A stretch of 64,000 bases of DNA from Escherichia coli (lineage in GTDB: Bacteria > Pseudomonadota > Gammaproteobacteria > Enterobacterales > Enterobacteriaceae): the NCBI RefSeq assembly GCF_030013595.1, contig NZ_CP122768.1. The stretch is one strand, 5' to 3'. A model generated the notes under the pieces. It made no database searches and was not told the DNA's origin. It saw nothing but the letters and a program-made list of their open reading frames with translations. Shown one piece after another: positions 1 through 64,000 of this stretch (positions within the stretch are counted from its first letter, which is position 1; each line of letters starts with the position of its first letter). The position numbers were made by a program, and so were the translations under genes.

Positions 1-788
1 ACTTCGCCGAGCATGAACTGACTGCGCAATGCATAATGAAAGTAATATGGTCAATGGTTCTTTCCCATCTTAATGGAAAACGTCAATCACAAGAACGTAG
101 GGAACCGCTTGAGCTTTATAGAATTTACTTCTATGACTGTCCACCACTCGACATTCAAACACGCCTTCCACTTCCTGAGCCTGGCAATAAGACGCCTGGT
201 CGCAAGAATTTCAAACTCGAAAAATCATATATTCTGAGAACGGAGCTGCATGAAGAGTTAAGAAAAACTCGAAAAACAGCCTTAAGATTAGGGAATCTTG
301 TTGATAATAAGCGATGGCAACTAACTACATTCTCCCTTGATGCTCTGATGAAAGGAACGAAAAAATGGGATGAACTGACAAATGATGATTTTTACTATGA
401 CATCAAACAAAAACAAGTTGATATCAAGCTAGGGATGGATATCACGACTTTAGCTTATGAAAAACTTGTTGATGTAATTGTCCTTGTTGCTGGGGACTCA
501 GACTTTGTGCCTGCCGCCAAACACGCCAGAATTAAAGGTATTGATTTTATTCTTGATCCACTAAGACAGAATGTTACCCCATCACTGTCAGAGCACATTG
601 ATGGAGTTCAGTCATACAGCTTGATATCAGGACTTGCCGATGCTTTACATGTTGAGCCAGACCCGGCACCTGACTGGTGGGAAGATCGAAAAAAAGGCAA
701 GCCTAGAGGAAAAAACAATAGCGGTAAACGCAGGTATGGAAACACTCAAGCTGAGTCAGCAAAGAAACATCAAAGAAATAAACGATAA
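1..788 (+). CDS. NYN/LabA-like (PIN-type nuclease fold) domain protein with basic C-terminal tail; immunity-region accessory gene; possibly 5'-truncated by window edge (first ATG at 36, frame open to position 3)
   Basis: 250-aa ORF; motif VLVAGDSDFVPAAKHARIKGIDF typical of NYN/LabA domains; lies upstream of pL/nutL/N, same strand, followed by terminator. Confidence 0.55.
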   Translation, partial: FAEHELTAQCIMKVIWSMVLSHLNGKRQSQERREPLELYRIYFYDCPPLDIQTRLPLPEPGNKTPGRKNFKLEKSYILRTELHEELRKTRKTALRLGNLVDNKRWQLTTFSLDALMKGTKKWDELTNDDFYYDIKQKQVDIKLGMDITTLAYEKLVDVIVLVAGDSDFVPAAKHARIKGIDFILDPLRQNVTPSLSEHIDGVQSYSLISGLADALHVEPDPAPDWWEDRKKGKPRGKNNSGKRRYGNTQAESAKKHQRNKR

Positions 789-796
789 TCCCATCA

Positions 797-823
797 ACCC
801 GGCCACCGAGCCGGGTTTTCTTT
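797..823 (+). terminator. Rho-independent terminator after immunity-region ORF
   Basis: ACCCGG...CCGGGT 6-bp stem followed by TTTTCTTT. Confidence 0.5.
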
Positions 824-1008
824 GCCTCACGCCCCCACCTAAAGACACATAACCAAATGTATTTATTGAAAAATAAATAGATACAACTCACTAAACCACG
901 CAATTCTGATCTCTCCTTACATCGCCGAGGCGATACACCCACGCTAAAAAACAACACTATTAAATACAAAGCGTTATAAAAAATCACCCCATTTTAGAAC
1001 AAATTGTA

Positions 1009-1037
1009 TTGACCCAATAAAGTACATATCGTACTAT
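1009..1037 (+). promoter_or_regulatory. Candidate pL promoter (-35 TTGACC, 17-bp spacer, -10 TACTAT)
   Basis: Sigma70-like hexamers about 45 nt upstream of nutL boxA and about 190 nt upstream of N start. Confidence 0.35.
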
Positions 1038-1083
1038 TTAACCGTCAGCAGGACGCTGTAAGCCAAACGGAGCAGACTGGCAG

Positions 1084-1129
1084 GCTCTTTAAACAACGTC
1101 GAACACTCGACTACGTGGCTGAAAAGCCA
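1084..1129 (+). promoter_or_regulatory. nutL-like site: boxA (GCTCTTTAAACAA, 1084-1096) plus boxB-like hairpin (TGGCT-GAAA-AGCCA, 1116-1129)
   Basis: boxA nearly identical to the rrn/lambda boxA consensus; small GNRA-looped hairpin about 20 nt downstream, in the N leader. Confidence 0.45.
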
Positions 1130-1227
1130 GATCACCCAACCATATAAGCTGTGGGATGCAATGCCGAAGCAACCGTCTCAGGAGGAGCTTCGAGATTGCA
1201 TCGCCAAAGTTTATTCGGGAGGAATCT

Positions 1228-1500
1228 ATGTCCAGAAAAACAGAATTTAAAGGCACCGCAGCTTCTCGCCGTAGAGCTCGTCGTGCAAACCTGCAAAGTC
1301 AGGAGGCGATCAGCTCTGACAAGCTACACAGGCCAACCCCTTCACGAGTGGTCTTACAATGCAAACGCAAACCAGTAATGAGAGCAGAAGTAATAACACT
1401 GACAACGTTGACCAGAAAATATGAAGGCTCAACTTGTCTTCCAAATGTAGCCATTTACGCGGCAGGCTACAGGAAATCCAAACAGCTGACAGCAAGATGA
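1228..1500 (+). CDS. N: Antitermination protein N, non-lambda type (933W / P22 gp24-like)
   Basis: 90 aa; N-terminal arginine-rich motif (GTAASRRRARRANL); C-terminus ...CLPNVAIYAAGYRKSKQLTAR resembles recalled P22 gp24/933W N; GGAGG SD 5 nt upstream. Confidence 0.7.
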   Translation: MSRKTEFKGTAASRRRARRANLQSQEAISSDKLHRPTPSRVVLQCKRKPVMRAEVITLTTLTRKYEGSTCLPNVAIYAAGYRKSKQLTAR

Positions 1501-1558
1501 CTTGTGTTGGTCGCCAGAAAATGAAATTAGGCAGCAAACCACTTATTTGAGGTGAGAT

Positions 1559-1645
1559 ATGGAAGAAGAATTTGAAGAGTTCGAAGAGCATCCTCAGGAT
1601 GTGATGGAACAATACCAGGACTATCCGTATGACTACGACTATTGA
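1559..1645 (+). CDS. Small acidic ORF (28 aa, MEEEFEEFEEHPQDVMEQYQDYPYDYDY), lambda orf28-like
   Basis: ATG 1559 to TGA 1643-1645; position between N and ral. Confidence 0.35.
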   Translation: MEEEFEEFEEHPQDVMEQYQDYPYDYDY

Positions 1646-1829
1646 TACAAATCAATGGTGTGGACAATTCAAACGATGCAATGGATGCAAGCTGCAATCG
1701 GAATGCATGGTTAAGCCTGAAGAAATGTTTCCTGTAATGGAAGATGGGAAATATGTCGATAAATGGGCAATACGAACGACGGCAATGATTGCCAGAGAAC
1801 TTGGTAAACAGAACAACAAAGCTGCCTGA
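1629..1829 (+). CDS. ral: Ral (restriction alleviation)
   Basis: 66-aa ORF matching recalled lambda Ral length and position. Confidence 0.7.
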   Translation: MTTTIDTNQWCGQFKRCNGCKLQSECMVKPEEMFPVMEDGKYVDKWAIRTTAMIARELGKQNNKAA

Positions 1830-1965
1830 TAGTGGCCTTTATTTTTGGCATAAATAACAGAATAAACACTGCACTGTGTATTCATTCCAACGAGTGAATA
1901 CACGGAGCAATGTCGCTCGTAACTAAACAGGAGCCGACTTGTTCTGATTATTGGAAATCTTCTTT

Positions 1966-1992
1966 GCCCTCCAGTGTGAGGGCGATTTTTTA
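1966..1992 (+). terminator. Rho-independent terminator in pL operon
   Basis: GCCCTC-cagtgt-GAGGGC hairpin followed by T-run. Confidence 0.45.
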
Positions 1993-2011
1993 TCTATGAG
2001 GATATGAATAG

Positions 2012-2380
2012 ATGTCAAACATCAAAAAATACATCATTGATTACGACTGGAAAGCATCAATAGAAATTGAAATCGACCATGACTTAATGACAGAGGAAAA
2101 ACTTCACAAGATTAATAATTTCTGGTCAGACTCTGAATACCGACTCAATAAACACGGCTCTGTATTAAATGCTGTATTAATCATGCTGGCGCAACATGCT
2201 CTGCTTATAGCAATTTCAAGCGACTTAAATGCATATGGTGTTGTGTGTGAGTTCGACTGGAATGATGGAAATGGTCAGGAAGGATGGCCTACAATGGATG
2301 GTAGCGAAGGAATAAGAATTACCGATATCGATACATCAGGAATATTTGATTCAGATGATATGACTATCAAAGCCGCCTGA
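2012..2380 (+). CDS. ea10: Ea10-like early protein
   Basis: 122-aa ORF in lambda ea10 position and size. Confidence 0.65.
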   Translation: MSNIKKYIIDYDWKASIEIEIDHDLMTEEKLHKINNFWSDSEYRLNKHGSVLNAVLIMLAQHALLIAISSDLNAYGVVCEFDWNDGNGQEGWPTMDGSEGIRITDIDTSGIFDSDDMTIKAA

Positions 2381-2452
2381 GCGCGGCGTTACCGCATACC
2401 AATAACGCTTCACTCGAGGCGTTTTTCGTTATGTATAAATAAGGAGCACACC

Positions 2453-2617
2453 ATGCAATATGCCATTGCAGGGTGGCCTGTTGCTGGCTGCCCTTCCGAA
2501 TCTTTACTTGAACGAATCACCCGTAAATTACGTGACGGATGGAAACGCCTTATCGACATACTTAATCAGCCAGGAGTCCCAAAAAATGGATCAAACACTT
2601 ATGGCTATCCAGACTAA
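2453..2617 (+). CDS. cIII: CIII (FtsH/HflB inhibitor)
   Basis: 54 aa [54 protein letters not shown]; matches recalled lambda CIII. Confidence 0.85.
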   Translation: MQYAIAGWPVAGCPSESLLERITRKLRDGWKRLIDILNQPGVPKNGSNTYGYPD

Positions 2618-2729
2618 ATTCACTATCGCCACTTTTATTGGCGATGAAAAGATGTTTCGTGAAGCCGTCGACGCTTATAAAAAATGGATATTAATGCTGA
2701 AACTGAGATCAAGCAAAAGCATTCACTAA
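2586..2729 (+). CDS. kil: Kil (host-killing, FtsZ inhibitor)
   Basis: 47 aa, overlaps cIII 3' end as in lambda. Confidence 0.75.
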
Positions 2730-2804
2730 CCCCCTTTCCTGTTTTCCTAATCAGCCTGGCATTTCGCGGGCGCTATTTTCACAGCCATTTTCAGGAGTTC
2801 AGCC

Positions 2805-3101
2805 ATGAACGCTTATTACATTCAGGATCGTCTTGAGGCTCAGAGCTGGGCGCGTCACTACCAGCAGATCGCCCGTGAAGAGAAAGAGGCAGAACTGGCA
2901 GACGACATGGAAAAAGGCCTGCCCCAGCACCTGTTTGAATCGCTATGCATCGATCATTTGCAACGCCACGGGGCCAGCAAAAAAGCCATTACCCGTGCGT
3001 TTGATGACGATGTTGAGTTTCAGGAGCGCATGGCAGAACACATCCGGTACATGGTTGAAACCATTGCTCACCACCAAGTTGATATTGATTCAGAGGTATA
3101 A
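2805..3101 (+). CDS. gam: Gam (RecBCD inhibitor), short form
   Basis: 98 aa [21 protein letters not shown]...; AGGAG SD 7 nt upstream. Confidence 0.9.
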
Positions 3102-3106
3102 AACGG

Positions 3107-3892
3107 ATGAGTACAGCACTCGCAACGCTGGCAGGGAAGCTGGCTGAACGTGTCGGCATGGATTCTGTCGACCCACAGGAACTGATCACCACTCTTCGCC
3201 AGACGGCATTTAAAGGTGATGCCAGCGATGCGCAGTTCATCGCATTGTTGATCGTCGCCAACCAGTACGGCCTTAATCCGTGGACGAAAGAAATTTACGC
3301 CTTCCCTGATAAGCAGAACGGCATCGTTCCGGTGGTGGGCGTTGATGGCTGGTCCCGCATCATCAATGAAAACCAGCAGTTTGATGGCATGGACTTTGAG
3401 CAGGACAATGAATCCTGTACATGCCGGATTTACCGCAAGGACCGTAATCATCCGATCTGCGTTACCGAATGGATGGATGAATGCCGCCGCGAACCATTCA
3501 AAACTCGCGAAGGCAGAGAAATCACGGGGCCGTGGCAGTCGCATCCCAAACGGATGTTACGGCATAAAGCCATGATTCAGTGTGCCCGTCTGGCCTTCGG
3601 ATTTGCTGGTATCTATGACAAGGATGAAGCCGAGCGCATTGTCGAAAATACTGCATACACTGCAGAACGCCAGCCGGAACGCGACATCACTCCGGTTAAC
3701 GATGAAACCATGCAGGAGATTAACACTCTGCTGATCGCCCTGGATAAAACATGGGATGACGACTTATTGCCGCTCTGTTCCCAGATATTTCGCCGCGACA
3801 TTCGCGCATCGTCAGAACTGACACAGGCCGAAGCAGTGAAAGCTCTTGGATTCCTGAAACAGAAAGCCTCTGAACAGAAGGTGGCTGCATGA
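3107..3892 (+). CDS. bet: Bet (Red-beta single-strand annealing protein)
   Basis: 261 aa, matches recalled lambda Bet. Confidence 0.95.
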
Positions 3893-4569
3893 CACCGGAC
3901 ATTATCCTGCAGCGTACCGGGATCGACGTGAGAGCTGTCGAACAGGGGGATGATGCGTGGCACAAATTACGGCTCGGCGTCATCACCGCTTCAGAAGTTC
4001 ACAATGTGATAGCAAAACCCCGCTCCGGAAAGAAATGGCCTGACATGAAAATGTCCTACTTCCACACCCTGCTTGCCGAGGTTTGCACCGGTGTGGCTCC
4101 GGAAGTTAACGCTAAGGCGCTGGCCTGGGGAAAACAGTACGAGAACGACGCCAGAGCCCTCTTTGAGTTCACTTCCGGCGTGAATGTTACTGAATCCCCG
4201 ATCATCTATCGCGACGAAAGTATGCGCACCGCCTGCTCTCCCGATGGTTTATGCAGTGACGGCAACGGCCTTGAACTGAAATGCCCGTTTACCTCCCGGG
4301 ATTTCATGAAATTCCGGCTCGGTGGTTTCGAGGCCATAAAGTCGGCTTACATGGCCCAGGTGCAGTACAGCATGTGGGTGACGCGAAAAGATGCCTGGTA
4401 CTTTGCCAACTATGACCCACGAATGAAGCGTGAAGGCCTGCATTATGTCGTGGTTGAGCGGGATGAAAATTACATGGCGAGTTTTGACGAGATGGTGCCG
4501 GAGTTCATCGAAAAAATGGACGAGGCACTGGCTGAAATTGGTTTTGTATTTGGGGAGCAATGGCGATGA
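3889..4569 (+). CDS. exo: Exo (lambda exonuclease, Red-alpha)
   Basis: 226 aa, matches recalled lambda Exo; overlaps bet stop. Confidence 0.95.
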
Positions 4570-4748
4570 AGCATCCTCACGATAATATCCGGGTAGGTGC
4601 GATCACTTTCGTCTACTCCGTTACAAAGCGAGGCTGGGTATTTCCCGGCCTTTCTGTTACCCGAAATCCCCTGAAAGCACAGCGGCTGGCTGAGGAGATA
4701 AATAATAAACGGGGAGCTGTATGCACAAAGCATCTCCTGTTGAGTTAA
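4566..4748 (+). CDS. exo-xis region small protein, orf60a-like
   Basis: 60 aa from second in-frame Met; position immediately after exo. Confidence 0.45.
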
Positions 4749-4912
4749 GAACGAGCATTGAGATGGCACATAGCCTCGCTCAAATTGGAGTCAGGTTTGT
4801 GCCAATACCAGTAGAAACAGACGAAGAATTTCATACGTTAGCCGCATCCCTTTCACAAAAGCTGGAAATGATGGTGGCGAAAGCAGAAGCAGATGAGAGA
4901 GACCAGGTATGA
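4721..4912 (+). CDS. exo-xis region small protein, orf63-like
   Basis: 63-aa ORF. Confidence 0.5.
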   Translation: MHKASPVELRTSIEMAHSLAQIGVRFVPIPVETDEEFHTLAASLSQKLEMMVAKAEADERDQV

Positions 4913-4988
4913 CAACCACTGAATGCATTTTTCTGGCAGCGGGCTTCATATTCTGTGTGCTTATGCTTGCCGACATGGGACTTGTTCA

Positions 4989-5204
4989 ATGACACATCAG
5001 CAAGAAAACGCCCTTCGCAGTATTGCCCGTCAGGCTAATTCTGAAATCAAAAAAGCCAGACAGCAGTTTCCGGATAAAAACGTCGATGACATTTGCCGTA
5101 GCGTACTGAAGAAGCACCGCGAAACGGTAACGCTGATGGGATTCACACCGACTCATTTAAGCCTGGCGATCGGCATGTTAAACGGCGTCTTTAAGGAACG
5201 GTGA
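4989..5204 (+). CDS. exo-xis region small protein, orf61-like (start uncertain; frame open from 4923)
   Basis: ORF in expected position; start codon choice unresolved. Confidence 0.35.
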   Translation: MTHQQENALRSIARQANSEIKKARQQFPDKNVDDICRSVLKKHRETVTLMGFTPTHLSLAIGMLNGVFKER

Positions 5205-5302
5205 GCATGAAAAACAAAATCATCATGGAGCTACAGGCTCCTTTTTTATTATTCGCATTCACCCTCAAGCGTATTAACCAACAATTCAGGGATTAATGAA
5301 AG

Positions 5303-5524
5303 ATGGCAGACATCATTGATTCAGCATCAGAAATTGAAGAATTACAGCGCAACACAGCAATAAAAATGCGCCGCCTGAACCACCAGGCTATATCTGCCAC
5401 TCATTGTTGTGAGTGTGGCGATCCGATAGATGAACGAAGACGCTTGGCCGTTCAGGGTTGTCGGACTTGTGCAAGTTGCCAGGAGGATCTGGAACTTATC
5501 AGTAAACAGAGAGGTTCGAAGTGA
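5303..5524 (+). CDS. exo-xis region C4 zinc-finger protein (DksA/TraR-like), orf73-like
   Basis: 73 aa with CxxC...CxxC (CCECGDPIDERRRLAVQGCRTCASC). Confidence 0.6.
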   Translation: MADIIDSASEIEELQRNTAIKMRRLNHQAISATHCCECGDPIDERRRLAVQGCRTCASCQEDLELISKQRGSK

Positions 5525-6069
5525 GCGAAATTAACTCTCAGGCACTGCGTGAAGCGGCAGAGCAGGCAATGCATGACGACTGGGGATTTGACGCAGACCT
5601 TTTCCATGAATTGGTAACACCATCGATTGTGCTGGAACTGCTGGATGAACGGGAAAGAAACCAGCAATACATCAAACGCCGCGACCAGGAGAACGAGGAT
5701 ATTGCGCTAACAGTAGGGAAACTGCGTGTTGAGCTTGAAACAGCAAAATCAAAACTCAACGAGCAGCGTGAGTATTACGAAGGTGTTATCTCGGATGGGA
5801 GTAAGCGTATTGCTAAACTGGAAAGCAACGAAGTCCGTGAAGACGGAAACCAGTTTCTTGTTGTTCGCCATCCTGGGAAGACTCCTGTTATCAAGCACTG
5901 CACTGGTGACCTGGAAGAGTTTCTGCGGCAGTTAATCGAACAAGACCCGTTAGTAACTATCGACATCATTACGCATCGCTATTACGGGGTTGGAGGTCAA
6001 TGGGTTCAGGATGCAGGTGAGTATCTGCATATGATGTCTGACGCTGGCATTCGCATCAAAGGAGAGTGA
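5521..6069 (+). CDS. ea22: Ea22
   Basis: 182-aa ORF in lambda ea22 position and size. Confidence 0.75.
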   Translation: MSEINSQALREAAEQAMHDDWGFDADLFHELVTPSIVLELLDERERNQQYIKRRDQENEDIALTVGKLRVELETAKSKLNEQREYYEGVISDGSKRIAKLESNEVREDGNQFLVVRHPGKTPVIKHCTGDLEEFLRQLIEQDPLVTIDIITHRYYGVGGQWVQDAGEYLHMMSDAGIRIKGE

Positions 6070-6260
6070 GATCGGTTTTGTAAAAGATAACGCTTGTGAA
6101 AATGCTGAATTTCGCGTCGTCTTCACAGCGATGCCAGAGTCTGTAGTGTCAGATGATGACCGTACTCAAACATCGGGTTGAGTATTATCTTACTGTTTCT
6201 TTACATAAACATTGCTGATACCGTTTAGCTGAAACGACATACATTGCAAGGAGTTTATAA

Positions 6261-6542
6261 ATGAGTATCAATGAGTTAGAGTCTGAGCAAAAAGATTGGG
6301 CGTTATCAATGTTGTGCAGATCCGGTGTCTTGTCTCCATGCAGACATCACGAAGGTGTTTATGTAGATGAAGGTATAGATATAGAGTCGGCATACAAATA
6401 TTCCATGAAGGTTTATAAGTCTAATGAAGACAAATCCCCATTCTGCAATGTGCGAGAAATGACTGATACCGTGCAAAATTATTATCACGAGTACGGTGGA
6501 AACGATACTTGCCCTCTCTGTACAAAACATATAGATGATTAA
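6261..6542 (+). CDS. ea8.5: Ea8.5
   Basis: 93-aa Cys/His-rich ORF in lambda ea8.5 position and size. Confidence 0.75.
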   Translation: MSINELESEQKDWALSMLCRSGVLSPCRHHEGVYVDEGIDIESAYKYSMKVYKSNEDKSPFCNVREMTDTVQNYYHEYGGNDTCPLCTKHIDD

Positions 6543-6630
6543 ACCCAATATTACATAACAATCCTCGCACTCGCGGGGATTTATTTTATCTGAACTCGCT
6601 ACGGCGGGTTTTGTTTTATGGAGATGATAA

Positions 6631-6798
6631 ATGCACTTCCGAGTCACAGGAGAATGGAATGGAGAGCCATTCAACAGAGTTATCGAAGCGGAGAACATCA
6701 ACGACTGCTACGACCACTGGATGATATGGGCGCAGATAGCACATGCAGACATAACCAATATTCGAATTGAAGAACTGAAAGAACACCAAGCCGCCTGA
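6631..6798 (+). CDS. Small ORF (55 aa) between ea8.5 and xis
   Basis: ATG 6631 to TGA 6796-6798, followed by hairpin plus T-run; below the 60-aa cutoff of the ORF track. Confidence 0.4.
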   Translation: MHFRVTGEWNGEPFNRVIEAENINDCYDHWMIWAQIAHADITNIRIEELKEHQAA

Positions 6799-6813
6799 TG
6801 GCGGTTTTTTCTT
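6789..6813 (+). terminator. Rho-independent terminator upstream of xis
   Basis: CCGCC-tgat-GGCGG hairpin followed by TTTTTTCTT. Confidence 0.4.
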
Positions 6814-6837
6814 GCGTGTAATTGCGGAGACTTTGCG

Positions 6838-7056
6838 ATGTACTTGACACTTCAGGAGTGGAACGCTCGCCAGCGACGCCCAAGAAGCCTTGAAACAGTT
6901 CGTCGATGGGTGCGCGAATGCAGGATATTCCCTCCTCCGGTTAAGGATGGAAGAGAATATCTGTTCCACGAATCAGCGGTAAAGGTTGACTTAAATCGAC
7001 CAGTAACAGGTAGCCTTTTGAAGAGGATCAGAAATGGGAAGAAGGCGAAGTCATGA
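6838..7056 (+). CDS. xis: Excisionase Xis
   Basis: 72 aa MYLTLQEWNARQRRPRSLETVRRWVRECRIF...; matches recalled lambda Xis. Confidence 0.95.
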   Translation: MYLTLQEWNARQRRPRSLETVRRWVRECRIFPPPVKDGREYLFHESAVKVDLNRPVTGSLLKRIRNGKKAKS

Positions 7057-8104
7057 GCGCCGGGATTTACCCCCTAACCTTTATATAAGAAACAATGGAT
7101 ATTACTGCTACAGGGACCCAAGGACGGGTAAAGAGTTTGGATTAGGCAGAGACAGGCGAATCGCAATCACTGAAGCCATACAGGCCAACATTGAGTTATT
7201 TTCAGGACACAAACACAAGCCTCTGACAGCGAGAATCAACAGTGATAATTCCGTTACGTTACATTCATGGCTTGATCGCTACGAAAAAATCCTGGCCAGC
7301 AGAGGAATCAAGCAGAAGACACTCATAAATTACATGAGCAAAATTAAAGCAATAAGGAGGGGTCTGCCTGATGCTCCACTTGAAGACATCACCACAAAAG
7401 AAATTGCGGCAATGCTCAATGGATACATAGACGAGGGCAAGGCGGCGTCAGCCAAGTTAATCAGATCAACACTGAGCGATGCATTCCGAGAGGCAATAGC
7501 TGAAGGCCATATAACAACAAACCCTGTCGCTGCCACTCGCGCAGCAAAATCAGAGGTAAGGAGATCAAGACTTACGGCTGACGAATACCTGAAAATTTAT
7601 CAAGCAGCAGAATCATCACCATGTTGGCTCAGACTTGCAATGGAACTGGCTGTTGTTACCGGGCAACGAGTTGGTGATTTATGCGAAATGAAGTGGTCTG
7701 ATATCGTAGATGGATATCTTTATGTCGAGCAAAGCAAAACAGGCGTAAAAATTGCCATCCCAACAACATTGCATGTTGATGCTCTCGGGATATCAATGAA
7801 GGAAACACTTGATAAATGCAAAGAGATTCTTGGCGGAGAAACCATAATTGCATCTACTCGTCGTGAACCGCTTTCATCCGGCACAGTATCAAGGTATTTT
7901 ATGCGCGCACGAAAAGCATCAGGTCTTTCCTTCGAAGGGGATCCGCCTACCTTTCACGAGTTGCGCAGTTTGTCTGCAAGACTCTATGAGAAGCAGATAA
8001 GCGATAAGTTTGCTCAACATCTTCTCGGGCATAAGTCGGACACCATGGCATCACAGTATCGTGATGACAGAGGCAGGGAGTGGGACAAAATTGAAATCAA
8101 ATAA
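7034..8104 (+). CDS. int: Integrase Int (tyrosine recombinase)
   Basis: 356 aa MGRRRSHERRDLPPNLYIRNNGYYCYRDPRTGKEF...; matches recalled lambda Int; overlaps xis. Confidence 0.97.
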   Translation: MGRRRSHERRDLPPNLYIRNNGYYCYRDPRTGKEFGLGRDRRIAITEAIQANIELFSGHKHKPLTARINSDNSVTLHSWLDRYEKILASRGIKQKTLINYMSKIKAIRRGLPDAPLEDITTKEIAAMLNGYIDEGKAASAKLIRSTLSDAFREAIAEGHITTNPVAATRAAKSEVRRSRLTADEYLKIYQAAESSPCWLRLAMELAVVTGQRVGDLCEMKWSDIVDGYLYVEQSKTGVKIAIPTTLHVDALGISMKETLDKCKEILGGETIIASTRREPLSSGTVSRYFMRARKASGLSFEGDPPTFHELRSLSARLYEKQISDKFAQHLLGHKSDTMASQYRDDRGREWDKIEIK

Positions 8105-8200
8105 TGATTTTATTTTGACTGATAGTGACCTGTTCGTTGCAACAAATTGATAAGCAATGCTTTTTTATAATGCCAACTTAGTATAAAAAAGCAGGCTTCA
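8105..8200 (-). other. attL: attL (P' arm plus 15-bp core GCTTTTTTATACTAA at 8178-8192, read on minus strand, plus B arm)
   Basis: Core TTAGTATAAAAAAGC on + strand; lambda P' arm sequence immediately 3' of int; bacterial B-arm bases continue into ybhC leader. Confidence 0.9.
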
Positions 8201-8238
8201 ACGGATTCATTTTTCTATTTCATAGCCCGGAGCAACCT

Positions 8239-9522
8239 GTGAACACATTTTCAGTTTCCCGTCTGGCGCTGGCATTGGCTTTTGGCGTGACGCTGACCGC
8301 CTGTAGCTCAACACCGCCCGATCAACGTCCTTCTGATCAAACCGCGCCTGGTACCTCTTCTCGCCCGATTCTGTCGGCAAAAGAAGCGCAGAATTTCGAT
8401 GCTCAACACTATTTTGCATCCCTGACACCAGGTGCGGCAGCGTGGAATCCTTCCCCGATTACCCTGCCTGCGCAACCTGACTTTGTTGTCGGCCCGGCGG
8501 GTACTCAAGGTGTAACGCATACCACGATTCAGGCGGCGGTAGATGCGGCAATTATCAAGCGCACCAACAAGCGCCAGTATATTGCCGTGATGCCTGGTGA
8601 GTATCAGGGAACGGTGTATGTCCCTGCCGCTCCGGGTGGAATTACTCTGTACGGTACAGGTGAAAAACCGATTGATGTGAAGATTGGGCTTTCCCTTGAT
8701 GGTGGCATGAGCCCTGCCGACTGGCGTCACGACGTCAACCCGCGCGGCAAATATATGCCAGGTAAACCGGCGTGGTATATGTACGATAGCTGCCAGAGCA
8801 AACGCAGCGACAGTATCGGCGTTCTCTGCTCTGCGGTCTTCTGGTCACAAAACAATGGCCTGCAACTGCAAAACCTGACCATCGAAAACACGCTGGGCGA
8901 TAGCGTAGATGCGGGTAACCATCCGGCGGTGGCACTGCGTACTGATGGCGACAAAGTGCAGATCAATAACGTCAACATTCTCGGTCGTCAGAACACCTTC
9001 TTTGTCACCAACAGCGGTGTGCAGAACCGTCTGGAAACCAACCGTCAGCCGCGTACTCTGGTGACCAACAGTTACATTGAAGGGGATGTGGATATCGTTT
9101 CTGGTCGCGGCGCAGTGGTGTTCGATAACACCGAATTCCGCGTGGTGAACTCACGTACTCAGCAAGAAGCGTATGTGTTTGCACCGGCAACACTGTCTAA
9201 CATCTATTACGGTTTCCTCGCCGTAAACAGCCGTTTCAATGCTTCCGGTGATGGCGTGGCGCAACTGGGCCGCTCGCTGGATGTTGATGCCAATACCAAC
9301 GGTCAGGTGGTGATCCGTGATAGCGCCATCAACGAAGGTTTTAACACAGCCAAACCGTGGGCTGATGCGGTGATCTCTAATCGTCCGTTTGCGGGTAACA
9401 CCGGCAGCGTTGATGATAACGACGAAGTACAGCGTAATCTGAATGACACTAACTACAACCGCATGTGGGAATACAATAACCGCGGCGTGGGTAGCAAAGT
9501 GGTTGCAGAGGCGAAGAAGTAA
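8239..9522 (+). CDS. ybhC: YbhC, outer-membrane lipoprotein of the pectinesterase fold (acyl-CoA thioesterase)
   Basis: 427 aa, lipoprotein signal (LTACSS); GTG start; attB-flanking position. Confidence 0.9.
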   Translation: MNTFSVSRLALALAFGVTLTACSSTPPDQRPSDQTAPGTSSRPILSAKEAQNFDAQHYFASLTPGAAAWNPSPITLPAQPDFVVGPAGTQGVTHTTIQAAVDAAIIKRTNKRQYIAVMPGEYQGTVYVPAAPGGITLYGTGEKPIDVKIGLSLDGGMSPADWRHDVNPRGKYMPGKPAWYMYDSCQSKRSDSIGVLCSAVFWSQNNGLQLQNLTIENTLGDSVDAGNHPAVALRTDGDKVQINNVNILGRQNTFFVTNSGVQNRLETNRQPRTLVTNSYIEGDVDIVSGRGAVVFDNTEFRVVNSRTQQEAYVFAPATLSNIYYGFLAVNSRFNASGDGVAQLGRSLDVDANTNGQVVIRDSAINEGFNTAKPWADAVISNRPFAGNTGSVDDNDEVQRNLNDTNYNRMWEYNNRGVGSKVVAEAKK

Positions 9523-9540
9523 GAGCTATTAACTATTTGC

Positions 9541-10309
<769 letters not shown>

Positions 10310-10413
10310 ATCAGCATACTTGTCCTTAGCCTTCTGCAGTGACAGCTGGTAGTACAGCGTGCTTCTGGCCAGCCCTGCAGCCTTTAACAGGTCAGACTGG
10401 CAGTGTCCGCACC

Positions 10414-10944
10414 TCAGGCTCCGGATGACTTTCGTTTTTTCTCCAGCTCCTGGCGCTTTTTTTCCAGGAGATGCTCCTGCATGGCTTTCAGATATGCATT
10501 TTCTGCGCGAAGATAACGCAGCTCATTCTTCATCTCTTCCGGCGTCATGTTTGCCTCGTTTTCATGGGTATCATCAGAACGGGTCATGCTTTTCTCCTTC
10601 CTGCGCCTGATAAAGGCCTCATTACCAGATTTGCGGTAGCCTTTTATCCAGTTTTTAACCGTGTTGTGGCTGGGAATGTTAAACCGGGCAGCTACCCGGG
10701 GTAGAGACTCAGAATGCCCGAGAGCATAAAGAACCACGCAAAGTTTATCTTCAGGAGAATAGCTACGCTTGTGTCTGCAATCCAGTGCACGAGGACCGTG
10801 AAGAAGAAAAAGATTAATCCAGTGTGAGAGGCTGGTGTGAGAAAGTTGAAAGAGTTTTGCCGTAGAAATGATGCCTGCATGACCAGCCAGGTAATGATTT
10901 ACAGCGGCAAGTTTTACTTCAAATGAATGTTTCATAAACTGCAC
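10414..10944 (-). CDS. IS transposase OrfA (HTH plus leucine zipper)
   Basis: 176 aa; ends just after slippery heptamer A AAA AAG (+ strand T-run 10457-10463). Confidence 0.8.
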   Translation of the reverse strand: MQFMKHSFEVKLAAVNHYLAGHAGIISTAKLFQLSHTSLSHWINLFLLHGPRALDCRHKRSYSPEDKLCVVLYALGHSESLPRVAARFNIPSHNTVKNWIKGYRKSGNEAFIRRRKEKSMTRSDDTHENEANMTPEEMKNELRYLRAENAYLKAMQEHLLEKKRQELEKKRKSSGA

Positions 10945-10986
10945 CTTCAGATGTCAGATTATGTCCAACATTTGGGGTGCAGTTCA

Positions 10987-11090
10987 GTAAACGCCTTATC
11001 CGGCCTACGGTTCGATGCGATTTGTAGGTCGGATAAGATGCGCCAGCATCGCATCCGACAATAAGTGCCGAATGCGACCTACATTCACAT
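10987..11090. repeat. BIME: REP right half plus additional REP copies
   Basis: ACGCCTTATCCGGCCTAC..., GTAGGTCGGATAAGATGCGCCAGCATCGCATCCGAC palindromic units. Confidence 0.6.
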
Positions 11091-11098
11091 GGCGCTTT

Positions 11099-13360
11099 TT
11101 ACATCTGACGGTTTTTATTGAAGTTAATCAAACTACCCGCCTTGATAATCTCGCGCTCTTCGGCCGTCAGGCTTTCCATGTAAAGCGTAATTTCCGTTAC
11201 CGGCGCATCTTCATGGATCACATAACCTTTAAACGTCGTACCCGGATTATCCAGCGCTGCTTTAATGCCAGGGATGTAAATGTAATCCCCCACTTCAAAC
11301 GTTGGTGCTTCCGCCATCTGCAGCGGTAACATCCCCCAGTTGATGACGTTAGAACGGTAGCGTTTAGTCGCGTACTCCTCGGCAATATTCGCCAGACCGC
11401 CAATCACACGCTGGCAGCTCGCCGCCTGCTCACGCGCAGAACCATCGCCTGGTTTCACCGCATAGACCATGCTGCCAATTTCAGTTTGCAGCGGATCAAT
11501 ATGCTCCTGACCAGCAATCTGCTTAATGCGCGCAAACACCTCTGTCAGCTCGCTGACATTCCCCGCCAGACGCTGATTTTCCAGCTCAGCAGTCGCTTTA
11601 CTTCTGCCAACATAACCTGGATCGCGGCGTGACAGGGTAAACTCCGCCAGACCAATCGGATTTGAACGATAAGAAGAGGTTTCACCGGAAGGGATCAGTT
11701 CGTCGGTGGTGGTCACTTCGTCGAGGATCTTCGAGCACACTTTGAGGACGATATTGTCAGTTAGCGCCCCCAATTCTGGCCAGTCTTTTATGTTCGGTCC
11801 GTAAATCAATGGTTGCTGGGTCGCCCCTTTCACAAAGCCCTGATAAACACGGTTTTTATACGGAGTTACATCGAAGGCGTACTCCGGTACGTTGTCCCAG
11901 CAATCAAGTTCGCTGGCAGAGGTTAAATAGCCACCGTTTGCCGCAGTCGCAGCGATAGAACGAGCGTCCATCAACGCCACCGCTGACATCTGCCCATTGG
12001 CTGGCTTAGAGCCTTCGCGGTTCGGGAAGTTACGCGTGGTGTGGCGAATACTCAAACCGTTGTTGATTGGCGTATCGCCCGCGCCAAAGCATGGGCCGCA
12101 GAACGCGGTTCTGATGATTGCGCCTGCGCCAATCAAATCTGCTACCACGCCTTTTTTGGCTAAATCCATAAACACCGGCTGTGATGACGGGTAAACCGCT
12201 AACGAGAAGGTGTCATTGCCACAGGATTGACCGCGCAGCGCATTCGCCGCCGCGATGACGTTTTCATAGTTACCGCCAGAACAGCCCGCGATAATCCCCT
12301 GCTGCACTTTCAGGCGACCATTTTCCACTTTATCCAGCAGCGAGAGTTTGGCTTTACCGTGCGCCACGCGTTCGGACTCAATTTCAATCTCACGCAGAAT
12401 ATCGGTCAGGTTCTGGTTCAGCGTGTCGATTTCATATACGTTGCTCGGGTGGAACGGCAGCGCAATCATTGGTTTGATGGCGCTTAAATCAACGCTGATG
12501 CAGCCATCGTAGTATGCCATCGGTTGAGGGTTAAGCTGGCAGTAATCCTGGCCGCGTCCGTGCAGCGCCAGCCAGTTATGGACTTCTTCATCGGTTTGCC
12601 AGACAGAACTTAAACAGGTCGTTTCAGTGGTCATAACGTCAACGCTGTTACGGAAATCGGTAGAGAGCGCAGCAACACCGGGACCTACGAATTCCATCAC
12701 TTTGTTTTTGACGTAGCCGTTTTTGAACACGGCACCGATGATAGCCAGCGCCACATCCTGTGGCCCCACATACGGCGCAGGCTTTCCGGTCAAATGCACC
12801 GCAACAACTCCCGGATAGTCGATATCCCATGTGTCATTAAGCAGCTGTTTTACCAACTCACCGCCACCCTCACCGACTGCCATTGTCCCTAATGCACCGT
12901 AACGGGTGTGGCTGTCTGACCCGAGGATCATTTTGCCGCCGCCTGCCATCATCTCACGCATATATTGATGGATGACCGCAATATGCGGAGGCACAAAAAT
13001 ACCGCCATAACGCTGAGCCGCCGATAAACCAAAAACATGGTCATCACCGTTAATGGTGCCGCCGACGGCGCAAAGTGAGTTATGGCAGTTGGTCAGCACA
13101 TACGGCAGCGGGAAACGTTCCATACCGGACGCTTTAGCGGTCTGTACAATACCAACAAAGGTAATATCGTGAGAGGCTAATGAATCAAACTTAATTTTAA
13201 GTTTATCCATATTTCCGGACGTATTATGAGAAGAGAGAATAGACCAGGCAATAGTGCCTTTTTTTGCTTCTTCTTTTTTAATTTCGCCGGTGAAATGTTC
13301 TTCGGCAATTATTTCGTTATTACTGGCGAGAAACACGCCTTTTTCAGATAACTTGATCAT
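11099..13360 (-). CDS. ybhJ: YbhJ, aconitase-family hydratase
   Basis: 753 aa from second Met (MIKLSEKG); aconitase family Fe-S hydratase fold. Confidence 0.85.
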
Positions 13361-13413
13361 CAAATGCTCCAGATATCTGCGCACCGTGAAGTGCGCAGAA
13401 AGATAATAAATGG

Positions 13414-13542
13414 ATATACTCTAAATAATTCGAGTTGCAGGAAGGCGACAAGCGAGTGAATCCCCAGGAGCTTACATAAGTAAGTGACTGGGGTGAGCGA
13501 ACGCAGACGCAGCACATGCAACTTGAAGTATGACGAGTATAT
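13414..13542. repeat. ERIC (IRU) element
   Basis: Contains GTGAATCCCCAGGAGCTTACATAAGTAAGTGACTGGGGTGAGCG; terminal ATATACTC / GAGTATAT. Confidence 0.8.
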
Positions 13543-14976
13543 TTACAGCATGTTCCAGCCGATCAGCATATTCCACCACCACACGCCGAGGGTGATATGC
13601 ACCAGGAAGGTTAATATCGTCAGTACCGCACCGACCAACCACCAGGATTTAATATCGTTGTAACCCACGCCAAAGATGACCGGACCTGCCGCGCCGCCAT
13701 AGTGAGTAACCATGCCGCCATAGGAGTTAGAGAACAACAGTGCCAGCGCGGTTAACATTAACGGTGCGCCGGAGACGTTCGCCAGCATGGCAAATACCGG
13801 TAACATAGCAACGATATAGGCACTACCGGAAGCGAAGAAATAACGAACGATGATGCTGAGGAAAATAATAACGAAGAAAGCAACGTTACCGTGACCATCA
13901 AATGCCAGGTTATTTTTAAAGACTTCAGCTAACCATTCGAAAAATTTAACTTTCGATAATAAGGAGCTTAAGCCGATAATACCGCCGTACCAGATTAAGG
14001 TATTCCATCCGCCTTTATTTTTAACCACGTCTTCCCAGGTAACGATACCCAGCAGCAGCATGGTCGCCATAACAACGATTGCCACGGTGGATTCATCAAC
14101 CCCCAGAGACTTACTGAAAATCCAGCCCAGTAGCGCCAGCACAAAGACACCGAGCAGCATTTTTTCGCGGATTTTCATCGGTCCCAGTTCGGCAAGGCCC
14201 GCTTTGGCGATGGTTTTGTTATCCACCTTCTTAATTTCTGGCGGATACATGGTGTAAATCACCAGCGGGGTGACCAGCAGCATAATGATGCCCGGCAATC
14301 CGGCTGCCAGCGCCCATCCACCCCAGCTAATTTGCAGGTGCAGAATGTCGTTGATCATTTTCAGCGCCAGAATGTTCCCCGCCATTGCGGTAAAGAACAT
14401 ATAGCTGGTGGTTTTGGTGACCATGTAAATGGACATCATCAGGTAATGTCCGACACGACGCGGACTTTTTTCCGGTTCGGACCCCAAAGCCACCGCCACG
14501 CTGTTGATGATCGGTAACACAATGCCGCCCGCACGCGCGGTGTTAGACGGTGTTGCCGGAGCCAGTACCAGATCGAGGAATACCGTAACGTAACCCAGAC
14601 CCAGCGTGGTGTTACCGATTTTACCAATCAGCAGATAGGCTATACGTTTACCTAAGCCGGTGGTCACAAATGCGGCGCTTAAGGTAAACGCCGAGAACAC
14701 CAGCCAGGTGGTACCTGAAGAGTAACCGCTTAATACGGCGGTGGTCTTAAACGCACCGTCGGATAAGTTACCGACCACCACCATTGAGGCAGCAACGGCA
14801 ATTAACAGTACGACAGGTTCCGGGAAAGGCTTGATAACCAGCCCCACAATGGCCGCCAGGTAAATACCAAAAAGCACCCACGCCAGTTCGCTTAATCCTG
14901 CCGGAGCTGGCATAAAGCCAATAATACATGGGATCGCTAATATCAGAATTAGCTTCCATAACGATTTTTTATTCAT
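13543..14976 (-). CDS. ybhI: YbhI, DASS-family anion:sodium symporter
   Basis: 477 aa polytopic membrane protein. Confidence 0.85.
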   Translation of the reverse strand: MNKKSLWKLILILAIPCIIGFMPAPAGLSELAWVLFGIYLAAIVGLVIKPFPEPVVLLIAVAASMVVVGNLSDGAFKTTAVLSGYSSGTTWLVFSAFTLSAAFVTTGLGKRIAYLLIGKIGNTTLGLGYVTVFLDLVLAPATPSNTARAGGIVLPIINSVAVALGSEPEKSPRRVGHYLMMSIYMVTKTTSYMFFTAMAGNILALKMINDILHLQISWGGWALAAGLPGIIMLLVTPLVIYTMYPPEIKKVDNKTIAKAGLAELGPMKIREKMLLGVFVLALLGWIFSKSLGVDESTVAIVVMATMLLLGIVTWEDVVKNKGGWNTLIWYGGIIGLSSLLSKVKFFEWLAEVFKNNLAFDGHGNVAFFVIIFLSIIVRYFFASGSAYIVAMLPVFAMLANVSGAPLMLTALALLFSNSYGGMVTHYGGAAGPVIFGVGYNDIKSWWLVGAVLTILTFLVHITLGVWWWNMLIGWNML

Positions 14977-15051
14977 TTAAAATCCTGTTCTTTCTGTATG
15001 ACTCATACAGAAGTCCTTTATTGATTGTCCTTATCCTGACAACGAATTTTT

Positions 15052-16104
15052 TCAGGGAAGAAAAACTTCACCGGAAAATATTTTTCTGGTTGTCCGAATA
15101 ACAGATGCGCGTAACGTCGTGGCATCCTGACCTTCATTACTTAAATGAACGTCGAGCGCACCACTGGGGTGTTCAATATTGATATTGCCGTATCCTACAG
15201 AAGGGACGATTTGTCGGGTGACGGTGCCTTCCAATGCACAACTACTGGAAATGGCAATAGCACCGGTTATCGCCAGCGCGCGATGGCAAGAATGCGGCAT
15301 AAAATAACGCACATTAATTGCTCCGCCTTTCTGCGCTGGAGAAATAAGCACAGGTTTAGGGATAACCATATTACTGACATCGCCTAAGCCCATTGCTTTA
15401 CCCGCTTGTAGACGGATAGATTCAATGCGGGCTAATAATGCTTTGTCGGCATCCAGCTCCGCCGGTAATTCATAGCCTGTTTTTCCCAGATATTCAGCAG
15501 GAATAATGACAACTGGCATCGCCATATCGATACAGGTCACCGGGACATCGTCAAAATAATCAATCTGATTATCCGTCGGGAAGACTTTTCCGGTTTTGGT
15601 TCCGGCGGCATTCAGGAAAGTGAGCGCAACCGGTGCGGCAGTACCCGGTACGCCGTCAATTCTGGCGCAACCCTCGTACTCGACAACACCATTTGGCGTT
15701 TGCACATCAGCTTCGATGAACGTACCCGTATTGACGTTGCGGATACGTACGCGGGTAACTGGCGAAGTCGCTGCAATCAAACCATTTTCAATGGCGAATG
15801 CCCCAACGCCAGACAGCATATTGCCGCAGTTAGGCGTGGTATCGACACGTTGCTCATGGACGATAACTTGAGCAAACAGATAATCGACATCTGCACGCGG
15901 ATCGCTGGAGCGGCTAATAATGGCGACTTTACTGGTCAGCGGATTACCGCCGCCAATACCGTCAATTTCCAGATCGTTACCGGAACCCATAATTGCCATC
16001 AATATTTTATCGCGCTGCGTTTGATCTTCGGGTAGATGTTCCGCTAACAGGAACGCGCCCCTCGAGGTTCCACCTCGCATCATCACGCAGGGTATTTTTT
16101 TCAT
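15052..16104 (-). CDS. ybhH: YbhH, PrpF/AcnD-accessory family isomerase
   Basis: 350 aa. Confidence 0.85.
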   Translation of the reverse strand: MKKIPCVMMRGGTSRGAFLLAEHLPEDQTQRDKILMAIMGSGNDLEIDGIGGGNPLTSKVAIISRSSDPRADVDYLFAQVIVHEQRVDTTPNCGNMLSGVGAFAIENGLIAATSPVTRVRIRNVNTGTFIEADVQTPNGVVEYEGCARIDGVPGTAAPVALTFLNAAGTKTGKVFPTDNQIDYFDDVPVTCIDMAMPVVIIPAEYLGKTGYELPAELDADKALLARIESIRLQAGKAMGLGDVSNMVIPKPVLISPAQKGGAINVRYFMPHSCHRALAITGAIAISSSCALEGTVTRQIVPSVGYGNINIEHPSGALDVHLSNEGQDATTLRASVIRTTRKIFSGEVFLP

Positions 16105-16287
16105 AATAATGCCCTCAATTTAAAAACATAACTTATTGCGATATGGTTACATTAAGGGCAAAGCATCTCTAATGACTTTAGCTCAACGATTAATAACATT
16201 TTTTCATTAATTTAAGTTGGCTAAATGCAGTTAAAATTTTTAACGGCCAGCTACCCAAAATCGACGCTTCCATTTTCCGGAGTAATA

Positions 16288-17241
16288 ATGAAGCATGAAT
16301 TATCAAGTATGAAGGCATTTGTCATACTGGCAGAGTCCAGTTCATTTAACAATGCCGCTAAATTACTCAATATTACGCAACCTGCATTAACGCGAAGAAT
16401 AAAAAAGATGGAGGAAGATTTACATATCCAACTATTTGAGCGTACAACTCGCAAGGTTACGTTAACAAAAGCAGGAAAAAGATTGCTCCCGGAGGCGCGG
16501 GAATTAATAAAGAAACTCGATGAAACGCTTTTTAATATTCGTGATATGAATGCTTATCATCGTGGTATGGTGACGTTAGCGTGTATTCCGACTGCAGTAT
16601 TTTATTTTTTACCGCTGGCAATCGGTAAATTTAATGAGCTGTATCCCAATATTAAAGTGCGAATTCTGGAACAAGGCACGAATAATTGCATGGAATCGGT
16701 GCTGTGTAACGAATCAGACTTTGGCATAAACATGAACAACGTCACAAATTCATCCATTGATTTTACCCCACTGGTCAACGAGCCGTTCGTGCTGGCCTGT
16801 CGGCGTGACCATCCATTGGCCAAAAAGCAGCTTGTTGAATGGCAGGAGTTAGTGGGTTACAAAATGATTGGCGTACGTTCCTCCAGCGGCAACCGATTGT
16901 TGATAGAACAACAGCTAGCCGACAAGCCCTGGAAGCTGGACTGGTTTTACGAAGTGCGTCATCTTTCGACGTCATTAGGACTGGTGGAGGCAGGACTGGG
17001 GATTTCGGCGCTTCCTGGTCTGGCAATGCCCCATGCGCCCTATTCTTCGATTATTGGTATCCCACTGGTGGAACCCGTTATACGTCGGACATTGGGGATT
17101 ATTCGCCGCAAAGATGCCGTGCTTTCTCCGGCAGCTGAACGCTTTTTTGCCTTGCTGATTAATTTGTGGACTGACGATAAAGACAATTTGTGGACCAATA
17201 TCGTCGAACGCCAGAGACATGCGTTACAGGAGATAGGTTAA
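16288..17241 (+). CDS. ybhD: YbhD, LysR-family transcriptional regulator
   Basis: 317 aa from MKHELSS; N-terminal HTH; divergent from ybhH. Confidence 0.8.
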   Translation: MKHELSSMKAFVILAESSSFNNAAKLLNITQPALTRRIKKMEEDLHIQLFERTTRKVTLTKAGKRLLPEARELIKKLDETLFNIRDMNAYHRGMVTLACIPTAVFYFLPLAIGKFNELYPNIKVRILEQGTNNCMESVLCNESDFGINMNNVTNSSIDFTPLVNEPFVLACRRDHPLAKKQLVEWQELVGYKMIGVRSSSGNRLLIEQQLADKPWKLDWFYEVRHLSTSLGLVEAGLGISALPGLAMPHAPYSSIIGIPLVEPVIRRTLGIIRRKDAVLSPAAERFFALLINLWTDDKDNLWTNIVERQRHALQEIG

Positions 17242-17281
17242 TACACCGGCGCAGGAGAGACTGCGCCGGGTAAATCAGCGG

Positions 17282-18313
<1,032 letters not shown>

Positions 18314-18431
18314 CTAAAATTAGTCGCTTTTGGCGGTGAATGCTGAATTAAAACGCAGAATTTTGTCCGATAGTGGTATCGGTGTACCATTCGCGCAGAC
18401 GAAAATTCTTAACCTTAATCTGGAATACGCC

Positions 18432-19250
18432 ATGACCACACGCGTGATTGCTCTCGACTTAGACGGCACCTTATTGACCCCGAAAAAGACCCTGCTTCCT
18501 TCATCGATAGAAGCTCTGGCCCGTGCTCGCGAAGCAGGCTATCAATTAATCATCGTCACAGGTCGCCATCACGTCGCTATTCATCCTTTTTATCAGGCGC
18601 TGGCGCTGGATACACCTGCTATTTGCTGTAATGGCACCTATTTGTATGATTATCATGCAAAAACAGTGCTGGAAGCGGACCCAATGCCCGTTAATAAAGC
18701 CCTGCAACTCATTGAGATGCTGAATGAACACCACATTCACGGTCTGATGTATGTGGATGATGCGATGGTCTATGAGCACCCGACCGGGCATGTCATTCGC
18801 ACGTCTAACTGGGCGCAAACCCTGCCGCCGGAACAGCGTCCGACTTTCACACAAGTCGCTTCTCTGGCTGAAACGGCGCAACAAGTTAACGCCGTATGGA
18901 AGTTCGCCCTGACGCACGACGACCTGCCGCAATTGCAGCATTTTGGTAAGCATGTCGAACATGAACTGGGACTGGAGTGTGAATGGTCCTGGCACGATCA
19001 GGTTGATATTGCACGCGGCGGCAACAGCAAAGGTAAACGTTTGACGAAATGGGTTGAGGCACAAGGTTGGTCGATGGAAAACGTCGTGGCATTCGGCGAT
19101 AACTTTAATGATATCAGTATGCTGGAAGCCGCTGGTACAGGCGTGGCGATGGGCAACGCCGATGACGCGGTAAAAGCGCGCGCCAACATTGTGATTGGTG
19201 ATAACACCACCGACAGCATTGCCCGGTTCATTTATAGCCACCTGATTTAA
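18432..19250 (+). CDS. ybhA: YbhA, HAD-family pyridoxal phosphate phosphatase
   Basis: 272 aa from MTTRVIALDLDGTLL (HAD motif I). Confidence 0.85.
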   Translation: MTTRVIALDLDGTLLTPKKTLLPSSIEALARAREAGYQLIIVTGRHHVAIHPFYQALALDTPAICCNGTYLYDYHAKTVLEADPMPVNKALQLIEMLNEHHIHGLMYVDDAMVYEHPTGHVIRTSNWAQTLPPEQRPTFTQVASLAETAQQVNAVWKFALTHDDLPQLQHFGKHVEHELGLECEWSWHDQVDIARGGNSKGKRLTKWVEAQGWSMENVVAFGDNFNDISMLEAAGTGVAMGNADDAVKARANIVIGDNTTDSIARFIYSHLI

Positions 19251-20309
19251 TCAGGCAGTTATCGACACACTTTTAATTTGCGCGTACAGCCACAGGCCAG
19301 GTTTGATCGCCAGTTCATCCCTGGCCCACGGGCTGATACGCGCCCACAGCGTTTTACCGCCGACTTCCAGCTCCACTTCCACCTGGCCGTTGTCGTCATA
19401 ACTATTAACAACTTTTGCCCGCAATACGTTACGAATGCTGGTTTGCTGCGGCGGTTGTAAAACCAGCGAGACATCGGAAGCCTGAATGCGGATGCGTAGC
19501 GCAGCTTGCAGCGGTTCGTCCAGCTTATTGACCCACAAATGCTGATCGCCCAGCGCCAGCGCGGTCATCGCGTAATGCGGATGATGCTCAAGCACCGTCA
19601 CTTTCAGAATGCTACTTTGTTGCTCTTTCGGCAGCCACGGATTCATCACGCTACTGCCCCACACTTCCTCCAGCGCGCCAAAGGCTTTCACCTGACCGTT
19701 TTCCAGTACCATCACTCTGTCTGCCAGATGGAGGATCTCATCCAGCGAATGGCTGACATACAACATCGGAATGTTGATTTCCCGTGTCAGCCGTTGCAGA
19801 TAAGGCAACAGTTCGCGTTTACGCGGAATATCCAGTGACGCCAGCGGTTCATCCAGCAACAGCAATTCCGGTGCTGTCAGCAAAGCCCGACCAATCGCCA
19901 CGCGCTGTTTTTCGCCTCCGGACAGGCTGCCTGGTAAACGGTCAAGCAACGGTTCAATGCCTAAAAGCGCCACCAGCTTATCGAACTGAACGACCATACT
20001 TTTCGACATGCCGTAGCGCAGATTGCCACGCACTTTGTAATGCGGGAACAGCCGCGCATCCTGAAAAACATAGCCAACGCGACGCTTTTCCGGCGTCAGG
20101 CAGATACCTTTTTCGGCATCATTTAGTACCCGCCCATTGAGGACAATCCGCCCTTTTTGCGGGCGCGTCAGTCCACTGATGGCGTTAATCAGCGAAGTTT
20201 TTCCGGCACCGGAGACGCCAAAGATAGCAGTGATGCCATTGGCGGGCAGCGTTTCATTAATGATCAGGCAATGGTTGCCCAACGTCTGGGAAAAATTCAG
20301 TTCCAGCAT
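19251..20309 (-). CDS. modC: Molybdate ABC transporter ATPase
   Basis: 352 aa; Walker [10 protein letters not shown]. Confidence 0.92.
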
Positions 20310-20311
20310 GA

Positions 20312-21001
20312 TTAGCGCCCCGCCCGTTCACGGCTGATTCTGGCCAGCCATTCTGAAATCAACAGGGAGATCATCGCCAGCGCAATAGAAATAATGCACA
20401 GTCTCGCCGCGCCACTTTCCCCGCCGGGGGTCTGGATCAGGGTATACATGGCAGAAGGAATGGTTCGCGTTTCACCAGGAATGTTCGACACAAAGGTGAT
20501 GGTTGCACCAAACTCACCGAGAGAACGAGCAAAAGCCAGTACCGTACCAACAATAATGCCCGGTAAGGTCAGCGGTAACGTGATAGTAAAGAAAACGCGC
20601 CAGCGCCCGGCACCCAGTGTTCTTGCGGCCTGTTCCAGTTTGACATCAACCCCTTCCAGCGCCAGACGAATTGCCCGCACCATCAGCGGAAACGACATGA
20701 CGGCGGCAGCGAGAACCGCGCCGCGCCAGCTAAAGGCGAAGGTAATGCCAAACCAGTCATACAGACGTTCACCGATAAATCCGCGCCGTCCCATCGAAAC
20801 TAATAATAAGTAACCGACGACCACGGGCGGTAACACCAGCGGTAGATGCAGTACGCTATCGAGCAGAGCTTTGCCCGGAAACGTGCAACGCACCAGTAAC
20901 CAGGCAAAAAAGATCCCAAACGGCAGGCTAAACAGCACAGCCAGGGAAGAAACTTTCAGGCTTAGTAAAACCGCCTGCCATTCTGGATCGGTCAGTATCA
21001 T
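20312..21001 (-). CDS. modB: Molybdate ABC transporter permease
   Basis: 229 aa. Confidence 0.92.
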
Positions 21002-21774
21002 TACTTGGTTGTAAATCCGTAACGTTTAAAGATTTCCGCAGCCTGCGGCCCCTTCAGATAATCATAAAATGCTTTCACTGTCGCATTGTTATGCCCTTCC
21101 ACAACTGCAACCGGATATTCCACTTTTTTATGTGAATCTTCCGGGAAGGTGGCAACCACTTTTACCCCTTTGCTGGCAACTGCGTCAGAACCGTAAACAA
21201 TACCCAGCGGCGCTTCATTGCGTTCGACCAACGCCAGCGCGCCACGAACATCTTCCGCCGGAGCCAGTTTCGGGGAGAGCGTATCCCATGCGCCCAGTTT
21301 TTGCAGTGCTTCTTTTGCATAAATGCCAGCGGGAACATGTTCCGGATCGCCAACCGCCAGGCGACCGCCATTCAGCAGTGAAGTCCAGTTGGTTTTGCTG
21401 TCGATGGTGAAATCTTTCTGCTCGCTGGCTTTCGGTGCTACAACGACCAGGCTATTGCCGAGCAGTGTCTGACGCGTAGCTGTATCGATCGCTTTTTTAT
21501 CAACCGCATAATCCATCCATTTCTGATCGGCAGAAATAAACAGATCCGCAGGGGCACCCGCTTCAATCTGACGGGCGAGAGTAGATGACGAAGCGAAAGA
21601 AGAAACCACATCCACGCCTTTCTCTTTTTTATACTGCGTAGCAATGTCCTGCATTGCGTTAGTCAGTGATGCGGCGGCGAACACCGTGATTTTCCCTTCA
21701 TCTGCCACTGCATTGCCAGCAACAGCGAAAGAGAGTGCCGCCCCGGCAAACAAGTTCAACCATTTACGAGCCAT
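21001..21774 (-). CDS. modA: Molybdate-binding periplasmic protein
   Basis: 257 aa with signal peptide. Confidence 0.92.
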   Translation of the reverse strand: MARKWLNLFAGAALSFAVAGNAVADEGKITVFAAASLTNAMQDIATQYKKEKGVDVVSSFASSSTLARQIEAGAPADLFISADQKWMDYAVDKKAIDTATRQTLLGNSLVVVAPKASEQKDFTIDSKTNWTSLLNGGRLAVGDPEHVPAGIYAKEALQKLGAWDTLSPKLAPAEDVRGALALVERNEAPLGIVYGSDAVASKGVKVVATFPEDSHKKVEYPVAVVEGHNNATVKAFYDYLKGPQAAEIFKRYGFTTK

Positions 21775-21789
21775 TGGTAACCCCTTAAT

Positions 21790-21820
21790 GTAACGTTATG
21801 TAGGCGACAATATAACGACT
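21790..21820 (-). promoter_or_regulatory. ModE operator in modA leader
   Basis: CGTTATATTGTCGCCTACATAACGTTA (minus strand), TAACGTTA-type palindromic half-sites directly upstream of modA. Confidence 0.45.
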
Positions 21821-21940
21821 AACTCGGAATTTTCCCAGCAGTTATTGCTAACCTTTGTGAGGTAGTTAAGAAAAAATATCGGCAGGAAAAGCAGGAAGTT
21901 GAGAAAAAGAAAATGCCCGACTAAGCGGGCATTCAGGGAA

Positions 21941-22108
<168 letters not shown>

Positions 22109-22218
22109 TCATGAGACTATTCTAACCGCTAAGCACAGAAAAGCACTCCCCTTTTGTGCGGTCAGCTTTGCGTGGCGTTCGTTTTCCGTCACAATAAGAC
22201 TTTTGCCAGGACATTGTT

Positions 22219-23007
22219 ATGCAGGCCGAAATCCTTCTCACCCTTAAGCTCCAACAAAAATTATTCGCCGACCCGCGCCGCATTTCGCTACTAAAACACA
22301 TTGCGCTTTCCGGTTCCATTAGCCAGGGAGCGAAAGATGCCGGTATCAGCTATAAAAGCGCCTGGGATGCCATTAACGAGATGAATCAGTTAAGTGAGCA
22401 TATTCTGGTCGAGCGCGCAACAGGCGGTAAAGGTGGCGGCGGCGCAGTACTGACCCGCTATGGTCAGCGACTGATTCAGCTCTATGACTTACTGGCGCAA
22501 ATCCAGCAAAAAGCCTTTGATGTGTTAAGTGACGATGACGCCCTGCCGCTGAACAGCCTGCTGGCCGCGATCTCACGTTTTTCACTGCAAACCAGCGCCC
22601 GTAACCAGTGGTTCGGTACCATCACCGCCCGCGATCATGATGACGTTCAACAGCATGTTGATGTCTTACTGGCTGATGGAAAAACACGCCTGAAAGTCGC
22701 AATTACCGCACAAAGCGGCGCGCGTCTGGGGCTGGATGAAGGCAAAGAAGTGTTGATATTGCTAAAAGCGCCGTGGGTAGGCATTACTCAGGACGAAGCT
22801 GTCGCACAAAACGCCGACAACCAATTACCGGGTATTATTAGTCATATTGAGCGCGGCGCAGAGCAGTGCGAAGTATTAATGGCGCTACCCGACGGGCAAA
22901 CACTGTGCGCCACAGTGCCGGTAAATGAAGCGACTTCTCTTCAGCAAGGACAGAATGTCACGGCCTACTTTAATGCCGACAGCGTGATTATCGCCACGCT
23001 GTGCTAA
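22219..23007 (+). CDS. modE: Molybdate-responsive transcriptional regulator
   Basis: 262 aa. Confidence 0.92.
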   Translation: MQAEILLTLKLQQKLFADPRRISLLKHIALSGSISQGAKDAGISYKSAWDAINEMNQLSEHILVERATGGKGGGGAVLTRYGQRLIQLYDLLAQIQQKAFDVLSDDDALPLNSLLAAISRFSLQTSARNQWFGTITARDHDDVQQHVDVLLADGKTRLKVAITAQSGARLGLDEGKEVLILLKAPWVGITQDEAVAQNADNQLPGIISHIERGAEQCEVLMALPDGQTLCATVPVNEATSLQQGQNVTAYFNADSVIIATLC

Positions 23008-23074
23008 GCGTGTTGACAATTTGTTATGAAACACGTATCCCTGTCAGTAATCGCTGCACAAAATGGGATATAAA

Positions 23075-24547
23075 ATGTCATCGTTGCAAATTTTGCAAGG
23101 CACGTTTCGTCTTGGCGACACAAAAACGCTGCAATTGCCTCAGCTAACGTTAAACGCGGGTGATAGTTGGGCGTTTGTCGGTTCGAATGGAAGCGGGAAA
23201 TCGGCCCTGGCCCGTGCGCTGGCGGGGGAACTTCCGCTTTTGAAAGGTGAACGGCAAAGCCAGTTTTCCCACATCACTCGTCTCTCCTTCGAGCAATTGC
23301 AAAAGCTCGTCAGCGACGAATGGCAGCGGAATAATACCGATATGCTTAGTCCTGGCGAAGATGACACCGGGCGTACCACGGCTGAGATCATTCAGGATGA
23401 AGTAAAGGATACTCCGCGTTGCATGCAACTGGCGCAGCAGTTCGGTATTACCGCCCTCCTCGACCGACTCTTTAAATACCTTTCCACTGGCGAGACGCGA
23501 AAAACCCTGCTGTGTCAGGCGCTGATGTCGGAGCCTGACTTGTTGATTCTTGATGAGCCGTTCGATGGCCTGGATGTTGCCTCACGTCAGCAGCTGGCTG
23601 AGCTACTCGCCTCGTTACATCAGTCCGGTATTACTCTGGTAATGGTGCTCAATCGCTTCGATGAGATCCCAGAATTTGTCCAGTTTGCTGGCGTGCTGGC
23701 GGATTGTACGTTAGCGGAAACTGGCGCTAAAGAGGAACTGCTCCAGCAAGCACTCGTCGCGCAACTGGCGCATAGCGAACAGCTTGAAGGTGTACAACTG
23801 CCGGAGCCGGATGAACCTTCAGCACGTCACGCCTTACCCGCCAACGAACCGCGCATTGTGCTGAACAACGGCGTGGTTTCTTATAACGATCGCCCCATTC
23901 TTAATAACCTTAGCTGGCAGGTGAATCCAGGCGAGCACTGGCAAATTGTCGGGCCAAATGGCGCGGGAAAATCGACGTTATTAAGCCTGATTACTGGCGA
24001 TCATCCGCAAGGTTACAGCAACGATTTGACGCTTTTCGGACGACGTCGCGGCAGCGGCGAAACCATCTGGGATATCAAAAAGCATATCGGTTACGTCAGC
24101 AGTAGTTTGCATCTGGATTACCGGGTCAGCACTACCGTGCGTAATGTGATCCTTTCTGGCTATTTTGATTCGATTGGCATTTATCAGGCCGTTTCGGATC
24201 GCCAGCAAAAACTGGTGCAGCAGTGGCTGGATATTCTCGGCATTGATAAACGCACGGCTGACGCTCCTTTCCATAGTCTTTCCTGGGGGCAACAACGCCT
24301 GGCGCTGATCGTCCGTGCACTGGTGAAACATCCGACGTTGCTTATTCTCGATGAACCACTACAGGGGCTTGATCCGCTCAATCGCCAGCTTATCCGCCGG
24401 TTTGTTGATGTGCTGATTAGCGAAGGTGAAACGCAATTGTTGTTTGTTTCGCACCACGCTGAAGATGCGCCTGCCTGTATTACCCATCGTCTTGAGTTCG
24501 TGCCAGACGGCGGACTCTATCGCTATGTGCTGACAAAAATAAATTGA
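23075..24547 (+). CDS. modF: ModF, ABC-type ATPase with duplicated ATP-binding domains
   Basis: 490 aa from MSSLQ; two Walker A motifs. Confidence 0.88.
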   Translation: MSSLQILQGTFRLGDTKTLQLPQLTLNAGDSWAFVGSNGSGKSALARALAGELPLLKGERQSQFSHITRLSFEQLQKLVSDEWQRNNTDMLSPGEDDTGRTTAEIIQDEVKDTPRCMQLAQQFGITALLDRLFKYLSTGETRKTLLCQALMSEPDLLILDEPFDGLDVASRQQLAELLASLHQSGITLVMVLNRFDEIPEFVQFAGVLADCTLAETGAKEELLQQALVAQLAHSEQLEGVQLPEPDEPSARHALPANEPRIVLNNGVVSYNDRPILNNLSWQVNPGEHWQIVGPNGAGKSTLLSLITGDHPQGYSNDLTLFGRRRGSGETIWDIKKHIGYVSSSLHLDYRVSTTVRNVILSGYFDSIGIYQAVSDRQQKLVQQWLDILGIDKRTADAPFHSLSWGQQRLALIVRALVKHPTLLILDEPLQGLDPLNRQLIRRFVDVLISEGETQLLFVSHHAEDAPACITHRLEFVPDGGLYRYVLTKIN

Positions 24548-24714
24548 GTCGGTAGTGCTGACCGTGCCGGAGGCGGCCTAAGCGCCCTCTCCGGCCAACG
24601 GTTCGACGCATCCAGGCATGAAACCGCGTCTTTTTTTCAGATAAAAAGCGCAATCATTCATAAACCCTCTGTTTTATAATCACTTAATCGCACATAAAAA
24701 AAGGTTAAACTCTT

Positions 24715-24730
24715 GTGTAAACGATTCCAC
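24715..24730 (+). promoter_or_regulatory. gal external operator OE (GalR/GalS site) within gal P1/P2 promoter region
   Basis: GTGTAAACGATTCCAC. Confidence 0.6.
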
Positions 24731-24808
24731 TAATTTATTCCATGTCACACTTTTCGCATCTTTGTTATGCTATGGTTATTTCATACCATAAGCCTAATGG
24801 AGCGAATT

Positions 24809-25825
24809 ATGAGAGTTCTGGTTACCGGTGGTAGCGGTTACATTGGAAGTCATACCTGTGTGCAATTACTGCAAAACGGTCATGATGTCATCATTCTTGA
24901 TAACCTCTGTAACAGTAAGCGCAGCGTACTGCCTGTTATCGAGCGTTTAGGCGGCAAACATCCAACGTTTGTTGAAGGCGATATCCGTAACGAAGCGTTG
25001 ATGACCGAGATCCTGCACGATCACGCTATCGATACCGTGATCCACTTCGCCGGGCTGAAAGCCGTTGGCGAATCGGTACAAAAACCGCTGGAATATTACG
25101 ACAACAATGTTAACGGTACTCTGCGCCTGATTAGCGCCATGCGCGCCGCGAACGTCAAAAACTTTATTTTTAGCTCCTCCGCCACCGTCTATGGCGATCA
25201 GCCCAAAATTCCATACGTTGAAAGCTTCCCGACCGGCACACCGCAAAGCCCTTACGGCAAAAGCAAGCTAATGGTGGAACAGATCCTCACCGATCTGCAA
25301 AAAGCCCAGCCGGACTGGAGCATTGCCCTGCTGCGCTACTTCAACCCGGTTGGCGCGCATCCGTCGGGCGATATGGGCGAAGATCCGCAAGGCATTCCGA
25401 ATAACCTGATGCCATACATCGCCCAGGTTGCTGTAGGCCGTCGCGACTCGCTGGCGATTTTTGGTAACGATTATCCGACCGAAGACGGTACTGGCGTGCG
25501 CGATTACATCCACGTAATGGATCTGGCGGACGGTCACGTCGTGGCGATGGAAAAACTGGCGAACAAGCCAGGCGTACACATCTACAACCTCGGCGCTGGC
25601 GTAGGCAGCAGCGTGCTGGACGTGGTTAATGCCTTCAGCAAAGCCTGCGGCAAACCGGTTAACTATCATTTTGCACCGCGTCGCGAGGGCGACCTTCCGG
25701 CCTACTGGGCGGACGCCAGCAAAGCCGACCGTGAACTGAACTGGCGCGTGACGCGCACACTCGATGAAATGGCGCAGGACACCTGGCACTGGCAGTCACG
25801 CCATCCACAGGGATATCCCGATTAA
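24809..25825 (+). CDS. galE: UDP-glucose 4-epimerase
   Basis: 338 aa from MRVLVTGGSGYIGSH. Confidence 0.95.
   Translation: MRVLVTGGSGYIGSHTCVQLLQNGHDVIILDNLCNSKRSVLPVIERLGGKHPTFVEGDIRNEALMTEILHDHAIDTVIHFAGLKAVGESVQKPLEYYDNNVNGTLRLISAMRAANVKNFIFSSSATVYGDQPKIPYVESFPTGTPQSPYGKSKLMVEQILTDLQKAQPDWSIALLRYFNPVGAHPSGDMGEDPQGIPNNLMPYIAQVAVGRRDSLAIFGNDYPTEDGTGVRDYIHVMDLADGHVVAMEKLANKPGVHIYNLGAGVGSSVLDVVNAFSKACGKPVNYHFAPRREGDLPAYWADASKADRELNWRVTRTLDEMAQDTWHWQSRHPQGYPD
24828..24843 (+). promoter_or_regulatory. gal internal operator OI inside galE
   Basis: GTGGTAGCGGTTACAT. Confidence 0.6.
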
Positions 25826-25834
25826 GGAACGACC

Positions 25835-26881
25835 ATGACGCAATTTAATCCCGTTGATCATCCACATCGCCGCTACAACCCGCTCACCGGGCAATGGATT
25901 CTGGTTTCACCGCACCGCGCTAAGCGCCCCTGGCAGGGGGCGCAGGAAACGCCAGCCAAACAGGTGTTACCTGCGCACGATCCAGATTGCTTCCTCTGCG
26001 CAGGTAATGTGCGGGTGACAGGCGATAAAAACCCCGATTACACCGGGACTTACGTTTTCACTAATGACTTTGCGGCCTTGATGTCTGACACGCCAGATGC
26101 GCCAGAAAGCAACGATCCGCTGATGCGTTGCCAGAGCGCGCGCGGTACCAGCCGGGTGATCTGCTTTTCACCGGATCACAGTAAAACGTTGCCAGAACTG
26201 AGCGTTGCGGCATTGACGGAAATCGTCAAAACCTGGCAGGAGCAAACCGCAGAACTGGGGAAAACATACCCATGGGTGCAGGTCTTTGAAAACAAAGGTG
26301 CGGCGATGGGCTGCTCTAACCCGCATCCGCACGGACAGATTTGGGCAAATAGCTTCCTGCCTAACGAAGCTGAGCGTGAAGACCGCCTGCAAAAAGAATA
26401 TTTTGCCGAACAGAAATCACCAATGCTGGTGGATTATGTTCAGCGCGAGCTGGCAGACGGTAGCCGTACCGTTGTCGAAACCGAACACTGGTTAGCCGTC
26501 GTGCCTTACTGGGCTGCCTGGCCGTTCGAAACGCTACTGCTGCCCAAAGCCCACGTTTTACGGATCACCGATTTGACCGACGCCCAGCGCAGCGATTTGG
26601 CACTGGCGTTGAAAAAGCTGACCAGTCGTTATGACAACCTCTTCCAGTGCTCCTTCCCCTACTCTATGGGCTGGCACGGCGCACCATTTAATGGCGAAGA
26701 GAATCAACACTGGCAGCTGCACGCGCACTTTTATCCGCCTCTGTTGCGCTCCGCCACCGTACGTAAATTTATGGTTGGTTATGAAATGCTGGCAGAGACC
26801 CAGCGAGACCTGACCGCAGAACAGGCAGCAGAGCGTTTGCGCGCAGTCAGCGATATCCATTTTCGCGAATCCGGAGTGTAA
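25835..26881 (+). CDS. galT: Galactose-1-phosphate uridylyltransferase
   Basis: 348 aa. Confidence 0.95.
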
Positions 26882-26884
26882 GAA

Positions 26885-28033
26885 ATGAGTCTGAAAGAAA
26901 AAACACAATCTCTGTTTGCCAACGCATTTGGCTACCCTGCCACTCACACCATTCAGGCGCCTGGCCGCGTGAATTTGATTGGTGAACACACCGACTACAA
27001 CGACGGTTTCGTTCTGCCCTGCGCGATTGATTATCAAACCGTGATCAGTTGTGCACCACGCGATGACCGTAAAGTTCGCGTGATGGCAGCCGATTATGAA
27101 AATCAGCTCGACGAGTTTTCCCTCGATGCGCCCATTGTCGCGCATGAAAGCTATCAATGGGCGAACTACGTTCGTGGCGTGGTGAAACATCTGCAACTGC
27201 GTAACAACAGCTTCGGCGGTGTGGACATGGTGATCAGCGGCAATGTGCCGCAGGGTGCCGGGTTAAGTTCTTCCGCTTCACTGGAAGTCGCGGTCGGAAC
27301 CGTATTGCAGCAGCTTTATCATCTGCCGCTGGACGGCGCACAAATCGCGCTTAACGGTCAGGAAGCAGAAAACCAGTTTGTTGGCTGTAACTGCGGGATC
27401 ATGGATCAGCTAATTTCCGCACTCGGCAAGAAAGATCATGCCTTGCTGATTGACTGCCGCTCACTGGGGACTAAAGCAGTTTCCATGCCGAAAGGTGTGG
27501 CTGTCGTCATCATTAACAGTAACTTCAAACGTACCCTGGTTGGCAGCGAATACAACACCCGTCGTGAACAGTGCGAAACCGGTGCGCGTTTCTTCCAGCA
27601 GCCAGCCCTGCGCGATGTCACCATTGAAGAGTTCAACGCTGTTGCGCATGAACTGGACCCAATCGTGGCGAAACGCGTGCGTCATATCCTGACTGAAAAC
27701 GCCCGCACCTTTGAAGCTGCCAGCGCGCTGGAGCAAGGCGACCTGAAACGTATGGGCGAGTTGATGGCGGAGTCTCATGCCTCTATGCGCGATGATTTCG
27801 AAATCACCGTGCCGCAAATTGACACTCTGGTAGAAATCGTCAAAGCTGTGATTGGCGACAAAGGTGGCGTACGCATGACCGGCGGCGGATTTGGCGGCTG
27901 TATCGTCGCGCTGATCCCGGAAGAGCTGGTGCCTGCCGTACAGCAAGCTGTCGCTGAACAATATGAAGCAAAAACAGGTATTAAAGAGACTTTTTACGTT
28001 TGTAAACCATCACAAGGAGCAGGACAGTGCTGA
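26885..28033 (+). CDS. galK: Galactokinase
   Basis: 382 aa. Confidence 0.95.
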
Positions 28034-29067
28034 ACGAAACTCCCGCACTGGCACCCGATGGTCAGCCGTACCGACTGTTAACTTTGCGTAACAACGCAGG
28101 GATGGTAGTCACGCTGATGGACTGGGGTGCGACTTTACTTTCAGCCCGTATTCCGCTTTCCGATGGCAGCGTCCGCGAGGCGCTGCTCGGCTGTGCCAGC
28201 CCGGAATGCTATCAGGAGCAGGCCGCGTTTCTGGGGGCCTCTATTGGTCGTTATGCCAACCGCATCGCCAATAGCCGTTATACCTTTGACGGTGAAACCG
28301 TGACGCTTTCGCCAAGTCAGGGCGTCAACCAATTGCACGGCGGCCCGGAAGGGTTCGACAAACGTCGCTGGCAGATTGTGAACCAGAACGATCGTCAGGT
28401 GCTGTTTGCCCTGAGTTCAGATGATGGCGATCAGGGCTTCCCGGGTAATCTCGGCGCGACGGTGCAATATCGTCTGACCGACGATAACCGTATCTCCATT
28501 ACTTATCGCGCCACAGTTGATAAACCTTGCCCGGTGAATATGACTAATCACGTCTATTTCAATCTTGACGGCGAGCAGTCTGACGTGCGCAATCACAAGT
28601 TGCAGATTCTGGCGGACGAATATCTGCCGGTTGATGAAGGCGGCATTCCCCACGACGGCCTGAAATCTGTCGCCGGAACGTCTTTTGATTTCCGCAGCGC
28701 CAAAATCATCGCCAGTGAGTTTCTTGCCGACGACGATCAGCGCAAAGTGAAAGGTTACGATCACGCGTTCTTGTTACAGGCCAAAGGCGATGGCAAGAAA
28801 GTGGCGGCGCATGTCTGGTCAGCAGATGAAAAATTGCAGCTGAAGGTCTACACCACCGCTCCGGCTCTGCAATTCTACTCCGGCAACTTCCTCGGCGGCA
28901 CACCGTCGCGGGGAACCGAACCTTACGCCGACTGGCAAGGGCTGGCTCTGGAAAGCGAATTTCTGCCGGACAGCCCGAACCACCCTGAATGGCCGCAACC
29001 AGACTGCTTCCTGCGTCCTGGCGAAGAGTATTCCAGCCTGACGGAATATCAGTTTATTGCTCAGTAA
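28027..29067 (+). CDS. galM: Aldose 1-epimerase (mutarotase)
   Basis: 346 aa. Confidence 0.95.
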
Positions 29068-29269
29068 TGTTAAGCCCTCGTCATGAGGGCTTTATCCTCA
29101 TATTGTTCAAATCACCAGCAAACACCGACATATTTGCAACTCAATATTCACAACAACCTTACACTGCGACACTATTTTCGCTATGGTTATGCGTAAGCAT
29201 TGCTGTTGCTTCGTCACGGCAATATAATGAGAATTATTATCATTAAAAGATGATTTGAGGAGTAAGTAT

Positions 29270-30022
29270 ATGGCTGTAACTAAGCTGGTTCTGGTTCGTC
29301 ATGGCGAAAGTCAGTGGAACAAAGAAAACCGTTTCACCGGTTGGTACGACGTGGATCTGTCTGAGAAAGGCGTAAGCGAAGCAAAAGCAGCAGGTAAGCT
29401 GCTGAAAGAGGAAGGTTACAGCTTTGACTTTGCTTACACCTCTGTGCTGAAACGCGCTATTCATACCCTGTGGAATGTGCTGGACGAACTGGATCAGGCA
29501 TGGCTGCCCGTTGAGAAATCCTGGAAACTGAACGAACGTCACTACGGTGCGTTGCAGGGTCTGAACAAAGCGGAAACTGCTGAAAAGTATGGCGACGAGC
29601 AGGTGAAACAGTGGCGTCGTGGTTTTGCAGTGACTCCGCCGGAACTGACTAAAGATGATGAGCGTTATCCGGGTCACGATCCGCGTTACGCGAAACTGAG
29701 CGAGAAAGAACTGCCGCTGACGGAAAGCCTGGCGCTGACCATTGACCGCGTGATCCCTTACTGGAATGAAACTATTCTACCGCGTATGAAGAGCGGTGAG
29801 CGCGTAATCATCGCTGCACACGGTAACTCGTTACGTGCGCTGGTGAAATATCTTGATAACATGAGCGAAGAAGAGATTCTTGAGCTGAATATCCCGACCG
29901 GCGTGCCGCTGGTTTATGAGTTTGACGAGAACTTCAAACCGCTGAAACGCTATTATCTGGGTAATGCTGACGAGATCGCGGCGAAAGCAGCAGCCGTTGC
30001 GAACCAGGGTAAAGCGAAGTAA
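29270..30022 (+). CDS. gpmA: 2,3-bisphosphoglycerate-dependent phosphoglycerate mutase
   Basis: 250 aa from [17 protein letters not shown]. Confidence 0.95.
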
Positions 30023-30044
30023 ACGTCATTCGTTTAAAAATGAG

Positions 30045-30076
30045 AAAGCCGACTGCAAGTGAGTCGGCTTTTTTGT
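30045..30076. terminator. Bidirectional rho-independent terminator between gpmA and aroG
   Basis: AGCCGACT-gcaagtg-AGTCGGCT hairpin flanked by A-run and T-run; REP follows. Confidence 0.5.
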
Positions 30077-30187
30077 TTGTCGTTGCTAACAATGGAGCAC
30101 ATTGCCTGATGCGACGCTGCGCGTCTTGCCAGGGCTACGGTGATTCATCGGATACGCCACTCTGACGGCGCATCCGACAATTAAACC

Positions 30188-31240
30188 TTACCCGCGACGC
30201 GCTTTTACTGCATTCGCCAGTTGACGTAACAGAGCATCGGTATCATCCCAGCCAATGCAGGCATCGGTGATGCTCTTGCCATAGGCCAGCGGTTCCCCAC
30301 TCTCGAGGCTCTGATTGCCTTCCACCAGATGGCTTTCCACCATCACGCCAATAATGGCCTTTTCGCCACCGGCAATCTGCTGGCAAACGTCAGTACAAAC
30401 ATCCATCTGCTTTTTGAATTGTTTGGACGAATTAGCATGGCTGAAATCGATCATCACCTGTGCTGGCAGGCCTGCTTTGTTCAGCCCTTCTTTCACTTCA
30501 GCAACGTGCTTCGCGCTGTAGTTAGGCTCTTTACCGCCGCGCAGAATGATATGGCAATCGCCGTTACCGCTGGTATTCACAATCGCCGAATGCCCCCATT
30601 TCGTTACGGACAGGAAGCAGTGCGGCGCACCGGCGGCATTAATGGCATCGATAGCCACTTTAATCGTACCATCAGTGCCATTTTTGAAGCCTACCGGGCA
30701 AGAAAGACCAGACGCCAGTTCGCGGTGCACCTGCGATTCCGTGGTACGTGCGCCAATTGCGCCCCAGCTCATCAGGTCAGCGAGATACTGCGGGGTGATC
30801 ATATCGAGAAATTCACCCGCCGCTGGCAGACCGCTATCGTTAATATCGAGCAGCAATTTACGGGCGATTCGCAAACCGTCGTTGATCTGGAAGCTGTTAT
30901 CCATATGTGGATCGTTAATCAGCCCTTTCCAGCCCACCGTGGTGCGCGGCTTTTCAAAATAGACGCGCATCACGATTTCCAGCTCATCTTGCAGCTCTTC
31001 ACGCAGCGCCAGCAAGCGAGTGGCATACTCTTTAGCAGCGACAGGATCATGAATTGAGCACGGACCAATCACAACCAACAGGCGATCATCATTACCTTTC
31101 AGGATCTTATGGATCGCTTTTCGGGCATGGGCGACCGTATTCGCGGCATTTTCAGTAGCGGGGAATTTTTCCAGCAATGCGACAGGAGGAAGTAACTCTT
31201 TGATTTCTTTGATGCGTAAATCGTCGTTCTGATAATTCAT
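30188..31240 (-). CDS. aroG: DAHP synthase, Phe-sensitive
   Basis: 350 aa MNYQNDDLRIKEIKELLPP. Confidence 0.95.
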   Translation of the reverse strand: MNYQNDDLRIKEIKELLPPVALLEKFPATENAANTVAHARKAIHKILKGNDDRLLVVIGPCSIHDPVAAKEYATRLLALREELQDELEIVMRVYFEKPRTTVGWKGLINDPHMDNSFQINDGLRIARKLLLDINDSGLPAAGEFLDMITPQYLADLMSWGAIGARTTESQVHRELASGLSCPVGFKNGTDGTIKVAIDAINAAGAPHCFLSVTKWGHSAIVNTSGNGDCHIILRGGKEPNYSAKHVAEVKEGLNKAGLPAQVMIDFSHANSSKQFKKQMDVCTDVCQQIAGGEKAIIGVMVESHLVEGNQSLESGEPLAYGKSITDACIGWDDTDALLRQLANAVKARRG

Positions 31241-31555
31241 GTCTGTTCCAGTGTTGCCATACTTATCTTAGTGAATGCAATACTTCCAATCTATATCTTC
31301 CGTCAGAATGTGTAAACGGGGTTTTACACTATGAACGGATTAATCCTGGAATTAGCAAGAAAAACGCCAGATTGTCGCGAAAAACGAGATCTCTCCTACA
31401 ATTTCTAACTGTAACTCCTTTGTTTGTTAATTATTTCAAGATTCTCTGCTGGGTATCTTTGCCTGGCTGAAATCTTAAACCATTGCCTTATATTCACCTG
31501 CAAATGCACTGTTGGAAGAGGTTATCCGACATAACGACCATAACAGGAGCATCCT

Positions 31556-31936
31556 ATGAAAATGACAAAACTGGCCACACTATTTTTGACTGCCACTCTA
31601 AGCCTTGCCAGCGGTGCCGCACTGGCTGCCGATAGCGGAGCGCAAAGCAATAACGGCCAGGCAAACGCCGCAGCTGATGCGGGCCAGGTAGCCCCTGATG
31701 CCCGTGAAAATGTCGCGCCAAATAACGTCGACAATAACGGGGTAAATACCGGTTCTGGCGGCACAATGCTGCATCCGGATGGTTCTTCAATGAACAATGA
31801 CGGCATGACCAAAGATGAAGAGCACAAGAACACCATGTGCAAAGATGGTCGCTGTCCGGATATCAATAAAAAGGTACAAACTGGTGATGGCATCAACAAT
31901 GATGTCGATACCAAAACCGACGGTACCACGCAGTAA
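31556..31936 (+). CDS. ybgS: YbgS, secreted low-complexity protein
   Basis: 126 aa with signal peptide. Confidence 0.8.
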
Positions 31937-32049
31937 CCCTGCGAAATAGCCAATAATGGGAGAGCGGAGTCTCTCCCTTTTAATTTTTCCCTTCTAAAAG
32001 CAGTATGATGTCATAAAGTTAAGTGAGAATAATTAAGGGATGACTCGTC

Positions 32050-32991
32050 ATGGCGCACTCACACTCACACACTTCCTCACACCTGCCAGAAGATAATAAT
32101 GCTCGTCGCTTGTTGTATGCTTTCGGCGTGACTGCCGGGTTTATGCTCGTAGAAGTCATTGGTGGTTTTCTTTCCGGTTCTCTGGCATTGCTGGCCGATG
32201 CGGGTCATATGTTGACCGATACTGCCGCCCTGCTTTTCGCCCTACTCGCAGTGCAATTTTCCCGTCGTCCTCCCACCATTCGCCACACTTTCGGTTGGCT
32301 AAGATTGACCACGCTCGCGGCGTTTGTGAATGCCATCGCCCTGGTGGTGATTACTATTTTGATTGTCTGGGAGGCGATAGAACGCTTCCGCACTCCGCGT
32401 CCGGTCGAGGGCGGCATGATGATGGCAATTGCCGTGGCTGGGCTGCTGGCAAATATACTTTCTTTCTGGTTACTTCATCACGGCAGCGAAGAGAAAAACC
32501 TCAACGTGCGAGCAGCGGCACTGCATGTGCTCGGGGACCTGCTGGGTTCGGTTGGGGCTATTATTGCCGCGTTGATTATTATCTGGACCGGCTGGACACC
32601 TGCTGACCCCATTCTCTCAATACTGGTGTCGCTTCTGGTTCTGCGTAGCGCGTGGCGACTGTTGAAAGATAGCGTGAATGAATTACTTGAAGGTGCACCG
32701 GTATCGCTGGATATCGCCGAACTGAAGCGTCGTATGTGCCGGGAAATCCCGGAAGTCCGCAATGTGCACCATGTACATGTATGGATGGTAGGCGAGAAGC
32801 CGGTGATGACGCTGCATGTGCAGGTGATCCCGCCACACGATCACGATGCCTTGTTAGATCAGATCCAACACTACCTGATGGATCACTATCAGATTGAGCA
32901 CGCCACTATTCAGATGGAATATCAACCTTGTCATGGGCCAGACTGCCACCTGAATGAAGGGGTGTCTGGCCATTCACATCATCACCATTAA
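32050..32991 (+). CDS. zitB: Zinc efflux transporter (CDF family)
   Basis: 313 aa, His-rich termini. Confidence 0.9.
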
Positions 32992-33707
32992 TGGGACAGC
33001 GCGCGTGAACCTCTTTCGCGTGCGCTGTTGATCCACATCCGGCTGCCGTTGAGGGCAATAAAGGTCAGGATGATGTACTCCAGAGACATGGCGTAAACGC
33101 CCTGAAGTGCAAAAATAACGACGCTAATCACGTTAATAATCACCCACAACAGCCAGTTTTCCACATACTTACGCGTCATCAGAATCATTGCCACGATAGA
33201 TAACACCATCATGCATGAATCCCAGAACGGGAAAGCGTCCGGTTGCAGTTCAGGCATCACAACCTGTAATCCTAATGCTTGCATGATCATGACTGCCACG
33301 CGGGTCAAAAATGCAAACACCGGATTGATAAATACCGTCATCAGACCAATCGAAACAACGCAAACCGCCAACCAGCTTAGCGCCTTCGGCAATGGCAACC
33401 AGCGAATTTTCAACTCCGCCTCGTTCTGACTGGTTTGTCGCGACCACGCATACCAACCGTAAATATTCGCGGCAAAGAAAAACACCTGTAATAGCAGGCT
33501 GGCATACAGCTGAATCTGAAAGAAAATAATGCCAAACAAGGTGACGTTGATCAGGCCAAAGAAGTAGTTGCTGATCTTCTCCAGACTGGCAAGGCCAATA
33601 CACAGCAACCCGGCGATCGTGCCTACCGCTTCGATCCATGAGAGATCATAACCGCCTGCTCCTATTGGTATATGTACCAGGATATTCTGCACACTAAAAA
33701 AATCCAT
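32988..33707 (-). CDS. pnuC: Nicotinamide riboside transporter
   Basis: 239 aa membrane protein. Confidence 0.9.
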
Positions 33708-33744
33708 CTTTCCCCCAAAGCGTAACGTTACGCCTTATTATTCG

Positions 33745-34788
33745 TTATCCACGTAGTGTAGCCGCAAAATCCAGCATACGATTGAGCGGCACCAGCGCCC
33801 TCTCTCGCAGCCTTTCATCAACATGAACCTCGTGATTGCTTCCTTCCTGTTCTAATGCCTCTGCGATGGCCTGAAGGCCATTCATGGCCATCCACGGACA
33901 ATGCGCGCAGCTGCGGCAGGTTGCACCCTCACCTGCGGTTGGTGCTTCCAGTAACTCTTTATCTGGCACCGCCTGCTGCATTTTGTAGAAAATACCCCGA
34001 TCGGTTGCCACAATAAGCCTCTGATGTGGCAATGTTTTCGCAGCAGCGATCAGTTGACTGGTGGAACCGACCGCATCCGCCATATCGACAATAGCTTGTG
34101 GTGATTCTGGATGCACCAGTATGGCAGCATCCGGGTATTCTTCTTGCAAGCGGGTTAACGCCTGAGTCTTAAATTCATCATGCACAATGCAGGCACCCTG
34201 CCAGCATAAAATGTCTGCGCCCGTCTGTTTTTGCACGTAACGCCCCAGATGTTTGTCGGGAGCCCAGATGATTTTTTCACCCAAACTATCCAGATGATCA
34301 ATAAGTTCGACAGCAATGCTTGAAGTTACCACCCAATCTGCCCGCGCTTTTACCGCAGCAGAAGTGTTGGCGTAGACGACGACAGTATGATCGGGATGGG
34401 CATCGCAAAATGCGTTAAATTCTTCAACTGGGCAGCCGAGATCCAGTGAACATTCAGCCTGAAGTGTCGGCATCAGAATTGTTTTTTCCGGACTGAGAAT
34501 TTTGGCGGTTTCTCCCATAAATCTCACCCCAGCGACTAACAACGTAGAAGCGGGATGCTTTGCACCGAAGCGCGCCATTTCCAGAGAATCAGAAATACAG
34601 CCACCGGTTTCTTCTGCCAGTTGTTGAATTTCGGGATCGGTATAGTAATGGGCAACCATCACCGCATTACGTTCTTTTAGCAGACGTTTTATCTTCTCGC
34701 GGTAATACGCTTTTTCATCAATGCTTAACGGCGTCGGCTTCGGGGGGAAAGGATAAATCGCCGTGTCTGGATCAAACATCACGCTCAT
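33745..34788 (-). CDS. nadA: Quinolinate synthase
   Basis: 347 aa. Confidence 0.95.
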
Positions 34789-34860
34789 CTTACCATCTCG
34801 TTTTACAGGCTTAACGTTAAAACCGACATGAGCGTAATATTCGCTGTTATCGGTGTAATT

Positions 34861-34878
34861 TGTTTTATATGCTAAACA
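34861..34878 (-). promoter_or_regulatory. Candidate NadR box upstream of nadA-pnuC
   Basis: TGTTTtatatgcTAAACA inverted repeat. Confidence 0.4.
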
Positions 34879-35190
34879 AGATAGTCGAATGGTGGGGAAA
34901 AGTCACTCGAATTACGTATGAGATGCCGAATGCCACACTTTGCGTCTTATTTCTCCGACGTAAAGTTGTTTACGCAGCAAACGCGGAGTATGTCATCTGG
35001 GTTAAGAATTGAAATTGAGAGATGCCTGAATAGCAAAAAAGCGCCTTTAGGGCGCTTTTTTACATTGGTGGGTCGTGCAGGATGACTCGCTTCGCTCGCC
35101 CTTCGGGCCGTCGCCGCGAGCGGCTCCGTTGTTTCGCTGCGCTCAACTCAAACCTGCTGCAGGTTCGAATCTTTGAGTATCGCAGATAGC

Positions 35191-35218
35191 AAAAAAGCGC
35201 CTTTAGGGCGCTTTTTTA
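35191..35218 (-). terminator. Rho-independent terminator after tRNA cluster (second copy at 35033-35061)
   Basis: AAAAAAGCGCC-ttta-GGGCGCTTTTTT symmetric hairpin. Confidence 0.6.
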
Positions 35219-35221
35219 CAT

Positions 35222-35297
35222 TGGTGGGTCGTGCAGGATTCGAACCTGCGACCAATTGATTAAAAGTCAACTGCTCTACCAACTGAGCTAACGACCC
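35222..35297 (-). tRNA. lysQ: tRNA-Lys (UUU)
   Basis: Reverse complement matches tRNA-Lys including CCA end; position in cluster. Confidence 0.9.
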
Positions 35298-35330
35298 CTT
35301 GCGGGATTATGCTGCTTTAATCATTCAGGA

Positions 35331-35406
35331 TGGTGGGTCGTGCAGGATTCGAACCTGCGACCAATTGATTAAAAGTCAACTGCTCTACCAACTGAGCTAA
35401 CGACCC
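35331..35406 (-). tRNA. lysZ: tRNA-Lys (UUU)
   Basis: Identical tRNA-Lys copy. Confidence 0.9.
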
Positions 35407-35552
35407 ATACGGGTGTTACCTGAAAGATTTCTACTCGGAACCAATCTTTAAAATTGGTGGGTCGTGCAGGATGACTCGCTTCGCTCGCCCTTCGGGCCGT
35501 TGCTGGCGCAACGTTATCCTTCACGCTTAACATCTGAGTTTGATGTTAAAAT

Positions 35553-35628
35553 TGGTGGGTCGTGCAGGATTCGAACCTGCGACCAATTGATTAAAAGTCA
35601 ACTGCTCTACCAACTGAGCTAACGACCC
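35553..35628 (-). tRNA. lysY: tRNA-Lys (UUU)
   Basis: Identical tRNA-Lys copy. Confidence 0.9.
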
Positions 35629-35631
35629 GAG

Positions 35632-35707
35632 TGGTGGGTGATGACGGGATCGAACCGCCGCCCCCCTCCTTGTAAGGGAGGTGCTCTCCCAGCTGAGCTA
35701 ATCACCC
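35632..35707 (-). tRNA. valZ: tRNA-Val (UAC)
   Basis: Reverse complement matches tRNA-Val(UAC), one base variant from the other copy. Confidence 0.9.
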
Positions 35708-35758
35708 GATACTGCGCTGGATACTACAAACTACTTCCACCGAACCCACCGTAATTAG

Positions 35759-35834
35759 TGGTGGGTCGTGCAGGATTCGAACCTGCGACCAATTGATTAA
35801 AAGTCAACTGCTCTACCAACTGAGCTAACGACCC
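35759..35834 (-). tRNA. lysW: tRNA-Lys (UUU)
   Basis: Identical tRNA-Lys copy. Confidence 0.9.
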
Positions 35835-35836
35835 GG

Positions 35837-35912
35837 TGGTGGGTGATGACGGGATCGAACCGCCGACCCCCTCCTTGTAAGGGAGGTGCTCTCCCAGCTG
35901 AGCTAATCACCC
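35837..35912 (-). tRNA. valT: tRNA-Val (UAC)
   Basis: Reverse complement matches tRNA-Val(UAC). Confidence 0.9.
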
Positions 35913-36047
35913 AATACTACGCTGGATACTACAACTAACTATGTTAGTGGTGGGTCGTGCAGGATGACTCGACTTCGTCTCGCCCTTCGGGCCGTTGCTG
36001 ACGCAACGTTATCCTTCACGTTTTACTACCGCTTCCACCTTAGCGAT

Positions 36048-36123
36048 TGGTGGGTCGTGCAGGATTCGAACCTGCGACCAATTGATTAAAAGTCAACTGC
36101 TCTACCAACTGAGCTAACGACCC
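36048..36123 (-). tRNA. lysT: tRNA-Lys (UUU)
   Basis: Identical tRNA-Lys copy, first gene of cluster. Confidence 0.9.
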
Positions 36124-36287
36124 ACTTTTTCGTTGCTTTCGGTTTGTTTGATATCCCGTGGCAACGGCGGCATATATTACTGATTTCAGACTTGAGCGCA
36201 ACAAAAATTTCGATGCAGATCACTCAACTGCTTATGATTCGCACGACACGACCAGAAATAATGCGACTTCTGGTCGTGTGTTATGCA

Positions 36288-37079
36288 TTACATCGCGTTC
36301 AGACGTTTTTGCGCCTGTTTAGCGCCATCAGTACCAGGGTATTTACTGATAACCTGCTGGTATACGGCTTTCGCTTTTGCGGTGTCACCTTTGTCCTGCA
36401 TGATGACGCCGACTTTAAACATCGCATCTGCAGCCTTTGGCGACTTCGGATAGTTTTTTACTACCGAAGCAAAATAGTACGCCGCATCATCTTTTTTACC
36501 CTTGTTGTAGTTTAACTGACCCAGCCAATAATTGGCGTTTGGCAGGTAAGTTGAATCAGGGTAATTTTTGATGAAATTCTGAAATGCCACCATTGCGTCA
36601 TCCTGGCGGGATTTATCCTGCACCAGCGCAATAGCTGCATTGTAATCCGTGTTTGCATCACCGCTTTTCACCGGCGCGCCAGCATTCGCAGTACCAGCAT
36701 CAGCTGTCGGCGTCATTGATGCCGCCGCACCGCTTTGATCGCCGCTGGTTGATTGCGCCGCTGCACCACCGCTGCTGAGGCTATCGATCTGCAACAGGAT
36801 CTGCTTTTGCCGCTCCACGACCTGATTCAGTTGATACTGATTTTCCTGAATCTGACCACGCAGGGAATCAATATCGGATTGATTATCAGAGAGTTGTTGC
36901 TGGAGTTGGGTTAAAAGCTGGCTGTGAGCATTTGAAATACGCTCAAGTTGAGTGACGCGGTCTTCGACCGAGCCTGAGCCGACACTACTGATTGGTGCCT
37001 GAGCAAAAGCGGCCCAGGGGGCCGCTATACCAACCAGTAACGACAGACTCAATAGTTGATGTCTGAAGTTACTGCTCAT
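36288..37079 (-). CDS. cpoB: CpoB (YbgF), TPR-containing cell-division coordinator
   Basis: 263 aa, signal peptide, coiled coil plus TPR. Confidence 0.9.
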   Translation of the reverse strand: MSSNFRHQLLSLSLLVGIAAPWAAFAQAPISSVGSGSVEDRVTQLERISNAHSQLLTQLQQQLSDNQSDIDSLRGQIQENQYQLNQVVERQKQILLQIDSLSSGGAAAQSTSGDQSGAAASMTPTADAGTANAGAPVKSGDANTDYNAAIALVQDKSRQDDAMVAFQNFIKNYPDSTYLPNANYWLGQLNYNKGKKDDAAYYFASVVKNYPKSPKAADAMFKVGVIMQDKGDTAKAKAVYQQVISKYPGTDGAKQAQKRLNAM

Positions 37080-37088
37080 GCAATTCTC

Positions 37089-37634
<546 letters not shown>

Positions 37635-37644
37635 TTAATTATTA

Positions 37645-38937
37645 TCACAGATACGGCGACCAGGCAGGGAATTTGACCTGTCCATCAGTTGCCGGAAGAC
37701 GCGCTTTGAAACGCCCATCTGTAGAAACCAAATTCAGCACGGATCCCATCCCCTGAGAAGAGCTGTAGATTACCATAGTGCCGTTAGGTGCCAGACTTGG
37801 CGTTTCATCCAGGAACGTGGACGACAGAACTTGTACGCCTCCCGTTGCCAGATCTTGTTTGGCAATGTGCTGCTGCCCACCATTGGAGCTGACCATTACC
37901 ATAAATTTACCGTCGCTGCTGACATCCGCATCCTGGTTCTGCGAACCTTCCCAGGTAATACGTTGTGGCGCACCGCCGTTGATATTCACTTTATAAACCT
38001 GTGGACGACCGGCCTGGTCAGAAGTAAATGCCAGGTTCTGGCTGTCCGGGAACCAGGTCGGTTCGGTATTGTTACTGCGACCATCCGTCACCTGGCGGAT
38101 CTGACCAGAAGCCAAATCCATTACGTATAGGTTCAGGCTACCAGTTTTCGACAAGGCGAATGCCAGTTTGCTGCCGTCTGGCGAGAATGCAGGTGCACCG
38201 TTGTGACGCGGGAATGAAGCCACCTGACGTACAGCGCCATTTGCCAGCGTTTGGATGACCAGCGCGGAACGACCGCTTTCGAAGGTCACATAAGCCAGTT
38301 TAGAACCGTCTGGTGACCACGCCGGAGACATCAGCGGCTGTGGTGAACGGTGAACGACAAATTGGTTGTAACCGTCATAGTCAGATACGCGCAGTTCATA
38401 CGGGAACTGACCGCCGTTGGTCTGAACAACGTAGGCAATACGGGTACGGAACGCACCTTTAATGCCGGTCAGTTTTTCAAACACTTCATCACTGGCGGTA
38501 TGACCAGCATAACGCAGCCACTGCTTGTTCACTTTGTACGAGTTCTGAGCAAGTACAGTACCCGGTGCGCCGCCAGTGTCAACAAGTTGATAAGCAACAT
38601 TGTAAGAACCATCCGGATTCGGAGTGACCTGACCGACAACTACAGCGTCAATACCCAGCGCGGACCATGCAGCTGGTTGTACTTCCTGCGCACTACCCGG
38701 CTGCTGTGGCAGACGAGCGCGATCTAACGGATTAAATTTACCGCTGTTACGCAAGTCGGCAGCAACGATGCCGCCAATATCTTCAGGTGCCGCACCAGGG
38801 CCCGCCCACTGGAAAGGAACAACTCCAATAGGACGACCGGAATCTACACCGCTGTCGATCACAATGCGGACTTCAGCATGCAGAACTGATGCCCACAGTA
38901 TGAGAAAACCAAATGCTACTCGTAATGCCTGCTTCAT
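37645..38937 (-). CDS. tolB: TolB periplasmic beta-propeller protein
   Basis: 430 aa. Confidence 0.95.
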
Positions 38938-39069
38938 CATATCTCCCTTATCTGGACCGATGGCCCACGATAATTTAGCAGAATGTTAACAAACTAAAAT
39001 ACACAAAACTACCAGAACCCCGTGGCAACCGGTGCCTGATGTTGACCGTCGGAACAGTCAACATCGCGA

Positions 39070-40335
39070 TTACGGTTTGAAGTCCAATGGCGCGTTTTTG
39101 AACACTTCATATACTGCCTGGCTTGGTGGTTTCGGGATCTTCGCAAGTTTAGCTGCTGCCAACGCAGCCTGACAAAGTGCGGGATCGCCACCTTCAGGTT
39201 TGATATCCAGTAACATACCATCGGGTGCCAGTTTTATGCGCAGCGTACAGGTTTTGCCTGCATAGGACGATGCGTCATAGAACTTACTTTCGATAGCAGA
39301 TTTAATCTGCCCGGCATAGTTATTGATATCGGCCCCTGATGCGCCATTGTTTTTAGTATTACCACTCCCGGCTGGCGAAGCATTGTTCCCTTTCGCCCCT
39401 CCCCCCGTTTTCGGTGCATTCTTACCAGAGCTTAGCTCACCGAAAATATCATCTGCCTCTGCGGCAGCTTTTGCTGCAGCGGCTTTTTCAGCTGCTGCTT
39501 TTGCCGCTGCCGCTTTTTTGTCTGCGGCGGCTTTTTCTGCCGCTGCTTTCTTATCAGCAGCTGCCTTTTCAGCAGCCGCTTTTTCTGCTGCTTTTTTGTC
39601 GGCTGCAGCTTTCTCTGCTGCCGCTTTCTTATCAGCTGCAGCCTTTTCAGCAGCCGCTTTCTTATCAGCTTCTGCCTTGGCTTTTTCAGCAGCTTCAGTT
39701 GCCGCTTTCTTTCTTGCTTCAGCTGCAGCTGCTTCTGCCGCTTCCGCTTTCTTCTTCAGTGCCGCCGCGGCTGCCTCGGCTTTTTTCTGCGCTTCGGCTG
39801 CGGCTTTGGCGGCTTCTGCTTCTGCTTTTTTCTTCGCGTCTGCAGCCGCTTTCTTCGCAGCTTCTTCCGCAGCTTTAGCATCCGCTTCGGCCTTCGCTTT
39901 AGCATCTGCCGCCGCTTTCGCTGCCGCTTCTTCCGCTTGCTTCTGCTTTAACTCGGCCTGTTTTGCGGCTTCTTCAGCCTGCTTTTTCTGTTCCTGAGCA
40001 GCTAACCGCTCTTTCTCAAGTTGCTTCAGGCGTTCCTGTTCAGCCGCTTGTTTCTCACGCAGTTCTTCAGCAGCCTGCTGTTCCTTCATCTTGCGCTGCT
40101 CATCAGAACGCTTCGCGCTTGATTCCTGGCTTTGCATGCGTTTGTACTGCTCAACTACCGCACCTGAATCAACCATGACAGCGTCGATGGATGAACCACC
40201 GCCGCCTCCGGCTGAAGCTTCTATATTCTCATCGAACGAACTCCAGATCAGCGCCGCAAATAAGATGACATGCAGCACTGCTGAAATAATTATCGCCCGC
40301 TTGAGCTTGTCGTTTTGTTCGGTTGCCTTTGACAC
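39070..40335 (-). CDS. tolA: TolA
   Basis: 421 aa, long Ala/Lys/Glu-rich helical domain. Confidence 0.92.
   Translation of the reverse strand: MSKATEQNDKLKRAIIISAVLHVILFAALIWSSFDENIEASAGGGGGSSIDAVMVDSGAVVEQYKRMQSQESSAKRSDEQRKMKEQQAAEELREKQAAEQERLKQLEKERLAAQEQKKQAEEAAKQAELKQKQAEEAAAKAAADAKAKAEADAKAAEEAAKKAAADAKKKAEAEAAKAAAEAQKKAEAAAAALKKKAEAAEAAAAEARKKAATEAAEKAKAEADKKAAAEKAAADKKAAAEKAAADKKAAEKAAAEKAAADKKAAAEKAAADKKAAAAKAAAEKAAAAKAAAEADDIFGELSSGKNAPKTGGGAKGNNASPAGSGNTKNNGASGADINNYAGQIKSAIESKFYDASSYAGKTCTLRIKLAPDGMLLDIKPEGGDPALCQAALAAAKLAKIPKPPSQAVYEVFKNAPLDFKP
39470..39700 (-). repeat. Imperfect tandem repeats within tolA central domain
   Basis: Reiterated GCAGC(C/T)GC...TTTCTTATCAGC units encoding (K/E)AAA(E/D)KKAA. 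Confidence 0.45.
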
Positions 40336-40399
40336 TCTCGGTTTCCAAAAACTGTTCGCCTGTTACCCGCTCTCTTTCAAGCAAGGGAAACGCAGATGT

Positions 40400-40828
40400 T
40401 TAGATAGGCTGCGTCATTAAACCAACCGATTTCACACCCGCACTATGTAACAAGTTCAGTGCTTTAATTATTTCATCGTAAGGCACATCTTTTGCGCCAC
40501 CGATCAGAAAGACCGTTTTCGGGTTGGCCTTGAAACGGCTGGACACTTCCGCCACCACCTGCTCTGGTGGTAAACGCTCCAGGCGATCTTTCTCAACCAC
40601 CACGGTGTACTGACCAATACCAGACACTTCAACAATCACTGGCGGATTATCGTTACTGCTCACCGCCTGTGATTCAGTAGCGTCTGGCAGATCGACCTCC
40701 ACGCTCTGGGTGATGATGGGCGCTGTCGCCATAAAGATCAGCAACAGCACCAGCAGTACGTCCAGCAACGGTACAATGTTGATTTCGGACTTGAGATCGC
40801 GACGACCTCGTCCACGCGCTCTGGCCAT
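40400..40828 (-). CDS. tolR: TolR
   Basis: 142 aa. Confidence 0.95.
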   Translation of the reverse strand: MARARGRGRRDLKSEINIVPLLDVLLVLLLIFMATAPIITQSVEVDLPDATESQAVSSNDNPPVIVEVSGIGQYTVVVEKDRLERLPPEQVVAEVSSRFKANPKTVFLIGGAKDVPYDEIIKALNLLHSAGVKSVGLMTQPI

Positions 40829-40831
40829 GGC

Positions 40832-41925
<1,094 letters not shown>

Positions 41926-42074
41926 TTTACATCCCGGTAATGCAACAAAAGTTAGAGCTTTTAAACGCTGCTACTATACGCGCGCGATTGAGGTTTGGGA
42001 ATGAGGGCAAGTTAAGGGAGCGTAAAAATTTATGGGCCTGTAGCGGCCCATAATTTTTTAAAGAGAATTCTGAG

Positions 42075-42368
42075 TTAAAAGAAGAAGAAAATCAGCCCGA
42101 CAATGAGAACAATATCGGCAAGCAATGGGCAAAAAATCCCTTGCCAAAGAACCTTCTGCGGACGAAAGCCCACGCCGTGAATCACACCAGCACAGACGGC
42201 CCACATCAGCAATAAACCATGCCAGATTTCCAGTTCACTGGTCTTCGCGGCGAAACGTGATGGGTCCCAAAACATACATCCGGCTAACAGAAGCGCCATC
42301 ACGAAGGAAAGCGCCCGCAGGGGGCGCTTGTCCATTACCGCATACAAGGTTGCGATAATCTTACTCAT
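42075..42368 (-). CDS. ybgE: YbgE, cyd operon inner-membrane protein
   Basis: 97 aa. Confidence 0.8.
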   Translation of the reverse strand: MSKIIATLYAVMDKRPLRALSFVMALLLAGCMFWDPSRFAAKTSELEIWHGLLLMWAVCAGVIHGVGFRPQKVLWQGIFCPLLADIVLIVGLIFFFF

Positions 42369-42481
42369 CAGATGTCTTCTTGACCGGCTTTGCCTGATTC
42401 GACGTGCTCAAGCGCCAGCGCGGTGATTACCCCAAACGAACAGGCAAGAAGCGTTCCCAGAATCCATGCGAAATACCACAT
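42368..42481 (-). CDS. cydX: CydX, small subunit of cytochrome bd-I oxidase
   Basis: 37 aa MWYFAWILGTLLACSFGVITALALEHVESGKAGQEDI; below ORF-track cutoff; stop overlaps ybgE start. Confidence 0.85.
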   Translation of the reverse strand: MWYFAWILGTLLACSFGVITALALEHVESGKAGQEDI

Positions 42482-42495
42482 TTTTAGCTCCTTAC

Positions 42496-43635
42496 TTAGT
42501 ACAGAGAGTGGGTGTTACGTTCAATATCTTCTTTGGTGATACGACCGAACATTTTCCAGTAACACCAGGCGGTGTAGAGCAGAATGATCGGTACCAGAAC
42601 CACCGCAACCCAAGTCATGACGTTAAGTGTCAGCTGGCTGGAAGTTGCATCCCACATTGTCAGACTTGCGTTCATCATGGTGCTGGACGGCATCACAAAC
42701 GGGAACATTGCGATACCGGCAGTCAGGATGATGCAGGCCAGCGTCAGGGAGGAGAACACAAACGCCCACGCGGCTTTATCCATACGTGCAGTCAGGATGG
42801 TCAGCAGCGGCAGAACCACACCCAGTGCCGGAATAGCCCACAGAATTGGCGTGTTGTTGAAGTTAACCAGCCATGCGCCAGCTTCACGAACCACTTCTTT
42901 ATTCAGCGGGTTAGAGGCTGCGTAATGGTCCATTGTCGATTTCACGACATAACCATCGATACCGTACATCACCCATACGCCAGCCAGTGCGAAACAGACC
43001 AGTGTCACCAGTGCCGCCACCTGAGCCGTTGCACGGGTACGCAGGTGCAGTTCGCCCACGGTACGCATTTGCAGATAGGTTGCGCCCTGAGTAATGATCA
43101 TCCCTACGCTCACCACGCCTGCCAGCAGGCCGAACGGGTTAAGCAGCTGGAAGAAGTTACCGGTGTAGTACAGACGCAGATATTCATCAACGTTGAACGG
43201 TACGCCCTGCAACAGGTTACCGAACGCTACACCAATCACCAACGGCGGAACGAAGCTACCAATGAAGATGCCCCAGTCCCACATGTTACGCCAGCGGGTT
43301 TCTTCAATCTTGGAGCGGTAGTCAAAACCGACCGGACGGAAGAACAAAGACGCCAGCACGAGGATCATCGCCACATAGAAGCCGGAGAACGCAGCGGCAT
43401 AGACCATCGGCCAGGCAGCAAAGAGTGCGCCGCCTGCGGTGATCAGCCAAACCTGGTTACCGTCCCAGTGTGGTGCGATGGAGTTAATCATAATTCGACG
43501 CTCGGTGTCGTTACGACCGAGGAAACGGGTGAGCATGCCCACCCCCATGTCGAAACCGTCAGTGACTGCAAAACCAATCAGCAGAACGCCAACCAGCAGC
43601 CACCAGATAAAACGCAATACTTCATAATCGATCAT
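42496..43635 (-). CDS. cydB: Cytochrome bd-I oxidase subunit II
   Basis: 379 aa. Confidence 0.95.
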   Translation of the reverse strand: MIDYEVLRFIWWLLVGVLLIGFAVTDGFDMGVGMLTRFLGRNDTERRIMINSIAPHWDGNQVWLITAGGALFAAWPMVYAAAFSGFYVAMILVLASLFFRPVGFDYRSKIEETRWRNMWDWGIFIGSFVPPLVIGVAFGNLLQGVPFNVDEYLRLYYTGNFFQLLNPFGLLAGVVSVGMIITQGATYLQMRTVGELHLRTRATAQVAALVTLVCFALAGVWVMYGIDGYVVKSTMDHYAASNPLNKEVVREAGAWLVNFNNTPILWAIPALGVVLPLLTILTARMDKAAWAFVFSSLTLACIILTAGIAMFPFVMPSSTMMNASLTMWDATSSQLTLNVMTWVAVVLVPIILLYTAWCYWKMFGRITKEDIERNTHSLY

Positions 43636-43650
43636 TTGACGACTCCTGTC

Positions 43651-45219
43651 TTAGCGTGCCGGCTGAGTAGTCGTGGAAGACTGCTCAAAGTGATAGCGAC
43701 CGGTTTTCAGGCTGCTTGGGCCGAGGCGTGCAAACTTGAACATTAAGAACAATTCTGCCACCAGGAACAGGGTATACAGGCCGCAAATCAGCACCATTGA
43801 GAAGATGAGATCGCCTGCGGTCAGTGACGAGTTCGCCACAGCTGTCGGCAGCACTTCACCGATAGCCCACGGTTGGCGGCCATATTCAGCCACAAACCAG
43901 CCCGCTTCTACAGCAATCCACGGCAGCGGAATACCGTACAGCGCGGCGCGCAGCAGCCATTTTTTCTCGCCAATGCGGTTGCGGATGACACTCCAGAAAG
44001 AGAGCGCGATGATTGCCAGCAGCAGGAAGCCACACGCCACCATGATACGGAACGCGAAGTACAGCGGCGCTACACGCGGAATGGAGTCTTTGGTTGCCTG
44101 TTGAATCTGCGCTTCAGTCGCATCAGCCACGTTTGGCGTATAGCGTTTCAGCAGCAGACCGTAACCGAGGTCTTTCTTCATGCTATTGAACTGGTCACGA
44201 ACCGCCTGGTCGGTAGAACCAGAACGCAGTTGCTCGAGCAGAGAGTACGCCTTCATCCCGTTACGAATGCGTTCTTCATGCTGCACCATCAGTTCTTTCA
44301 GGCCGATAACTGGAGTATCCACGGAACGCGTTGCAATGATACCCAGCGCGTAAGGGATCTGGATCGCAAATTTGTTCGTCTCCTCTTCCTGATCAGGAAT
44401 GCCGAACAGAGTAAAGGCAGCAGGCGCAGGTTGCGTTTCCCACTCGGCTTCAATAGCAGCCAGTTTGGTTTTCTGCACGTCGCCCATTTCGTAACCAGAT
44501 TCATCACCCAGAACAATAACAGACAGAACGGCAGCCATACCGAAGCTGGCAGCGATAGCAAAGGAGCGTTTAGCGAAGGCGAAGTCACGACCTTTCAGCA
44601 TATACCATGCGCTGATACCGAGGATGAACATCGCGCCAGTCACATAACCAGACGCTACAGTGTGAACGAATTTCACCTGAGCAACCGGGTTAAGCACCAG
44701 CTCGGAGAAGCTCACCATCTCCATACGCATAGTTTCAAAGTTGAAATCAGACGCGATTGGGTTTTGCATCCAGCCGTTCGCAACCAGAATCCACAGTGCG
44801 GACAGGTTTGAACCGAGCGCCACCAGCCAGGTGACACACATATGCTGAACTTTACCCAGACGATCCCAACCGAAGAAGAACAGACCTACAAAGGTGGATT
44901 CGAGGAAGAAGGCCATTAGACCTTCGATTGCCAGCGGCGCACCGAAGATATCCCCTACATAGTGGGAATAGTAAGACCAGTTAGTCCCGAACTGGAACTC
45001 CATGGTCAGACCGGTAGCCACACCCAGAGCGAAGTTGATACCAAACAACTTGCCCCAGAACTTGGTCATATCTTTATAAATCTGTTTGCCGGAAAGGACG
45101 TAGACCGTTTCCATAATGGCCAGCAGGAACGCCATACCGAGCGTCAGTGGCACAAAAAGGAAGTGGTACATCGCGGTCAAGGCAAACTGTAAGCGCGACA
45201 GTTCGACTATATCTAACAT
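43651..45219 (-). CDS. cydA: Cytochrome bd-I oxidase subunit I
   Basis: 522 aa from [15 protein letters not shown]. Confidence 0.95.
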
Positions 45220-45556
45220 CATGACTCCTTGCTCATCGCATGAAGACTCCGAGAGTGAACCCCGTTAGAAAGGGTCACACGCATGCCCCAATACAAAATT
45301 ATTTGCTCGCCTCTATCGTTGCCATTTCATCAAAAGAGGAAAAGACAATGATAAAAAAGTTACAAATATGTTAATGAATAAACCAAATTGATCCCGTAAT
45401 TATATTACGCCGCAAAATCCTTACAATAAACAGGTTTTTATTGAGCAAATTTGCATTTTTCGACAGTGATCAATTTATAGCGAAATTGTCACGATCTCAC
45501 CAATTTGATCTACGACAATTTATCGTGTTTTGCAGATTTTTTTCAAGAATTAAAAA

Positions 45557-45570
45557 TTGATTTATATCAA
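45557..45570 (-). promoter_or_regulatory. FNR-type site in cydA upstream regulatory region
   Basis: TTGATttatATCAA perfect FNR consensus. Confidence 0.45.
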
Positions 45571-46024
45571 AATCAACCAAATATGTTAATTATGTATAAA
45601 CCATAGATCATTGGTAATTTTATTGTTAATTTATTGTGAAATATTTATGCAACACAATTATTACAATGAAAAAGTATAGATAAAAAACCAGTGTTTTATT
45701 TAACAGAACCGCCCTATCCACTTTTTATAATACCAATTGATTAGAGTAGCCAATTTGTTGCTATTTTACATAACATATTTTTATCAAAGTTAATTGATTG
45801 TTGCCTTTATGAGCACCGGCCGTAAGCCCGTTATGTTATTGTTTCATTAGTAATAATCACTTAAATGTATCGATGAAACAGGTATGACTTAGCGGGAGTG
45901 ATTGTTTCTGAGTGAACAGAGACCACTTTCGCCTGATAAATGAAAAATGAGCGATTTTTGCAAGTTAGTTTTTCTATAGCCGAGTACGCTCAGCGCCTCG
46001 CTTGATTACAATGAGGTTGCTGCT

Positions 46025-46969
46025 ATGAGTCCTGATAATATCAGTTCTGCTGTCAATCGCTTCTCAGGTTGGCCATCTAATGATCCTCTAAAAACAGATA
46101 AAGAATCAATGACATCACCCATGACTGTGCAGGTAATAAAGATGATTGCCGCCATCCTTGACCCACATCGGATAGTCGTTGGAATCGATACACTTTATAC
46201 AACGCAGCGCGAAACATTTACCTCAGAGAGTCAACAGCTCATTGAATCAGCATTGCAAACACTTCATGTGATGAATTTAAATAACCTGGAAACAAATCTC
46301 GATGAGGAAGGTCACTATCTGGCTTTTGGATATAACGTTGACACTCCTGACAGAATAACCGTTTCTGCTTATAATGAAAAAAAGCCTGGCTGCTATGGCC
46401 AATGTCTTTTAATACAGGATGACGAAACAGACTTATTTAACCTGATAAAAGTTAAAATTTTTGAAGCCAGGCATAATTATGTCGCTCAATTGATGAGCGA
46501 TCCGGAATTTATGTTCAAATTTAGTTATAGCGCTCAACAAAATAGATTAGAACCTCATCTTCTGGTTCCCACTTATTTCCCTCTAAAAACAAACGAACCG
46601 GTTACGCAAGAGGATGTACTGTTACTTTATCGTTTCTTTAAAATGGATGGTGATTTTAATATATTAACATCAGATGAATACATGAGTATCATGACACCTC
46701 TAATGAAGTGTGAGCGTAGCATCCACGACCACAACAGGTATGTGACGGGCAAAGATCCCCTTCTTCTGGACTATCCTCCTTCTGGTAACCAGATATATTT
46801 CCATATTTTTCCTGACGAATCAGCAACACTAGTCCTTTATTTTTCAAACAATGACATTGAATGTTTCGTCTTTGAAAGAGATATTCCGAGCCAGTATCGC
46901 TTTTTCAAAATGTTTACCAATCTGGCACTGGTTATTGATCAGTTAACCGATGCCAATCAAATACTTTAA
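46025..46969 (+). CDS. Hypothetical protein, AT-rich accessory gene, no recognised domain
   Basis: 314-aa ORF in low-GC DNA where long random ORFs are unlikely; Ser/Pro/Asn-rich N-terminus. Confidence 0.6.
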   Translation: MSPDNISSAVNRFSGWPSNDPLKTDKESMTSPMTVQVIKMIAAILDPHRIVVGIDTLYTTQRETFTSESQQLIESALQTLHVMNLNNLETNLDEEGHYLAFGYNVDTPDRITVSAYNEKKPGCYGQCLLIQDDETDLFNLIKVKIFEARHNYVAQLMSDPEFMFKFSYSAQQNRLEPHLLVPTYFPLKTNEPVTQEDVLLLYRFFKMDGDFNILTSDEYMSIMTPLMKCERSIHDHNRYVTGKDPLLLDYPPSGNQIYFHIFPDESATLVLYFSNNDIECFVFERDIPSQYRFFKMFTNLALVIDQLTDANQIL

Positions 46970-47049
46970 TTTTTATATATTCCCTGTGGCAAATATTGCT
47001 AAACAATGCCCGGGGATTAATTTTTATTACTCACGGAAAGATTTAAATA

Positions 47050-47472
47050 ATGATCCCATCTCAAATCTCTTTCAACACCCTTCCTGTCAATGCAACATAC
47101 GCTTCAGAGACAACAGTTGACACACAAAAATTCTCTGACATCCTCTACTCAGCGGGGTGTTCCCTAAAGGATCTGGCTTATCTGAGCAGATGTCTGGCAT
47201 CAATACATCCGACTATCGCCAAAAACATTTATGAAACAGAAAATCTCAGCGATCAAAAATTACTACATATTGATTGCCGTAGTACAAATGAAATCAAGAT
47301 AAATATCTTTTTTGGTCAACAACGAGAAGGATTAATTGAAATTAGTTCTGACACAGTCATTTTTTCGATACTGTCTTCATTGATTGACTCCACCATTTCT
47401 AAATTTCAACACCAAAACCCCGTTAACGGTTCTGTAAATCCTGACCTATTGTATGAGGATTATACTGATTAA
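47050..47472 (+). CDS. Hypothetical protein, AT-rich accessory gene, no recognised domain
   Basis: 140-aa ORF 80 nt downstream of previous ORF, same strand, same low GC. Confidence 0.5.
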   Translation: MIPSQISFNTLPVNATYASETTVDTQKFSDILYSAGCSLKDLAYLSRCLASIHPTIAKNIYETENLSDQKLLHIDCRSTNEIKINIFFGQQREGLIEISSDTVIFSILSSLIDSTISKFQHQNPVNGSVNPDLLYEDYTD

Positions 47473-48019
47473 ATCCCTCCTGTCGCGAAAAATGGCCTGC
47501 GTTATTGCCAGACGTAATAAAACTTTTGATTAACGTTTCTCGTACTGGTAGCACCTTCATGTACTTTTCTTTTTTACGAAAAATCAAAAGAGCTAACAAA
47601 GGTCATAATTCGCATGAATCATTAATTATTTGTTATTTTCAACATTATTTTTACATTAAGCAGAGATGAATTGCAGTGAAATTCGACTTAATTTTTATGA
47701 AATGCATTTACTCATGGCTAAAGCCACGTCACAAAAATGCAAATTAGAAGTTGATCACAATTATCTCAATACATCAAATCAAGTTAATTTTAAAAATTTA
47801 ACATTCATGACACTAGTTGACATAACACACTGAATTAAAATGAGAATTTGGAAACACACTTTAAACAATCATTTCCCGAAAGACATTTTGAAAATAGATC
47901 AATTGCAACATTACGGTCAGATAAAGACACTCCTGTGATATTAAACCTGTGCCGTTATGAACGGCCATAAATACGACGTGTGTAACTTATTTTACTCTCT
48001 GTCTTACAAAGGATTACCC

Positions 48020-48469
48020 ATGAAGAAAGCAACACTTGTGATTGGCGTTATTGGCGCGGACTGCCATGCAGTAGGCAATAAAGTTCTGGACCGCGTTTTT
48101 AGCAACCATGGCTTCAGAGTCATTAATCTGGGCGTAATGGTCAGCCAGGACGAATATATTGATGCTGCCATTGAAACTGGCGCTGACGCGATTGTCGTCT
48201 CCTCTATCTATGGGCATGGCGATATCGACTGTCTGGGCATGCGCGAACGCTGCATCGAGCGTGGACTGGGTGACATCCTGCTCTATGTGGGCGGTAACCT
48301 GGTGGTCGGAAAACATGACTTCGCTGACGTGGAAACCAAATTTAAAGAGATGGGATTTGATCGCGTCTTTGCCCCAAGTCATGACTTAGAAGATGTTTGT
48401 CAGCTGATGGCCCACGATATCAACCAACGTCATGACGTTGATACTCGCATTCTTGAAGAGGCAATCTGA
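48020..48469 (+). CDS. Glutamate mutase sigma (S) subunit, B12-binding (methylaspartate mutase S chain)
   Basis: 149 aa from [21 protein letters not shown] (B12-binding DxHxxG motif). Confidence 0.85.
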
Positions 48470-49857
48470 TGCAAATCGTCTCTGTCGATATTGGATCGAC
48501 GTGGACCAAAGCAGCCCTCTTCGCCCGGGAGGGGGACGCGTTAACGTTGGTTAACCACGTACTGACCCCAACCACCACCCATCATCTGGCGAAGGGGTTT
48601 TTCTCCAGCCTGAACCTGGTGTTAAACGTAGATAATGCCCTCCCCCTGTTTAACAGCGGTGAGGTTACATTGAAGTATTCCTCCTCTGCCAAAGGTGGGC
48701 TGGCGGTTGCCGCAATGGGATTGGTGCCTTCTATCACCCTGGAAACCGCGAAAGTAACCGCTCACTCTGCGGGGGCTAAAATTGCGCAATATTACTCCTA
48801 CAAGCTGAACCGCCGTGATATCCAGGCACTGGAAGAAACGCAGCCCGATATTCTCTTGTTCACCGGCGGCACCGACGGCGGAGAAGAAAGCTACGGCCTG
48901 AATAACGCCCGTGTGCTGGCAGAATCCAAACTCGACTGCGCCATTATTTATGCCGGAAACCGGGATATTCAGGACGAAGTGCAGGAGATCCTAGGGCATA
49001 AAGACCTGACCATCGTCGACAACGTTCTGCCCGATCTTGACCATCCGAACCCTTTAGCCGCACGCCAGGCTATCTGCGACATATTCCTTAAACGCATCGT
49101 TAAAGGGAAAGGGCTGGATGTCGTTGTTGATAAAACAGGCGAAGAACCAATGCCGACACCATGGACGGTCTTTGAACTGGTTAAGGCAATCAGTAACGTC
49201 GATCACAGCTGGAAAGAGTTCATGCTGATCGACATGGGCGGCGCAACCACCGATGTCTATTCCGCCTGTGCCAACACGCTCTCGCCCGACACCGTTTTAC
49301 ACGGCGTACCGGAACCCTTCGTGAAACGGACGGTGGAAGGCGATCTGGGAATGCGCGTCTCGGCAATGGTGGTTGGTGAAAGTGCGAAAGAGTTAGTCAA
49401 TGTGAATTTTGCTCAGCAACCCGCACAGCTGGACGCTTTTTATCATTACCTCCGTCATCTAGTCGCTCATCCCGACTACTTACCCGCGAATGCAGAAGAA
49501 AAATATTTCGATACCGTCCTGGCCGGACTGTGTGTGGGTTATGCCACCGAAAGACATGCGGGCACCAAAAAAGAGGTCTGCACCTGCGTCGGCAATGTCG
49601 ATTTACAGATGGGACGTGACCTGACAACCGTGCGTAAAGTCGTCGGATCCGGCGGATGGCTCTCGCGTGCCAGTCAGTTCGATATGCATCACTGGTTGAA
49701 ATACCGCGAGTTAAACGACGACGGTAAACGCATTCTCTTACCGACCGAATTTGAATATTACCGCGATTCCCGGGGGCTATTACCACTGCTGGCAAACGTC
49801 GCCAGAGTCGATCCTCTGGCCGCCGCGCGCACCAGTATTCAATGCTTAACCCTATAA
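48469..49857 (+). CDS. Glutamate mutase accessory protein L (MutL/GlmL)
   Basis: 462 aa; sits between S and E subunits as in clostridial clusters. Confidence 0.75.
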   Translation: MQIVSVDIGSTWTKAALFAREGDALTLVNHVLTPTTTHHLAKGFFSSLNLVLNVDNALPLFNSGEVTLKYSSSAKGGLAVAAMGLVPSITLETAKVTAHSAGAKIAQYYSYKLNRRDIQALEETQPDILLFTGGTDGGEESYGLNNARVLAESKLDCAIIYAGNRDIQDEVQEILGHKDLTIVDNVLPDLDHPNPLAARQAICDIFLKRIVKGKGLDVVVDKTGEEPMPTPWTVFELVKAISNVDHSWKEFMLIDMGGATTDVYSACANTLSPDTVLHGVPEPFVKRTVEGDLGMRVSAMVVGESAKELVNVNFAQQPAQLDAFYHYLRHLVAHPDYLPANAEEKYFDTVLAGLCVGYATERHAGTKKEVCTCVGNVDLQMGRDLTTVRKVVGSGGWLSRASQFDMHHWLKYRELNDDGKRILLPTEFEYYRDSRGLLPLLANVARVDPLAAARTSIQCLTL

Positions 49858-49875
49858 CAATTAAGGCTGCAATCA

Positions 49876-51321
49876 ATGGAACTTCGAAATAAGAAATTAA
49901 CCCATGACGAATTCATGACCGAGCGGCAACAGGTACTGAAAACCTGGGAAACCGGCAAGGATGTTGAAAACTTTGAAGATGGCGTTAAATACCAACAAAC
50001 CATTCCTGAGCATAAACGCTTCTCTCTTGCGCTGTTGAAAGCAGACAAGGAAGGTAAAACCCTTAGCCAACCGCGCGCAGGTGTGGCGCTGATGGACGAA
50101 CACATCGAACTACTGAAAACACTACAAGAAGAGTGCGATCTGCTGCCGAGCACTATCGATGCATATACCCGTCTGAATCGGTACGAAGAAGCGGCTGTAG
50201 GGATTAAAAAATCCATCGAAGCCGGAACCTCTAAACTGAACGGTTTGCCGGTAGTTAACCATGGCGTCGCAGCTTGCCGTCGCCTCACCGAAACCCTGCA
50301 AAAACCGCTACAGATCCGCCACGGCACGCCAGATGCGCGTCTGCTGGCTGAAATCTCAATGGCCAGCGGCTTTACCAGTTATGAAGGCGGTGGCATTTCC
50401 TACAACATTCCGTATGCCAAACGCGTAACGCTGGAAAAATCGATCCGCGACTGGCAGTACTGCGACCGTTTAATGGGGATGTATGAAGAACACGGGATCC
50501 GCATCAACCGCGAACCGTTTGGCCCACTAACGGGTACGCTGATCCCGCCGTTTATCTCGCACTCTATCGCGATAATCGAAGGCTTGCTGGCGCTGGAACA
50601 GGGTGTGAAATCTATCACCGTTGGTTATGGACAGGTCGGCAGCCTGACGCAGGATGTTGCGGCGATCCAGTCTCTGCGTGAACTTGCACACGAATATTTT
50701 CAGAGCTATGGCTATACCGACTATGAATTAAGTACCGTGTTTCACCAGTGGATGGGCGGCTTTCCGGAAGACGAATCGAAAGCGTTCGCTATTATCTCCT
50801 GGGGCGCAGCCGTCGCGGGGATGTCTGGTGCCACCAAAGTCATCACCAAAAGTCCGCACGAAGCCTGGGGCATCCCGACTGCCGCTGCCAACATTCAGGG
50901 GCTGAAAGCCTCCCGCCAGATGCTCAACATGGTCAACGAGCAGAAATTCCCGCCGTGCCCTGCGGTTGAACTGGAAATTGAACTGATTAAGAGCGAGGTT
51001 CGCGCGGTACTGAATAAAGTGTTCGAACTGGGTAATGGTGATATTGCGCGCGGTACGGTGCTGGCATTTGAAGCGGGCGTACTGGATGTGCCGTTTGCGC
51101 CAGCCGCCTGCAACGCGGGCAAAATTCTTCCGGTCCGTGACAACACCGGCGCGATACGCGTACTGGAAGCCGGAGCCGTTCCATTGCCAAAAGATATTCT
51201 CGACCTCCACCACGATTACGTTGCTGAACGCGCACGCTTTGAAGGACGCCAACCGACATTCCAGATGGTTGTAGATGACATCAATGCTGTATCCCACAGT
51301 AAATTAATAGGAAGACCATAA
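49876..51321 (+). CDS. Glutamate mutase epsilon (E) subunit (methylaspartate mutase E chain)
   Basis: 481 aa TIM-barrel mutase. Confidence 0.85.
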   Translation: MELRNKKLTHDEFMTERQQVLKTWETGKDVENFEDGVKYQQTIPEHKRFSLALLKADKEGKTLSQPRAGVALMDEHIELLKTLQEECDLLPSTIDAYTRLNRYEEAAVGIKKSIEAGTSKLNGLPVVNHGVAACRRLTETLQKPLQIRHGTPDARLLAEISMASGFTSYEGGGISYNIPYAKRVTLEKSIRDWQYCDRLMGMYEEHGIRINREPFGPLTGTLIPPFISHSIAIIEGLLALEQGVKSITVGYGQVGSLTQDVAAIQSLRELAHEYFQSYGYTDYELSTVFHQWMGGFPEDESKAFAIISWGAAVAGMSGATKVITKSPHEAWGIPTAAANIQGLKASRQMLNMVNEQKFPPCPAVELEIELIKSEVRAVLNKVFELGNGDIARGTVLAFEAGVLDVPFAPAACNAGKILPVRDNTGAIRVLEAGAVPLPKDILDLHHDYVAERARFEGRQPTFQMVVDDINAVSHSKLIGRP

Positions 51322-52562
51322 TGAAAATAAAACAGGCTCTGTTCACCGCTGGCTACTCCTCATTCTATTTCGATGACCAGCAGGCGATAAAAAACGGAGC
51401 GGGTCATGACGGCTTTTTTTATACCGGGGAGCCAGTAACACAGGGGTTTAACGCCGTACGTCAGGCCGGGGAGTGCGTATCGGTACAGTTGATTCTGGAA
51501 AACGGCGCGGTCGCCGTAGGTGACTGTGCTGCCGTACAGTATTCCGGGGCAGGTGGTCGCGATCCACTGTTCCTCGCAGAGCACTTTATTCCGTTCCTCA
51601 ACGACCATATCAAGCCATTACTGGTAGGCCGCGATGTGGATGCTTTCCTGCCGAATGCCCGTTTCTTCGACAAATTGCGTATTGACGGCAACTTGCTACA
51701 TACCGCCGTGCGCTACGGATTATCACAGGCGCTGCTTGATGCTACCGCGCTGGCAACCGGCCGTCTGAAAACTGAAGTAGTTTGCGATGAATGGCAGTTG
51801 CCACGCGTGGCGGAATCCATTCCATTATTTGGTCAGAGCGGTGACGATCGATATATCGCCGTCGATAAGATGATCCTTAAGGGCATCGACGTGCTGCCCC
51901 ATGCACTGATTAATAACGTCGAAGAGAAACTAGGCTTTAAAGGTGAAAAACTGCGCGAATATGTCCGCTGGCTGTCGGATCGTATTCTGAGCAAGCGCAC
52001 CAGCGCACGCTACCACCCTACCCTGCACATCGATGTATACGGCACTATCGGTCTGATCTTCGATATGGATCCGCTTCGCTGTGCGCAATACATCGCCAGC
52101 CTGGAAAAAGAAGCGCAAGGCCTGCCGCTCTACATTGAAGGGCCGGTCGATGCCGGTAACAAGCCCGATCAAATTCGCCTGCTGACCGCGATTACCAAAG
52201 AGCTGACGCGCCTCGGTTCCGGCGTGAAAATTGTGGCCGATGAATGGTGTAACACCTACCAGGATATTGTTGATTTTACTGATGCCGCCAGTTGCCACAT
52301 GGTGCAAATCAAAACCCCGGATCTGGGCAGTATTCACAACATCGTCGATGCGGTTCTTTACTGCAACAGCCACAGCATGGAAGCGTACCAGGGCGGCACC
52401 TGCAATGAAACTGATGTCAGTGCCTGCACCTGTGTCCACGTCGCCCTTGCCGCTCGCCCTATGCGTATGCTGGTAAAGCCAGGGATGGGCTTTGACGAAG
52501 GCCTCGATATCGTCTTCAACGAAATGAATCGTACTATCGCGCTGTTGCAGGCTAAGGATTAA
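51321..52562 (+). CDS. 3-Methylaspartate ammonia-lyase
   Basis: 413 aa enolase-superfamily protein, MKIKQALFTAGYSSFYFDDQQAIKNGAGHDGF. Confidence 0.85.
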   Translation: MKIKQALFTAGYSSFYFDDQQAIKNGAGHDGFFYTGEPVTQGFNAVRQAGECVSVQLILENGAVAVGDCAAVQYSGAGGRDPLFLAEHFIPFLNDHIKPLLVGRDVDAFLPNARFFDKLRIDGNLLHTAVRYGLSQALLDATALATGRLKTEVVCDEWQLPRVAESIPLFGQSGDDRYIAVDKMILKGIDVLPHALINNVEEKLGFKGEKLREYVRWLSDRILSKRTSARYHPTLHIDVYGTIGLIFDMDPLRCAQYIASLEKEAQGLPLYIEGPVDAGNKPDQIRLLTAITKELTRLGSGVKIVADEWCNTYQDIVDFTDAASCHMVQIKTPDLGSIHNIVDAVLYCNSHSMEAYQGGTCNETDVSACTCVHVALAARPMRMLVKPGMGFDEGLDIVFNEMNRTIALLQAKD

Positions 52563-52565
52563 CAA

Positions 52566-53936
52566 ATGGCTCGTTCTTTTAAAGTCTTATCGCCAACGGC
52601 AATCCTCGGGTATGGATTCCCGGAAGAGAGCTTCCGTAAAGCGATGGCAGAATCGCCCGATCTGATCGCCGTTGATGCAGGCTCTTCCGATCCTGGCCCC
52701 CACTACCTCGGGGCGGGCAAACCGTTTACCGATCGCGCAGGGGTCAAGCGCGATCTGCGCTATATGATCACCGCAGGCGTGCAAAATAATATACCGGTGG
52801 TGATCGGAACGGCTGGCGGTTCTGGTGCCGCACCACACCTGGAGTGGTGCCGAGAAATAATTCATGAGATTGCCCGGGAAGAGCACCTCTCGTTCTCGAT
52901 GGCGTTGATCCCGGCAGACGTTGACAAAGCCATCGTCCACCAGGCGCTGGATAACGGCAAAATCACGGCGCTGGATTTTGTCCCGCCGTTAACCCACGAC
53001 GCGATTGACGAAAGTACGTATATCGTCGCGCAAATGGGCATCGAACCCTTCCAGCAGGCGCTGAAAGAAGGCGCGCAAGTGGTGCTGGGCGGGCGCGCTT
53101 ACGACCCGGCCTGCTTTGCTGCGCTACCGATCATGCAAGGCTTTGATGAAGGTCTGGCGCTGCATTGTGGGAAAATCCTTGAATGCGCGGCAATCGCCGC
53201 AACGCCCGGCTCAGGCTCTGACTGGGCGATGGGCATCATTGATGACAACGGCTTTACGCTGAAGACATTTAATCCGAAGCGTAAATTTACCGAAACGTCA
53301 GCGGCTGCACACACACTGTATGAGAAATCCGATCCCTACTTCCTGCCAGGACCTGGCGGCGTGTTGAACCTGAAAGACTGCACATTTAAAGCGGTCAATG
53401 ACGGCGAAGTGTACGTCAGCGGTTCTAAGCATGAAGAAACGCCGTATGCCCTGAAACTGGAAGGTGCGCGACGAGTGGGCTTCCGCTGTCTGACCATCGC
53501 AGGAACGCGCGACCCGATCATGATCGCCGGGATCGATAAAATCATCGATGAAGTCAAAACCAGCGTTTCGCGTAACCTGTCGCTCGACGATGACAGCATT
53601 CACATCAATTTCCACCTGTACGGCAAAAACGGGGTGATGGGCGACCATGAACCGATGCAAACTGCCGGGCATGAGCTGGGGATTGTCCTTGATGTAGTTG
53701 CACCGACCCAGGAAATTGCCAATAGCGTTTGCTCGCTGGTGCGCTCTACCATGCTGCACTACGGCTATGAAAACCGCATCGCTACCGCAGGCAATCTGGC
53801 GTTCCCGTTCTCCCCTTCTGATATCCAGGGCGGGCCGGTATACGAATTTTCCATATATCACCTGATTGAAGCCAACGACGCTCTGCGTTTTGATTTCCAT
53901 ATTGAACAGGTGACGCCAGAAGGAGTTCAGGCATGA
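52566..53936 (+). CDS. DUF1446 (AtuA-like) family protein
   Basis: 456 aa; family assignment from recalled sequence features. Confidence 0.6.
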   Translation: MARSFKVLSPTAILGYGFPEESFRKAMAESPDLIAVDAGSSDPGPHYLGAGKPFTDRAGVKRDLRYMITAGVQNNIPVVIGTAGGSGAAPHLEWCREIIHEIAREEHLSFSMALIPADVDKAIVHQALDNGKITALDFVPPLTHDAIDESTYIVAQMGIEPFQQALKEGAQVVLGGRAYDPACFAALPIMQGFDEGLALHCGKILECAAIAATPGSGSDWAMGIIDDNGFTLKTFNPKRKFTETSAAAHTLYEKSDPYFLPGPGGVLNLKDCTFKAVNDGEVYVSGSKHEETPYALKLEGARRVGFRCLTIAGTRDPIMIAGIDKIIDEVKTSVSRNLSLDDDSIHINFHLYGKNGVMGDHEPMQTAGHELGIVLDVVAPTQEIANSVCSLVRSTMLHYGYENRIATAGNLAFPFSPSDIQGGPVYEFSIYHLIEANDALRFDFHIEQVTPEGVQA

Positions 53937-54250
53937 AACAGTCAATTGTCTCACTGGCGCAAGTCATTCGTTCGAAAAATGCCGGACCTTACGAACTGGT
54001 TTTAGATATTTTATTTAAAACCAAAGAAAACTATGAGCGTGTCAAATCATCAGGGCAATTAACCCCAGAACTGATCGCGCGCTTATATCATGTTGAACCT
54101 GACTTTATTCATCGTATTGTCTGGTTTGATCCTTCTAACGCAGTAAAAATCGTCATGCCACGAGATATTATCTCCGGGAATGTAGGTGACAATGATGTCT
54201 ATGGTGCACAGCAACATGCACCTTTATTAAATATGAGTTTCGATTTGTAA
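53933..54250 (+). CDS. DUF4387 family protein, usual partner of DUF1446
   Basis: 105 aa, start overlaps upstream stop. Confidence 0.55.
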   Translation: MKQSIVSLAQVIRSKNAGPYELVLDILFKTKENYERVKSSGQLTPELIARLYHVEPDFIHRIVWFDPSNAVKIVMPRDIISGNVGDNDVYGAQQHAPLLNMSFDL

Positions 54251-54398
54251 AAATCCGAATACTTTTAGCCAACTGACATCCCGTCACTTATTGCAGTTCA
54301 ACACTTCAGCTATTTGTAAGGTTGTAATAGCAGGTAGATGCCTGAATCTCTATTCAGGCATCTACTTCTCCTGATTCTGATTTATCGCCGCGCACCTG

Positions 54399-55691
54399 AT
54401 GGAGGAAAAAATGAAGAAAATAAGTTTAACCACGATGATTCTTTTGGCGCTGGTACTTGGAATGATTATCGGCGTAGTGCTCAATAACACTGCTTCACCG
54501 GAAACCGCAAAACTCTATGCGCAAGAAATATCGATATTCACGACGATTTTCTTACGACTGATAAAAATGATTATCGCTCCGTTAGTGGTCTCTACCCTGG
54601 TGGTAGGTATAGCTAAAATGGGCGATGCCAAAGCCCTTGGTCGTATTTTTTCTAAAACACTCTTTTTATTTATTTGCGCCTCATTGCTGTCAATTGCCTT
54701 AGGCTTGATAACAGTAAATTTCTTCATGCCAGGCACAGGAATTAATTTTGTTGCACACGGAGCCGAAACCACCGGAGTGGTCGCGTCAGAACCCTTTACG
54801 CTAAAAGTATTTATTTCGCATGCTTTCCCCACCAGCATTGTCGATGCCATGGCGCACAATGAAATTTTGCAAATCGTGGTGTTCTCAATTTTCCTCGGCT
54901 GTAGCCTGACGGCGATTGGCGAGAAAGCCAGCGCCATCGTTCACGCCTTAGATTCGCTGGCACATGCCATGTTAAAGCTCACTGGCTACGTCATGCTCTT
55001 CGCTCCCCTGACCGTATTCGCTGCTATTTCAGCATTGATTGCTGAACGAGGACTGGCAGTTATGGTGAGCGCCGGGATCTTTATGGGTGAATTTTATTTC
55101 ACCATGTTATTACTTTGGGTGCTGCTTATCGGTCTGGCCATCGTTTATGTTGGCCCCTGCATCAGACGCCTGACCCGCGCCCTTTCGGAACCCGCCCTGC
55201 TGGCATTTACCACATCCAGTTCTGAAGCGGCTTTTCCAGGAACGCTTGAAAAACTGGAGCAATTTGGCGTTTCCCCCAAAATTGCCAGCTTTGTCTTACC
55301 CATTGGCTACTCATTTAATCTCGTTGGATCAATGGCCTACTGCTCCTTCGCCACAGTTTTCATCGCCCAGGCCTGCAATATCCATTTATCCATCGGTGAG
55401 CAAATCACCATGCTGTTGATCCTGATGTTGACCTCGAAAGGAATGGCTGGCGTACCACGCGCCTCAATGGTGGTTATCGCCGCCACGCTCAACCAGTTCA
55501 ATATTCCGGAAGCGGGGCTGATCTTGCTGATGGGCGTTGATCCGTTCCTTGATATGGGGCGTTCCGCGACAAACGTCATGAGCAACGCAATGGGCGCTGC
55601 GATGGTGAGTCGGTGGGAAGGCGAACATTTCGGCGAGGGCTGTCGGGGTAAAGCATTAAAACCCAATGAATCGAACGTTGCTCTGCCCTGA
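54399..55691 (+). CDS. Dicarboxylate/amino acid:cation symporter (DAACS; GltP/DctA family)
   Basis: 430 aa, polytopic, SDF-family motif TSKGMAGVP; start may be 54411. Confidence 0.8.
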   Translation: MEEKMKKISLTTMILLALVLGMIIGVVLNNTASPETAKLYAQEISIFTTIFLRLIKMIIAPLVVSTLVVGIAKMGDAKALGRIFSKTLFLFICASLLSIALGLITVNFFMPGTGINFVAHGAETTGVVASEPFTLKVFISHAFPTSIVDAMAHNEILQIVVFSIFLGCSLTAIGEKASAIVHALDSLAHAMLKLTGYVMLFAPLTVFAAISALIAERGLAVMVSAGIFMGEFYFTMLLLWVLLIGLAIVYVGPCIRRLTRALSEPALLAFTTSSSEAAFPGTLEKLEQFGVSPKIASFVLPIGYSFNLVGSMAYCSFATVFIAQACNIHLSIGEQITMLLILMLTSKGMAGVPRASMVVIAATLNQFNIPEAGLILLMGVDPFLDMGRSATNVMSNAMGAAMVSRWEGEHFGEGCRGKALKPNESNVALP

Positions 55692-55798
55692 GGGGGATCT
55701 TAAGCAATCAGAAGCCAATGACTACGCATTTTTATAAGCCGGATCATGAAGTTAGACGGCAATTAAGTAACACTAACGTTTAAGGTGAAAAGTGAAAT

Positions 55799-57451
55799 AT
55801 GTCAAAACCATTTATCTGGCAAGAACCGTTTCTACAAAATAAAGACGGTACAGAATATACATTAATTAGCGATCAGCATATTACAGTAACGGAATTAGAC
55901 GGCGAAGAAGTGATAAAAATCGCTCCTGAAGCATTAACGCTGCTTGCCCGGCAGGCATTTTATGAAGCCTCTTTTTTCTTACGTTCCGCTCATTTGCAAC
56001 AGGTCGCCAGCATTCTTAACGATCCGCAGGCCAGTAGTAATGATAAATACGTTGCGTTGCAGTTATTACGTAATGCTGAAGTCTCAGCAAAAGGGGTATT
56101 ACCCAACTGTCAGGATACCGGCACCGCAACTATTGTTGCCAGTAAAGGGCAACAGATATGGACGGGAGGTAACGACGCTGAAGCCTTAAGCAAAGGCATT
56201 TACAGTACTTTCCAGGAAAATAATCTGCGCTTTTCACAAAATGCGCCGCTGGATATGTATACCGAAGTCAATACGCAAACCAATCTCCCGGCGCAGATTG
56301 ATATCAGCGCTGTCGCTGGTAATGAGTACCATTTTCTCTGTGTTAATAAAGGGGGCGGCTCCGCCAATAAAGCCGCACTTTATCAGGAAACCAAATCCTT
56401 ATTGCAACCAGAAAAACTGACCGCATTTTTAATCGAAAAAATGAAATCGCTGGGCACCGCTGCCTGCCCGCCTTACCACATCGCCTTTGTCGTCGGAGGG
56501 CTTTCAGCCGATCAAACCTTAAAAGTTGCCAAGCTGGCCTCAACGAAATATTACGACAATTTGCCCACCAGCGGAAACGAGCAAGGACAAGCATTCCGTG
56601 ATATTGAGCTGGAAAAAGTGTTGCTCGAGGCCAGTCAGCAATTTGGTATTGGTGCGCAATTTGGAGGTAAATATTTCGCTCATGATATTCGCGTCATTCG
56701 TCTGCCGCGTCACGGTGGCTCCTGCCCGATAGCTATGGCGCTCTCCTGTTCTGCCGATCGCAATATCAAAGCAAAAATTAACAAGCACGGTATCTGGCTG
56801 GAAAAACTCGAACACAATCCGGGGCAATATATTCCAGCCTCACTGCGGGAAGAAAATCACGCGCAACATGTACAGCTGGATCTAAACCGTCCGTTGCGTG
56901 ACGTGATGCAGGATCTCGCCAGATTACCGGTAGGTACCCGCGTGTCGTTAAGTGGTCCCATCGTAGTGGCGCGCGATATCGCCCACGCCAAAATAAAAGC
57001 GCGGCTGGATAGCGGCGAACCGATGCCGGATTACCTGAAGCATCATATTGTCTATTACGCTGGCCCGGCGAAAACACCGGAGAACATGGCCTGCGGTTCA
57101 CTAGGTCCAACCACGGGCGGTCGAATGGACGGTTATGTCGATACCTTCCAGGCTGCTGGCGGCAGTCTGGTAATGTTATCGAAAGGTAACCGCAGCCAGC
57201 AGGTCACCGATGCCTGTCACAAACATGGCGGCTTCAATCTGGGAAGTATTGGCGGTGCAGCTGCGTTACTGGCGCAAGAATATGTCAAAAGTCTGCGTTG
57301 CCTGGAATACCCGGAGCTGGGTATGGAAGCGGTGTGGATGATGGAAGTGGAAAATCTGCCCGCATTCATCCTGGTAGATGATAAAGGCAATAATTTCTTT
57401 AGTCAGTTTGAGCAGCAACACCGCTGCGCCAGTTGCCCTGCGGGACATTAA
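55799..57451 (+). CDS. fumD: Class I fumarate hydratase paralog; likely mesaconase (FumD-like)
   Basis: 550 aa, Fe-S class I fumarase family; embedded in methylaspartate cluster. Confidence 0.8.
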
Positions 57452-57460
57452 GGAAAATGA

Positions 57461-58063
57461 ATGGAAGCGCGAATTTCAACTGAACGGCATGTGCAGCGCC
57501 AGCAGAAATTGAAGGAACAGGTCGATACGCGCATCGCGGCGGCGATAGAGAAAAAAGGGATTTTGATTGTTTTCACCGGCAATGGCAAAGGGAAATCCAC
57601 TGCCGCGTTTGGTACTGTGACGCGCGCGGTGGGTCATGGCAAAACGGTGGGGGTTGCGCAGTACATCAAGGGGCAATGGGACAACGGCGAATACAACCTT
57701 CTCCAGCCGCTGGGGGTTGAGTTTCATATTATGGGAACCGGTTTTACCTGGGAGACACAGAACCGGCAAGCGGATATCGACGCGGCGAAAGAGGTCTGGT
57801 CGGAAAGCAAACGGATGCTGGCTGACAAGCGTTACGACTTAGTGGTGCTTGATGAGCTGACCTATATGCTGGCTTACCATTATCTGGATACCGAAGAAGT
57901 GATCGCTTCTCTGCAAAACCGCCCGGCACAACAAAGTGTCATTGTCACCGGACGCGGTTGCCACAGTCAGATATTAAAAATGGCGGATACGGTCAGCGAA
58001 ATCCGCCCCGTCAAACATGCTTTTGATAACGGCATTCAGGCCCAGCCGGGTATCGACTGGTAA
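57461..58063 (+). CDS. Cob(I)alamin adenosyltransferase (CobA/BtuR family)
   Basis: 200 aa, P-loop FTGNGKGKSTAAFG. Confidence 0.85.
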   Translation: MEARISTERHVQRQQKLKEQVDTRIAAAIEKKGILIVFTGNGKGKSTAAFGTVTRAVGHGKTVGVAQYIKGQWDNGEYNLLQPLGVEFHIMGTGFTWETQNRQADIDAAKEVWSESKRMLADKRYDLVVLDELTYMLAYHYLDTEEVIASLQNRPAQQSVIVTGRGCHSQILKMADTVSEIRPVKHAFDNGIQAQPGIDW

Positions 58064-58065
58064 TA

Positions 58066-58096
58066 ACTGCGCCTGGCATCCCGCCAGGCGCAGGTT
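58066..58096. terminator. Bidirectional terminator between adenosyltransferase and LysR genes
   Basis: CTGCGCCTGGC-atcc-CGCCAGGCGCAG hairpin with flanking A/T runs. Confidence 0.5.
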
Positions 58097-59002
58097 TTAC
58101 ATCTCCTGCGGTACAACCGATTTCGCCAGCAACCATTCACGAAATTGCTGCAAGTGCGGTGAGTCAGACTTCTCTTCCTGCCACGTCATAATAAAACGAT
58201 TACCGGTACGAATAGGCACATCACAGGGGATCACCATATCGCCACTATCCAAATCATGTTGAATAGCGAACCGTGGTAACAGCGCCACGCCGAGATTCGA
58301 GCGCACGGCGGCAATCAGCATTGAAAGCAAATCGAAACGTGGTCCGTTGTTGACCAGCGGACTGCTAACGCCAGATAAGGCAAACCACTCTTCCCAGCCA
58401 GTAATACGGGTACTTTGATGCAGAAGTGGTAACTCTGTAAGCAGTTCTGCCACTGACAGTTTTTGATCGGACATTGCAAGCAAACTGCCGCTGCATACCG
58501 GCAAAATCTCCTCATAAAAGAGATATTCTACTTCCGCCCAGGGCGCGCAAAAATTTTCGCGCATAATGACAGCATCGTACTCCCGATTAAGAAAATCGCC
58601 GTTATTAGCTAAAGAGTGAATATTAACAATAATATCGGGATGTAACTTTGTGAATTCATGTAAATTTGGGATTAACCAGTGAGTACTAAACGTAGGATTA
58701 ACGGCAAGTTCAATAACCTGAACCGTAGGCTGCCAGGTCATAATGGTATTGGTATCGCGTTCCAGCTTATTTAATGTTTCTTTTACTATCCCCAGGTAAT
58801 ACTTCCCTGCATCATTAAGAAAAATGCGTTTTTTAGAGTGTGAAAATAACGGAGTATGTAAAAATTCCTCCAGCGCACTTACTTGTCTGAATACAGCACT
58901 TTGGGTTAACGCTAACTCCTCTGCCGCTCTGGTATAGCTTTCATGACGTGCGACGACCTCAAAAGTCACCAGCTGCTCCGTTTTAGGTATTTTTCCTCGC
59001 AT
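58097..59002 (-). CDS. LysR-family transcriptional regulator
   Basis: 301 aa from MRGKIPKTEQL; HTH TQSAVFRQVSALE. Confidence 0.8.
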   Translation of the reverse strand: MRGKIPKTEQLVTFEVVARHESYTRAAEELALTQSAVFRQVSALEEFLHTPLFSHSKKRIFLNDAGKYYLGIVKETLNKLERDTNTIMTWQPTVQVIELAVNPTFSTHWLIPNLHEFTKLHPDIIVNIHSLANNGDFLNREYDAVIMRENFCAPWAEVEYLFYEEILPVCSGSLLAMSDQKLSVAELLTELPLLHQSTRITGWEEWFALSGVSSPLVNNGPRFDLLSMLIAAVRSNLGVALLPRFAIQHDLDSGDMVIPCDVPIRTGNRFIMTWQEEKSDSPHLQQFREWLLAKSVVPQEM

Positions 59003-59213
59003 AATGCCGTCCGTGAAAAAATAACAATTCAAAAATTATTTTATAAAAAACAGTAGCACTAATGAATATCATAATTCAAATAAACAAACCAGTCAGCTAT
59101 ATGTCTAACCAGGAAAATAAAGTGACAATAATCCTAAAACAGGAATTTCACCTCAGTTATCCGCATGCAATACTTTAAAGCTATTATTGCAAGAATATTA
59201 TTCATATACATGA

Positions 59214-59341
59214 ATATACTCTAAATAAGTCAAGTTGCAGGAAGGGAACAAATAATGAATTTCCAGAAGCTTACATAAGTAAGTGACCTGGGTGAGCGAA
59301 CATCGATGCAGCACATGCAACTTGAATTATGACAAGTATAC
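59214..59341. repeat. ERIC-like element, divergent copy
   Basis: Shares ...GCTTACATAAGTAAGTGAC(C)TGGGTGAGCGAAC...GCAGCACATGCAACTTGAA with ERIC at 13414-13542. Confidence 0.65.
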
Positions 59342-59591
59342 AATGATAAATTTATATACCCTATGTTATATATTATCTATGTCCGGTTAAATTGAATGAG
59401 TCATGGCCTTAAAAGACTTCACAAAAGATAATTCCTCTTTAACAATAAGCCAGATTTACCACTTGTAAAACTTGCTATCGCCACATACACTACGCGCGTT
59501 TTCTTTCCCTTTTGCTGGCTGCTGACCGGAAAGACAAAATTACCCTCGCAATACAGGGGGTTGTTTAACGTCTATATTTCAGGACAGCGTT

Positions 59592-60989
59592 ATGCATCAT
59601 CTTTCAAGGCTTGATAAAGCCTTTCTGCGCAAAGGGATCCAACTTTCCCGCGCCAACAATATTGTTTCATTATCTCGTCCATCAGGTGCCAGTGCCCGCG
59701 TACTGCTGCCGGACGAACTGCCGCTGGAAGAAAAAGCAGTAACACAACTGCTTGATTTTGCAGAAGTGAAGCTACCAGACCACCCAGGTTATGTGCGCCA
59801 GACGTGCGCGACGCCAGATTTTCATCCCGGCAATGGAGTCCCCGTTGGCGCGGTGGTGGCCTCAACGCCGGATTTAGTCATTCCCGCCGCCATCGGCACC
59901 GATATTTCTTGTGGCATGCGGCTGCTGACGACCGGATTAACACTTGAGCAAGCCGAAGCGCATAAAGACGTCATCGCTCAGCGGTTAACGCAAGTGCTAC
60001 TGCAAAATGAGCGCGATGTTCCGTTATCCGCACAGGCGTTCACCGCGCTTTTTGATGGCGGACCGGCAGATTGCGTGTCGACCTTGCCATCAGCAGGTCT
60101 CTGGACACGCACGAATATCCCCCGAATGGTACAAGAGATTGACCGCTGCATTGGGCTTAACGAGCATAACAGTCATTCGCGTTATGCCCCACCCGCCCTG
60201 CTGGCAACGGACCGCGCATTACTCCGCGATCCTTGTCTGGGTACGCCGGGTTCAGGTAATCATTTTATTGAACTTCAGGTCGTTGATAGCGTGGTTGATC
60301 GCCATGTAGCCTGGCAACAAGGGCTGAAAACAGGCGATATTGTGGTGATGATCCACAGTGGATCGCGAGATGTTGGCTTTTACGTCGGAAGACGCTGGAT
60401 GGATCGCGCCCGTGCTGAATGGCCCACCGGACATAAACATCCACAAAGCGGGTTATATGGTCTGGCAGGCGGACTGGCGGAGGAATATCTACAAGCGATA
60501 GGAATGGCGGCGCGTTACGCGTGGTTAAATCGCGTCACAATTGCCGAAATGGTGCGCGTATGTCTCGCCAATCTCTTTCATCAGGACAATTCGCATCTGG
60601 TGGTGGATGTGCCGCATAACATCATCCTTCGCGAGCATGAAATGAATATTCATCGCAAAGGTGCAACACCGGCACGAGTGGGCGATCTGGCATTAATCCC
60701 CGGTTCAATGGGCGATTATTCGTGGCTTGCAGTCGGTTGCGGCAACCCGGAGTGGCTGTGGTCATGCAGTCACGGAGCAGGACGCAGCCAGCGTCGACAG
60801 GCCATGCGCTCAAGCGCGACTGAAGAGTCAACGCTGCCGTGGCAATGCGTCACATTGCGTGAAGAACGACGTCTTGAAGAAGCGCCAGCGGCTTATAAAG
60901 ATATTGGTCCGGTTATCGAAGCCCAACAAGAAGCCGGATTAATTCAGCCAGCGGTCAGATTTCGACCGTGGTTAACGTTTAAGGCATAA
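59592..60989 (+). CDS. RtcB-family RNA ligase homolog (orphan)
   Basis: 465 aa; motifs GTDISCGMRL, GSGNHFIEL, HSGSRDVG, SHGAGRS. Confidence 0.75.
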   Translation: MHHLSRLDKAFLRKGIQLSRANNIVSLSRPSGASARVLLPDELPLEEKAVTQLLDFAEVKLPDHPGYVRQTCATPDFHPGNGVPVGAVVASTPDLVIPAAIGTDISCGMRLLTTGLTLEQAEAHKDVIAQRLTQVLLQNERDVPLSAQAFTALFDGGPADCVSTLPSAGLWTRTNIPRMVQEIDRCIGLNEHNSHSRYAPPALLATDRALLRDPCLGTPGSGNHFIELQVVDSVVDRHVAWQQGLKTGDIVVMIHSGSRDVGFYVGRRWMDRARAEWPTGHKHPQSGLYGLAGGLAEEYLQAIGMAARYAWLNRVTIAEMVRVCLANLFHQDNSHLVVDVPHNIILREHEMNIHRKGATPARVGDLALIPGSMGDYSWLAVGCGNPEWLWSCSHGAGRSQRRQAMRSSATEESTLPWQCVTLREERRLEEAPAAYKDIGPVIEAQQEAGLIQPAVRFRPWLTFKA

Positions 60990-61086
60990 AAAAGGCCATC
61001 ATACGATGGCCAACCATGTCGAAACCGACAGCCCTTCGCCATTCCTGTAGAGGGAAGCGGCGAGGGCTATTTCTTATTACAGATAT
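60987..61086 (-). ncRNA. sdhX: sucD 3'UTR with intrinsic terminator; SdhX (RybD) sRNA locus
   Basis: Minus-strand GGCCAUCGUAUGAUGGCC hairpin plus U6 directly downstream of sucD stop. Confidence 0.55.
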
Positions 61087-61956
61087 TTATTTCAGAACAG
61101 TTTTCAGTGCTTCACCGATATCCGCCAGGCTGCGAACGGTTTTCACGCCTGCGGCTTCCAGAGCAGCGAATTTCTCATCCGCAGTCCCTTTCCCACCGGC
61201 AATGATCGCACCCGCGTGGCCCATACGTTTGCCTTTCGGCGCAGTCACACCAGCGATGTAACCCACAACTGGCTTGGTAACATGCTCTTTGATGTACGCA
61301 GCCGCTTCTTCTTCAGCGCTACCGCCGATCTCACCGATCATCACGATCGCTTCGGTCTGCGGATCTTTTTCGAACATTTCGAGGATGTCGATAAAGTTAG
61401 AGCCAGGGATCGGGTCACCGCCGATACCAACACAGGTCGACTGACCGAAACCGTAATCCGTGGTCTGTTTCACCGCTTCATAGGTCAGTGTACCGGAACG
61501 GGAAACGATACCCACTTTACCCGGTTTGTGAATGTGACCAGGCTGGATACCGATTTTGCATTCACCCGGAGTGATAACGCCTGGGCAGTTCGGGCCGATC
61601 ATGCGAACGCCCGCTTCATCCAGTTTCACCTTCACGGTCAGCATATCCAGCGTCGGGATGCCTTCAGTGATGGTGATAATCAGTTTGATGCCTGCATCAA
61701 TAGCTTCCAGAATGGAGTCTTTGCAGAACGGTGCTGGTACGTAGATAACAGAAGCGGTAGCGCCAGTAGCAGCAACAGCTTCACGCACGGTATTGAACAC
61801 CGGCAGGCCGAGGTGGGTAGTACCGCCTTTACCTGGGGTTACGCCGCCAACCATTTTGGTGCCGTATGCAATGGCCTGTTCAGAGTGGAAAGTCCCCTGG
61901 CTACCGGTAAAGCCCTGGCAGATAACCTTGGTGTTTTTATCAATTAAAATGGACAT
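61087..61956 (-). CDS. sucD: Succinyl-CoA synthetase alpha subunit
   Basis: 289 aa. Confidence 0.95.
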
Positions 61957-63122
61957 TATTTCCCCTCCACTGCGGCAACAACCTGCTGAGCTGCATCCGT
62001 CAGACCTTTTGCTGCAATAATATTCAGGCCGCTGTCAGCCAGTTTCTTCGCGCCGAGTTCGGCGTTGTTACCTTCCAGACGTACCACGACCGGTACGTTA
62101 ACACCCACTTCCGCTACCGCGCCGATGATACCGTCAGCGATCAGGTCGCAACGAACGATACCGCCGAAGATGTTAACCAGAACGGCTTTCACTTTGTCGT
62201 CAGAGAGGATGATTTTGAACGCTTCGGTTACACGTTCTTTGGTTGCGCCGCCGCCAACGTCCAGGAAGTTAGCTGGTTCGCCGCCGTGCAGTTTAACGAT
62301 GTCCATCGTACCCATCGCCAGACCTGCGCCGTTAACCATACAACCGATGTTACCGTCCAGCGCAACGTAGTTCAGTTCCCACTGTGCAGCCTGTGCTTCA
62401 CGCGGATCTTCCTGCGACTGGTCACGCATTTCGCGCAGATCAGGCTGGCGGAACAGTGCGTTGCCGTCAGCGCCCAGTTTGCCGTCGAGGCAAATCAGAT
62501 CGCCCTGTTTGGTGATGACCAGCGGGTTGATTTCGATCAGCGCCAGGTCGCGCTCCAGGAAAATGGTCGCCAGGCCCATGAAGATTTTGGTGAACTGCTG
62601 AACCAGTTTACCTTCCAGACCCAGTTTAAACGCCAGCTCGCGTCCCTGATACGGCATCGGGCCAGTCAGCGGATCAAGCGCAACTTTGTGGATCAGGTGC
62701 GGAGTTTCTTCCGCCACTTTTTCGATTTCCACGCCGCCTTCGGTGGAGGCCATAAAGACCACACGACGGGAACTACGGTCAACAACGGCACCGAGATACA
62801 GCTCTTTAGCGATATCGGTCGCTGCTTCAACCAGAATCTGGTTAACCGGTTGGCCATTGGCATCTGTTTGATACGTTACCAGACGCTTGCCCAGCCAGTT
62901 TTCTGCAAAAGCACGGATGTCTTCTTTGCTGTTTACCACTTTCACACCGCCCGCTTTACCGCGGCCACCAGCGTGAACCTGACATTTCACTACCCACGGA
63001 CCGGCACCGATTTTTGAAGCGGCTTCTTCTGCTTCGCGCGGAGTAGTACAGGCATAACCCACCGGTGCTGGTAAGCCATAGCGGGCAAAAAGTTGTTTTG
63101 CCTGATATTCATGTAAGTTCAT
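61956..63122 (-). CDS. sucC: Succinyl-CoA synthetase beta subunit
   Basis: 388 aa [18 protein letters not shown]. Confidence 0.95.
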
Positions 63123-63215
63123 GTGTTCTGTCCATCCTTCAGTAATCGTTATCTTTTAAACCGTAGACCGACACCCTATCCACGTCGGTCTACAGTGCAG
63201 GTGAAGCTTAAACTA

Positions 63216-64000
63216 CTACACGTCCAGCAGCAGACGAGTCGGATCTTCCAGCAACTCTTTGATCGTTACCAGGAAGCCCACGGATTCGCGACCATCGATC
63301 AGACGGTGATCGTAGGACAGCGCCAGGTACATCATCGGCAAGATCTCAACCTGACCATTCACCGCCATCGGACGATCTTTGATAGCGTGCATACCCAGAA
63401 TTGCGCTCTGCGGCGGGTTGATGATCGGCGTAGACATCAGGGAACCGAACACACCACCATTGGTGATGGTGAAGTTACCACCGGTCAGATCTTCAACGGT
63501 CAGCTTGCCGTCACGGCCTTTAACAGCCAGCTCTTTGATTTTCTTCTCGATGTCTGCCATGCCGAGGGTATCGACATCACGCAGAACCGGCGTCACCAGG
63601 CCGCGCGGCGTAGAAACCGCCATGCTGACGTCGAAATAGTTGTGGTAAACCACATCATCGCCGTCGATAGACGCGTTCACTTCCGGGTAACGTTTCAGGG
63701 CTTCAACCACCGCTTTCACGTAGAAGGACATAAAGCCCAGACGGATGCCGTGGCGTTTTTCAAACGCTTCACCGTACTGCTTACGCAGATCCATAATCGG
63801 CTTCATGTTGACTTCGTTGAACGTGGTCAGCATGGCGGTGGAGTTTTTCGCTTCCAGCAGACGCTCAGCCACACGCTTACGCAGGCGAGTCATCGGCACA
63901 CGTTTTTCGCTACGTGCAGCCAGAGCCGGTTGCGCCGCCGGAGCAGCCGCTGCCGGAGCAGACTCTTTCGCCGGGGCTTTCGCCAGATGTTTTTCCACAT
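63216..64000 (-). CDS. sucB: Dihydrolipoyllysine succinyltransferase (E2o), 3' part only; 5' end beyond window
   Basis: C-terminal catalytic domain, frame open to window end. Confidence 0.9.

Follow-up and report, generated by a model that had tools for sequence, protein, structure and literature searches.

RexA and RexB of phage lambda are the textbook prophage exclusion system, expressed in the lysogen against superinfecting phages such as T4 rII, and their genes are dispensable for lambda development. They follow the repressor gene in the cI-rex operon, which is ended by the terminator tImm. Modules of the ToxIN, CptIN, and TenpIN type, found on plasmids and phages, carry a single protein gene in the order promoter, structured non-coding RNA, intrinsic terminator, and endoribonuclease ORF; in ToxIN, a terminator that separates RNA and toxin determines the excess of RNA. 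The PIN-domain VapC toxins are PIN-like metal-dependent RNases on mobile DNA, and VapC20 and VapC26 cut the sarcin-ricin loop of 23S rRNA. Among NYN proteins, a bacterial CRISPR-associated member has a processing role and trims crRNA, and HEC-09 is a stand-alone bacterial NYN/MARF1-like protein for which RNase-based defence was proposed from genomic context (Payne et al., bioRxiv 10.1101/2024.01.29.577857). Here we describe an NYN gene cassette that takes the place of rexA-rexB in a lambda-type immunity region of Escherichia coli and compare it with these systems.

The window, i.e., the whole stretch of DNA that was analysed, comprises 64,000 nt of contig NZ_CP122768.1 (E. coli assembly GCF_030013595.1) and opens inside an NYN-domain nuclease ORF (1..788, + strand). 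The position of this gene was compared with phage lambda by alignment. In the imm-lambda prophage of E. coli AJ5, cI is 98% identical to lambda cI and the lambda oL, pL, nutL, and N are kept; the sole replaced segment begins right behind the cI stop codon and ends at the tImm hairpin, and it contains the NYN cassette instead of rexA-rexB. The DNA between these two points is unrelated to lambda, and the hairpin that follows the NYN stop codon is exactly where homology to lambda returns. The NYN gene holds the rexAB slot to base-pair precision, with the same location between cI and tImm, the same strand as cI, and the same end hairpin as RexA-RexB. The placement in a rexAB-equivalent slot, proposed by the initial annotation, was borne out by this natural swap. 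Like lambda rexAB, the cassette is non-essential prophage cargo. The protein itself had no homology to RexA or RexB, and its sole family matches were NYN and PHROG 5783 (E = 1e-119 for the latter).

Directly behind the ORF, an intrinsic terminator was found at 796..823 (+ strand), consisting of an 8-bp G+C-rich hairpin (796-817) and a U-run (−14.5 kcal/mol, z = −2.15). It had been described as the gene's own terminator. The hairpin is indeed present, but it aligns with lambda right after the rexB stop codon and is the homologue of tImm; it belongs to the phage backbone, and its assignment to the NYN gene was rejected. The lambda-homologous junction segment extends from tImm to just before oL (796..915, + strand) and delimits the swapped cassette on its right side. 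Downstream on the same strand, the window diverges from lambda oL/pL and carries a pL-like sigma-70 promoter of a non-lambda immunity type (1009..1037, TTGACC-17-TACTAT). It is followed at 1084..1111 (+ strand) by what we take, from knowledge of lambdoid nut sites, to be a nutL-like site, with a boxA-like GCTCTTTAA (1084-1092) and a boxB-like hairpin GTCGA-ACAC-TCGAC (1098-1111). A 90-aa N-like antiterminator ORF (1228..1500, + strand) has the arginine-rich motif GTAASRRRARRANLQ and a P22/HK97-like C-terminus, and its homologue in the related locus L001 is annotated by PGAP. These features agree with the earlier description of the ORF as lying just upstream of pL, nutL, and N on the same strand.

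Read in frame 3 of the + strand, the ORF runs without interruption from base 3 up to its stop codon at 786-788 and comprises 261 codons (3-785), which correspond to codons 25-285 of the gene. The ORF crosses the left edge of the window, so that the window holds the 3′ 92% of the gene and the 5′ 24 codons, including the catalytic D9, lie upstream. In near-identical loci (98% over window positions 1-1250), the ORF starts 70 nt upstream of the window with MKKAAILIDAGFF... and encodes 285 aa, as the initial annotation had suspected in placing the 5′ end outside the window; in lambda-type relatives, the repressor gene cI precedes the cassette. Loci L001 and L002 encode a 285-aa protein whose residues 25-285 matched the window protein at 100% identity, with 2 synonymous differences at the nucleotide level. 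The D9, start codon, promoter, and leader of the window copy lie outside the window and are described from the sequence of these relatives. The GC content of the ORF was 41%, compared with 46% in the prophage early region and 50% in the chromosome. At its 3′ end, the ORF encodes a low-complexity basic tail (681..785, + strand; residues 251-285) with a net charge of +11 over 35 residues and a pLDDT of about 50 in the predicted model. The highly basic tail noted at the outset therefore exists in the window copy, but it is not conserved in the family: across 66 homologues, 41 were strongly basic and 17 acidic in this region, and the length also varied. The basic tail is a lineage-specific trait and no defining feature of the family, and it was rejected as a functional hallmark.

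The core NYN catalytic segment lies at 402..545 (+ strand; residues 158-205) and includes QKQVD with D164 (420-422), D170, and GDSD with D189 (495-497) and D191 (501-503). The motif VLVAGDSDF...KGIDF, on which the NYN/LabA-type assignment had first been made, was found here, with D189 and D191 within 495-503. The protein matched PF01936 (Pfam NYN) with E = 1.1e-8 and 36 bits, a match that spans just model positions 72-119 of 145, and the same domain was precomputed on nearly all of the 120 listed homologues. In the AF2 model (pLDDT 88.9), fold comparison revealed a Rossmann-like NYN fold across the whole domain. D9, D69, D164, D170, D189, D191, and D224 were invariant in 66/66 homologues of 41-86% identity, and the whole 250-aa core was conserved in full-length homologues. 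The Asp after strand 1, the Asp of the xxVD strand, and the Asp of GDSD are represented by D9, D164, and D189/D191, whose order and spacing along the sequence agree with published NYN triads. D164 and D189 are 25 positions apart, just as D118 and D143 are in the characterised NYN RNase of Bacteroides fragilis. Together, the matches to the HMM and to the fold and the set of invariant Asp residues establish an NYN (LabA/MARF1-type, PIN-like) nuclease fold with intact catalytic residues, and the gene product is predicted to act as a metal-dependent nuclease. The TIGR00288 NYN equivalog gave 29.6 bits, under its curated cut-off of 178.45, and PDB sequence searches with the single protein and with a 66-sequence profile gave no relevant match, so that fold comparison alone linked the protein to known structures.

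Characterised NYN domains with the same Asp triad and spacing are Mn-dependent single-strand RNases. By analogy, the enzyme is probably a Mn2+/Mg2+-dependent single-strand RNase, and RNA would be its substrate. Compared with the NYN domains of MARF1 (5yaa/6fdl), VPA0982 (2qip), and the CRISPR-associated protein of B. fragilis, the present family has about 100 extra residues, which form a helical pair and beta-hairpins between strand 1 and the QKxVD strand and hold the family-specific invariant residues H46, R64, Y68, D69, K115, R119, and W129. It also has a C-terminal H222/D224 and PxWW extension that these proteins lack, and at the profile level it had zero sequence matches to PDB chains. The family is without RRM, LOTUS, or OST-HTH partner domains and, unlike the B. 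fragilis protein, is not CRISPR-linked except for one metagenomic neighbour. Compared with VapC, a likewise PIN-like metal-dependent RNase (predicted here) on mobile DNA, it falls into the NYN subgroup and is without a protein antitoxin gene.

In relatives, a sigma-70-like promoter of its own and a conserved, covarying hairpin with a terminal U-run lie ahead of nearly every copy of the gene, in the order promoter, leader hairpin, Shine-Dalgarno sequence, and ORF; the whole cassette is found, for example, in phage 2B8 (NC_049952, 35,400-36,460). This conserved promoter and leader are the most informative feature of the locus and lay outside the view of the initial annotation; comparison with relatives places the leader some 75-150 nt before the first base of the window. 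Transcription is predicted to begin about 4 nt ahead of the hairpin (L001 position about 7857). The promoter often overlaps a TTGAC-N6-GTCAA palindrome. The leader is a three-tier hairpin of 55-60 nt shaped like an intrinsic terminator, and in nearly all loci outside Rhodanobacteraceae a G+C-rich hairpin with U5-9, a putative terminator, ends 5-55 nt before the ATG. In alignment A6, 14 of 17 leader pairs showed compensatory changes; 95% of cells were paired, compared with 80% in shuffles (0/500 reached the observed value) and 28-45% in slid controls, and the covariation score was 0.55 compared with 0.26 in shuffles (again 0/500) and 0.06-0.17 in slid controls. A second leader variant (alignment A8) showed compensatory changes in 8/8 outer pairs. 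These alignments comprised only 17-20 related sequences, and in the type B leader the outer stem alone was scored, since the inner helix could not be aligned by MAFFT. The 142-nt spacer between cI and the NYN gene had an ordinary single-sequence folding energy (z = −1.33), and therefore the evidence for the leader comes from covariation and linkage rather than from energy. Internal loops and an apical loop of 12 nt kept the leader from being recognised in a simple scan for terminators. Pairing of the apical loop with the ORF start was dropped as a chance pairing of A+T-rich palindromes that is absent from other clades.

The linkage of leader and gene was strict. Covariance model R1 gave exactly one strong match per locus in 72 loci, just upstream of the ORF and on the same strand, and nothing comparable elsewhere in 1.08 Mb. 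As R1 misses distant leaders, a second model, R2, was needed for the second variant and gave 33 gene-proximal matches. Over about 2 Mb searched, every strong R1 or R2 match lay directly 5′ of an NYN ORF and in its orientation, with a single match at each locus. Exact matches to the core in IMG/VR were followed 23-28 nt later by an NYN start codon in 36 of 37 cases. The leader type co-varies with the protein clade, and in Sakai Sp1 the leader is intact while the gene is truncated. Rfam 15 contained no family for the leader at the gathering score or at E up to 10. The leader is a conserved structured RNA that had not been catalogued. The commonest variant has the internal loop CAGUA(C/A)G / GCCGA(A/G/U)C, which we take to resemble the AGUA/GAA sarcin-ricin motif; the E. 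coli-type leader is without the AGUA/GAA loop.

Homologues of the protein numbered 7035, and the family spans at least 589 species and 473 viral contigs, where it is annotated merely as “NYN domain-containing protein.” In E. coli, the gene occurred in 274 of 5426 genomes and was intact in 73; 54 phage records also held the full gene. About 200 of the 274 carrier genomes had truncated or IS-disrupted copies, most of them cut at about nt 350, and the gene is therefore dispensable in E. coli. It adjoins cI in 48 records of Stx2a-converting phages. In about 30 of 80 viral-contig relatives, it lies directly downstream of a repressor gene, with at least three different repressor types, and in at least 10 other viral contigs it occupies the Q-holin moron slot on the opposite strand. 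Further copies adjoin higBA on a conjugative plasmid, adjoin toxin-antitoxin genes on Rep3 plasmids, abut int at prophage ends, occupy a fixed glmS-adjacent chromosomal site in Proteus (140 index blocks), and in one metagenomic case lie directly upstream of type I-F cas genes. One distant homologue has an ordinary metabolic neighbourhood, and about 30 Rhodanobacteraceae species keep the gene in a conserved syntenic chromosomal neighbourhood without the terminator-type leader; outside this group, the neighbourhoods are non-syntenic and overwhelmingly belong to mobile elements. No protein partner gene was found in any of the prophage, plasmid, or chromosomal contexts examined. The gene travels by itself as cargo in prophage moron slots and on plasmids and islands. 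Since longest-ORF neighbour analysis was unreliable in high-G+C genomes, where the NYN ORF itself was dropped from some loci, no statistic of defence-island enrichment is claimed. The literature search found no paper on this protein, its locus tags, or an RNA motif upstream of NYN genes.

As the cassette sits exactly between the cI stop codon and tImm, it is placed for transcription in the lysogen, which would be driven by its own promoter and by read-through from pRM/pRE. At the leader hairpin, most transcripts would stop, leaving an excess of short leader RNA and a trickle of nuclease mRNA, and the nuclease would thereby be kept low and/or bound by its own leader RNA. An incoming phage or other element may upset this balance, upon which the enzyme would cut RNA and block the invader; the outcome would be exclusion or abortive infection, with the cassette as a functional stand-in for RexAB. 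The locus would then be an active nuclease cassette under RNA-leader control, and a role as an RNA-targeting defence or superinfection-exclusion factor is plausible. We give this explanation as a whole, a leader-controlled nuclease cassette that replaces rexAB and acts against invaders, an even chance of being correct. Against it stand the terminator-like leader between cI and the ORF, which argues against simple rex-like co-expression from pRM, the leaderless chromosomal synteny in Rhodanobacteraceae, which looks like a housekeeping role there, and the frequent disruption of the dispensable gene in E. coli. A search of PADLOC-DB v2 returned no significant full-length defence match, the local hits being HEC-09 (E = 2e-4, 46 residues) and the NYN model PDLC01154 (E = 1.4e-3, 43 residues). 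The similarity to HEC-09 is weak and confined to the GDSD region, and the two proteins belong to different families: HEC-09 carries an HTH-like domain at its N-terminus, lies within Hma systems, and has no reported leader RNA, whereas the present gene lies in prophage and plasmid moron slots behind a leader. HEC-09, the lone NYN defence candidate tested by others, gave no protection against any phage (bioRxiv 10.1101/2024.01.29.577857).

The same cassette may also be read as a type III-like toxin-antitoxin system, with the NYN RNase as the toxin, the abundant short leader RNA ended at its own U-run as a cis-encoded RNA antitoxin or decoy, and element stabilisation as the main benefit, defence being a by-product. 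The cassette leads from promoter through structured RNA and terminator to nuclease ORF and follows the same logic as ToxIN, CptIN, and TenpIN; the predicted hairpin and U-run would provide an intrinsic terminator between the RNA and the putative endoribonuclease ORF. The one-to-one linkage of leader and gene, the co-variation of leader type with protein clade, the frequent toxin-antitoxin genes next to plasmid copies, and the absence of a protein partner gene from every context point in the same direction. However, known type III antitoxins are defined by tandem repeats, and here the leader is a single hairpin; TRF found no repeats in L001 7700-8900, and ToxI-like repeats were rejected. The fold is NYN and not ToxN/AbiQ, Rhodanobacteraceae copies keep the gene without a terminator-type leader, and in E. 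coli the gene is easily lost or truncated, even with the leader left intact as in Sakai Sp1. We therefore regard the toxin-antitoxin reading as possible but doubtful. A tentative joint reading, which we also think improbable on balance, would make the NYN gene and its cis leader a new class of RNA-controlled toxin or Abi system, a PIN-like toxin with a single-hairpin antitoxin or decoy, spread over many phyla on prophages and plasmids and interchangeable with RexAB in lambda-type phages. The sarcin-ricin-like loop of the commonest leader would mimic the cellular target, e.g., 23S rRNA, and loss of the short-lived leader RNA upon shut-off of transcription by a phage would free a ribosome-inactivating RNase.

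A leader-autoregulated housekeeping enzyme of RNA processing or turnover, like LabA/NYN proteins or the crRNA-trimming CRISPR NYN, passively carried by mobile elements, would fit the syntenic, apparently vertical inheritance in Rhodanobacteraceae, the fixed chromosomal site in Proteus, the distant homologue in a metabolic neighbourhood, and the processing role of a bacterial NYN; many RNases also autoregulate via their own 5′ UTR. It is nevertheless unlikely in view of the overwhelmingly mobile, non-syntenic contexts elsewhere, the presence of the gene in two canonical lysogenic-conversion slots of lambdoid phages, and its patchy distribution in E. coli. A phage-serving RNase that tunes the prophage's own lysis-lysogeny transcripts (e.g., cII, N, or late mRNAs), for stability of lysogeny or timing of induction, would suit a gene inside the immunity region adjoining cI, and RNA cleavage does regulate lambda int, N, and cII expression (RNase III, sib, OOP). 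Yet the cassette is found beside at least three unrelated types of repressor, alongside either lambda or non-lambda N, in the opposite-strand Q-holin slot, and on plasmids and chromosomes, and thus cannot depend on the transcripts of one phage; it also substitutes for rexAB, which lambda does not need for its development. We consider this reading very unlikely. Slightly less probable still is the same cassette with a structure-specific DNase (FEN- or 5′-exonuclease-like) attacking incoming or replicating phage or plasmid DNA rather than RNA. The split RefSeq annotation, in which PGAP lists a “PIN pseudogene, missing C-terminus” and a 146-aa NYN protein, together with the truncation of most E. 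coli copies, suggests a decaying gene fragment, a case for which the initial annotation had allowed. Both PGAP pieces, however, lie in one uninterrupted 285-codon frame that is intact in near-identical loci, the window copy differs by synonymous changes alone, and the complete gene recurs in many genomes and phages with its whole core conserved. A pseudogene is thus scarcely credible and was rejected; the split is an annotation artefact, probably caused by the use of the truncated O157 Sp1 protein as reference.

The natural, base-precise replacement of rexAB by a single nuclease gene amounts to an isogenic test of alternatives for the same job, and it points to a large family that has so far carried only a domain label. 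The leader, absent from Rfam and seen only before NYN genes, offers a handle on how a potentially toxic RNase is silenced. If it turns out to act as an RNA antitoxin or decoy, RNA-based toxin control would extend past the ToxN and AbiF-type families to PIN-like nucleases; the eukaryotic PIN-like NYN nucleases KHNYN, N4BP1, and Regnase-1 are antiviral. If the enzyme is merely an autoregulated housekeeping RNase, the result would be a modest improvement of annotation. If the gene does exclude other phages, this would matter for how Shiga-toxin phages spread, since Stx2a-converting phage records carry it next to cI. As judged from its sequence, the NYN gene with its leader is a good candidate for an RNA-controlled anti-phage or toxin module.

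Frame 3 of the plus strand holds an ORF that is already open at base 3 of the window and closes with a TAA at 786-788; on the left it continues past the window edge. With window 1-1250 as the megablast query, loci of 98% identity were found among complete E. coli genomes. In two of them, those of E. coli O157:H7 493/89 (L001) and AJ5 (L002), this frame begins at an ATG 70 nt further upstream (MKKAAILIDAGFF...) and encodes 285 residues (RefSeq coordinates L001 7931-8788 and L002 5931-6788). The window encodes residues 25-285 of this protein at 100% identity, with two nucleotide differences, both synonymous. The initial annotation had reported this ORF and suggested that its 5' end may lie beyond the window, and both points were borne out. 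In both relatives, RefSeq/PGAP annotates the ORF as two features, a "PIN-domain pseudogene, missing C-terminus" and a "NYN domain-containing protein" of 146 aa (WP_224471529.1). The two pieces share one uninterrupted 285-codon frame, and the pseudogene reading was therefore discarded for intact copies. The split is an annotation artefact, which probably arose because the truncated copy in the Sp1 prophage (protein ECs_0273 of O157 Sakai), of which the database has many examples, acted as the reference. The G+C content of the ORF was 41%, compared to 46% in the phage early region and 50% in the chromosome.

The gene had been assigned to the prophage slot that holds rexA-rexB in lambda, and this assignment was proved by alignment and by the relatives. 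From 796 on the window aligns with lambda, and the first aligned base is the one after the rexB stop codon. The strong hairpin with a U-run downstream of the ORF stop (796-823, hairpin 796-817) is therefore the counterpart of tImm, the terminator closing the lambda cI-rexA-rexB operon, and not the gene's own terminator as previously described. In the AJ5 prophage, the repressor is 98% identical to lambda cI, and oL, pL, nutL, and N are those of lambda. Only one segment is exchanged. It begins a few bases past the cI stop, ends at the tImm hairpin, and contains a NYN cassette of about 990 bp (promoter, leader, and ORF) instead of the roughly 1400 bp that rexA-rexB occupy. The repressor upstream of the gene in O157:H7 493/89 differs in its DNA-binding domain. 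Moreover, about 30 of 80 IMG/VR loci have a repressor gene immediately before the NYN gene, in the same orientation and separated from it by 127-323 nt; at least three sequence types are represented among these repressors, and the N genes that come after them are of the lambda type or of other types. The AJ5 exchange and the repressor-adjacent loci thus show the slot claim, which is no longer merely plausible. The NYN gene is the counterpart of RexAB by position but is not a Rex homologue. In two viral contigs (L024 and L049, about 5500-5840), a 113-aa ORF lies between the repressor and the cassette, so the slot can carry more than one cargo gene.

The spacer between tImm and oL (window 796-915) is lambda-like, with about 120 nt of homology, while the operators, pL, nutL, and N at 916-1500 belong to another immunity type. 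This part contains a sigma-70-like promoter (1009-1037), a boxA-like GCTCTTTAA (1084-1092) and a boxB-like hairpin (1098-1111), both read from the sequence, and an N-like ORF of 90 aa with an arginine-rich motif (1228-1500), whose C-terminus resembles that of P22/HK97 N. Past N (about 1500-8192) the window is 98% identical to the lambda pL operon through int, and relative to lambda the boundaries of the immunity module are the terminator and the end of N. Past int the window is E. coli chromosome. The Rfam search located the lambda cIII thermoregulator at 2440-2498 and, near 35-37 kb, a lysT-valT-type tRNA cluster with RtT repeats (35066-36123) and the cpoB/ybgF thermometer (37050-37188). These features indicate that the window spans the immunity region, int (about 8192), and the chromosome near the lambda attachment region. 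The O157 prophage of L001 also has the sRNA genes AgvB (anti-GcvB) and STnc100 near its late region (201-453, Rfam gathering score).

The HMM search against PF01936 (NYN) gave a significant match (E 1.1e-8), confined to residues 158-205, and the TIGR00288 score was far under its cut-off. In PHROGs the protein matched phrog_5783 ("unknown function", E 1e-119), and no PDB chain was matched by sequence with either the single protein or a 66-sequence profile as query. The AlphaFold2 model from the 66-sequence alignment was confident (pLDDT 88.9, pTM 0.81). Across the 66 homologues (41-86% identity) the invariant residues include D9, D164 (QKxVD), D170, D189, and D191 (GDSD), as well as the family-specific H46, R64, Y68, D69, K115, R119, W129, H222, and D224. 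The order and spacing of D9/D164/D189 agree with the essential triads of other NYN RNases, namely D358/D426/D452 of MARF1, D14/D92/D115 of VPA0982, and D13/D118/D143 of a B. fragilis ssRNase that depends on Mn2+ and has no sequence specificity (bioRxiv 10.1101/2024.04.08.588522). Compared with these domains of about 150 residues, the prophage family is about 100 residues longer: two helices and beta-hairpins follow strand 1, and the C-terminus is extended as far as a PxWW motif. It is an extended NYN subfamily with no characterised member, and the enzyme is intact and under purifying selection. The highly basic C-terminal tail described in the initial annotation is present in the window copy (net +11) but does not hold for the family, since among the 66 homologues the tail is strongly basic in 41 and acidic in 17; this tail was poorly modelled and is not conserved.

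The 180 nt before the start codon were surveyed in all loci. Nearly all of them showed the same order of a sigma-70-like promoter (TTGACx-17-TAnnnT), a long hairpin with internal loops beginning about 4-25 nt after the promoter, and a U-run of 5-9 residues whose end is 5-55 nt short of the ATG. In L001 the promoter, a 53-nt three-tier hairpin, and the U-run occupy 7822-7925, which corresponds to about -179 to -76 relative to the window and lies outside it; the element immediately precedes all NYN ORFs of this clade, for example at L002 5852-5925, L007 6920-6993, and L003 7916-7988. Of 137 unique upstream regions, 39 have a palindrome, TTGAC-N6-GTCAA, that overlaps the promoter, where the expectation is about 0.02 per region. 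In the form TTGAC-N6(-9)-GTCAA it covers the -35 box and spacer at L001 7821-7838 (GTTGACGGCACAGTCAAC), with equivalents in L041, L081, L083, L007, and L053, and it could be an operator for a DNA-binding factor, perhaps an autoregulatory one. No tandem repeats were found in L001 7700-8900, and no leader peptide ORF was seen on reading the sequence.

The enterobacterial and Pseudomonas form of the leader (type A) reads AGCCCAG-CC-CCGUU-C-GCAGA-CAAUUGUUAAUA-UCUGC-AU-AACGG-CU-CUGGGCU-AUUUUUUU at L001 7861-7921. RNAalifold predicted 17 pairs from 17 distinct sequences, 14 of them with compensatory double changes, and the apical-loop bases AAU..UUA were invariant. The proportion of paired cells was 95.2%, compared to 80.3% in column shuffles (0 of 500 reached it) and 28-45% with slid partners, and the covariation score was 0.55, compared to 0.26 and 0.06-0.17, respectively. 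With the covariance model of this form (R1), 72 of 95 sources searched gave a strong match (48-85 bits), and never more than one per locus. All 72 lay just upstream of the NYN ORF on its strand, and the next-best match in the 1.08 Mb searched scored 24 bits. The window itself gave no R1 match, because the leader would sit about 75-150 nt before base 1. Furthermore, an exact 34-nt core pattern occurred 37 times in 2.9 million viral contigs, 36 times with a NYN start codon 23-28 nt downstream. The lone exact copy of the E. coli-type hairpin with no NYN gene after it (L221 3560-3700, IMG/VR 3300011920_000033) lacks the usual promoter and has a tRNA-like gene (anticodon loop CUUCUAA, Arg-UCU) immediately after it, an arrangement suggestive of either recombination at this hairpin or its recruitment as an ordinary terminator.

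Most other phyla carry a second form (type B; e.g., L154 4893-4961 and L167 1220-1289). Its outer stem of 8 bp has compensatory changes in 8 of 8 pairs, its internal loop 5'-CAGUA(C/A)G / 3'-GCCGA(A/G/U)C is conserved, and its inner hairpin is variable. The type B model (R2) matched 33 loci at 31 bits or more, solely 5' of the NYN gene. The leaders of Proteus, Marinomonas, Marinobacterium, and Agitococcus were matched by both models, and the two types therefore look like one RNA family. Rfam 15 held no family for either type, at the gathering score or at E up to 10. The leader is thus gene-specific, covarying, shaped like an intrinsic terminator, and placed between promoter and ORF, and it is very probably a functional RNA.

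The exact NYN gene was present in 274 of 5426 complete E. coli genomes, but just 73 of these have it intact. In about 200 genomes, most of them O157:H7, all that is left is the first 350 nt or so, in the decayed prophage Sp1 and with an intact leader (e.g., L020 3501-3890, O157:H7 Sakai), and one APEC strain (E12049, L021 3001-5194) has an IS3 element within the gene. These remnants and the insertion indicate that the gene is readily lost. Among phage records, 56 contain the gene, and 48 of these are from Stx2a-converting phages. The wider family comprised 7035 clusters at 90% identity, within the reach of the word search, and 332 clusters at 50% identity (E up to 1e-30). Relatives were encoded by 473 IMG/VR contigs and by at least 589 of 100,044 species genomes, from Gamma-, Beta-, and Alphaproteobacteria, Polyangium, Acidobacteria, Verrucomicrobia, Elusimicrobia, and Bacteroidales; AFDB added Firmicutes, Actinobacteria, and Spirochaetes. 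The gene occupies the moron slot between Q and holin, on the opposite strand, in Edwardsiella-type prophages, and a prophage end abutting the integrase in Halomonas and P. syringae. In Pantoea it is chromosomal, a few kb from prophage tail genes with toxin-antitoxin genes further upstream. It lies beside higBA on a conjugative element in P. aeruginosa, beside an HTH/M78-peptidase pair and toxin-antitoxin genes on Rep3 plasmids of A. baumannii, and downstream of glmS in Proteus. One metagenomic contig shows an ordinary metabolic neighbourhood. In another (L102 6001-11792), the gene immediately precedes, in the same orientation, a type I-F CRISPR-Cas operon (csy1-4, cas1); this member is a distant relative (P0127, 237 aa) with a type B leader. 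The gene was always single, and no conserved partner was found in any context examined. The cassette is a mobile single-gene unit with its own promoter.

Transcription that starts at the cassette promoter, or that reads through from pRM/pRE, would mostly stop at the leader, so that the leader RNA (about 65 nt) would be in excess and nuclease mRNA scarce. We take the enzyme to be an RNase because, to our knowledge, the characterised NYN domains are RNases in every case; a DNase variant of the same idea is a rival. The leader may limit expression by attenuation, may bind or occupy the enzyme as a decoy or antitoxin, or may be its autoregulatory cleavage target, in the manner of Regnase-1, which cuts stem-loops of its own mRNA. 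The type B internal loop resembles the AGUA/GAA sarcin-ricin motif, and PIN toxins that cut the sarcin-ricin loop of rRNA are a precedent; both offer a lead. Disturbance by an invader would then free the nuclease activity, which would block the invader. The cassette could also be an addiction module with no defence role, and it is similar in layout to type III toxin-antitoxin/Abi systems, but it lacks two features that define them, a tandem-repeat RNA and a ToxN-fold toxin. The carriers are too varied to make regulation of the phage's own transcripts likely.

Another rival, an autoregulated housekeeping RNase, is favoured by the Rhodanobacteraceae. About 30 Rhodanobacter, Dyella, and Frateuria species have the gene in a common syntenic chromosomal neighbourhood (L133-L162, L165, L168, and L171, including Fulvimonas), which points to vertical inheritance there. 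Their upstream regions carry a short G+C-rich hairpin, its loop often CCAUCC or CUAUGGG, and the U-run terminator form is absent. These copies look like a domesticated or ancestral housekeeping form. The sole NYN protein earlier proposed as stand-alone defence, HEC-09, is a distant relative at best, and it gave no protection in tests (bioRxiv 10.1101/2024.01.29.577857).

We are highly confident of the identity and architecture of the NYN cassette. A role against phages or other mobile elements is a serious possibility with about as much against it as for it, and the specific reading of the leader as an RNA antitoxin is improbable; the defence or exclusion function put forward in the initial annotation is a reasonable hypothesis. 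As a sequence the gene already has a generic annotation and so is not new. What is new is the combination of a precise rexAB replacement, the repeated occurrence in moron slots and on plasmids of different phyla, and a leader RNA that is absent from the catalogues and strictly tied to the gene. We rate the NYN cassette as a nuclease borne by mobile genetic elements and placed under RNA control.

Follow-up and report, generated by a model that had tools for sequence, protein, structure and literature searches.

The nutR site of phage H-19B is known to contain two hairpins, where N occupies boxB and NusA the spacer (PMC3526286), and the N protein of phage lambda binds NusA through its residues 34-47 (PMC2724277). 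The latter source also gives the reference sequences of the rrn boxA, UGCUCUUUA, and the lambda boxA, CGCUCUUA. In the Shiga-toxin phage VT2-Sakai, which turns out to be the nearest described phage for the N gene discussed here, nutL, pL and the operators had already been annotated by the depositors of the sequence (AP000422).

The window analysed here is a stretch of 64,000 nucleotides from an Escherichia coli genome (GCF_030013595.1, contig NZ_CP122768.1). Its first 8.2 kb probably constitute the early-left arm of a lambdoid prophage, a modular mosaic integrated at att-lambda, in which an oL/pL-nutL-N cassette of the VT2-Sakai type (approximately 915-1534) and a lambda-type block that starts with orf28/ral and runs through int up to the att core belong to one prophage. 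A probability of about 0.9 is assigned to this explanation as a whole, the anatomy together with the antitermination mechanism proposed below.

Organization of the early left arm

The features of the arm are listed in Table 1. The NYN-domain gene at its left end (Pfam PF01936, 6e-9; PHROG 5783, 6e-102) is 98-99.8% identical to a 285-aa gene located between cI and pL in phages 2B8 and E212. A linker (792-915) that contains the first terminator is common to lambda (88%), Sakai (94%) and 933W (76%). The site homologous to this terminator is labelled 'rho independent terminator for pRM transcript' in AP000422 and the homologue of pL 'putative major leftward promoter'; of the oL sites, two are identical to features of that record and one has a single mismatch. 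The genes cro and cI, the nutR site and the remaining prophage lie to the left of or outside the window; nutR data are taken from relatives, and the prophage's own nutR, left of window position 1, would be expected to carry UCGCUGAAAAGCGA.

Table 1. Features of the early-left arm (positions in the window)
Feature	Position	Strand	Basis or remark
NYN-domain gene, where lambda has rexA/rexB	1-788	+	start cut by window edge; listed ORF 36-788
Intrinsic terminator, end of cI/immunity transcript	796-827	+	terminator scan
Three oL operator sites	962-978, 995-1011, 1020-1036	+	homology to VT2-Sakai annotation AP000422
pL early leftward promoter, TTGACC-17 nt-TACTAT	1009-1037	+	promoter scan
nutL boxA GGCTCTTTAAACAAC, rrn-like CUUUA form	1083-1097	+	sequence
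Spacer hairpin GTCGA-ACAC-TCGAC, between boxA and boxB	1098-1111	+	fold
nutL boxB UGGCU-GAAA-AGCCA, 5-bp stem, GNRA tetraloop 1121-1124	1116-1129	+	fold
Long N-leader hairpin	1144-1214	+	-39.8 kcal/mol, z -5.2, none of 200 shuffles as stable
N antiterminator, 90 aa, VT2-Sakai type	1228-1500	+	PF25694 2e-32; first ORF after pL
Untranslated relic of phage-21/lambda-type N C-terminus	1500-1550	+	+1 frame reads TCVGRQKMKLGSKPLI and then a stop
Shared linker, overlap of lambda-like and Sakai-like homologies, joint inside	1534-1564	+	homology limits
orf28	1559-1645	+	28/28 aa identical to lambda
ral	1629-1829	+	65/66 aa identical to lambda; Pfam Ral 1.7e-48
Terminator-like hairpin	1821-1836	+	terminator scan; downstream of N
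Intrinsic terminator-like hairpin and T-run	1964-1995	+	terminator scan; upstream of ea10, in lambda-identical block; hairpin 1964-1985
Early-left genes, lambda-type	2012-8104	+	ORF list; 97-100% identity to lambda per gene
att core GCTTTTTTATACTAA, prophage end	8178-8192	-	one exact match against 0 expected at random

Lambda homology is absent from 915-1534 at the nucleotide level, begins at 1534 and stops at 8192; in between, the window is 98.5% identical to lambda DNA in an alignment of 6,660 bases interrupted by 3 single-base indels, collinear down to the 15-bp att core, and the proteins from orf28 through int share 97-100% of their residues with their lambda counterparts, gene by gene. 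The initial annotation had judged ral through int to be close to lambda, and the block is far from the substantial divergence that would have spoken against this. No other phage among those compared matches without interruption from 1534 as far as the att core. The genes downstream of ral are ordered ea10, cIII, kil, gam (98 aa), bet, exo, orf60a, orf63, orf61 (93-aa form), a 73-aa ORF, ea22, ea8.5, p35, xis and int; the 73-aa ORF matches a gene annotated in lambda imm21 as a DksA/TraR zinc finger, a label transferred from that annotation, and the segment from ea22 to ea8.5 is 100% identical to lambda. A 427-aa ORF beyond the att core is presumably the host gene ybhC.

The nutL site and the N antiterminator

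BoxA and then boxB follow pL and precede N, at a distance of 46-92 nt from the -10 hexamer. The boxA core GCUCUUUA matches the rrn form and not the lambda form, and the same boxA is present in the nutL sites of 2B8, Sakai and POCJ13. Across 77 IMG/VR loci the stem of the spacer hairpin is kept and its loop is variable, and the nutR sites of relatives have a different hairpin, GGAC-AUUC-GUCC, at this position. The boxB hairpin folds with -7.1 kcal/mol (z -2.95, 1 of 200 shuffles folding as well; z -3.04 together with the spacer hairpin), and its GAAA loop, closed by a U-A Watson-Crick pair in the predicted fold, is a GNRA tetraloop, compared with the 5-nt loop of lambda nutL boxB when folded in the same manner; it is one A shorter than the lambda nutR boxB. 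This boxB, loop included, is identical in 77 of 80 related IMG/VR loci, a search by N-family alignment that covered only N copies 97-100% identical and so provides module counts with almost no additional covariation. In POCJ13 the nutL loop is GCAA, still a GNRA sequence, and a compensatory G-C to C-G change distinguishes the nutR boxB shared by Sakai, 2B8 and POCJ13, UCGCU-GAAA-AGCGA. This is the one compensatory pair among 4 distinct sequences; 93 of 500 shuffles reach the score, and the covariation count alone is not statistically persuasive. No curated Rfam family matched the nut region and N leader (all E>1, far below gathering thresholds).

The 90-aa N protein (PHROG 271 'anti-termination protein N-like', 6e-26), small, basic and first in the pL operon, has an arginine-rich motif (ARM) near its N-terminus, S13-RRRARRA-20 (SRRRARRA), and ends in ...LPNVAIYAAGYRKSKQLTAR. 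It scores 112 bits over residues 1-90 against PF25694 (N_peptide), for which the curated gathering threshold is 27.9 bits with full length required; P22 gp24 scores 152 bits and 933W N 57.5, whereas lambda N (16.4) and phage 21 N (22.4) are both below the cutoff. Conversely, PF11438 (N36, the lambda N type), to which lambda N itself scores 92 bits, had no match to the window N at E<=0.1. A tblastn search with the window N at E<=10 did not find lambda N, and a PDB sequence search found no relatives at E<=10. The protein is identical (100%) to the N proteins that phages E212 and EC.P3 encode and 97.8% identical to that of VT2-Sakai (88 of 90 aa), followed in BLASTP by POCJ13 (83%), 933W (42.5%, with 37 gap positions) and P22 gp24 (37.6%). 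Lambda N is 35% identical in the ARM/NusA-site region only, its residues 3-60 aligning with 11-61 of the window N and thus spanning the ARM and the NusA-binding stretch. N is itself an intragenic mosaic, its lambda-like ARM and NusA-site region being followed by a C-terminus of the P22/933W type.

Several predictions of the initial annotation can be judged at this point. The rrn-like boxA agrees with the core sequence, the GAAA tetraloop in place of the lambda pentaloop was recovered by folding the nut RNA, and the best alignment of N is not with lambda N. All listed elements were found where the annotation had put them, including the N-terminal ARM and the C-terminus as it had been quoted. 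The assignment of N to the 933W/P22 gp24 type is correct as to the C-terminus (75% identity to P22 over the C-terminal 24 aa; 21 of 21 aa to 933W) and the Pfam family, but has to be refined: VT2-Sakai rather than 933W is the closest phage described, and the boxB UGGCUGAAAAGCCA is also that of VT2-Sakai, with a GAAA loop where the 933W/H-19B subtype has GACAA.

Codon differences in N are 8 synonymous to 2 nonsynonymous in comparison with Sakai and 31 to 15 in comparison with POCJ13; purifying selection acts on the N frame. An antisense ORF of 100 aa (1310-1612) was rejected because stop codons interrupt it in POCJ13.

The start codon of N and the RNA element that it binds could both be read otherwise. 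Some annotations begin N at ATG 1156, from which a 114-aa frame is open, and RefSeq NC_000902 gives N as 345 nt; this would place the ARM inside the protein and make 1156-1227 coding sequence instead of leader RNA structure. This start was rejected as very improbable on the strength of the leader hairpin that covers it and of the codon differences, which over the upstream 72 nt amount to 1 synonymous and 5 nonsynonymous in comparison with POCJ13, unlike the ratio inside N. POCJ13 has GTG in place of the upstream ATG, GGGAGG is found 6 nt before ATG 1228, the PF25694 alignment begins at residue 1 of the 90-aa form, and the same 273-nt CDS is annotated in POCJ13 and in the original AP000422 record. 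As for the RNA, when the 65-nt nutL is folded in full, the structure of minimum energy has boxA paired with the 3′ strand of boxB and retains only the first hairpin; therefore, the two local hairpins rest on conservation, not on global energy. Neely and Friedman reportedly described alternative NUT RNA structures for H-19B in 2000. That N binds the first hairpin (1098-1111) or a long-range fold is nevertheless unlikely, because the loop of the first hairpin varies (ACAC, ACTC, CTC, ATC; AUUC in nutR) while that of the second is invariant or remains GNRA, and because the second hairpin of 933W is exactly the P22 boxB sequence GCGCUGACAAAGCGC. Footprinting of H-19B likewise placed N on boxB, and NusA and Rho on the spacer (PMC3526286).

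With the 90-aa N and the GAAA hairpin as its probable target, a mechanism can be modelled on the lambda, P22 and H-19B systems, from which the binding and antitermination steps are extrapolated onto the observed anatomy and homologies. Upon derepression, pL would transcribe nutL; boxA would recruit NusB/NusE, the spacer hairpin region would bind NusA, and the ARM of N would bind the boxB tetraloop. N is predicted to contact NusA through a central region weakly similar to lambda N 34-47 and RNA polymerase through the P22/933W-type C-terminus. The modified polymerase would then pass the terminators in the lambda-type block, among them the hairpin at 1964-1995 that we take to be the equivalent of lambda tL1 and that would be a target of the N-modified enzyme, so that ral, cIII, gam/bet/exo and xis/int could be expressed. 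If specificity resides only in the ARM-boxB pair, both members of which are within the cassette, any downstream arm may be attached without loss of function.

The recombination joint and its occurrence elsewhere

The joint falls within 1498-1564, immediately 3′ to the stop codon of N, in a linker common to lambda, 21, P22, 933W and Sakai. Homology to lambda and to P22 begins at 1534 and homology to lambda-imm21 at 1498, whereas homology to Sakai extends until 1564 and to 933W until 1561; breakpoints in other phages are at 1498 and 1530-1531. The initial annotation had placed the joint between N and orf28/ral, and it is indeed found between 1500 and 1559. The relic in the +1 frame was compared with the C-termini of phage 21 N, ...TCVGRQKIKLGSKPLI, and lambda N, ...TCSGRQKIKGKSIPLI. 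Conservation of the linker across lambdoid phages makes the cassette swappable by homologous recombination between different phages; a lambda-like phage gaining the Sakai cassette and the reverse exchange fit the data equally. P22 was rejected as a donor of N at the DNA level, its nucleotide match being confined to the ral region (84%) and short patches. Phage phi80 is irrelevant to the joint, since its N has no BLASTP match to the window N and its nutL is unrelated; the phi80 matches are limited to exo (76%) and a 29-nt terminator stretch.

The N-orf28-ral junction is also present in phage 2B8, in 126 of 5,426 complete E. coli genomes and in 24 of 80 IMG/VR loci. A 341-bp junction probe (1380-1720) is found in full at 97-99% identity in 2B8 and the 126 genomes, and in phage E212 at 99.3% up to 1675, or 87% of the probe. 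None of the 5,426 genomes covers all of an 8.3-kb query (1-8300), the best covering 795-8300, so that the set lacks the genome analysed here or the combination of NYN gene, N and lambda arm. The prophage is an ordinary mosaic; as its exact arrangement has been sequenced many times before and is present in databases, the feature adds nothing new.

The frequency of several lambdoid prophages with shared segments in E. coli genomes (the 8.3-kb query matches a median of 2 places per genome) and the location of the joint in a repeat-like conserved linker might suggest that assembly or scaffolding fused two prophages of one genome, a reading of negligible probability that is already effectively refuted by the identical junction in the independently isolated phage 2B8, the complete genomes and, up to 1675, E212. 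It is appreciably more plausible, although still doubtful, that the prophage is a genome of the 2B8 (Alegriavirus) or Stx-phage kind sharing or having acquired a lambda-type early-left arm, rather than a lambda relative with a foreign N. Phage 2B8, an Alegriavirus and not a Lambdavirus, matches the window at 98.2% over 1-5536, including the NYN gene, nutL and N, and at 98.4% over 6561-8192, and VT2-Sakai and 933W carry the region from ea10 to orf63 at approximately 97.5% identity, which makes the arm a common property of many lambdoid phages. On the other hand, lambda alone is continuous from 1534 to the att core, a stretch that takes in orf28-ral, which Sakai and 933W lack, ea22-ea8.5, which 2B8 lacks, and int/att; this reading differs from that of a Sakai-type cassette joined to a lambda-type block only in naming and in direction.

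Significance

The locus is an instance of textbook lambdoid mosaicism, the ARM-boxB pair moving in one cassette with conserved linkers at its borders, and its importance goes little beyond annotation: the N type should be labelled VT2-Sakai-like, not lambda or 933W, and N should be annotated as the 90-aa form from 1228 instead of the 114-aa form. A boxB with a GNRA tetraloop and its cognate ARM are nonetheless widespread, occurring among Stx phages and in the prophages that many E. coli genomes carry, and may have experimental value. The nutR sites of 933W and Sakai differ by almost nothing but one loop base (GACAA versus GAAA), with matching differences in the ARM, which would make them a clean natural specificity switch. 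As a speculative and rather unlikely proposal drawn from sequence comparison, the Sakai-type N and boxB could be a natural fourth class of ARM-boxB specificity, with a four-base GNRA loop, no extruded base and a lambda-like ARM without an equivalent of Trp18. The extruded nucleotide of the boxB loop has been implicated in NusA coupling in lambda; if the proposal is true and the pair is truly unstudied, the extruded nucleotide of lambda and P22 boxB would be dispensable for a working N system, and the pair would be an orthogonal peptide-RNA tether. The searchable literature, which does not extend to the VT2-Sa and H-19B papers of subscription journals of about 1999-2000, contains no functional study of a natural tetraloop boxB or of VT2-Sakai N, an absence that is weak evidence.

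Comparison with known phages

Among the phages that come close to the prophage arm are 2B8, E212 and ev099. In 2B8, the NYN gene, pL, nutL, N and orf28-ral through exo follow the same order, but the lambda ea22-ea8.5 segment (5536-6561) is missing. E212 is 99.8% identical over 1-1675, yet it is a P22-like podovirus (Lederbergvirus) with unrelated recombination genes downstream.

Lambda shares with the window the logic of pL, nutL, N and terminators, the NusA-site stretch of N and a similar ARM (TRRRERRA..Q.Q versus SRRRARRA..Q.Q in the window). Unlike lambda, the window has no sieB between N and orf28, the C-terminal half of its N is unrelated, and a glutamate aligns with Trp18; its nutL differs by the rrn-type CUUUA boxA, by the extra hairpin in a spacer of approximately 18 nt, and by a boxB with another stem sequence and a 4-nt loop in place of GAAGA/GAAAA (5 nt). 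P22 has an rrn-like boxA and, in gp24, a protein of the same PF25694 family, but its ARM is another one, its boxB is GCGCU-GACAA-AGCGC, the spacer hairpin is missing, and sieB follows gene 24.

The nut sites of 933W and H-19B resemble that of the window in the succession of boxA, spacer hairpin, UACG spacer sequence and boxB, and in nutR the spacer hairpin and its flanks are nearly identical. The N protein of 933W has the same pattern in its N-terminal 40 or so residues (M-S/T-R-K/R-T-E/Q-FKG), is identical in its last 21 and is followed by the same relic, but it is a 127-aa protein of the H-19B type with a different C-terminal half of the ARM (RRRERLKAKALANG), and its boxB loop is the P22-like pentaloop. 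VT2-Sakai (Sp5) and the related Stx1/Stx2 phages grouped with it for N, nutL and pL/oL (Stx2 II, 1717, 2851 and the PA series) are nearest in the cassette. VT2-Sakai has orf20/orf19 after N instead of orf28-ral, another gene in the rex position and a spacer-hairpin loop one base shorter; over 792-1564 it is 94.4% identical to the window, with the same boxA and boxB, two of the three operators, an N protein that differs at 2 of 90 residues, and the 21-type relic after the stop codon.

Organization of the early-left arm

The window opens with 8.2 kb of lambdoid prophage sequence, its early-left arm, which is the part covered by this analysis; cI, cro, nutR and the late genes of the prophage lie to the left of window position 1. 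The 73-aa ORF on the 3′ side of orf61 matches a gene that the lambda imm21 annotation labels DksA/TraR zinc-finger. There is a single copy of the lambda att core (GCTTTTTTATACTAA), beside a host ORF that is presumably ybhC, so the prophage sits at the att-lambda core with int adjoining the host junction. Beyond this ORF comes an insertion sequence of the IS3 family, in which two ORFs match NCBIfam NF033516, followed by a host 761-aa ORF; a simple repeat search of the element found no clear terminal inverted repeats.

Features of the early-left arm and adjoining host sequence
Feature	Position	Strand	Remark
NYN-domain gene	1-788	+	start cut by window edge
Intrinsic terminator	796-827	+	
Three operator-like sites and pL	962-1037	+	
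nutL	1083-1129	+	
Long leader hairpin	1144-1214	+	
N	1228-1500	+	
N relic	1500-1550	+	directly 3′ of N stop
Genes 3′ of N			orf28, ral, ea10, cIII, kil, gam, bet, exo, orf60a, orf63, orf61
Genes 3′ of orf61			73-aa ORF, ea22, ea8.5, xis, int
att core	8178-8192		single occurrence
427-aa ORF	8239-9522		putative ybhC, 3′ of att core
IS3-family element	9587-10944	-	
761-aa ORF	11099-13384		host

The NYN-domain gene (Pfam PF01936, PHROG 5783) occupies the rexA/rexB position of lambda, between cI and the pre-pL terminator. A full 285-aa copy is present in phages 2B8, ev099 and E212, and the gene is absent from all of 80 IMG/VR loci that encode the same N. PADLOC gives only weak matches (HEC-09, 2e-4; NYN, 1.4e-3). 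The gene may be prophage-encoded exclusion or defence cargo.

A non-lambda cassette joined to a lambda-like arm

The initial annotation, made from the sequence alone, described lambda-like genes from ral through int joined to a non-lambda N and nutL. The lambda-like part is confirmed by a single BLASTN alignment of window 1534-8192 with lambda (NC_001416, 34381-27724; 98.5% identity over 6,660 columns) and by the residues identical to lambda in Orf28 (28/28), Ral (65/66), Ea10 (119/122), CIII (54/54), Kil (46/47), Bet (260/261), Exo (221/226), Ea22 (182/182), Ea8.5 (93/93), Xis (71/72) and Int (353/356). The alignment contains three single-base indels, two of which cause frameshifts against the lambda reference: an additional T at 2788 disrupts the 138-aa "long Gam" frame and leaves the 98-aa Gam (2805-3101) intact, and a 1-nt difference at 5048 makes orf61 a 93-aa ORF (4923-5204) instead of the 61 aa of lambda, a form also annotated in 933W and Sakai (ZapA-like). 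Within this block, 1.2 kb from ea22 to ea8.5 (5534-6734) is 100% identical to lambda while its flanks are 96.5-98% identical, and 5536-6561 has no homologous sequence in phage 2B8, which matches the window at approximately 98% elsewhere; the segment is a second mosaic patch, apparently a recent one.

In the cassette comprising oL/pL, nutL and N (915-1534), BLAST comparison detected no lambda homology. The Shiga-toxin phage VT2-Sakai is 94.4% identical over 792-1564, phage 2B8 is 95.4% identical, and phage E212 is 100% identical over 800-1560. The recombination joint falls between N and orf28/ral, as initially proposed, where a series of homology boundaries is nested in the interval from the N stop to the start of orf28. 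Homology begins at 1534 for lambda and P22 and at 1498 for lambda-imm21, spans 1435-1561 for 933W, stops at 1564 for Sakai and runs on to 1675 for E212 (99.8%). With a junction probe from the 3′ end of N to ral (1380-1720), breakpoints in other phages are equivalent to 1435, 1498 and 1530-1531. All of these phages share a 30-bp linker (1534-1564), which provides a substrate for homologous exchange. On the other flank, after the cargo gene in the rex position, is a conserved linker (792-915; lambda 88%, Sakai 94%, 933W 76%). Unlike lambda, the window has no sieB between N and orf28, as in phage 21.

The N protein and its start site

The position of the leader hairpin is, we assume, that of the RNase III-sensitive structure in the lambda N leader. 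Whether N is a 114-aa protein starting at the equivalent of ATG 1156, as annotated in RefSeq NC_000902, or a 90-aa protein starting at ATG 1228 bears on this leader. ATG 1156 lies within the hairpin (-39.8 kcal/mol, z -5.2) and is replaced by GTG in phage POCJ13. In comparison with POCJ13, the 72-nt stretch that separates the starts contains one synonymous and five nonsynonymous differences, as against 31:15 inside N. A GGGAGG motif precedes ATG 1228 by 6 nt, and a 273-nt N gene is annotated in AP000422 (VT2-Sakai) and POCJ13. The evidence favours ATG 1228.

The 90-aa N ends in LPNVAIYAAGYRKSKQLTAR, the C-terminus quoted in the initial annotation, which called the protein 933W/P22 gp24-type. 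Membership in the P22 gp24 family stands: N scores 112 bits against a cutoff of 27.9 in Pfam PF25694 (N_peptide), a family built around P22 gp24, while neither lambda N nor phage 21 N reaches this cutoff and PF11438 (N36), to which lambda N belongs, has no match to the window N. The name 933W does not stand, since 933W carries an H-19B-type N; the correct subtype is VT2-Sakai. BLASTP identities are 97.8% to VT2-Sakai, 83% to POCJ13, 42.5% to 933W N (127 aa), 37.6% to P22 gp24 and 35% to lambda N over 52-63 residues; phage 21 N aligns only in the region of the arginine-rich motif (ARM), and no part of phi80 N aligns.

By these alignments N itself is a mosaic. Residues 11-61 align with lambda N 3-60, spanning the ARM (SRRRARRA..Q.Q, compared with TRRRERRA..Q.Q in lambda) and the counterpart of lambda N 34-47, which binds NusA AR1 (PMC2724277). 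The last 21 residues are those of 933W N, and the final 24 share 75% identity with P22 gp24. In the relic beyond the stop, the +1 frame reads TCVGRQKMKLGSKPLI*, the C-terminal sequence with which phage 21 N ends (TCVGRQKIKLGSKPLI) and one similar to the lambda N terminus (TCSGRQKIKGKSIPLI). VT2-Sakai and 933W carry the same relic after their N genes, which suggests insertion of the P22-type C-terminus in front of the 3′ end of an older N. On the simplest reading, a 21/lambda-type N gene would have lost its 3′ end to a segment that encodes a P22-type C-terminus and brings its own stop, leaving the old end as an untranslated fossil.

The nutL site

From 5′ to 3′, nutL consists of boxA (GGCUCUUUAAACAAC), a spacer hairpin (GUCGA-ACAC-UCGAC), UACG and boxB (UGGCU-GAAA-AGCCA). 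The boxA core, GCUCUUUA, is that of rrn (UGCUCUUUA) and not that of lambda (CGCUCUUA) (PMC2724277), and boxB is predicted to form a 5-bp stem with a four-base loop, compared with five bases in lambda nutL; both features had been recognized initially. Relative to lambda nutR boxB, the stem differs and the loop is one A shorter.

The boxB fold has a z-score of -2.95 (-3.04 with the spacer hairpin), and formal covariation is weak (one compensatory pair among four distinct sequences, equalled by 93 of 500 shuffles). The assignment is supported mainly by conservation and homology of position. The nutR sites of Sakai, 2B8 and POCJ13 have the same layout (boxA, GGAC-AUUC-GUCC, UACG, UCGCU-GAAA-AGCGA), with a different spacer hairpin and a single compensatory change, G-C to C-G, in the stem of boxB; POCJ13 nutL has the loop GCAA, retaining GNRA; and boxB is identical in 77 of 80 IMG/VR loci encoding the same N, where variation is confined to the spacer-hairpin loop. 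In the global minimum-energy fold of 65 nt (1078-1142, +), boxA (GCUC/UUUA) pairs with the 3′ strand of boxB, replacing the boxB hairpin. If biologically relevant, this modelled alternative could compete with N binding until NusB/E occupies boxA.

Proposed mechanism and modularity

The anatomy is observed, and the following mechanism is modelled on lambda, P22 and H-19B. Upon derepression, pL would transcribe nutL; the consensus boxA would be bound by NusB/NusE, the spacer by NusA and the GNRA loop of boxB by the ARM of N. The middle of N would contact NusA and its P22/933W-type C-terminus would contact RNA polymerase, which, so modified, would read through terminator-like hairpins (1821-1836, 1964-1985) and beyond to express the lambda-type recombination and int/xis genes. 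Specificity would reside in the ARM-boxB pair. Because both members lie within one cassette, the cassette should be combinable with any early-left arm. The genes on the 3′ side of the same N are orf28-ral in 24 of 80 loci (as in 2B8 and the window), Sakai orf20/19 in 11 of 80, or others, and the same N precedes other genes in E212, a P22-like phage; these arrangements show that the cassette combines with different arms.

Comparison with known phages

The literature search turned up no study of Sakai-type N function or of a naturally occurring boxB with a four-base GNRA loop, the older VT2-Sa/H-19B literature being outside its reach; function may be the one unexplored aspect of the prophage. 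In H-19B, whose nutR has two hairpins, the footprint of N falls on boxB and that of NusA/Rho on the spacer (PMC3526286). The second nut hairpin of 933W is exactly the P22 boxB, GCGCUGACAAAGCGC. The 933W and Sakai nutR sites differ almost solely by one loop base (GACAA versus GAAA), and the ARMs differ accordingly, which, judged from sequence, looks like a clean natural specificity switch. In HK630, N (HK630 stretch 2145-2575) is a third combination, in which an ARM of its own is joined to a 21-like middle and the C-terminus is 933W/P22-like. The loop of the HK630 boxB (CCCGC-CGAAAU-GCGGG) comprises six bases, with GAAA at its core, indicating that loop geometry is quite diverse among lambdoid phages.

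Overall, the initial observation is confirmed and its interpretation supported, with the subtype amended to VT2-Sakai. The promoter, operators, nutL and N of the cassette are annotated in AP000422, and the junction probe is matched by phage 2B8 (full coverage, 97.4% identity) and covered to at least 80% in 126 of 5,426 complete E. coli genomes (best identity 98.8%). Both the arrangement and its parts are therefore already known, and the prophage is a routine example of lambdoid mosaicism.

Follow-up and report, generated by a model that had tools for sequence, protein, structure and literature searches.

The window, by which we mean the whole 64,000-nt stretch of E. coli DNA analysed here, carries on its + strand the leftward early (pL) operon of a lambdoid phage. 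The genes and signals surrounding the feature under study are collected in Table 1; gam, bet and exo lie farther downstream in the same operon. Directly upstream of the N gene, on the same strand and at the site occupied by rexA/rexB in lambda, there is an ORF of 250 aa (36-788) with a nuclease-like NYN domain (PF01936, E = 6e-9), which is possibly a prophage-encoded defence or accessory gene. This report concerns the spacer between ral and ea10 (1830-2011), where an earlier sequence-only reading had placed a perfect 9-bp inverted repeat followed, about 60 nt downstream, by a terminator hairpin. Both placements are correct, the distance to the terminator hairpin being about 61 nt. The same reading had called for a comparison with the equivalent region of lambda, and this shows that the spacer and reference lambda are identical except at 1996 and 2009, and that the hairpin corresponds to lambda 34013-34040 on the complementary strand. 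The lambda reference records have no annotated feature in the ral-ea10 spacer, and an Rfam search (Rfam 15) of positions 1-6000 of the window and of the variant loci described below returned the cIII thermometer only, leaving the hairpin and the adjacent small RNA unmatched. Two other terminator-like sites lie on the + strand in this region: a hairpin with a T-run between ea10 and cIII, ahead of the cIII thermoregulator RNA (2404-2423), and a weak site consisting of a 5-bp stem followed by CTTTATTTTT (1821-1836), which lies 40 nt ahead of the hairpin and overlaps the stop codon of ral.

Table 1. Features of the pL operon around the ral-ea10 spacer, in positions of the window.
Feature	Position	Strand	Basis and remarks
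N-type antiterminator	1156-1500	+	PF25694
ral CDS	1629-1829	+	66-aa ORF; annotated Ral in lambda records matching at ≥98.6%; upstream gene in the pL operon
Lower stem, 5' strand ACACUGCACU	1866-1875	+	Pairs with 1904-1913 in the minimum-energy fold
Hairpin version A (the reported repeat)	1876-1903	+	9-bp arms, inner pairs 1885-1887 with 1892-1894, CAAC loop; covariation over four versions
Predicted 28-nt double-cut product	1877-1904	+	Predicted from the R1.1 distal-box register; cuts between 1876 and 1877 and between 1904 and 1905
Stem top: A1884-U1895, U1885-G1894, U1886-A1893	1884-1895	+	Matches the RNase III distal box (UG, UA) plus the flanking A-U
PreS (LPR1), 88-nt form	1905-1992	+	Primers P810/P1103 and P1104; ~88-nt band; single match in the window
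~68-nt PreS form (LPR1-S), approximate	1925-1992	+	5' end estimated from band size, counted from the 3' end
CTG to GAC in seed mutant LPR1-M1	1944-1946	+	Primers P838/P839; marks the target-pairing region
Intrinsic terminator tL2a	1964-1991	+	Terminator scan; hairpin 1964-1985, T-run 1986-1991; PreS 3' end and Hfq-binding module
ea10 CDS (DUF2528)	2012-2380	+	ORF; downstream gene
cIII thermometer RNA	2440-2498	+	RF01804, 88.5 bits

The segment between the hairpin and the terminator is occupied by a published small RNA (sRNA). LPR1, since renamed PreS, is an Hfq-bound sRNA that maps between ea10 and ral and has tL2a as its 3' end. It gives bands of ~88 nt and ~68 nt, the ~68-nt form (LPR1-S) being the more abundant, is produced only in lytic phage and only with pL derepressed, and activates translation of host dnaN, which raises DnaN and aids phage replication (Silverman et al., bioRxiv 10.1101/2024.10.31.621285). 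The primers used in that study for cloning and in vitro transcription of PreS begin GAGCAATGTCGCTCG (P810/P1103) and end ...GATTTTTTA (P1104), while the hairpin, a PreS promoter and the nuclease generating the 5' end all go unmentioned in the preprint. The sequence-only reading therefore had the spacing to the terminator right but missed the sRNA filling it, and it is because the adjoining ~60 nt and terminator are PreS that a likely purpose for the hairpin comes into view. The last base of the perfect stem is 1903 and the published 5' end of PreS is G1905, 2 nt further on; the latter position comes from the cloning primers and the ~88-nt gel band and may be off by 1-2 bases. The perfect stem falls outside the boundaries of mature PreS; in the lower helix, GCAC at 1871-1874 is paired with GAGC, the four bases with which PreS begins.

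The hairpin itself reads GTGTATTCA-TTCCAACGAG-TGAATACAC, and the 9-bp repeat is perfect as claimed, with GTGTATTCA (1876-1884) complementary to TGAATACAC (1895-1903) across a 10-nt spacer. Three more pairs extend the stem inward (U1885-G1894, U1886-A1893 and C1887-G1892), making a 12-bp stem capped by the tetraloop CAAC (1888-1891). Outward, complementarity continues to give 22-nt arms (1866-1887 and 1892-1913, 82% complementarity) and a helix of ~22 positions; within its lower part, GCAC at 1871-1874 is the portion retained in every context, and GCAC/GAGC is present in all four versions of the hairpin described below. The predicted RNA folding energy is -14.2 kcal/mol for the 28-mer (1876-1903) and -24.9 kcal/mol for 1864-1915, each with z ~ -7 relative to dinucleotide shuffles, none of 200 of which folds as well. 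The complementary strand of this version is almost as stable, at -24.4 kcal/mol. By itself, a 9-bp repeat is within chance (perfect 9-bp inverted repeats with a 3-12 nt loop number 2.9 +/- 2.0 in shuffled windows and 30 in the real one), and the case for its reality is made by conservation and covariation. Several of these 30 repeats are longer nested hairpins (9605-9631, 35035-35061, 35191-35217, 54335-54364 and 58067-58093).

A first finding is that the hairpin is a constant companion of PreS. The sequence-only reading had named absence from related phages, together with lack of structure in vivo, as what would count against it; we find the 9-bp hairpin at every PreS locus examined. In BLAST searches of phage genomes, many lambdoid phages—including HK97, HK620, HK75, mEpX1, HK106, Stx phages and Salmonella phages—share with the window only the segment 1871-1993, at 96-98% identity, and in these phages the segment is not flanked by ral or ea10 (in HK97, it lies between gp45 and cIII). 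We count 3,199 copies of the module formed by hairpin, PreS and terminator in complete E. coli genomes, spread over 2,238 of 5,426 (~40%) and including Shiga-toxin phages, and there is no annotation at the module in the 60 E. coli genome records listed. Homology between phages has two recurrent boundaries, at 1871 (the helix foot) and at 1905 (the PreS 5' end), and loci in which homology starts at 1905 are not hairpin-free but have a different hairpin at the same position. Collecting loci from viral contigs, species genomes and metagenomes with the PreS 5' sequence alone as anchor, we distinguish four versions: A, that of this window (5' arm GTGTATTCA, loop ttccaacgag, 3' arm TGAATACAC), B (TATAGCAGA, tttacgag, TCTGCTATG), C (TAATGACCA, ttttaatag, TGGTCATTG) and D (TAATGCGGA, ttctgtgat, TCCGCATTG). 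Their stem sequences are unrelated, and yet all have 9-nt arms, all are set between GCAC(Y) and (N)GAGCAAT, and all fold into an identical architecture.

The hairpin is present in 164 of 164 PreS loci with enough upstream sequence (161 perfect, three with one mismatch), a set drawn from viral, genome, annotated E. coli and phage records of which ~80 were retrieved by the hairpin pattern itself. These loci represent at least 30 upstream and at least 15 downstream contexts. A metagenome scan anchored on PreS only gave the same picture, with the hairpin in 114 of 114 true PreS loci (101 version A, 12 version B and one version D), and a fifth version, looked for among these loci and four non-PreS matches, was not found. 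A scan of species-level genomes returned 11 loci, eight of which are PreS loci, all with version A, and three of which are chance matches (L131, L134 and L136). Version B is carried by 92 E. coli genomes. Which version a locus has is independent of its PreS body, of which there are two types, and of its terminator, of which there are several. Among 27 distinct aligned sequences, 98.8% of the cells in the 9-bp helix are paired and eight of the nine pairs differ on both sides. The covariation score of the whole 17-pair structure is 0.408, against 0.124 for column shuffles (0 of 500 reach the observed value) and at most 0.111 for slid partners, figures that overstate independence because the covariation consists of four block replacements and not of many independent substitutions. 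Even with this proviso, the covariation is unambiguous. Within version A, a substitution breaks one pair of the 12-bp stem in seven loci (L135, L141, L145, L197, L205, L234 and L297), and none is compensated.

The collection also contains loci that are noteworthy in their own right. A second PreS body type occurs in four of them (L009, L139, L137 and L143; e.g., L139 ~3500-3650). After the common GAGCAATATCGCTCGTAAC, its middle stem is altered with compensation (ACAGGAGCCGACUUGU to ACGAGGACGACGACUCGU), its seed region is different, and it has other terminators and combines with all four hairpin versions; it may have a different target set. In a 44,120-nt phage contig (L030), two modules lie 1.4 kb apart on the minus strand (7236 and 8633), with hairpins B and A, and the module with hairpin B has lost its terminator. 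In an ETEC chromosome (L125, 2500-2640), the hairpin is interrupted after the equivalent of window position 1896 and PreS is lost; the sequence past the break is unrelated and runs into part of an IS3-family transposase and a group II intron reverse transcriptase. Two metagenome contigs unrelated to each other (L248 ~141-200 and, in reverse complement, L263 ~337-400) have the 19-nt PreS 5' motif GAGCAATNTCGCTCGTAAC with GTTTGTTGT before it and a ribosome-binding site and ATG after it; both lack the PreS body and an upstream hairpin. The small stem-loop GAGC/GCUC at these two places may be an element in its own right. Finally, one locus (L013, minus strand, ~3900-4000 of the reverse complement) keeps version A in the absence of the PreS body and terminator: after GGAGCAAT come the cIII ribosome-binding site and start codon, the hairpin being ~30 nt before cIII. 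As this locus has the hairpin and no PreS, the hairpin may also act independently, e.g., on the stability of neighbouring messages.

Several positions in the alignment bear on the molecule in which the structure forms. U-G pairs at alignment positions 12:41, 13:40, 22:31 and 24:29 fit RNA of the + strand only, as they would be A-C mismatches in RNA of the opposite strand and T-G mismatches in duplex DNA, whether in a cruciform or in a symmetric site for a protein. Because of these U-G pairs and of the freely replaceable stem sequence, we read the element as an RNA hairpin in the pL transcript and not as a DNA palindrome. The proposal that a stem-loop forms in the pL transcript is in this way upheld, by + strand wobbles and by a helix kept through four unrelated stems. 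Judged by comparison across loci, the inverted repeat is a genuine conserved RNA hairpin of the early leftward transcript.

A second finding is the similarity of this hairpin to a known class of RNase III substrates. Two functions had been suggested from the sequence, an RNase III site or a protein-binding site. A sequence-specific protein-binding site is unlikely, the stem sequence being freely replaceable, and an RNase III site is the best-supported reading, through the indirect evidence of a distal box like that of T7 R1.1, a helix of minimal length and a predicted 3' cut at the PreS 5' end. The minimal E. coli RNase III hairpin substrate, derived from T7 R1.1, has a minimum of 11 bp between cut and tetraloop, a distal box consisting of U-A then U-G about 9-10 bp from the cut, with U on the 5' strand and U-G stringently required, and, as proximal box, G-C at position 1 followed by A/U at positions 2-4; the upper stem-loop product of R1.1 is 28 nt long (Pertzev and Nicholson, PMC1540722). 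The RNase III dimer accommodates a helix of ~22 bp (PMC6212723). At the top of our stem, among the 27 distinct sequences, A-U (columns 21:32) and U-A (23:30) are invariant and U-G (22:31) is found in 25. These three pairs, which are identical to bp 8-10 of T7 R1.1, are retained at bp 8-10 in versions A-C, version D having UxU at bp 9. Read from the T7 genome, R1.1 is AAGGUCAUUC-GCAA-GAGUGGCCUUUAU/GAUUG, where the slash marks the cut, presumably at T7 5887, which agrees with the length of the 28-nt product; version A reads UAUUCAUUC-CAAC-GAGUGAAUACACG/GAGCAAU. The top of version A (UCAUUC/GAGUGA) and that of R1.1 (UCAUUC/GAGUGG) are identical over five consecutive pairs. When the two are aligned on the distal box, the 3'-strand cut comes 13 nt after the loop in both, i.e., between 1904 and 1905 in the window. 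This predicted cut coincides with the PreS 5' end given by the primers of Silverman et al. and is consistent with the ~88-nt band.

The remaining requirements are matched to different degrees by the four versions. Version A has exactly 11 bp and a tetraloop above the predicted cut, a continuous helix of 14 bp within the 22-nt arms, and a distal box formed by U1886-A1893 and U1885-G1894, while versions B and C have 10 bp only below the loop. The proximal box fits at all four positions in versions B-D; that of version A has U-A at positions 2 and 4 and so no antideterminant, which would be a G-C or C-G at either place, with a sub-optimal A-U at position 1 and G-C at position 3. Because the 9-nt arm length is fixed, the distance from distal box to cut is constant. 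Between the predicted cuts, both positions are base-paired, a G-C among them, as reported for in vivo double cuts (PMC6212723).

We consider that the repeat is probably an RNase III processing signal of the T7 R1.1 type, which makes the 5' end of PreS. Host RNase III would bind the helix of ~22 positions (1866-1913), positioned by the U-A/U-G distal box just below the loop, and would cut 11 bp below the tetraloop, separating G1904 from G1905 on the 3' strand. On the 5' strand, the enzyme is likely to cut as well, between G1876 and U1877, which would release a 28-nt hairpin. The 3' cut would create the 5'-monophosphate end of 88-nt PreS, whose 3' end is the tL2a terminator, and would at the same time part the N-ral section of the message from the downstream section. 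Trimming to ~68 nt would then be due to a second nuclease, probably RNase E, aided by the new 5' monophosphate. Here, we infer which enzyme acts, which exact bonds it cuts and which of the two processing steps comes first. Several observations speak against the RNase III reading. The main in vivo species of PreS is the 68-nt form, which requires another cut; each version departs from the optimal substrate, by its sub-optimal proximal box (A), by its 10 bp (B and C) or by UxU at the stringent U-G (D); and there are the locus with hairpin but no PreS and the uncompensated pair-breaking substitutions in seven version A loci. A transcription start at 1905 was considered as another origin of the PreS 5' end and rejected, the promoter scan giving no candidate near 1905 and no promoter-like site nearby, and the four 3' arms having no -10-like motif in common.

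The most serious alternative, which we regard as possible but clearly the less probable of the two, is that the hairpin is an uncut structural boundary. RNase E or another single-strand nuclease would cut at its 3' foot and release PreS, and the hairpin would protect the 3' end of the ral message from exonucleases or prevent upstream sequence from mispairing with PreS, for Hfq loading. Many sRNAs are cut from longer transcripts by RNase E, and the 68-nt form must arise from such a cut. Conserved structure with free sequence is moreover what an element of purely structural function requires; for RNase III, versions B-D are on the short side; and L013 retains the hairpin without PreS. However, a generic protective hairpin needs no fixed 9-bp arm, no constant A-U/U-G/U-A top and no proximal box resembling that of R1.1. 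RNase E reportedly prefers A/U-rich single strands with U at +2, and the 88-nt 5' end, where CG is followed by GAG across the cut, is unlike this preference. In version A, this junction (1904 to 1905) is furthermore inside the continuous 14-bp helix and not in a single strand.

Other explanations fare much worse. We consider it very unlikely that the element acts as DNA, be it as a palindrome bound by a dimeric protein, as a cruciform or simply as the joint at which mosaic modules recombine. Phage homology does often start at 1871 or 1905, the hairpin edges, and versions are shuffled relative to both flanks, so recombination occurs here, but this accounts for the shuffling and not for the preserved pairing, arm length and stem top. 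Four unrelated sequences would also demand four binding proteins, yet the versions are independent of the neighbouring genes, and T/G positions that can pair only in + strand RNA spoil the symmetry. An operator-like palindrome was rejected on the same two counts, the four unrelated stems and the T/G positions breaking DNA symmetry. Equally improbable is a transcription signal, whether an intrinsic terminator or pause site of pL or an antisense terminator. The hairpin is stable, lies in an untranslated spacer and, in version A, folds almost as well on the opposite strand; but the + strand continues with GGAGCAAUGUCG, with no U-run, and the terminator scan that called tL2a made no call here, versions B-D have no U-run on the - strand, no gene or promoter-like site points in from the other side, and the wobbles disfavour the - strand. 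An intrinsic terminator was accordingly rejected for want of a U-run after the hairpin. So was an antitermination hairpin of the nut/boxB kind, which has a 5-bp stem, a purine-rich pentaloop and boxA upstream, whereas here there are a 12-bp stem, a CAAC loop, no boxA ahead and no Rfam match at the site. That the repeat is a functionless accident carried along with lambda DNA is next to impossible: ~3 perfect 9-bp inverted repeats are expected in a window of such size, but four compensated versions at the same position effectively refute chance, and the hairpin is present at 100% of PreS loci and, hardly ever disrupted, in ~40% of the complete genomes of E. coli.

PreS itself is already published, and there are well-known examples both of RNase III hairpins and of sRNAs excised from prophage operons. 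Within the literature and databases searched, including Rfam 15 and the lambda records, the hairpin as a PreS processing signal is apparently new. No RNase III site between ral and ea10 is described in that literature, including a 2025 review, although papers of the 1980s on lambda RNA processing might mention one. If correct, an RNase III site at this position gives a testable account of how PreS is excised from the pL transcript and makes the yield of PreS depend on the activity of host RNase III, which changes with growth conditions. The four versions of the hairpin also form a natural experiment on the requirements of RNase III, in which distal box and spacing are kept and the remainder is free, and knowing the parts of the module would improve prophage annotation. 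More speculatively, and in our estimation improbably, the excised 28-nt hairpin (1877-1904) might be a small functional RNA, or the versions might tune the amount of PreS and the fate of the upstream message, a single cut being stabilising and a double cut destroying. Were such tuning true, phages would adjust the dosage of PreS, ral and N by exchanging a processing cassette.

Comparison with known systems shows similarities and differences. T7 R1.1, together with its minimal form uR1.1, is the closest parallel. It too is a hairpin in an intergenic spacer of an early polycistronic phage transcript, and it shares with version A the top five pairs (C-G, U-A, U-G, A-U and C-G, which include the UA/UG distal box) and, at the cut predicted for the latter, 11 bp from cut to tetraloop, 13 nt from loop to 3' cut, an upper product of 28 nt and a downstream fragment beginning with GA. 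However, R1.1 has an internal loop and is cut once, which leaves a protective hairpin on the upstream mRNA, whereas in version A the helix is continuous over the predicted site, which makes a double cut more likely. The downstream product of R1.1 is an mRNA and that of the PreS hairpin an sRNA, the proximal box of version A is weaker than that of R1.1, and cleavage is demonstrated for R1.1 and predicted for the PreS hairpin. A functional analogue is found in DicF, from the dicBF operon of prophage Qin, which exists in two forms, one of 190 nt whose 5' end is generated by RNase III and one of 53 nt produced by RNase E (PMC10448788). DicF resembles PreS in being Hfq-dependent, in lying within a lambdoid early operon with no promoter of its own, in having its 3' end at a terminator and in having a long and a short form, and it is because this two-form pattern parallels that of PreS that we propose RNase III followed by RNase E for the 88- and 68-nt species. 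The two RNAs have no sequence similarity, the RNase III site of DicF is a long-range stem (L177, 281-293 with 339-351) and not a compact R1.1-like hairpin, and dependence on the enzymes is proven for DicF, whereas for PreS we infer it. Lambda itself offers a third case in sib, an RNase III hairpin of the pL transcript located beyond int and overlapping a terminator, cleavage of which opens int mRNA to attack by 3' exonucleases and so determines what becomes of the upstream message. Both sib and the PreS hairpin lie in the pL transcript, but sib releases no sRNA, whereas the hairpin described here would deliver PreS.

Follow-up and report, generated by a model that had tools for sequence, protein, structure and literature searches.

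Two forms of Gam, long (GamL) and short (GamS), are described for bacteriophage lambda, and the gam locus of a lambdoid prophage of Escherichia coli (assembly GCF_030013595.1, contig NZ_CP122768.1) raises the question of which of them is encoded there. We analyzed a stretch of 64,000 nucleotides of this contig, referred to as the window, in which an ATG upstream of gam opens a reading frame that resembles the N-terminal extension of lambda GamL and is out of frame with gam. Is this frame a disrupted leader, a gene of its own, the first part of a recoded long protein or the result of a sequencing error?

Reading frames and surroundings of the gam locus

The segment from 2400 to 4600 on the plus strand corresponds to the leftward early (pL) operon of a lambdoid prophage, with the gene order cIII-kil-gam-bet-exo. 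The features of this segment are as follows.

2440-2498, plus strand: cIII thermoregulator RNA (Rfam Lambda_thermo; full-length match, 88.5 bits)
2453-2617, plus strand: cIII
2586-2729, plus strand: kil, 47 aa (Pfam PF06301 Lambda_Kil, E 2e-20)
2684-2836, plus strand: 50-codon upstream frame, remnant of the lambda GamL leader (ORF list and lambda alignment)
2730-2804, plus strand: spacer between kil and gam, 75 nt long (lambda, 74 nt; third allele, 73 nt)
2788-2791, plus strand: T4 homopolymer run, T3 in lambda (alignment, difference list and allele check)
2793-2797, plus strand: GamS Shine-Dalgarno sequence AGGAG, 7 nt before ATG 2805
2805-3101, plus strand: gam short form (GamS, 98 aa; ORF, Pfam PF06064 and PDB matches)
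3107-3892, plus strand: bet
3889-4569, plus strand: exo

The ATG at 2684 lies in the 3' end of kil, in a frame different from that of kil, and the ORF list assigns to it 50 codons on the plus strand, up to a TGA stop at 2834-2836. The first 46 nt of this frame are located within kil and the last 32 nt over gamS. ATG 2684 and the gam ATG (2805) are 121 nt apart, which places the upstream frame at +1 with respect to gam. In the gam frame there is a TAA at 2748-2750, followed by no ATG, GTG or TTG until 2805, so that the longest Gam that can be read from a canonical start codon has 98 aa. With its 50 codons the upstream ORF is of unremarkable length, since the first 6 kb of the window contain 78 ORFs of at least 30 aa. 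The initial annotation had reported the length, the +1 offset and the stop of this frame exactly as we find them, and its statement that only the short gam is intact (98 aa, from 2805, with a good Shine-Dalgarno sequence) also holds, as AGGAG is found 7 nt off the ATG. As to kil, start annotations disagree: records of Stx phages use the longest ORF (2460-2729, 89 aa), whereas lambda and the PGAP annotation use the 47-aa form (2586-2729), which is the form that matches Pfam Lambda_Kil.

The ORF at 2805-3101 matched the Pfam family Gam (PF06064) with an E value of 3.4e-65 and 216.8 bits (cut-off 25), residues 1-98 aligning to positions 1-98 of the 98 model positions. In the annotated lambda product this model covers residues 41-138, and the leader falls outside it. 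Matches to GamS were also obtained with the PDB entries 5MBV (chain A, E 2.5e-61, residues 1-98), 2UUZ and 2UV1, all at an E value of about 2.5e-61; the solved Gam structures are all of the 98-99 aa form, 2UUZ and 2UV1 being crystal structures and 5MBV the complex with RecBCD. The ORF is located in a Red-operon context, with kil (2586-2729) upstream and bet (3107-3892) and exo (3889-4569) downstream. The duplex of its AGGAG with the 3' end of 16S rRNA was calculated at -6.9 kcal/mol, which is among the strongest 3.5% of the 1159 ATGs of the window and similar to the pairing energies of cIII, kil, bet and exo.

The first definition of GamS is reportedly that of Friedman and Hays (1986), who described a truncated Gam encoded on a plasmid and fully active in inhibiting RecBCD. 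Wilkinson et al. (eLife 2016) describe Gam as existing in the forms GamL and GamS, the latter corresponding to residues 41-138, document the activity of lambda GamS against RecBCD, and solved the structure of GamS bound to RecBCD, where GamS mimics DNA and blocks the DNA-binding site (PMC5218532). Inhibition of RecBCD is achieved by GamS alone, which is the form present in the complex structure (PMC5218532). The GamS of the window probably inhibits RecBCD as well, given its 96-98% identity to lambda GamS. GamL is treated in the literature as a real second isoform (PMC5218532; PMC11610958). Both GamL and GamS potentiated quinolones when expressed from a plasmid (PMC5218532), and in Klebsiella pneumoniae plasmid-borne GamL was generally somewhat more effective than GamS, whereas larger zones were obtained with GamS in the wild-type strain (PMC5218532; PMC11610958).

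Several features were noted in the surroundings of the operon. A 250-aa ORF at 36-788 (plus strand) contains an NYN (PIN-like nuclease) domain (Pfam PF01936, E 6e-9) and lies directly upstream of an N-type antiterminator (1228-1500, PF25694), in the slot that rexB and sieB occupy in lambda. In the closest complete E. coli genomes, the match to the window starts only at approximately 795, which indicates that the NYN ORF is variable cargo; it is a candidate lysogenic-conversion or anti-phage gene. None of the complete E. coli genomes in the collection covered the whole first 9 kb, the best one showing 98.5% identity over 91% of the query. At the other side, the ORF at 7034-8104 occupies the position of the integrase in related genomes and is followed directly by the ybhC-equivalent ORF at 8239-9522. 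The prophage is therefore located at lambda attB, and the sequence beyond approximately 8.2 kb is host chromosome. In the host part there are seven tRNA genes accompanied by RtT repeats (35.0-36.1 kb) and a cpoB/ybgF thermometer (37.05-37.19 kb).

The additional T and its distribution among phages

To compare the locus with lambda, we aligned positions 2440-3110 of the window with 32700-33600 of lambda J02459. The DNA identity was 98% over the 671 nt aligned, and the sole indel was an extra T in the window, which has TTTT at 2788-2791 where lambda J02459 has TTT. Four substitutions, at 2696, 2757, 2773 and 2786, were found between 2684 and 2804. In lambda J02459, gam is annotated at 32816..33232 as a protein of 138 aa (GamL), within which the 98-aa GamS starts at Met41. 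The extra T throws the first 36 codons of this 138-codon frame off the junction and the remaining 98 codons. Up to the frameshift point, the 50-aa product shares 33 of 37 residues with the N-terminus of lambda GamL (residues 1-37), and this leader-like appearance is explained by the DNA identity to lambda of approximately 97%. The window and lambda share the gene order, the Shine-Dalgarno sequence and the start codon, and of the 98 residues of GamS they differ in two (Q62-equivalent, I for L; and A for S). In lambda the 138-codon frame is intact, whereas in the window it is interrupted and only GamS can be encoded: the leader is homologous to lambda residues 1-40, but its ATG stands at an offset of 121 nt to GamS, with stops at 2834-2836 in its own frame and at 2748-2750 in that of gam.

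The resemblance to the extension of the 138-aa lambda Gam that had been suspected in the initial annotation is thus real. Two explanations had been offered there for the frame offset, a single-base difference from lambda or an imprecise idea of the long form. The alignment identifies the former, one extra T at 2788-2791, as the right one and dismisses the latter, since the lambda record does contain a 138-aa gam. Nor does lambda have the same nucleotides here, as the aligned J02459 sequence differs by the indel and the four substitutions.

The T4 allele of the window, CCATTTTCAGG, is also present in 933W, the Stx2-converting phage 86 and AU5Stx1. Over the same 671 nt the gam region of the window is 99.0-99.6% identical to those of 933W (AF125520), Stx2 phage 86 (AB255436), AU5Stx1 (KU977419) and BP-4795, and these Stx-converting phages share with the window the T4 allele and a gam annotated with 98 aa (297 nt). 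The record of Stx2 phage 86 (AB255436) has two CDSs named "gam", the additional one being a 153-nt upstream ORF that encodes a product 100% identical to the 50-aa product of the window. The window is separated from these phages by a few single-nucleotide differences, such as the C at 2773, a rare state with 3 of 125 haplotype instances among the matches listed, and by its position at lambda attB next to ybhC.

We then scanned IMG/VR with an anchored pattern (kil stop, 55-85 nt, gamS start), which returned at least 120 loci from what is a non-random sample. The 120 matches listed, together with the reference loci and the window, amount to 125 loci. Among these, the spacer had 74 nt, as in the in-frame arrangement of lambda, at 67 of the 125 loci; 75 nt, as in the window, at 49; and 73 nt at 9. 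The 73-nt spacer arose by a change from C5 to C4 just after the kil stop, which leaves an upstream ORF of 21 codons, and this C4 allele represents a second event, independent of T4, that disrupts the GamL frame. No more than two independent frameshift events were detected in this set of listed matches. A complete 98-codon GamS ORF was found at all 55 untruncated frameshifted loci among the matches listed. T4 is an inherited allele that is frequent in lambdoid and Stx phages, and roughly half of the lambda-type gam loci among the matches listed have no in-frame leader.

A tblastn search of the GenBank phages with the 138-aa GamL provided approximately 90 records with at least 95% identity, in which the frame is fused, and 89 records in the band between 80 and 90%. 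The sampled records of this band were 933W-like and of the Stx type, with alignments starting at residues 14-19 instead of at residue 1; judging from these alignment starts in the sampled records, we take the band to represent the frameshifted layout. PGAP annotates a 297-nt gam in the closest complete E. coli genome, whose allele is T3. The same applies to the true lambda prophage of K-12 NCM3722, for which PGAP still annotates a 297-nt, 98-aa gam on an in-frame allele.

The distribution of the allele also bears on whether the extra T is genuine. The difference sits in a homopolymer run, a typical site of indel errors, and an assembly or sequencing error could have hidden a lambda-like sequence with an intact 138-codon gam. 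However, a run of 4 is very short for an error of this kind, and among the matches listed T4 always occurs with C at the position equivalent to 2786 (48/48) and T3 always with T (78/78). This complete linkage indicates that T4 is a single inherited haplotype and not the outcome of recurrent slippage or random homopolymer error. The identical haplotype was, in addition, found in many independently sequenced phages, including 933W and Stx2 phage 86 from the Sanger era. An error in the window is accordingly extremely improbable, and the concern about read support for the extra base that had been raised initially was not upheld, given the many independently sequenced phages and prophages that carry T4 in full linkage with the 2786 polymorphism.

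Constraint on the leader and possible roles of the upstream frame

We assessed the constraint on the leader from polymorphism counts in an alignment of 110 sequences; the counts are small and come from closely related sequences in a non-random IMG/VR sample. In this alignment the kil-gam spacer had the highest density of polymorphic sites (20/74, 0.27), as compared to 0.18 in gamS, 0.125 in kil and 0.15 in cIII. The distribution of polymorphic sites over the three codon positions was 6/7/7 in the spacer, read in the GamL frame, 16/13/25 in gamS and 7/6/12 in cIII. The spacer in the 110-sequence alignment thus had no excess at third positions, unlike gamS and cIII. Two indel columns were present in the 74-nt spacer, one each in cIII and kil, and none in the 297 nt of gamS, so that the two in the spacer are the only ones between the kil stop and the gam stop. 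These polymorphism counts support, but do not prove, that the leader is without coding constraint.

In more divergent gam homologues, the coding sequence starts with the methionine of GamS. There is no room for a leader in phiSTEC1589-Stx1c and Shigella phage 75/02 Stx, as their 98-aa gam overlaps the end of an exodeoxyribonuclease VIII gene. The Gam of Cronobacter phage phiES15 has 96 aa, with CAGGAG ahead of its ATG. The Gam of phage Dewey is annotated with 141 aa, and its extension is unrelated to the lambda leader; Dewey keeps an internal TTTCAGGAG, followed 7 nt on by an ATG at the GamS position. The arrangement of AGGAG plus ATG is therefore common to Dewey and phiES15, and GamS is the only part retained in the divergent homologues.

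The upstream ATG has no Shine-Dalgarno sequence, the energy of pairing with the 3' end of 16S rRNA being +0.4 kcal/mol, and the 50-aa ORF had no match in Pfam. The length of the product read from this ATG varies with the allele (138, 50 or 21 aa). These properties are relevant to two further explanations. Firstly, the long form might still be made from the T4 allele, either by a programmed +1 frameshift at CAU-UUU-C, with tRNA-Phe leaving UUU to re-pair with UUC, or by slippage of the RNA polymerase along the T run. The needed shift is indeed +1, U-UUU-C is slippery in principle, and the frame after the shift would recreate the junction between leader and GamS of lambda. Nevertheless, there is no stimulator and no upstream Shine-Dalgarno-like element at the right spacing, the A site holds CAG, which is neither a rare nor a stop codon, and a 131-nt fold showed no significant structure (z = -0.45). 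A run of T4 is too short for transcriptional slippage, the C4 allele with its 21-aa ORF would require another kind of shift, at another position, and the ATG from which the long form would start lacks a Shine-Dalgarno sequence. Programmed frameshifting is characterized by a slippery sequence and a stimulator that are conserved; this combination was not found at gam, where both the site and the direction of the needed shift differ by allele. In the part of a comprehensive review on frameshifting that was available (PMC5009743), gam is unmentioned. Production of GamL from T4 by recoding is almost certainly not taking place.

Secondly, the 50-codon ORF might be a separate small gene or a regulatory upstream ORF that tunes GamS, in which case the allele classes would set Gam levels. 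It spans the Shine-Dalgarno sequence and the start codon of gamS and ends 32 nt inside gamS, and since ATG 2684 is preceded by an A-rich sequence, a certain amount of initiation could occur there without a Shine-Dalgarno sequence. Against such a role, the ORF has neither a Shine-Dalgarno sequence nor a family match, the C-terminus and the length of its product (21, 50 or 138 aa) are not conserved, the spacer shows no codon-position bias, and the ORF is absent altogether from the divergent gam loci. We consider a gene or regulatory function of this ORF very unlikely. The 50-codon upstream frame is most likely not a gene, and ATG 2684 is probably not translated to a meaningful extent.

A scan for terminator-like elements detected a small, GC-rich hairpin within the kil-gam spacer at 2754-2771 (plus strand), composed of GCCTG, an 8-nt loop and CGGGC, with a T-rich tract up to approximately 2781. 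Across 24 haplotypes its pairing is preserved in 99% of cells, a C-G to U.G to U-A series included. A functional hairpin or terminator at 2754-2771 was nonetheless not retained, as its pairing was no better than that of shuffled controls (251/500), and it is noted as a lead only. The lambda tL2 terminator cluster maps between bet and ral. Rfam gave no match in the kil-gam spacer, the only match nearby being the cIII thermoregulator.

GamS and GamL in lambdoid phages

Considering the distribution of the alleles, the polymorphism data and the divergent homologues, GamS is very probably the conserved product of gam, the leader being unconstrained spacer plus the 3' end of kil, and the window carrying the common T4 allele that encodes GamS only. 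According to this explanation, GamS would be translated from ATG 2805 by means of the AGGAG at 2793-2797 and would inhibit RecBCD by DNA mimicry. What is called the leader would consist of the kil 3' end and an unconstrained spacer that by chance is open and in frame in lambda. The change from T3 to T4 in the spacer would put this leader out of frame and create a meaningless 50-codon ORF; it would have no effect on GamS and would leave the prophage with GamS as its only form of Gam. Loss of GamL is likely to have no phenotype. The T4 allele is already known and is widely distributed, with no evident consequence.

Two observations may be set against the chance origin of the leader and the neutrality of its loss. 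The published differences between GamL and GamS mean that the loss of GamL could matter, and the in-frame allele is the most frequent class (67/125 among the matches listed), so that there could be weak selection for the in-frame state. GamL might be functionally distinct, in its potency or in its range of targets among RecBCD, SbcCD and the defense proteins that are reportedly inhibited by Gam, such as KwaB of Kiwa, and phages would be polymorphic for this function. The support for a distinct GamL consists of the published differences from GamS, which are modest, and we consider this possibility very unlikely.

The main value of the conserved-GamS reading lies in annotation. The 138-aa "Gam" of J02459 and NC_001416 is a longest-ORF call, whereas the unit that is conserved and functional is the 98-aa GamS. 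A frameshifted leader should be annotated neither as a pseudogene nor as part of a split gene (as was done in AB255436), and it should not be taken for an assembly error. The allele survey also provides modest comparative support for GamL being dispensable. If, on the other hand, GamL is distinct, lambdoid phages would fall into natural classes with GamL plus GamS and with GamS only, toggled by the length of a homopolymer in the spacer. The prophage of the window and the 933W-type Stx phages would then belong to the GamS-only class, and the locus would represent a standing functional polymorphism in a counter-defense gene.

Follow-up and report, generated by a model that had tools for sequence, protein, structure and literature searches.

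Isomerases of the PrpF superfamily are encoded beside transporters or enzymes of the aconitase family in several described systems. The tarR/tarA-tarB locus of Bacillus velezensis, which serves to assimilate the plant tricarboxylate trans-aconitate into central metabolism, consists of a LysR gene and a divergent operon, in which the isomerase gene tarA comes first and is followed by the transporter gene (PMC11495376). In the 2-methylcitrate cycle of Shewanella and Ralstonia, the gene of the aconitase-family Fe-S enzyme AcnD adjoins that of PrpF, a Lys/Cys isomerase which corrects double-bond geometry. LigU and GalD, known from the protocatechuate 4,5-cleavage and gallate pathways, belong to a short subgroup of the family with catalytic Lys and Cys residues. 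Another short PrpF-fold protein, the aconitate isomerase TbrA of Bacillus thuringiensis, is encoded next to the transporter TbrB. The gut inhabitant Acidaminococcus fermentans ferments trans-aconitate via citrate, then oxaloacetate and pyruvate, and in its genome paper, MatC-domain carriers, each paired with a protein that has an aconitate hydratase domain, are listed for this pathway (PMC3035267).

Organization of the ybh locus

In the analyzed window, a 64-kb stretch of Escherichia coli DNA, the genes ybhJ (11099..13360), ybhI (13543..14976) and ybhH (15052..16104) lie on the minus strand, and ybhD (16288..17241) is oriented divergently on the plus strand (gene names as given in the RefSeq annotation). 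Neighbors of the locus are bioA, ybhB, ybhC, pgl, ybhA and modABC. The encoded proteins are an aconitase-family Fe-S hydro-lyase (YbhJ, 753 amino acids), an anion transporter of the DASS family (YbhI, 477 amino acids), a PrpF-fold allylic isomerase (YbhH, 350 amino acids) and a LysR-type regulator (YbhD, 317 amino acids). A preliminary description of this DNA had already named these families, the co-orientation and the divergent LysR gene, all of which agree with the open reading frames, the RefSeq names and the profile matches. Two gene starts, which had been taken from the longest open reading frames, have to be corrected. The annotated start of ybhJ is the ATG at 13360, preceded by a GGAG Shine-Dalgarno sequence, and not the GTG at 13384; that of ybhD is 16288 instead of 16225.

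The divergent control region between ybhH and ybhD (16105..16287, assigned to neither strand) was recognized by its sequence and its conservation across genera. It contains the dyad TTAAT-N11-ATTAA at 16190-16210, the left half of which is invariant in five genera, and a second conserved block, CTAATGACTTT, at 16169-16179; both are kept across Escherichia, Citrobacter and Edwardsiella. YbhD carries an N-terminal HTH_1 domain and a LysR_substrate domain, and a T-N11-A dyad lies between the divergent genes, as is characteristic of LysR-type regulators. It represses ybhH, which was found derepressed by RNA-seq in a ybhD deletion mutant; this mutant also showed a growth phenotype with L-malate, although the link is vague (PMC9068703).

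In order and orientation, the ybh genes show the tarRAB-type layout of a divergent LysR gene, a gene for a PrpF-superfamily isomerase and a co-transcribed importer gene, and a corresponding role in feeding a plant tricarboxylate into central metabolism is proposed for them. The transporter, however, belongs to the DASS family in ybh and to the MFS in tar, and ybhJ is added as a dedicated aconitase-family gene. Furthermore, TarR is an activator, whereas YbhD is a repressor of ybhH, and YbhH is short in comparison to the reported length of TarA (376 amino acids). E. coli is also without a known trans-aconitate phenotype.

At least 80% of the module was found in 5315 of 5426 complete E. coli genomes, and dN/dS values of 0.02-0.04 for each of the four genes in comparison to E. 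albertii indicate strong purifying selection. Among enterobacteria, the LysR/PrpF/DASS/aconitase set occupies three distinct chromosomal sites: the E. coli position, which is common to E. albertii and Citrobacter, a site in Klebsiella aerogenes about 2 kb from the citrate-fermentation genes citAB-oadGAB-citS, and a third site in Edwardsiella. The occurrence of the same four genes at three sites implies that they travel as a unit.

YbhJ and its orthologues in anaerobic bacteria

YbhJ comprises the Pfam domains Aconitase and Aconitase_C (E 5e-88) and belongs to the aconitase superfamily (PF00330, 296.5 bits, residues 41-470; PF00694, 28.4 bits, cutoff 22.8). On the NCBIfam YbhJ equivalog NF008503 (PRK11413, 'hydratase') it reached 1541 bits (cutoff 641). 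In an alignment with pig mitochondrial aconitase, the cluster-binding cysteines C360, C421 and C424 and the triad D149-S150-H151 are matched, as are S641, R443, R448 and R643, the equivalents of Ser642 and Arg447/452/644; the cluster-binding cysteines and the catalytic residues are invariant across 27 orthologues. An assignment as canonical aconitase was nevertheless rejected. The scores on the respective models were far under the cutoffs (mitochondrial 120 bits; AcnA 97; AcnB 51), and YbhJ is unlike the canonical enzymes at a set of six mapped positions (Q72H, D100C, N170Y, N258V, N446T, S643A).

Full-length orthologues with 61-72% identity occur in gut Firmicutes, Collinsella and Synergistales. 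Those of A. fermentans and Clostridiales reached 1343-1360 bits on NF008503, and at each of the 22 active-site positions that were mapped, YbhJ of E. coli has the same residue as the gut-anaerobe orthologues. Citrate genes were located at most 5 kb from the YbhJ orthologue in 21 of 48 non-Collinsella loci. Seventeen of these 21 loci possess a citrate synthase and/or isocitrate dehydrogenase-family gene, often directly downstream, and six possess citDEF with citC/X/G; the citrate synthase was identified with NF010635 (572 bits, cutoff 426). Operons of the order PrpF-transporter-YbhJ were found in Oribacterium, where citE, citF, citX and citG follow, in A. fermentans and in two other Firmicutes. 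In the operon of A. fermentans, the documented aconitate fermenter, the PrpF protein is of the long subgroup and the carrier of the CitMHS/MatC type. The PrpF proteins linked to YbhJ in the Firmicutes form a separate, longer subgroup with 37-40% identity to YbhH, and because of this the PrpF part of the Firmicutes context does not carry over to YbhH by orthology.

Judged from these sequence comparisons, YbhJ is probably a third, anaerobe-type aconitase of E. coli. The preliminary description had likened the unit to one for the isomerization, hydration and catabolism of a tricarboxylate. The genes around the YbhJ orthologues support this idea and restrict the candidate substrates to aconitate, citrate and isocitrate. 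In the study by Blank et al. from 2002, an acnAB mutant reportedly showed no aconitase activity attributable to ybhJ, which is said to have been under native, probably repressed, expression. Elsewhere, ybhJ was described as a catalytically inactive paralogue, the deletion of which causes sensitivity to H2O2 (PMC4054840), and its mRNA was increased 18-fold in E. coli fed with algal biomass (PMC10972114).

The isomerase YbhH and the transporter YbhI

YbhH matches the PrpF family over its full length (PF04303, 555 bits, residues 1-350, E 8e-167), and a crystal structure exists (6OTV). Its catalytic residues Lys59 and Cys93 align with K66 and C100 of LigU. Identification as the 2-methylaconitate isomerase PrpF was rejected (TIGR02334, 185 bits, cutoff 440.55; prpBC/acnD context absent); for comparison, a genuine PrpF encoded in prpB-prpC-acnD-prpF reached 769.8 bits. 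Among the characterized proteins compared, YbhH shares the highest identity with LigU/GalD (45-47% to LigU versus 41-44% to a TbrA orthologue), together with the short length, the catalytic Lys/Cys pair and the NCBIfam model for 4-oxalomesaconate tautomerase (NF033377, 513.8 bits, cutoff 440). Since the TbrA orthologue attains 413.6 bits on NF033377, this model separates oxalomesaconate and aconitate isomerases poorly. In the tree, the TbrA orthologue is the branch nearest YbhH and groups with it in 158 of 200 bootstraps (79%), versus just 28 of 200 for LigU. The TbrA-TbrB system itself differs from the ybh module, as it is plasmid-borne, operates in the biosynthetic direction with a DMT exporter and contains neither a regulator nor an aconitase.

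TarA has documented aconitate isomerase activity (PMC11495376), and so does PrpF, which is more distant within the family (PMC5690661). The Providencia protein AI-79, which looks YbhH-like by its primer-encoded ends, showed less than 1% of the TarA isomerase activity in vitro; about 7 residues seem to be missing from the start of the construct. We propose that YbhH is an aconitate cis/trans isomerase.

YbhI (Na_sulph_symp, PF00939, 649 bits) matches the DASS model TIGR00785 over its full length (553.9 bits, cutoff 198.6) and is thus a member of this family. Among its closest characterized relatives are the uptake exchangers CitT and TtdT. YbhI is proposed to be an aconitate carrier and possibly also an exchanger.

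Proposed pathway and alternative explanations

A published substrate for ybhD/ybhH-ybhI-ybhJ was not found in the searchable full-text literature to August 2026, in line with the preliminary description, which had called the substrate undefined and the module uncharacterized. The latter term is slightly too strong, as the regulatory link between YbhD and ybhH and the YbhH structure were already available. The only functional papers found were those on ybhH derepression and L-malate (PMC9068703) and on H2O2 sensitivity (PMC4054840); no paper describing growth of E. coli on trans-aconitate was found. New here are the YbhJ orthologues with their citrate and PrpF operons in anaerobes, as well as the position of YbhH between TbrA and LigU.

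The explanation we prefer, to which we assign an even chance, is a YbhD-controlled uptake of aconitate, probably of the trans isomer, followed by isomerization and hydration; the module would then be a tarRAB variant with its own anaerobe-type aconitase. YbhD, a repressor according to the published data, would keep the operon silent in the absence of an effector, which is presumably the substrate itself. YbhI would import the acid, possibly by antiport with a C4-dicarboxylate, for example succinate or malate, and YbhH, by homology a Lys/Cys allylic isomerase, would turn trans-aconitate into cis-aconitate. Hydration of the latter to citrate or isocitrate by YbhJ is suggested by orthology and context, and the product could enter the TCA cycle or, anaerobically, be a substrate of citrate lyase. 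trans-Aconitate is among the main acids in grasses and cereals and abundant in forage, and the substrate would most probably be plant-derived. trans-Aconitate is also an aconitase inhibitor, and if it acts on the housekeeping aconitases, a dedicated aconitase would make sense; this point is speculation.

Of the neighboring explanations, the use of oxalomesaconate is rather unlikely. YbhH would then be a (4E)-oxalomesaconate isomerase like LigU/GalD, YbhI would import oxalomesaconate or a related ring-cleavage tricarboxylate, and YbhJ would replace LigJ/GalB in the hydration of 2-keto-4-carboxy-3-hexenedioate. Besides the NF033377 score, the identity to LigU and the aligned Lys and Cys residues, this explanation gains from the reading of oxalomesaconate as an oxalyl analogue of aconitate, which makes an aconitase-type hydratase chemically conceivable. 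However, a genuine ligU is clustered with ligK, amidohydrolase-family genes (presumably those of LigJ/LigI) and ligAB, whereas the neighborhood of ybhH contains an aconitase gene instead and lacks a ring-cleavage dioxygenase, LigJ/GalB and LigK/GalC. In addition, the mapped active site of YbhJ is that of orthologues in citrate synthase/isocitrate dehydrogenase operons, and neither the poorly separating model nor the bootstraps place YbhH firmly with LigU. It is likewise unlikely that the two enzymes act in the order of AcnD and PrpF, the reverse of that proposed above, even if the sole well-studied pairing of the two families works in this way (PMC5690661) and one metagenomic locus joins a LysR gene, an Iso_dh-family gene, PrpF and a YbhJ-like gene. 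YbhJ would dehydrate an unusual hydroxy-tricarboxylate (a citrate analogue or stereoisomer), and YbhH would make the resulting aconitate isomer usable by AcnB. Against this stand the score of YbhJ on the AcnD model, which with just 63.5 bits is, like that of YbhH on TIGR02334, far under the equivalog cutoff, and a locus without prpB/prpC neighbors. Moreover, close YbhJ orthologues adjoin citrate synthase and isocitrate dehydrogenase genes, which points to ordinary citrate/isocitrate chemistry, and no context yields a candidate substrate.

Production and export of trans-aconitate as by tbrA-tbrB, with YbhJ forming cis-aconitate from citrate, YbhH converting it to the trans isomer and YbhI exporting the product, would suit the grouping of YbhH with the orthologue of a biosynthetic isomerase, and according to the tar paper the transporter sets the direction and aconitate isomerases favor trans-aconitate formation (PMC11495376). 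This is quite improbable, as the aconitase-isomerase-transporter sets of anaerobes are joined to citrate lyase genes, a catabolic arrangement. The uptake function of the YbhI relatives CitT and TtdT also argues for import, and E. coli is not known to secrete trans-aconitate. A module for the use of C4-dicarboxylates (L-malate), tentatively proposed in 2022, would explain the growth phenotype of the ybhD deletion and the 35.7% identity of YbhI to the spinach 2-oxoglutarate/malate translocator (PMC9068703 supplement). It is very improbable, since it leaves the PrpF isomerase and the aconitase without a role, and the phenotype would likewise be expected if derepressed YbhI swaps a tricarboxylate for malate. 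Finally, a silent remnant with a catalytically dead YbhJ and without a current metabolic role would be consistent with the label given to ybhJ (PMC4054840) and the poor expression of the ybh genes in laboratory media. Purifying selection on all four genes, the retention of the module in nearly all E. coli genomes, and Fe-S ligands and catalytic residues that are intact and identical to those of orthologues across phyla make this extremely improbable.

Returning to aconitate uptake, a more far-reaching version is held tentatively, its chances being somewhat below even. In this version, enterobacterial YbhJ would be a third, anaerobe-derived aconitase, dismissed as inactive although it would be the type at work in many Firmicutes and Actinobacteria of the gut. 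With YbhH and YbhI as partners, it would open dietary trans-aconitate to E. coli as a nutrient in the gut, probably feeding citrate lyase anaerobically. If this is true, a function would be assigned to four conserved genes in the best-studied bacterium, the aconitases of E. coli would number three and not two, and the large YbhJ family, now named just "hydratase", would turn out to supply many gut anaerobes with their aconitase. Thousands of enterobacterial genomes bear the RefSeq name "4-oxalomesaconate tautomerase", which would then probably have to be revised, and the dedicated uptake of trans-aconitate would be a diet-linked niche factor for commensal and pathogenic Enterobacteriaceae.

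The ERIC element between ybhJ and ybhI

An ERIC element, noticed already in the preliminary description, starts directly after the ybhI stop codon (13414..13542, assigned to neither strand) and was verified by its core, its fold and its copy number. The conserved core matched exactly at 13456-13499 (0 matches expected by chance) and contains both standard ERIC primer sites. When folded, the element (~13414-13542) gives the long, imperfect palindrome that is typical of ERIC sequences of ~127 bp (z = -5.6 to -5.9). E. coli genomes carry copies at several places (median 6), and a place matching at least 80% of the intergenic query exists in 5421 of 5426 genomes. The ERIC element is separated from the ribosome-binding site of ybhJ by a stretch with a perfect 24-nt hairpin on the minus strand (13376..13399), the 10-bp stem of which was seen in the minimum-energy fold.

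Organization and conservation of the ybh module

The genes ybhJ (11099-13360, minus strand), ybhI (13543-14976, minus strand) and ybhH (15052-16104, minus strand) are co-oriented, and ybhD (16288-17241, plus strand) is transcribed divergently. The layout given in the preliminary description agreed with the ORF table and the RefSeq annotation, but the gene starts had to be corrected to the ATG at 13360, preceded by GGAG, for ybhJ and to 16288 for ybhD. RefSeq designates the products as hydratase (ybhJ), anion permease (ybhI), 4-oxalomesaconate tautomerase (ybhH) and LysR regulator (ybhD), and domain scans confirmed the families proposed earlier (Aconitase and Aconitase_C; DASS transporter; PrpF; HTH_1 and LysR_substrate). 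According to the RefSeq annotation, the module is flanked by bioA-ybhB-ybhC on one side and by pgl-ybhA-modCBA on the other.

At least 80% of the 6.1-kb module is kept in 5315 of 5426 complete E. coli genomes, and the dN/dS ratio in comparison to E. albertii is 0.02-0.04 for each of the four genes. All four genes are functional and travel together. Only 210 records are at least 99% identical to the region 11099-17241, versus 5232 records with 95-99%; the window thus belongs to an E. coli lineage that is less common. Two isolates from pig faeces (UK) are 100% identical over the 6.1 kb.

In Klebsiella aerogenes, the LysR/PrpF/DASS/aconitase set is located at a different site, between rihC and the citrate-fermentation genes citAB-oadGAB-citS, which are about 2 kb away. 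Edwardsiella tarda carries the set at a third chromosomal site. In two genomes of this species ybhI is frameshifted into two reading frames without a gene call (locus L004, 6483-7912), and ybhD, ybhH and ybhJ are intact despite the split.

YbhJ and its orthologues in gut anaerobes

Among solved structures, mitochondrial aconitase was the best match of YbhJ. In this alignment YbhJ retains the three cysteines of the cluster, the Asp-Ser-His triad, the catalytic serine and three arginines, and six other canonical aconitase positions are substituted. YbhJ failed the curated models for AcnA, AcnB and mitochondrial aconitase and is covered by an NCBIfam equivalog of its own.

Scanning a single genome for each species yielded at least 597 related loci, of which the best 80 were examined. 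Among these 80, full-length YbhJ orthologues (61-72% identity) occurred in Enterocloster, Blautia, Butyrivibrio and other Lachnospiraceae, in Megasphaera and Acidaminococcus, and in Erysipelotrichaceae, Synergistales, Collinsella and Ellagibacter. No substitution occurs at any of the 22 mapped active-site positions throughout the YbhJ tree. In this neighbour-joining tree the enterobacterial proteins form one clade nested inside the radiation of the gut anaerobes, and E. coli YbhJ resembles the Enterocloster protein (72%) about as closely as it does that of Klebsiella (76%), which suggests that this aconitase moved from gut anaerobes into the Enterobacterales at some point.

The neighbours of the orthologues were clustered, and the recurrent ones were identified by Pfam and NCBIfam. 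They comprised citrate synthase (572 bits, cutoff 426), an isocitrate dehydrogenase of the NADP-IDH equivalog (645 bits, cutoff 335), a small IDH-like family, the citrate lyase genes citD, citE and citF with citC, citX and citG, as well as LysR regulators and CitMHS/MatC carriers. Citrate genes lie within 5 kb in 21 of the 48 non-Collinsella loci, 17 of them with citrate synthase and/or IDH. YbhJ is typically followed by citrate synthase and then IDH, or immediately by IDH; this represents the oxidative TCA branch, and the enzyme missing from it is aconitase. The context was uninformative in about 32 Collinsella loci (dnaK, dnaJ, MerR) and for the most distant relatives (P0148 and P0154).

In several Firmicutes the YbhJ orthologue is accompanied by a PrpF gene and a carrier gene. 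The order is LysR (divergent), PrpF, CitMHS, YbhJ, citE, citF, citX, citG in Oribacterium, LysR (divergent), YbhJ, PrpF, CitMHS, citD, citE in a Ruminococcus MAG, and PrpF, MatC/CitMHS carrier, YbhJ in Acidaminococcus fermentans. The latter, the classical fermenter of trans-aconitate, degrades it through citrate, oxaloacetate and pyruvate, and its genome publication places MatC-domain carriers paired with aconitate hydratase domain proteins under this pathway (PMC3035267). The sequence of steps suggested by these operons is uptake, isomerisation from trans to cis, hydration yielding citrate, and cleavage by citrate lyase. From orthology and context, YbhJ is likely to be a genuine aconitase of the anaerobe type. 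One metagenome contig (L009, 199-10202) combines three aconitase-family genes with LysR, Iso_dh-family and PrpF genes and may encode a more elaborate tricarboxylate pathway.

Residual aconitase activity was reportedly unchanged after inactivation of ybhJ at native expression (Blank et al., in 2002), a result that does not bear on the YbhJ protein itself and on which the label 'catalytically inactive' presumably rests. This label appears in a 2014 study, in which a ybhJ deletion was sensitive to H2O2 and YbhJ was termed a catalytically inactive aconitase paralogue (PMC4054840).

Isomerase subgroup of YbhH

The PrpF proteins beside YbhJ in Firmicutes are only 37-40% identical to YbhH and are not its orthologues. 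They represent a subgroup of longer proteins, with scores of about 350 bits for the oxalomesaconate and about 335 bits for the PrpF model, under both cutoffs. YbhH, the crystal structure of which has been deposited (6OTV), belongs to a short subgroup of 350 amino acids together with LigU (45-47% identity; copy from a context of ligK, amidohydrolase and ligAB) and an orthologue of TbrA (41-44% identity; adjoining a DMT transporter gene). TbrA itself, from B. thuringiensis, has been published as an aconitate isomerase. On NF033377, the NCBIfam model for 4-oxalomesaconate tautomerase, YbhH reached 513.8 (cutoff 440, passed) and the TbrA orthologue 413.6 (L092, 2998-4071), so that the model separates the two functions poorly and enterobacterial YbhH is probably over-annotated under its RefSeq name. 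Of 200 bootstrap replicates of the neighbour-joining tree, 158 joined YbhH to the TbrA orthologue and 28 joined it to LigU; Y267, C273 and T280 (segment RYFMPHSCH..ITGA) are common to YbhH and the TbrA orthologue and absent in LigU.

Aconitate isomerase activity is documented for the more distant family member PrpF (PMC5690661) and for TarA (PMC11495376). As a caveat for such a function of YbhH, a Providencia protein, apparently YbhH-like by its primer-encoded ends, showed less than 1% of the TarA activity, and the primers suggest that the construct lacked the first approximately 7 residues.

Regulation, proposed function and alternatives

The divergent ybhH/ybhD promoter region contains the dyad TTAAT-N11-ATTAA at 16190-16210 and a further block at 16169-16179. 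Escherichia, Citrobacter and Edwardsiella have both of them conserved, which would be expected of a LysR operator. Consensus scans of the module for sigma-70 promoters (7 sites, 9.3 expected) and terminators (9 sites, 7.1 expected) gave nothing above chance. Deletion of ybhD strongly up-regulated ybhH in a 2022 study, which also cited control by Nac and described a growth phenotype of the deletion strain with L-malate (PMC9068703).

The operon is repressed by YbhD according to published data. YbhI would import an aconitate-type acid, maybe as an exchanger, which would also account for the phenotype that the derepressed strain shows with malate; YbhH would convert trans-aconitate to cis-aconitate, and YbhJ would hydrate the latter to citrate or isocitrate. 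We give this complete sequence of uptake, isomerisation and hydration about even chances, and trans-aconitate as the physiological substrate somewhat less than that. By analogy, we propose that the module works like tarR/tarA-tarB, the trans-aconitate assimilation system of Bacillus velezensis described in 2024 (PMC11495376). The carrier is of the DASS rather than the MFS type, a repressor takes the place of the activator, and the dedicated aconitase is an addition.

Several other explanations were considered. An oxalomesaconate-type pathway would agree with the NF033377 score and the identity to LigU; its defining gene context is absent, and the module was therefore not filed under the LigU/GalD pathways. 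The module is also reminiscent of the AcnD-PrpF pairing, and a similar pair could act on another hydroxy-tricarboxylate; YbhH itself is not PrpF proper, because score and context both fail. A tbrAB-like module for production and export would fit the grouping of YbhH with the TbrA orthologue, and the PrpF-carrier-YbhJ operons of the anaerobes point to import. Use of dicarboxylates would suit the malate phenotype, for which exchange by YbhI is the other explanation. A silent remnant would be compatible with the label of inactivity, and the low dN/dS ratios of all four genes argue against it.

The ybh genes are well-known orphans, and YbhJ is already drawn as an aconitase on KEGG-style maps. In full-text literature searches on ybhH, ybhI and ybhJ (also ybhJ with aconitase) no published substrate assignment was found, as previously assumed, and nothing usable on growth of E. 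coli on cis- or trans-aconitate was retrieved. New with respect to the searchable papers are the orthology of YbhJ to the aconitase of the anaerobes and the specific aconitate prediction, both of which are directly testable. Hall's gal-linked Cit+ mutations of 1982 were considered for ybhI and dropped; later commentary maps the mutation to the anaerobic citrate region, and direct-selection repeats by the authors of that commentary gave Cit+ mutants.

Repetitive elements

The ERIC element reported between ybhJ and ybhI was verified by an exact match of the conserved core at 13456-13499. A stretch of about 129 nt directly after the ybhI stop codon folds as one long, imperfectly paired hairpin (z = -5.6). 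Copies of the sequence occupy a median of 6 places per genome, with a near-full-length match in 5421 of 5426 genomes. Outside Escherichia, no ERIC was found at this position in the genera checked (Citrobacter, Klebsiella), since the Citrobacter spacer comprises 68 bp only and a second DASS-family gene occupies the position in K. aerogenes (L002, 6683-7945). Between ERIC and the Shine-Dalgarno sequence of ybhJ lies a perfect hairpin of 24 nt (13376-13399; TCTGCGCAC CGTGAA GTGCGCAGA), which is not followed by a T-run.

Between ybhC and ybhJ, a copy of the IS3-family element IS1397 (9555-10986) is inserted within the loop of a REP palindrome, with the flanks GCCGGATGCGGCGTAA (left) and GTAAACGCCTTATCCGGCCTAC (right) and a duplication of GTAA. 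This agrees with the known preference of IS1397 for palindromic units.
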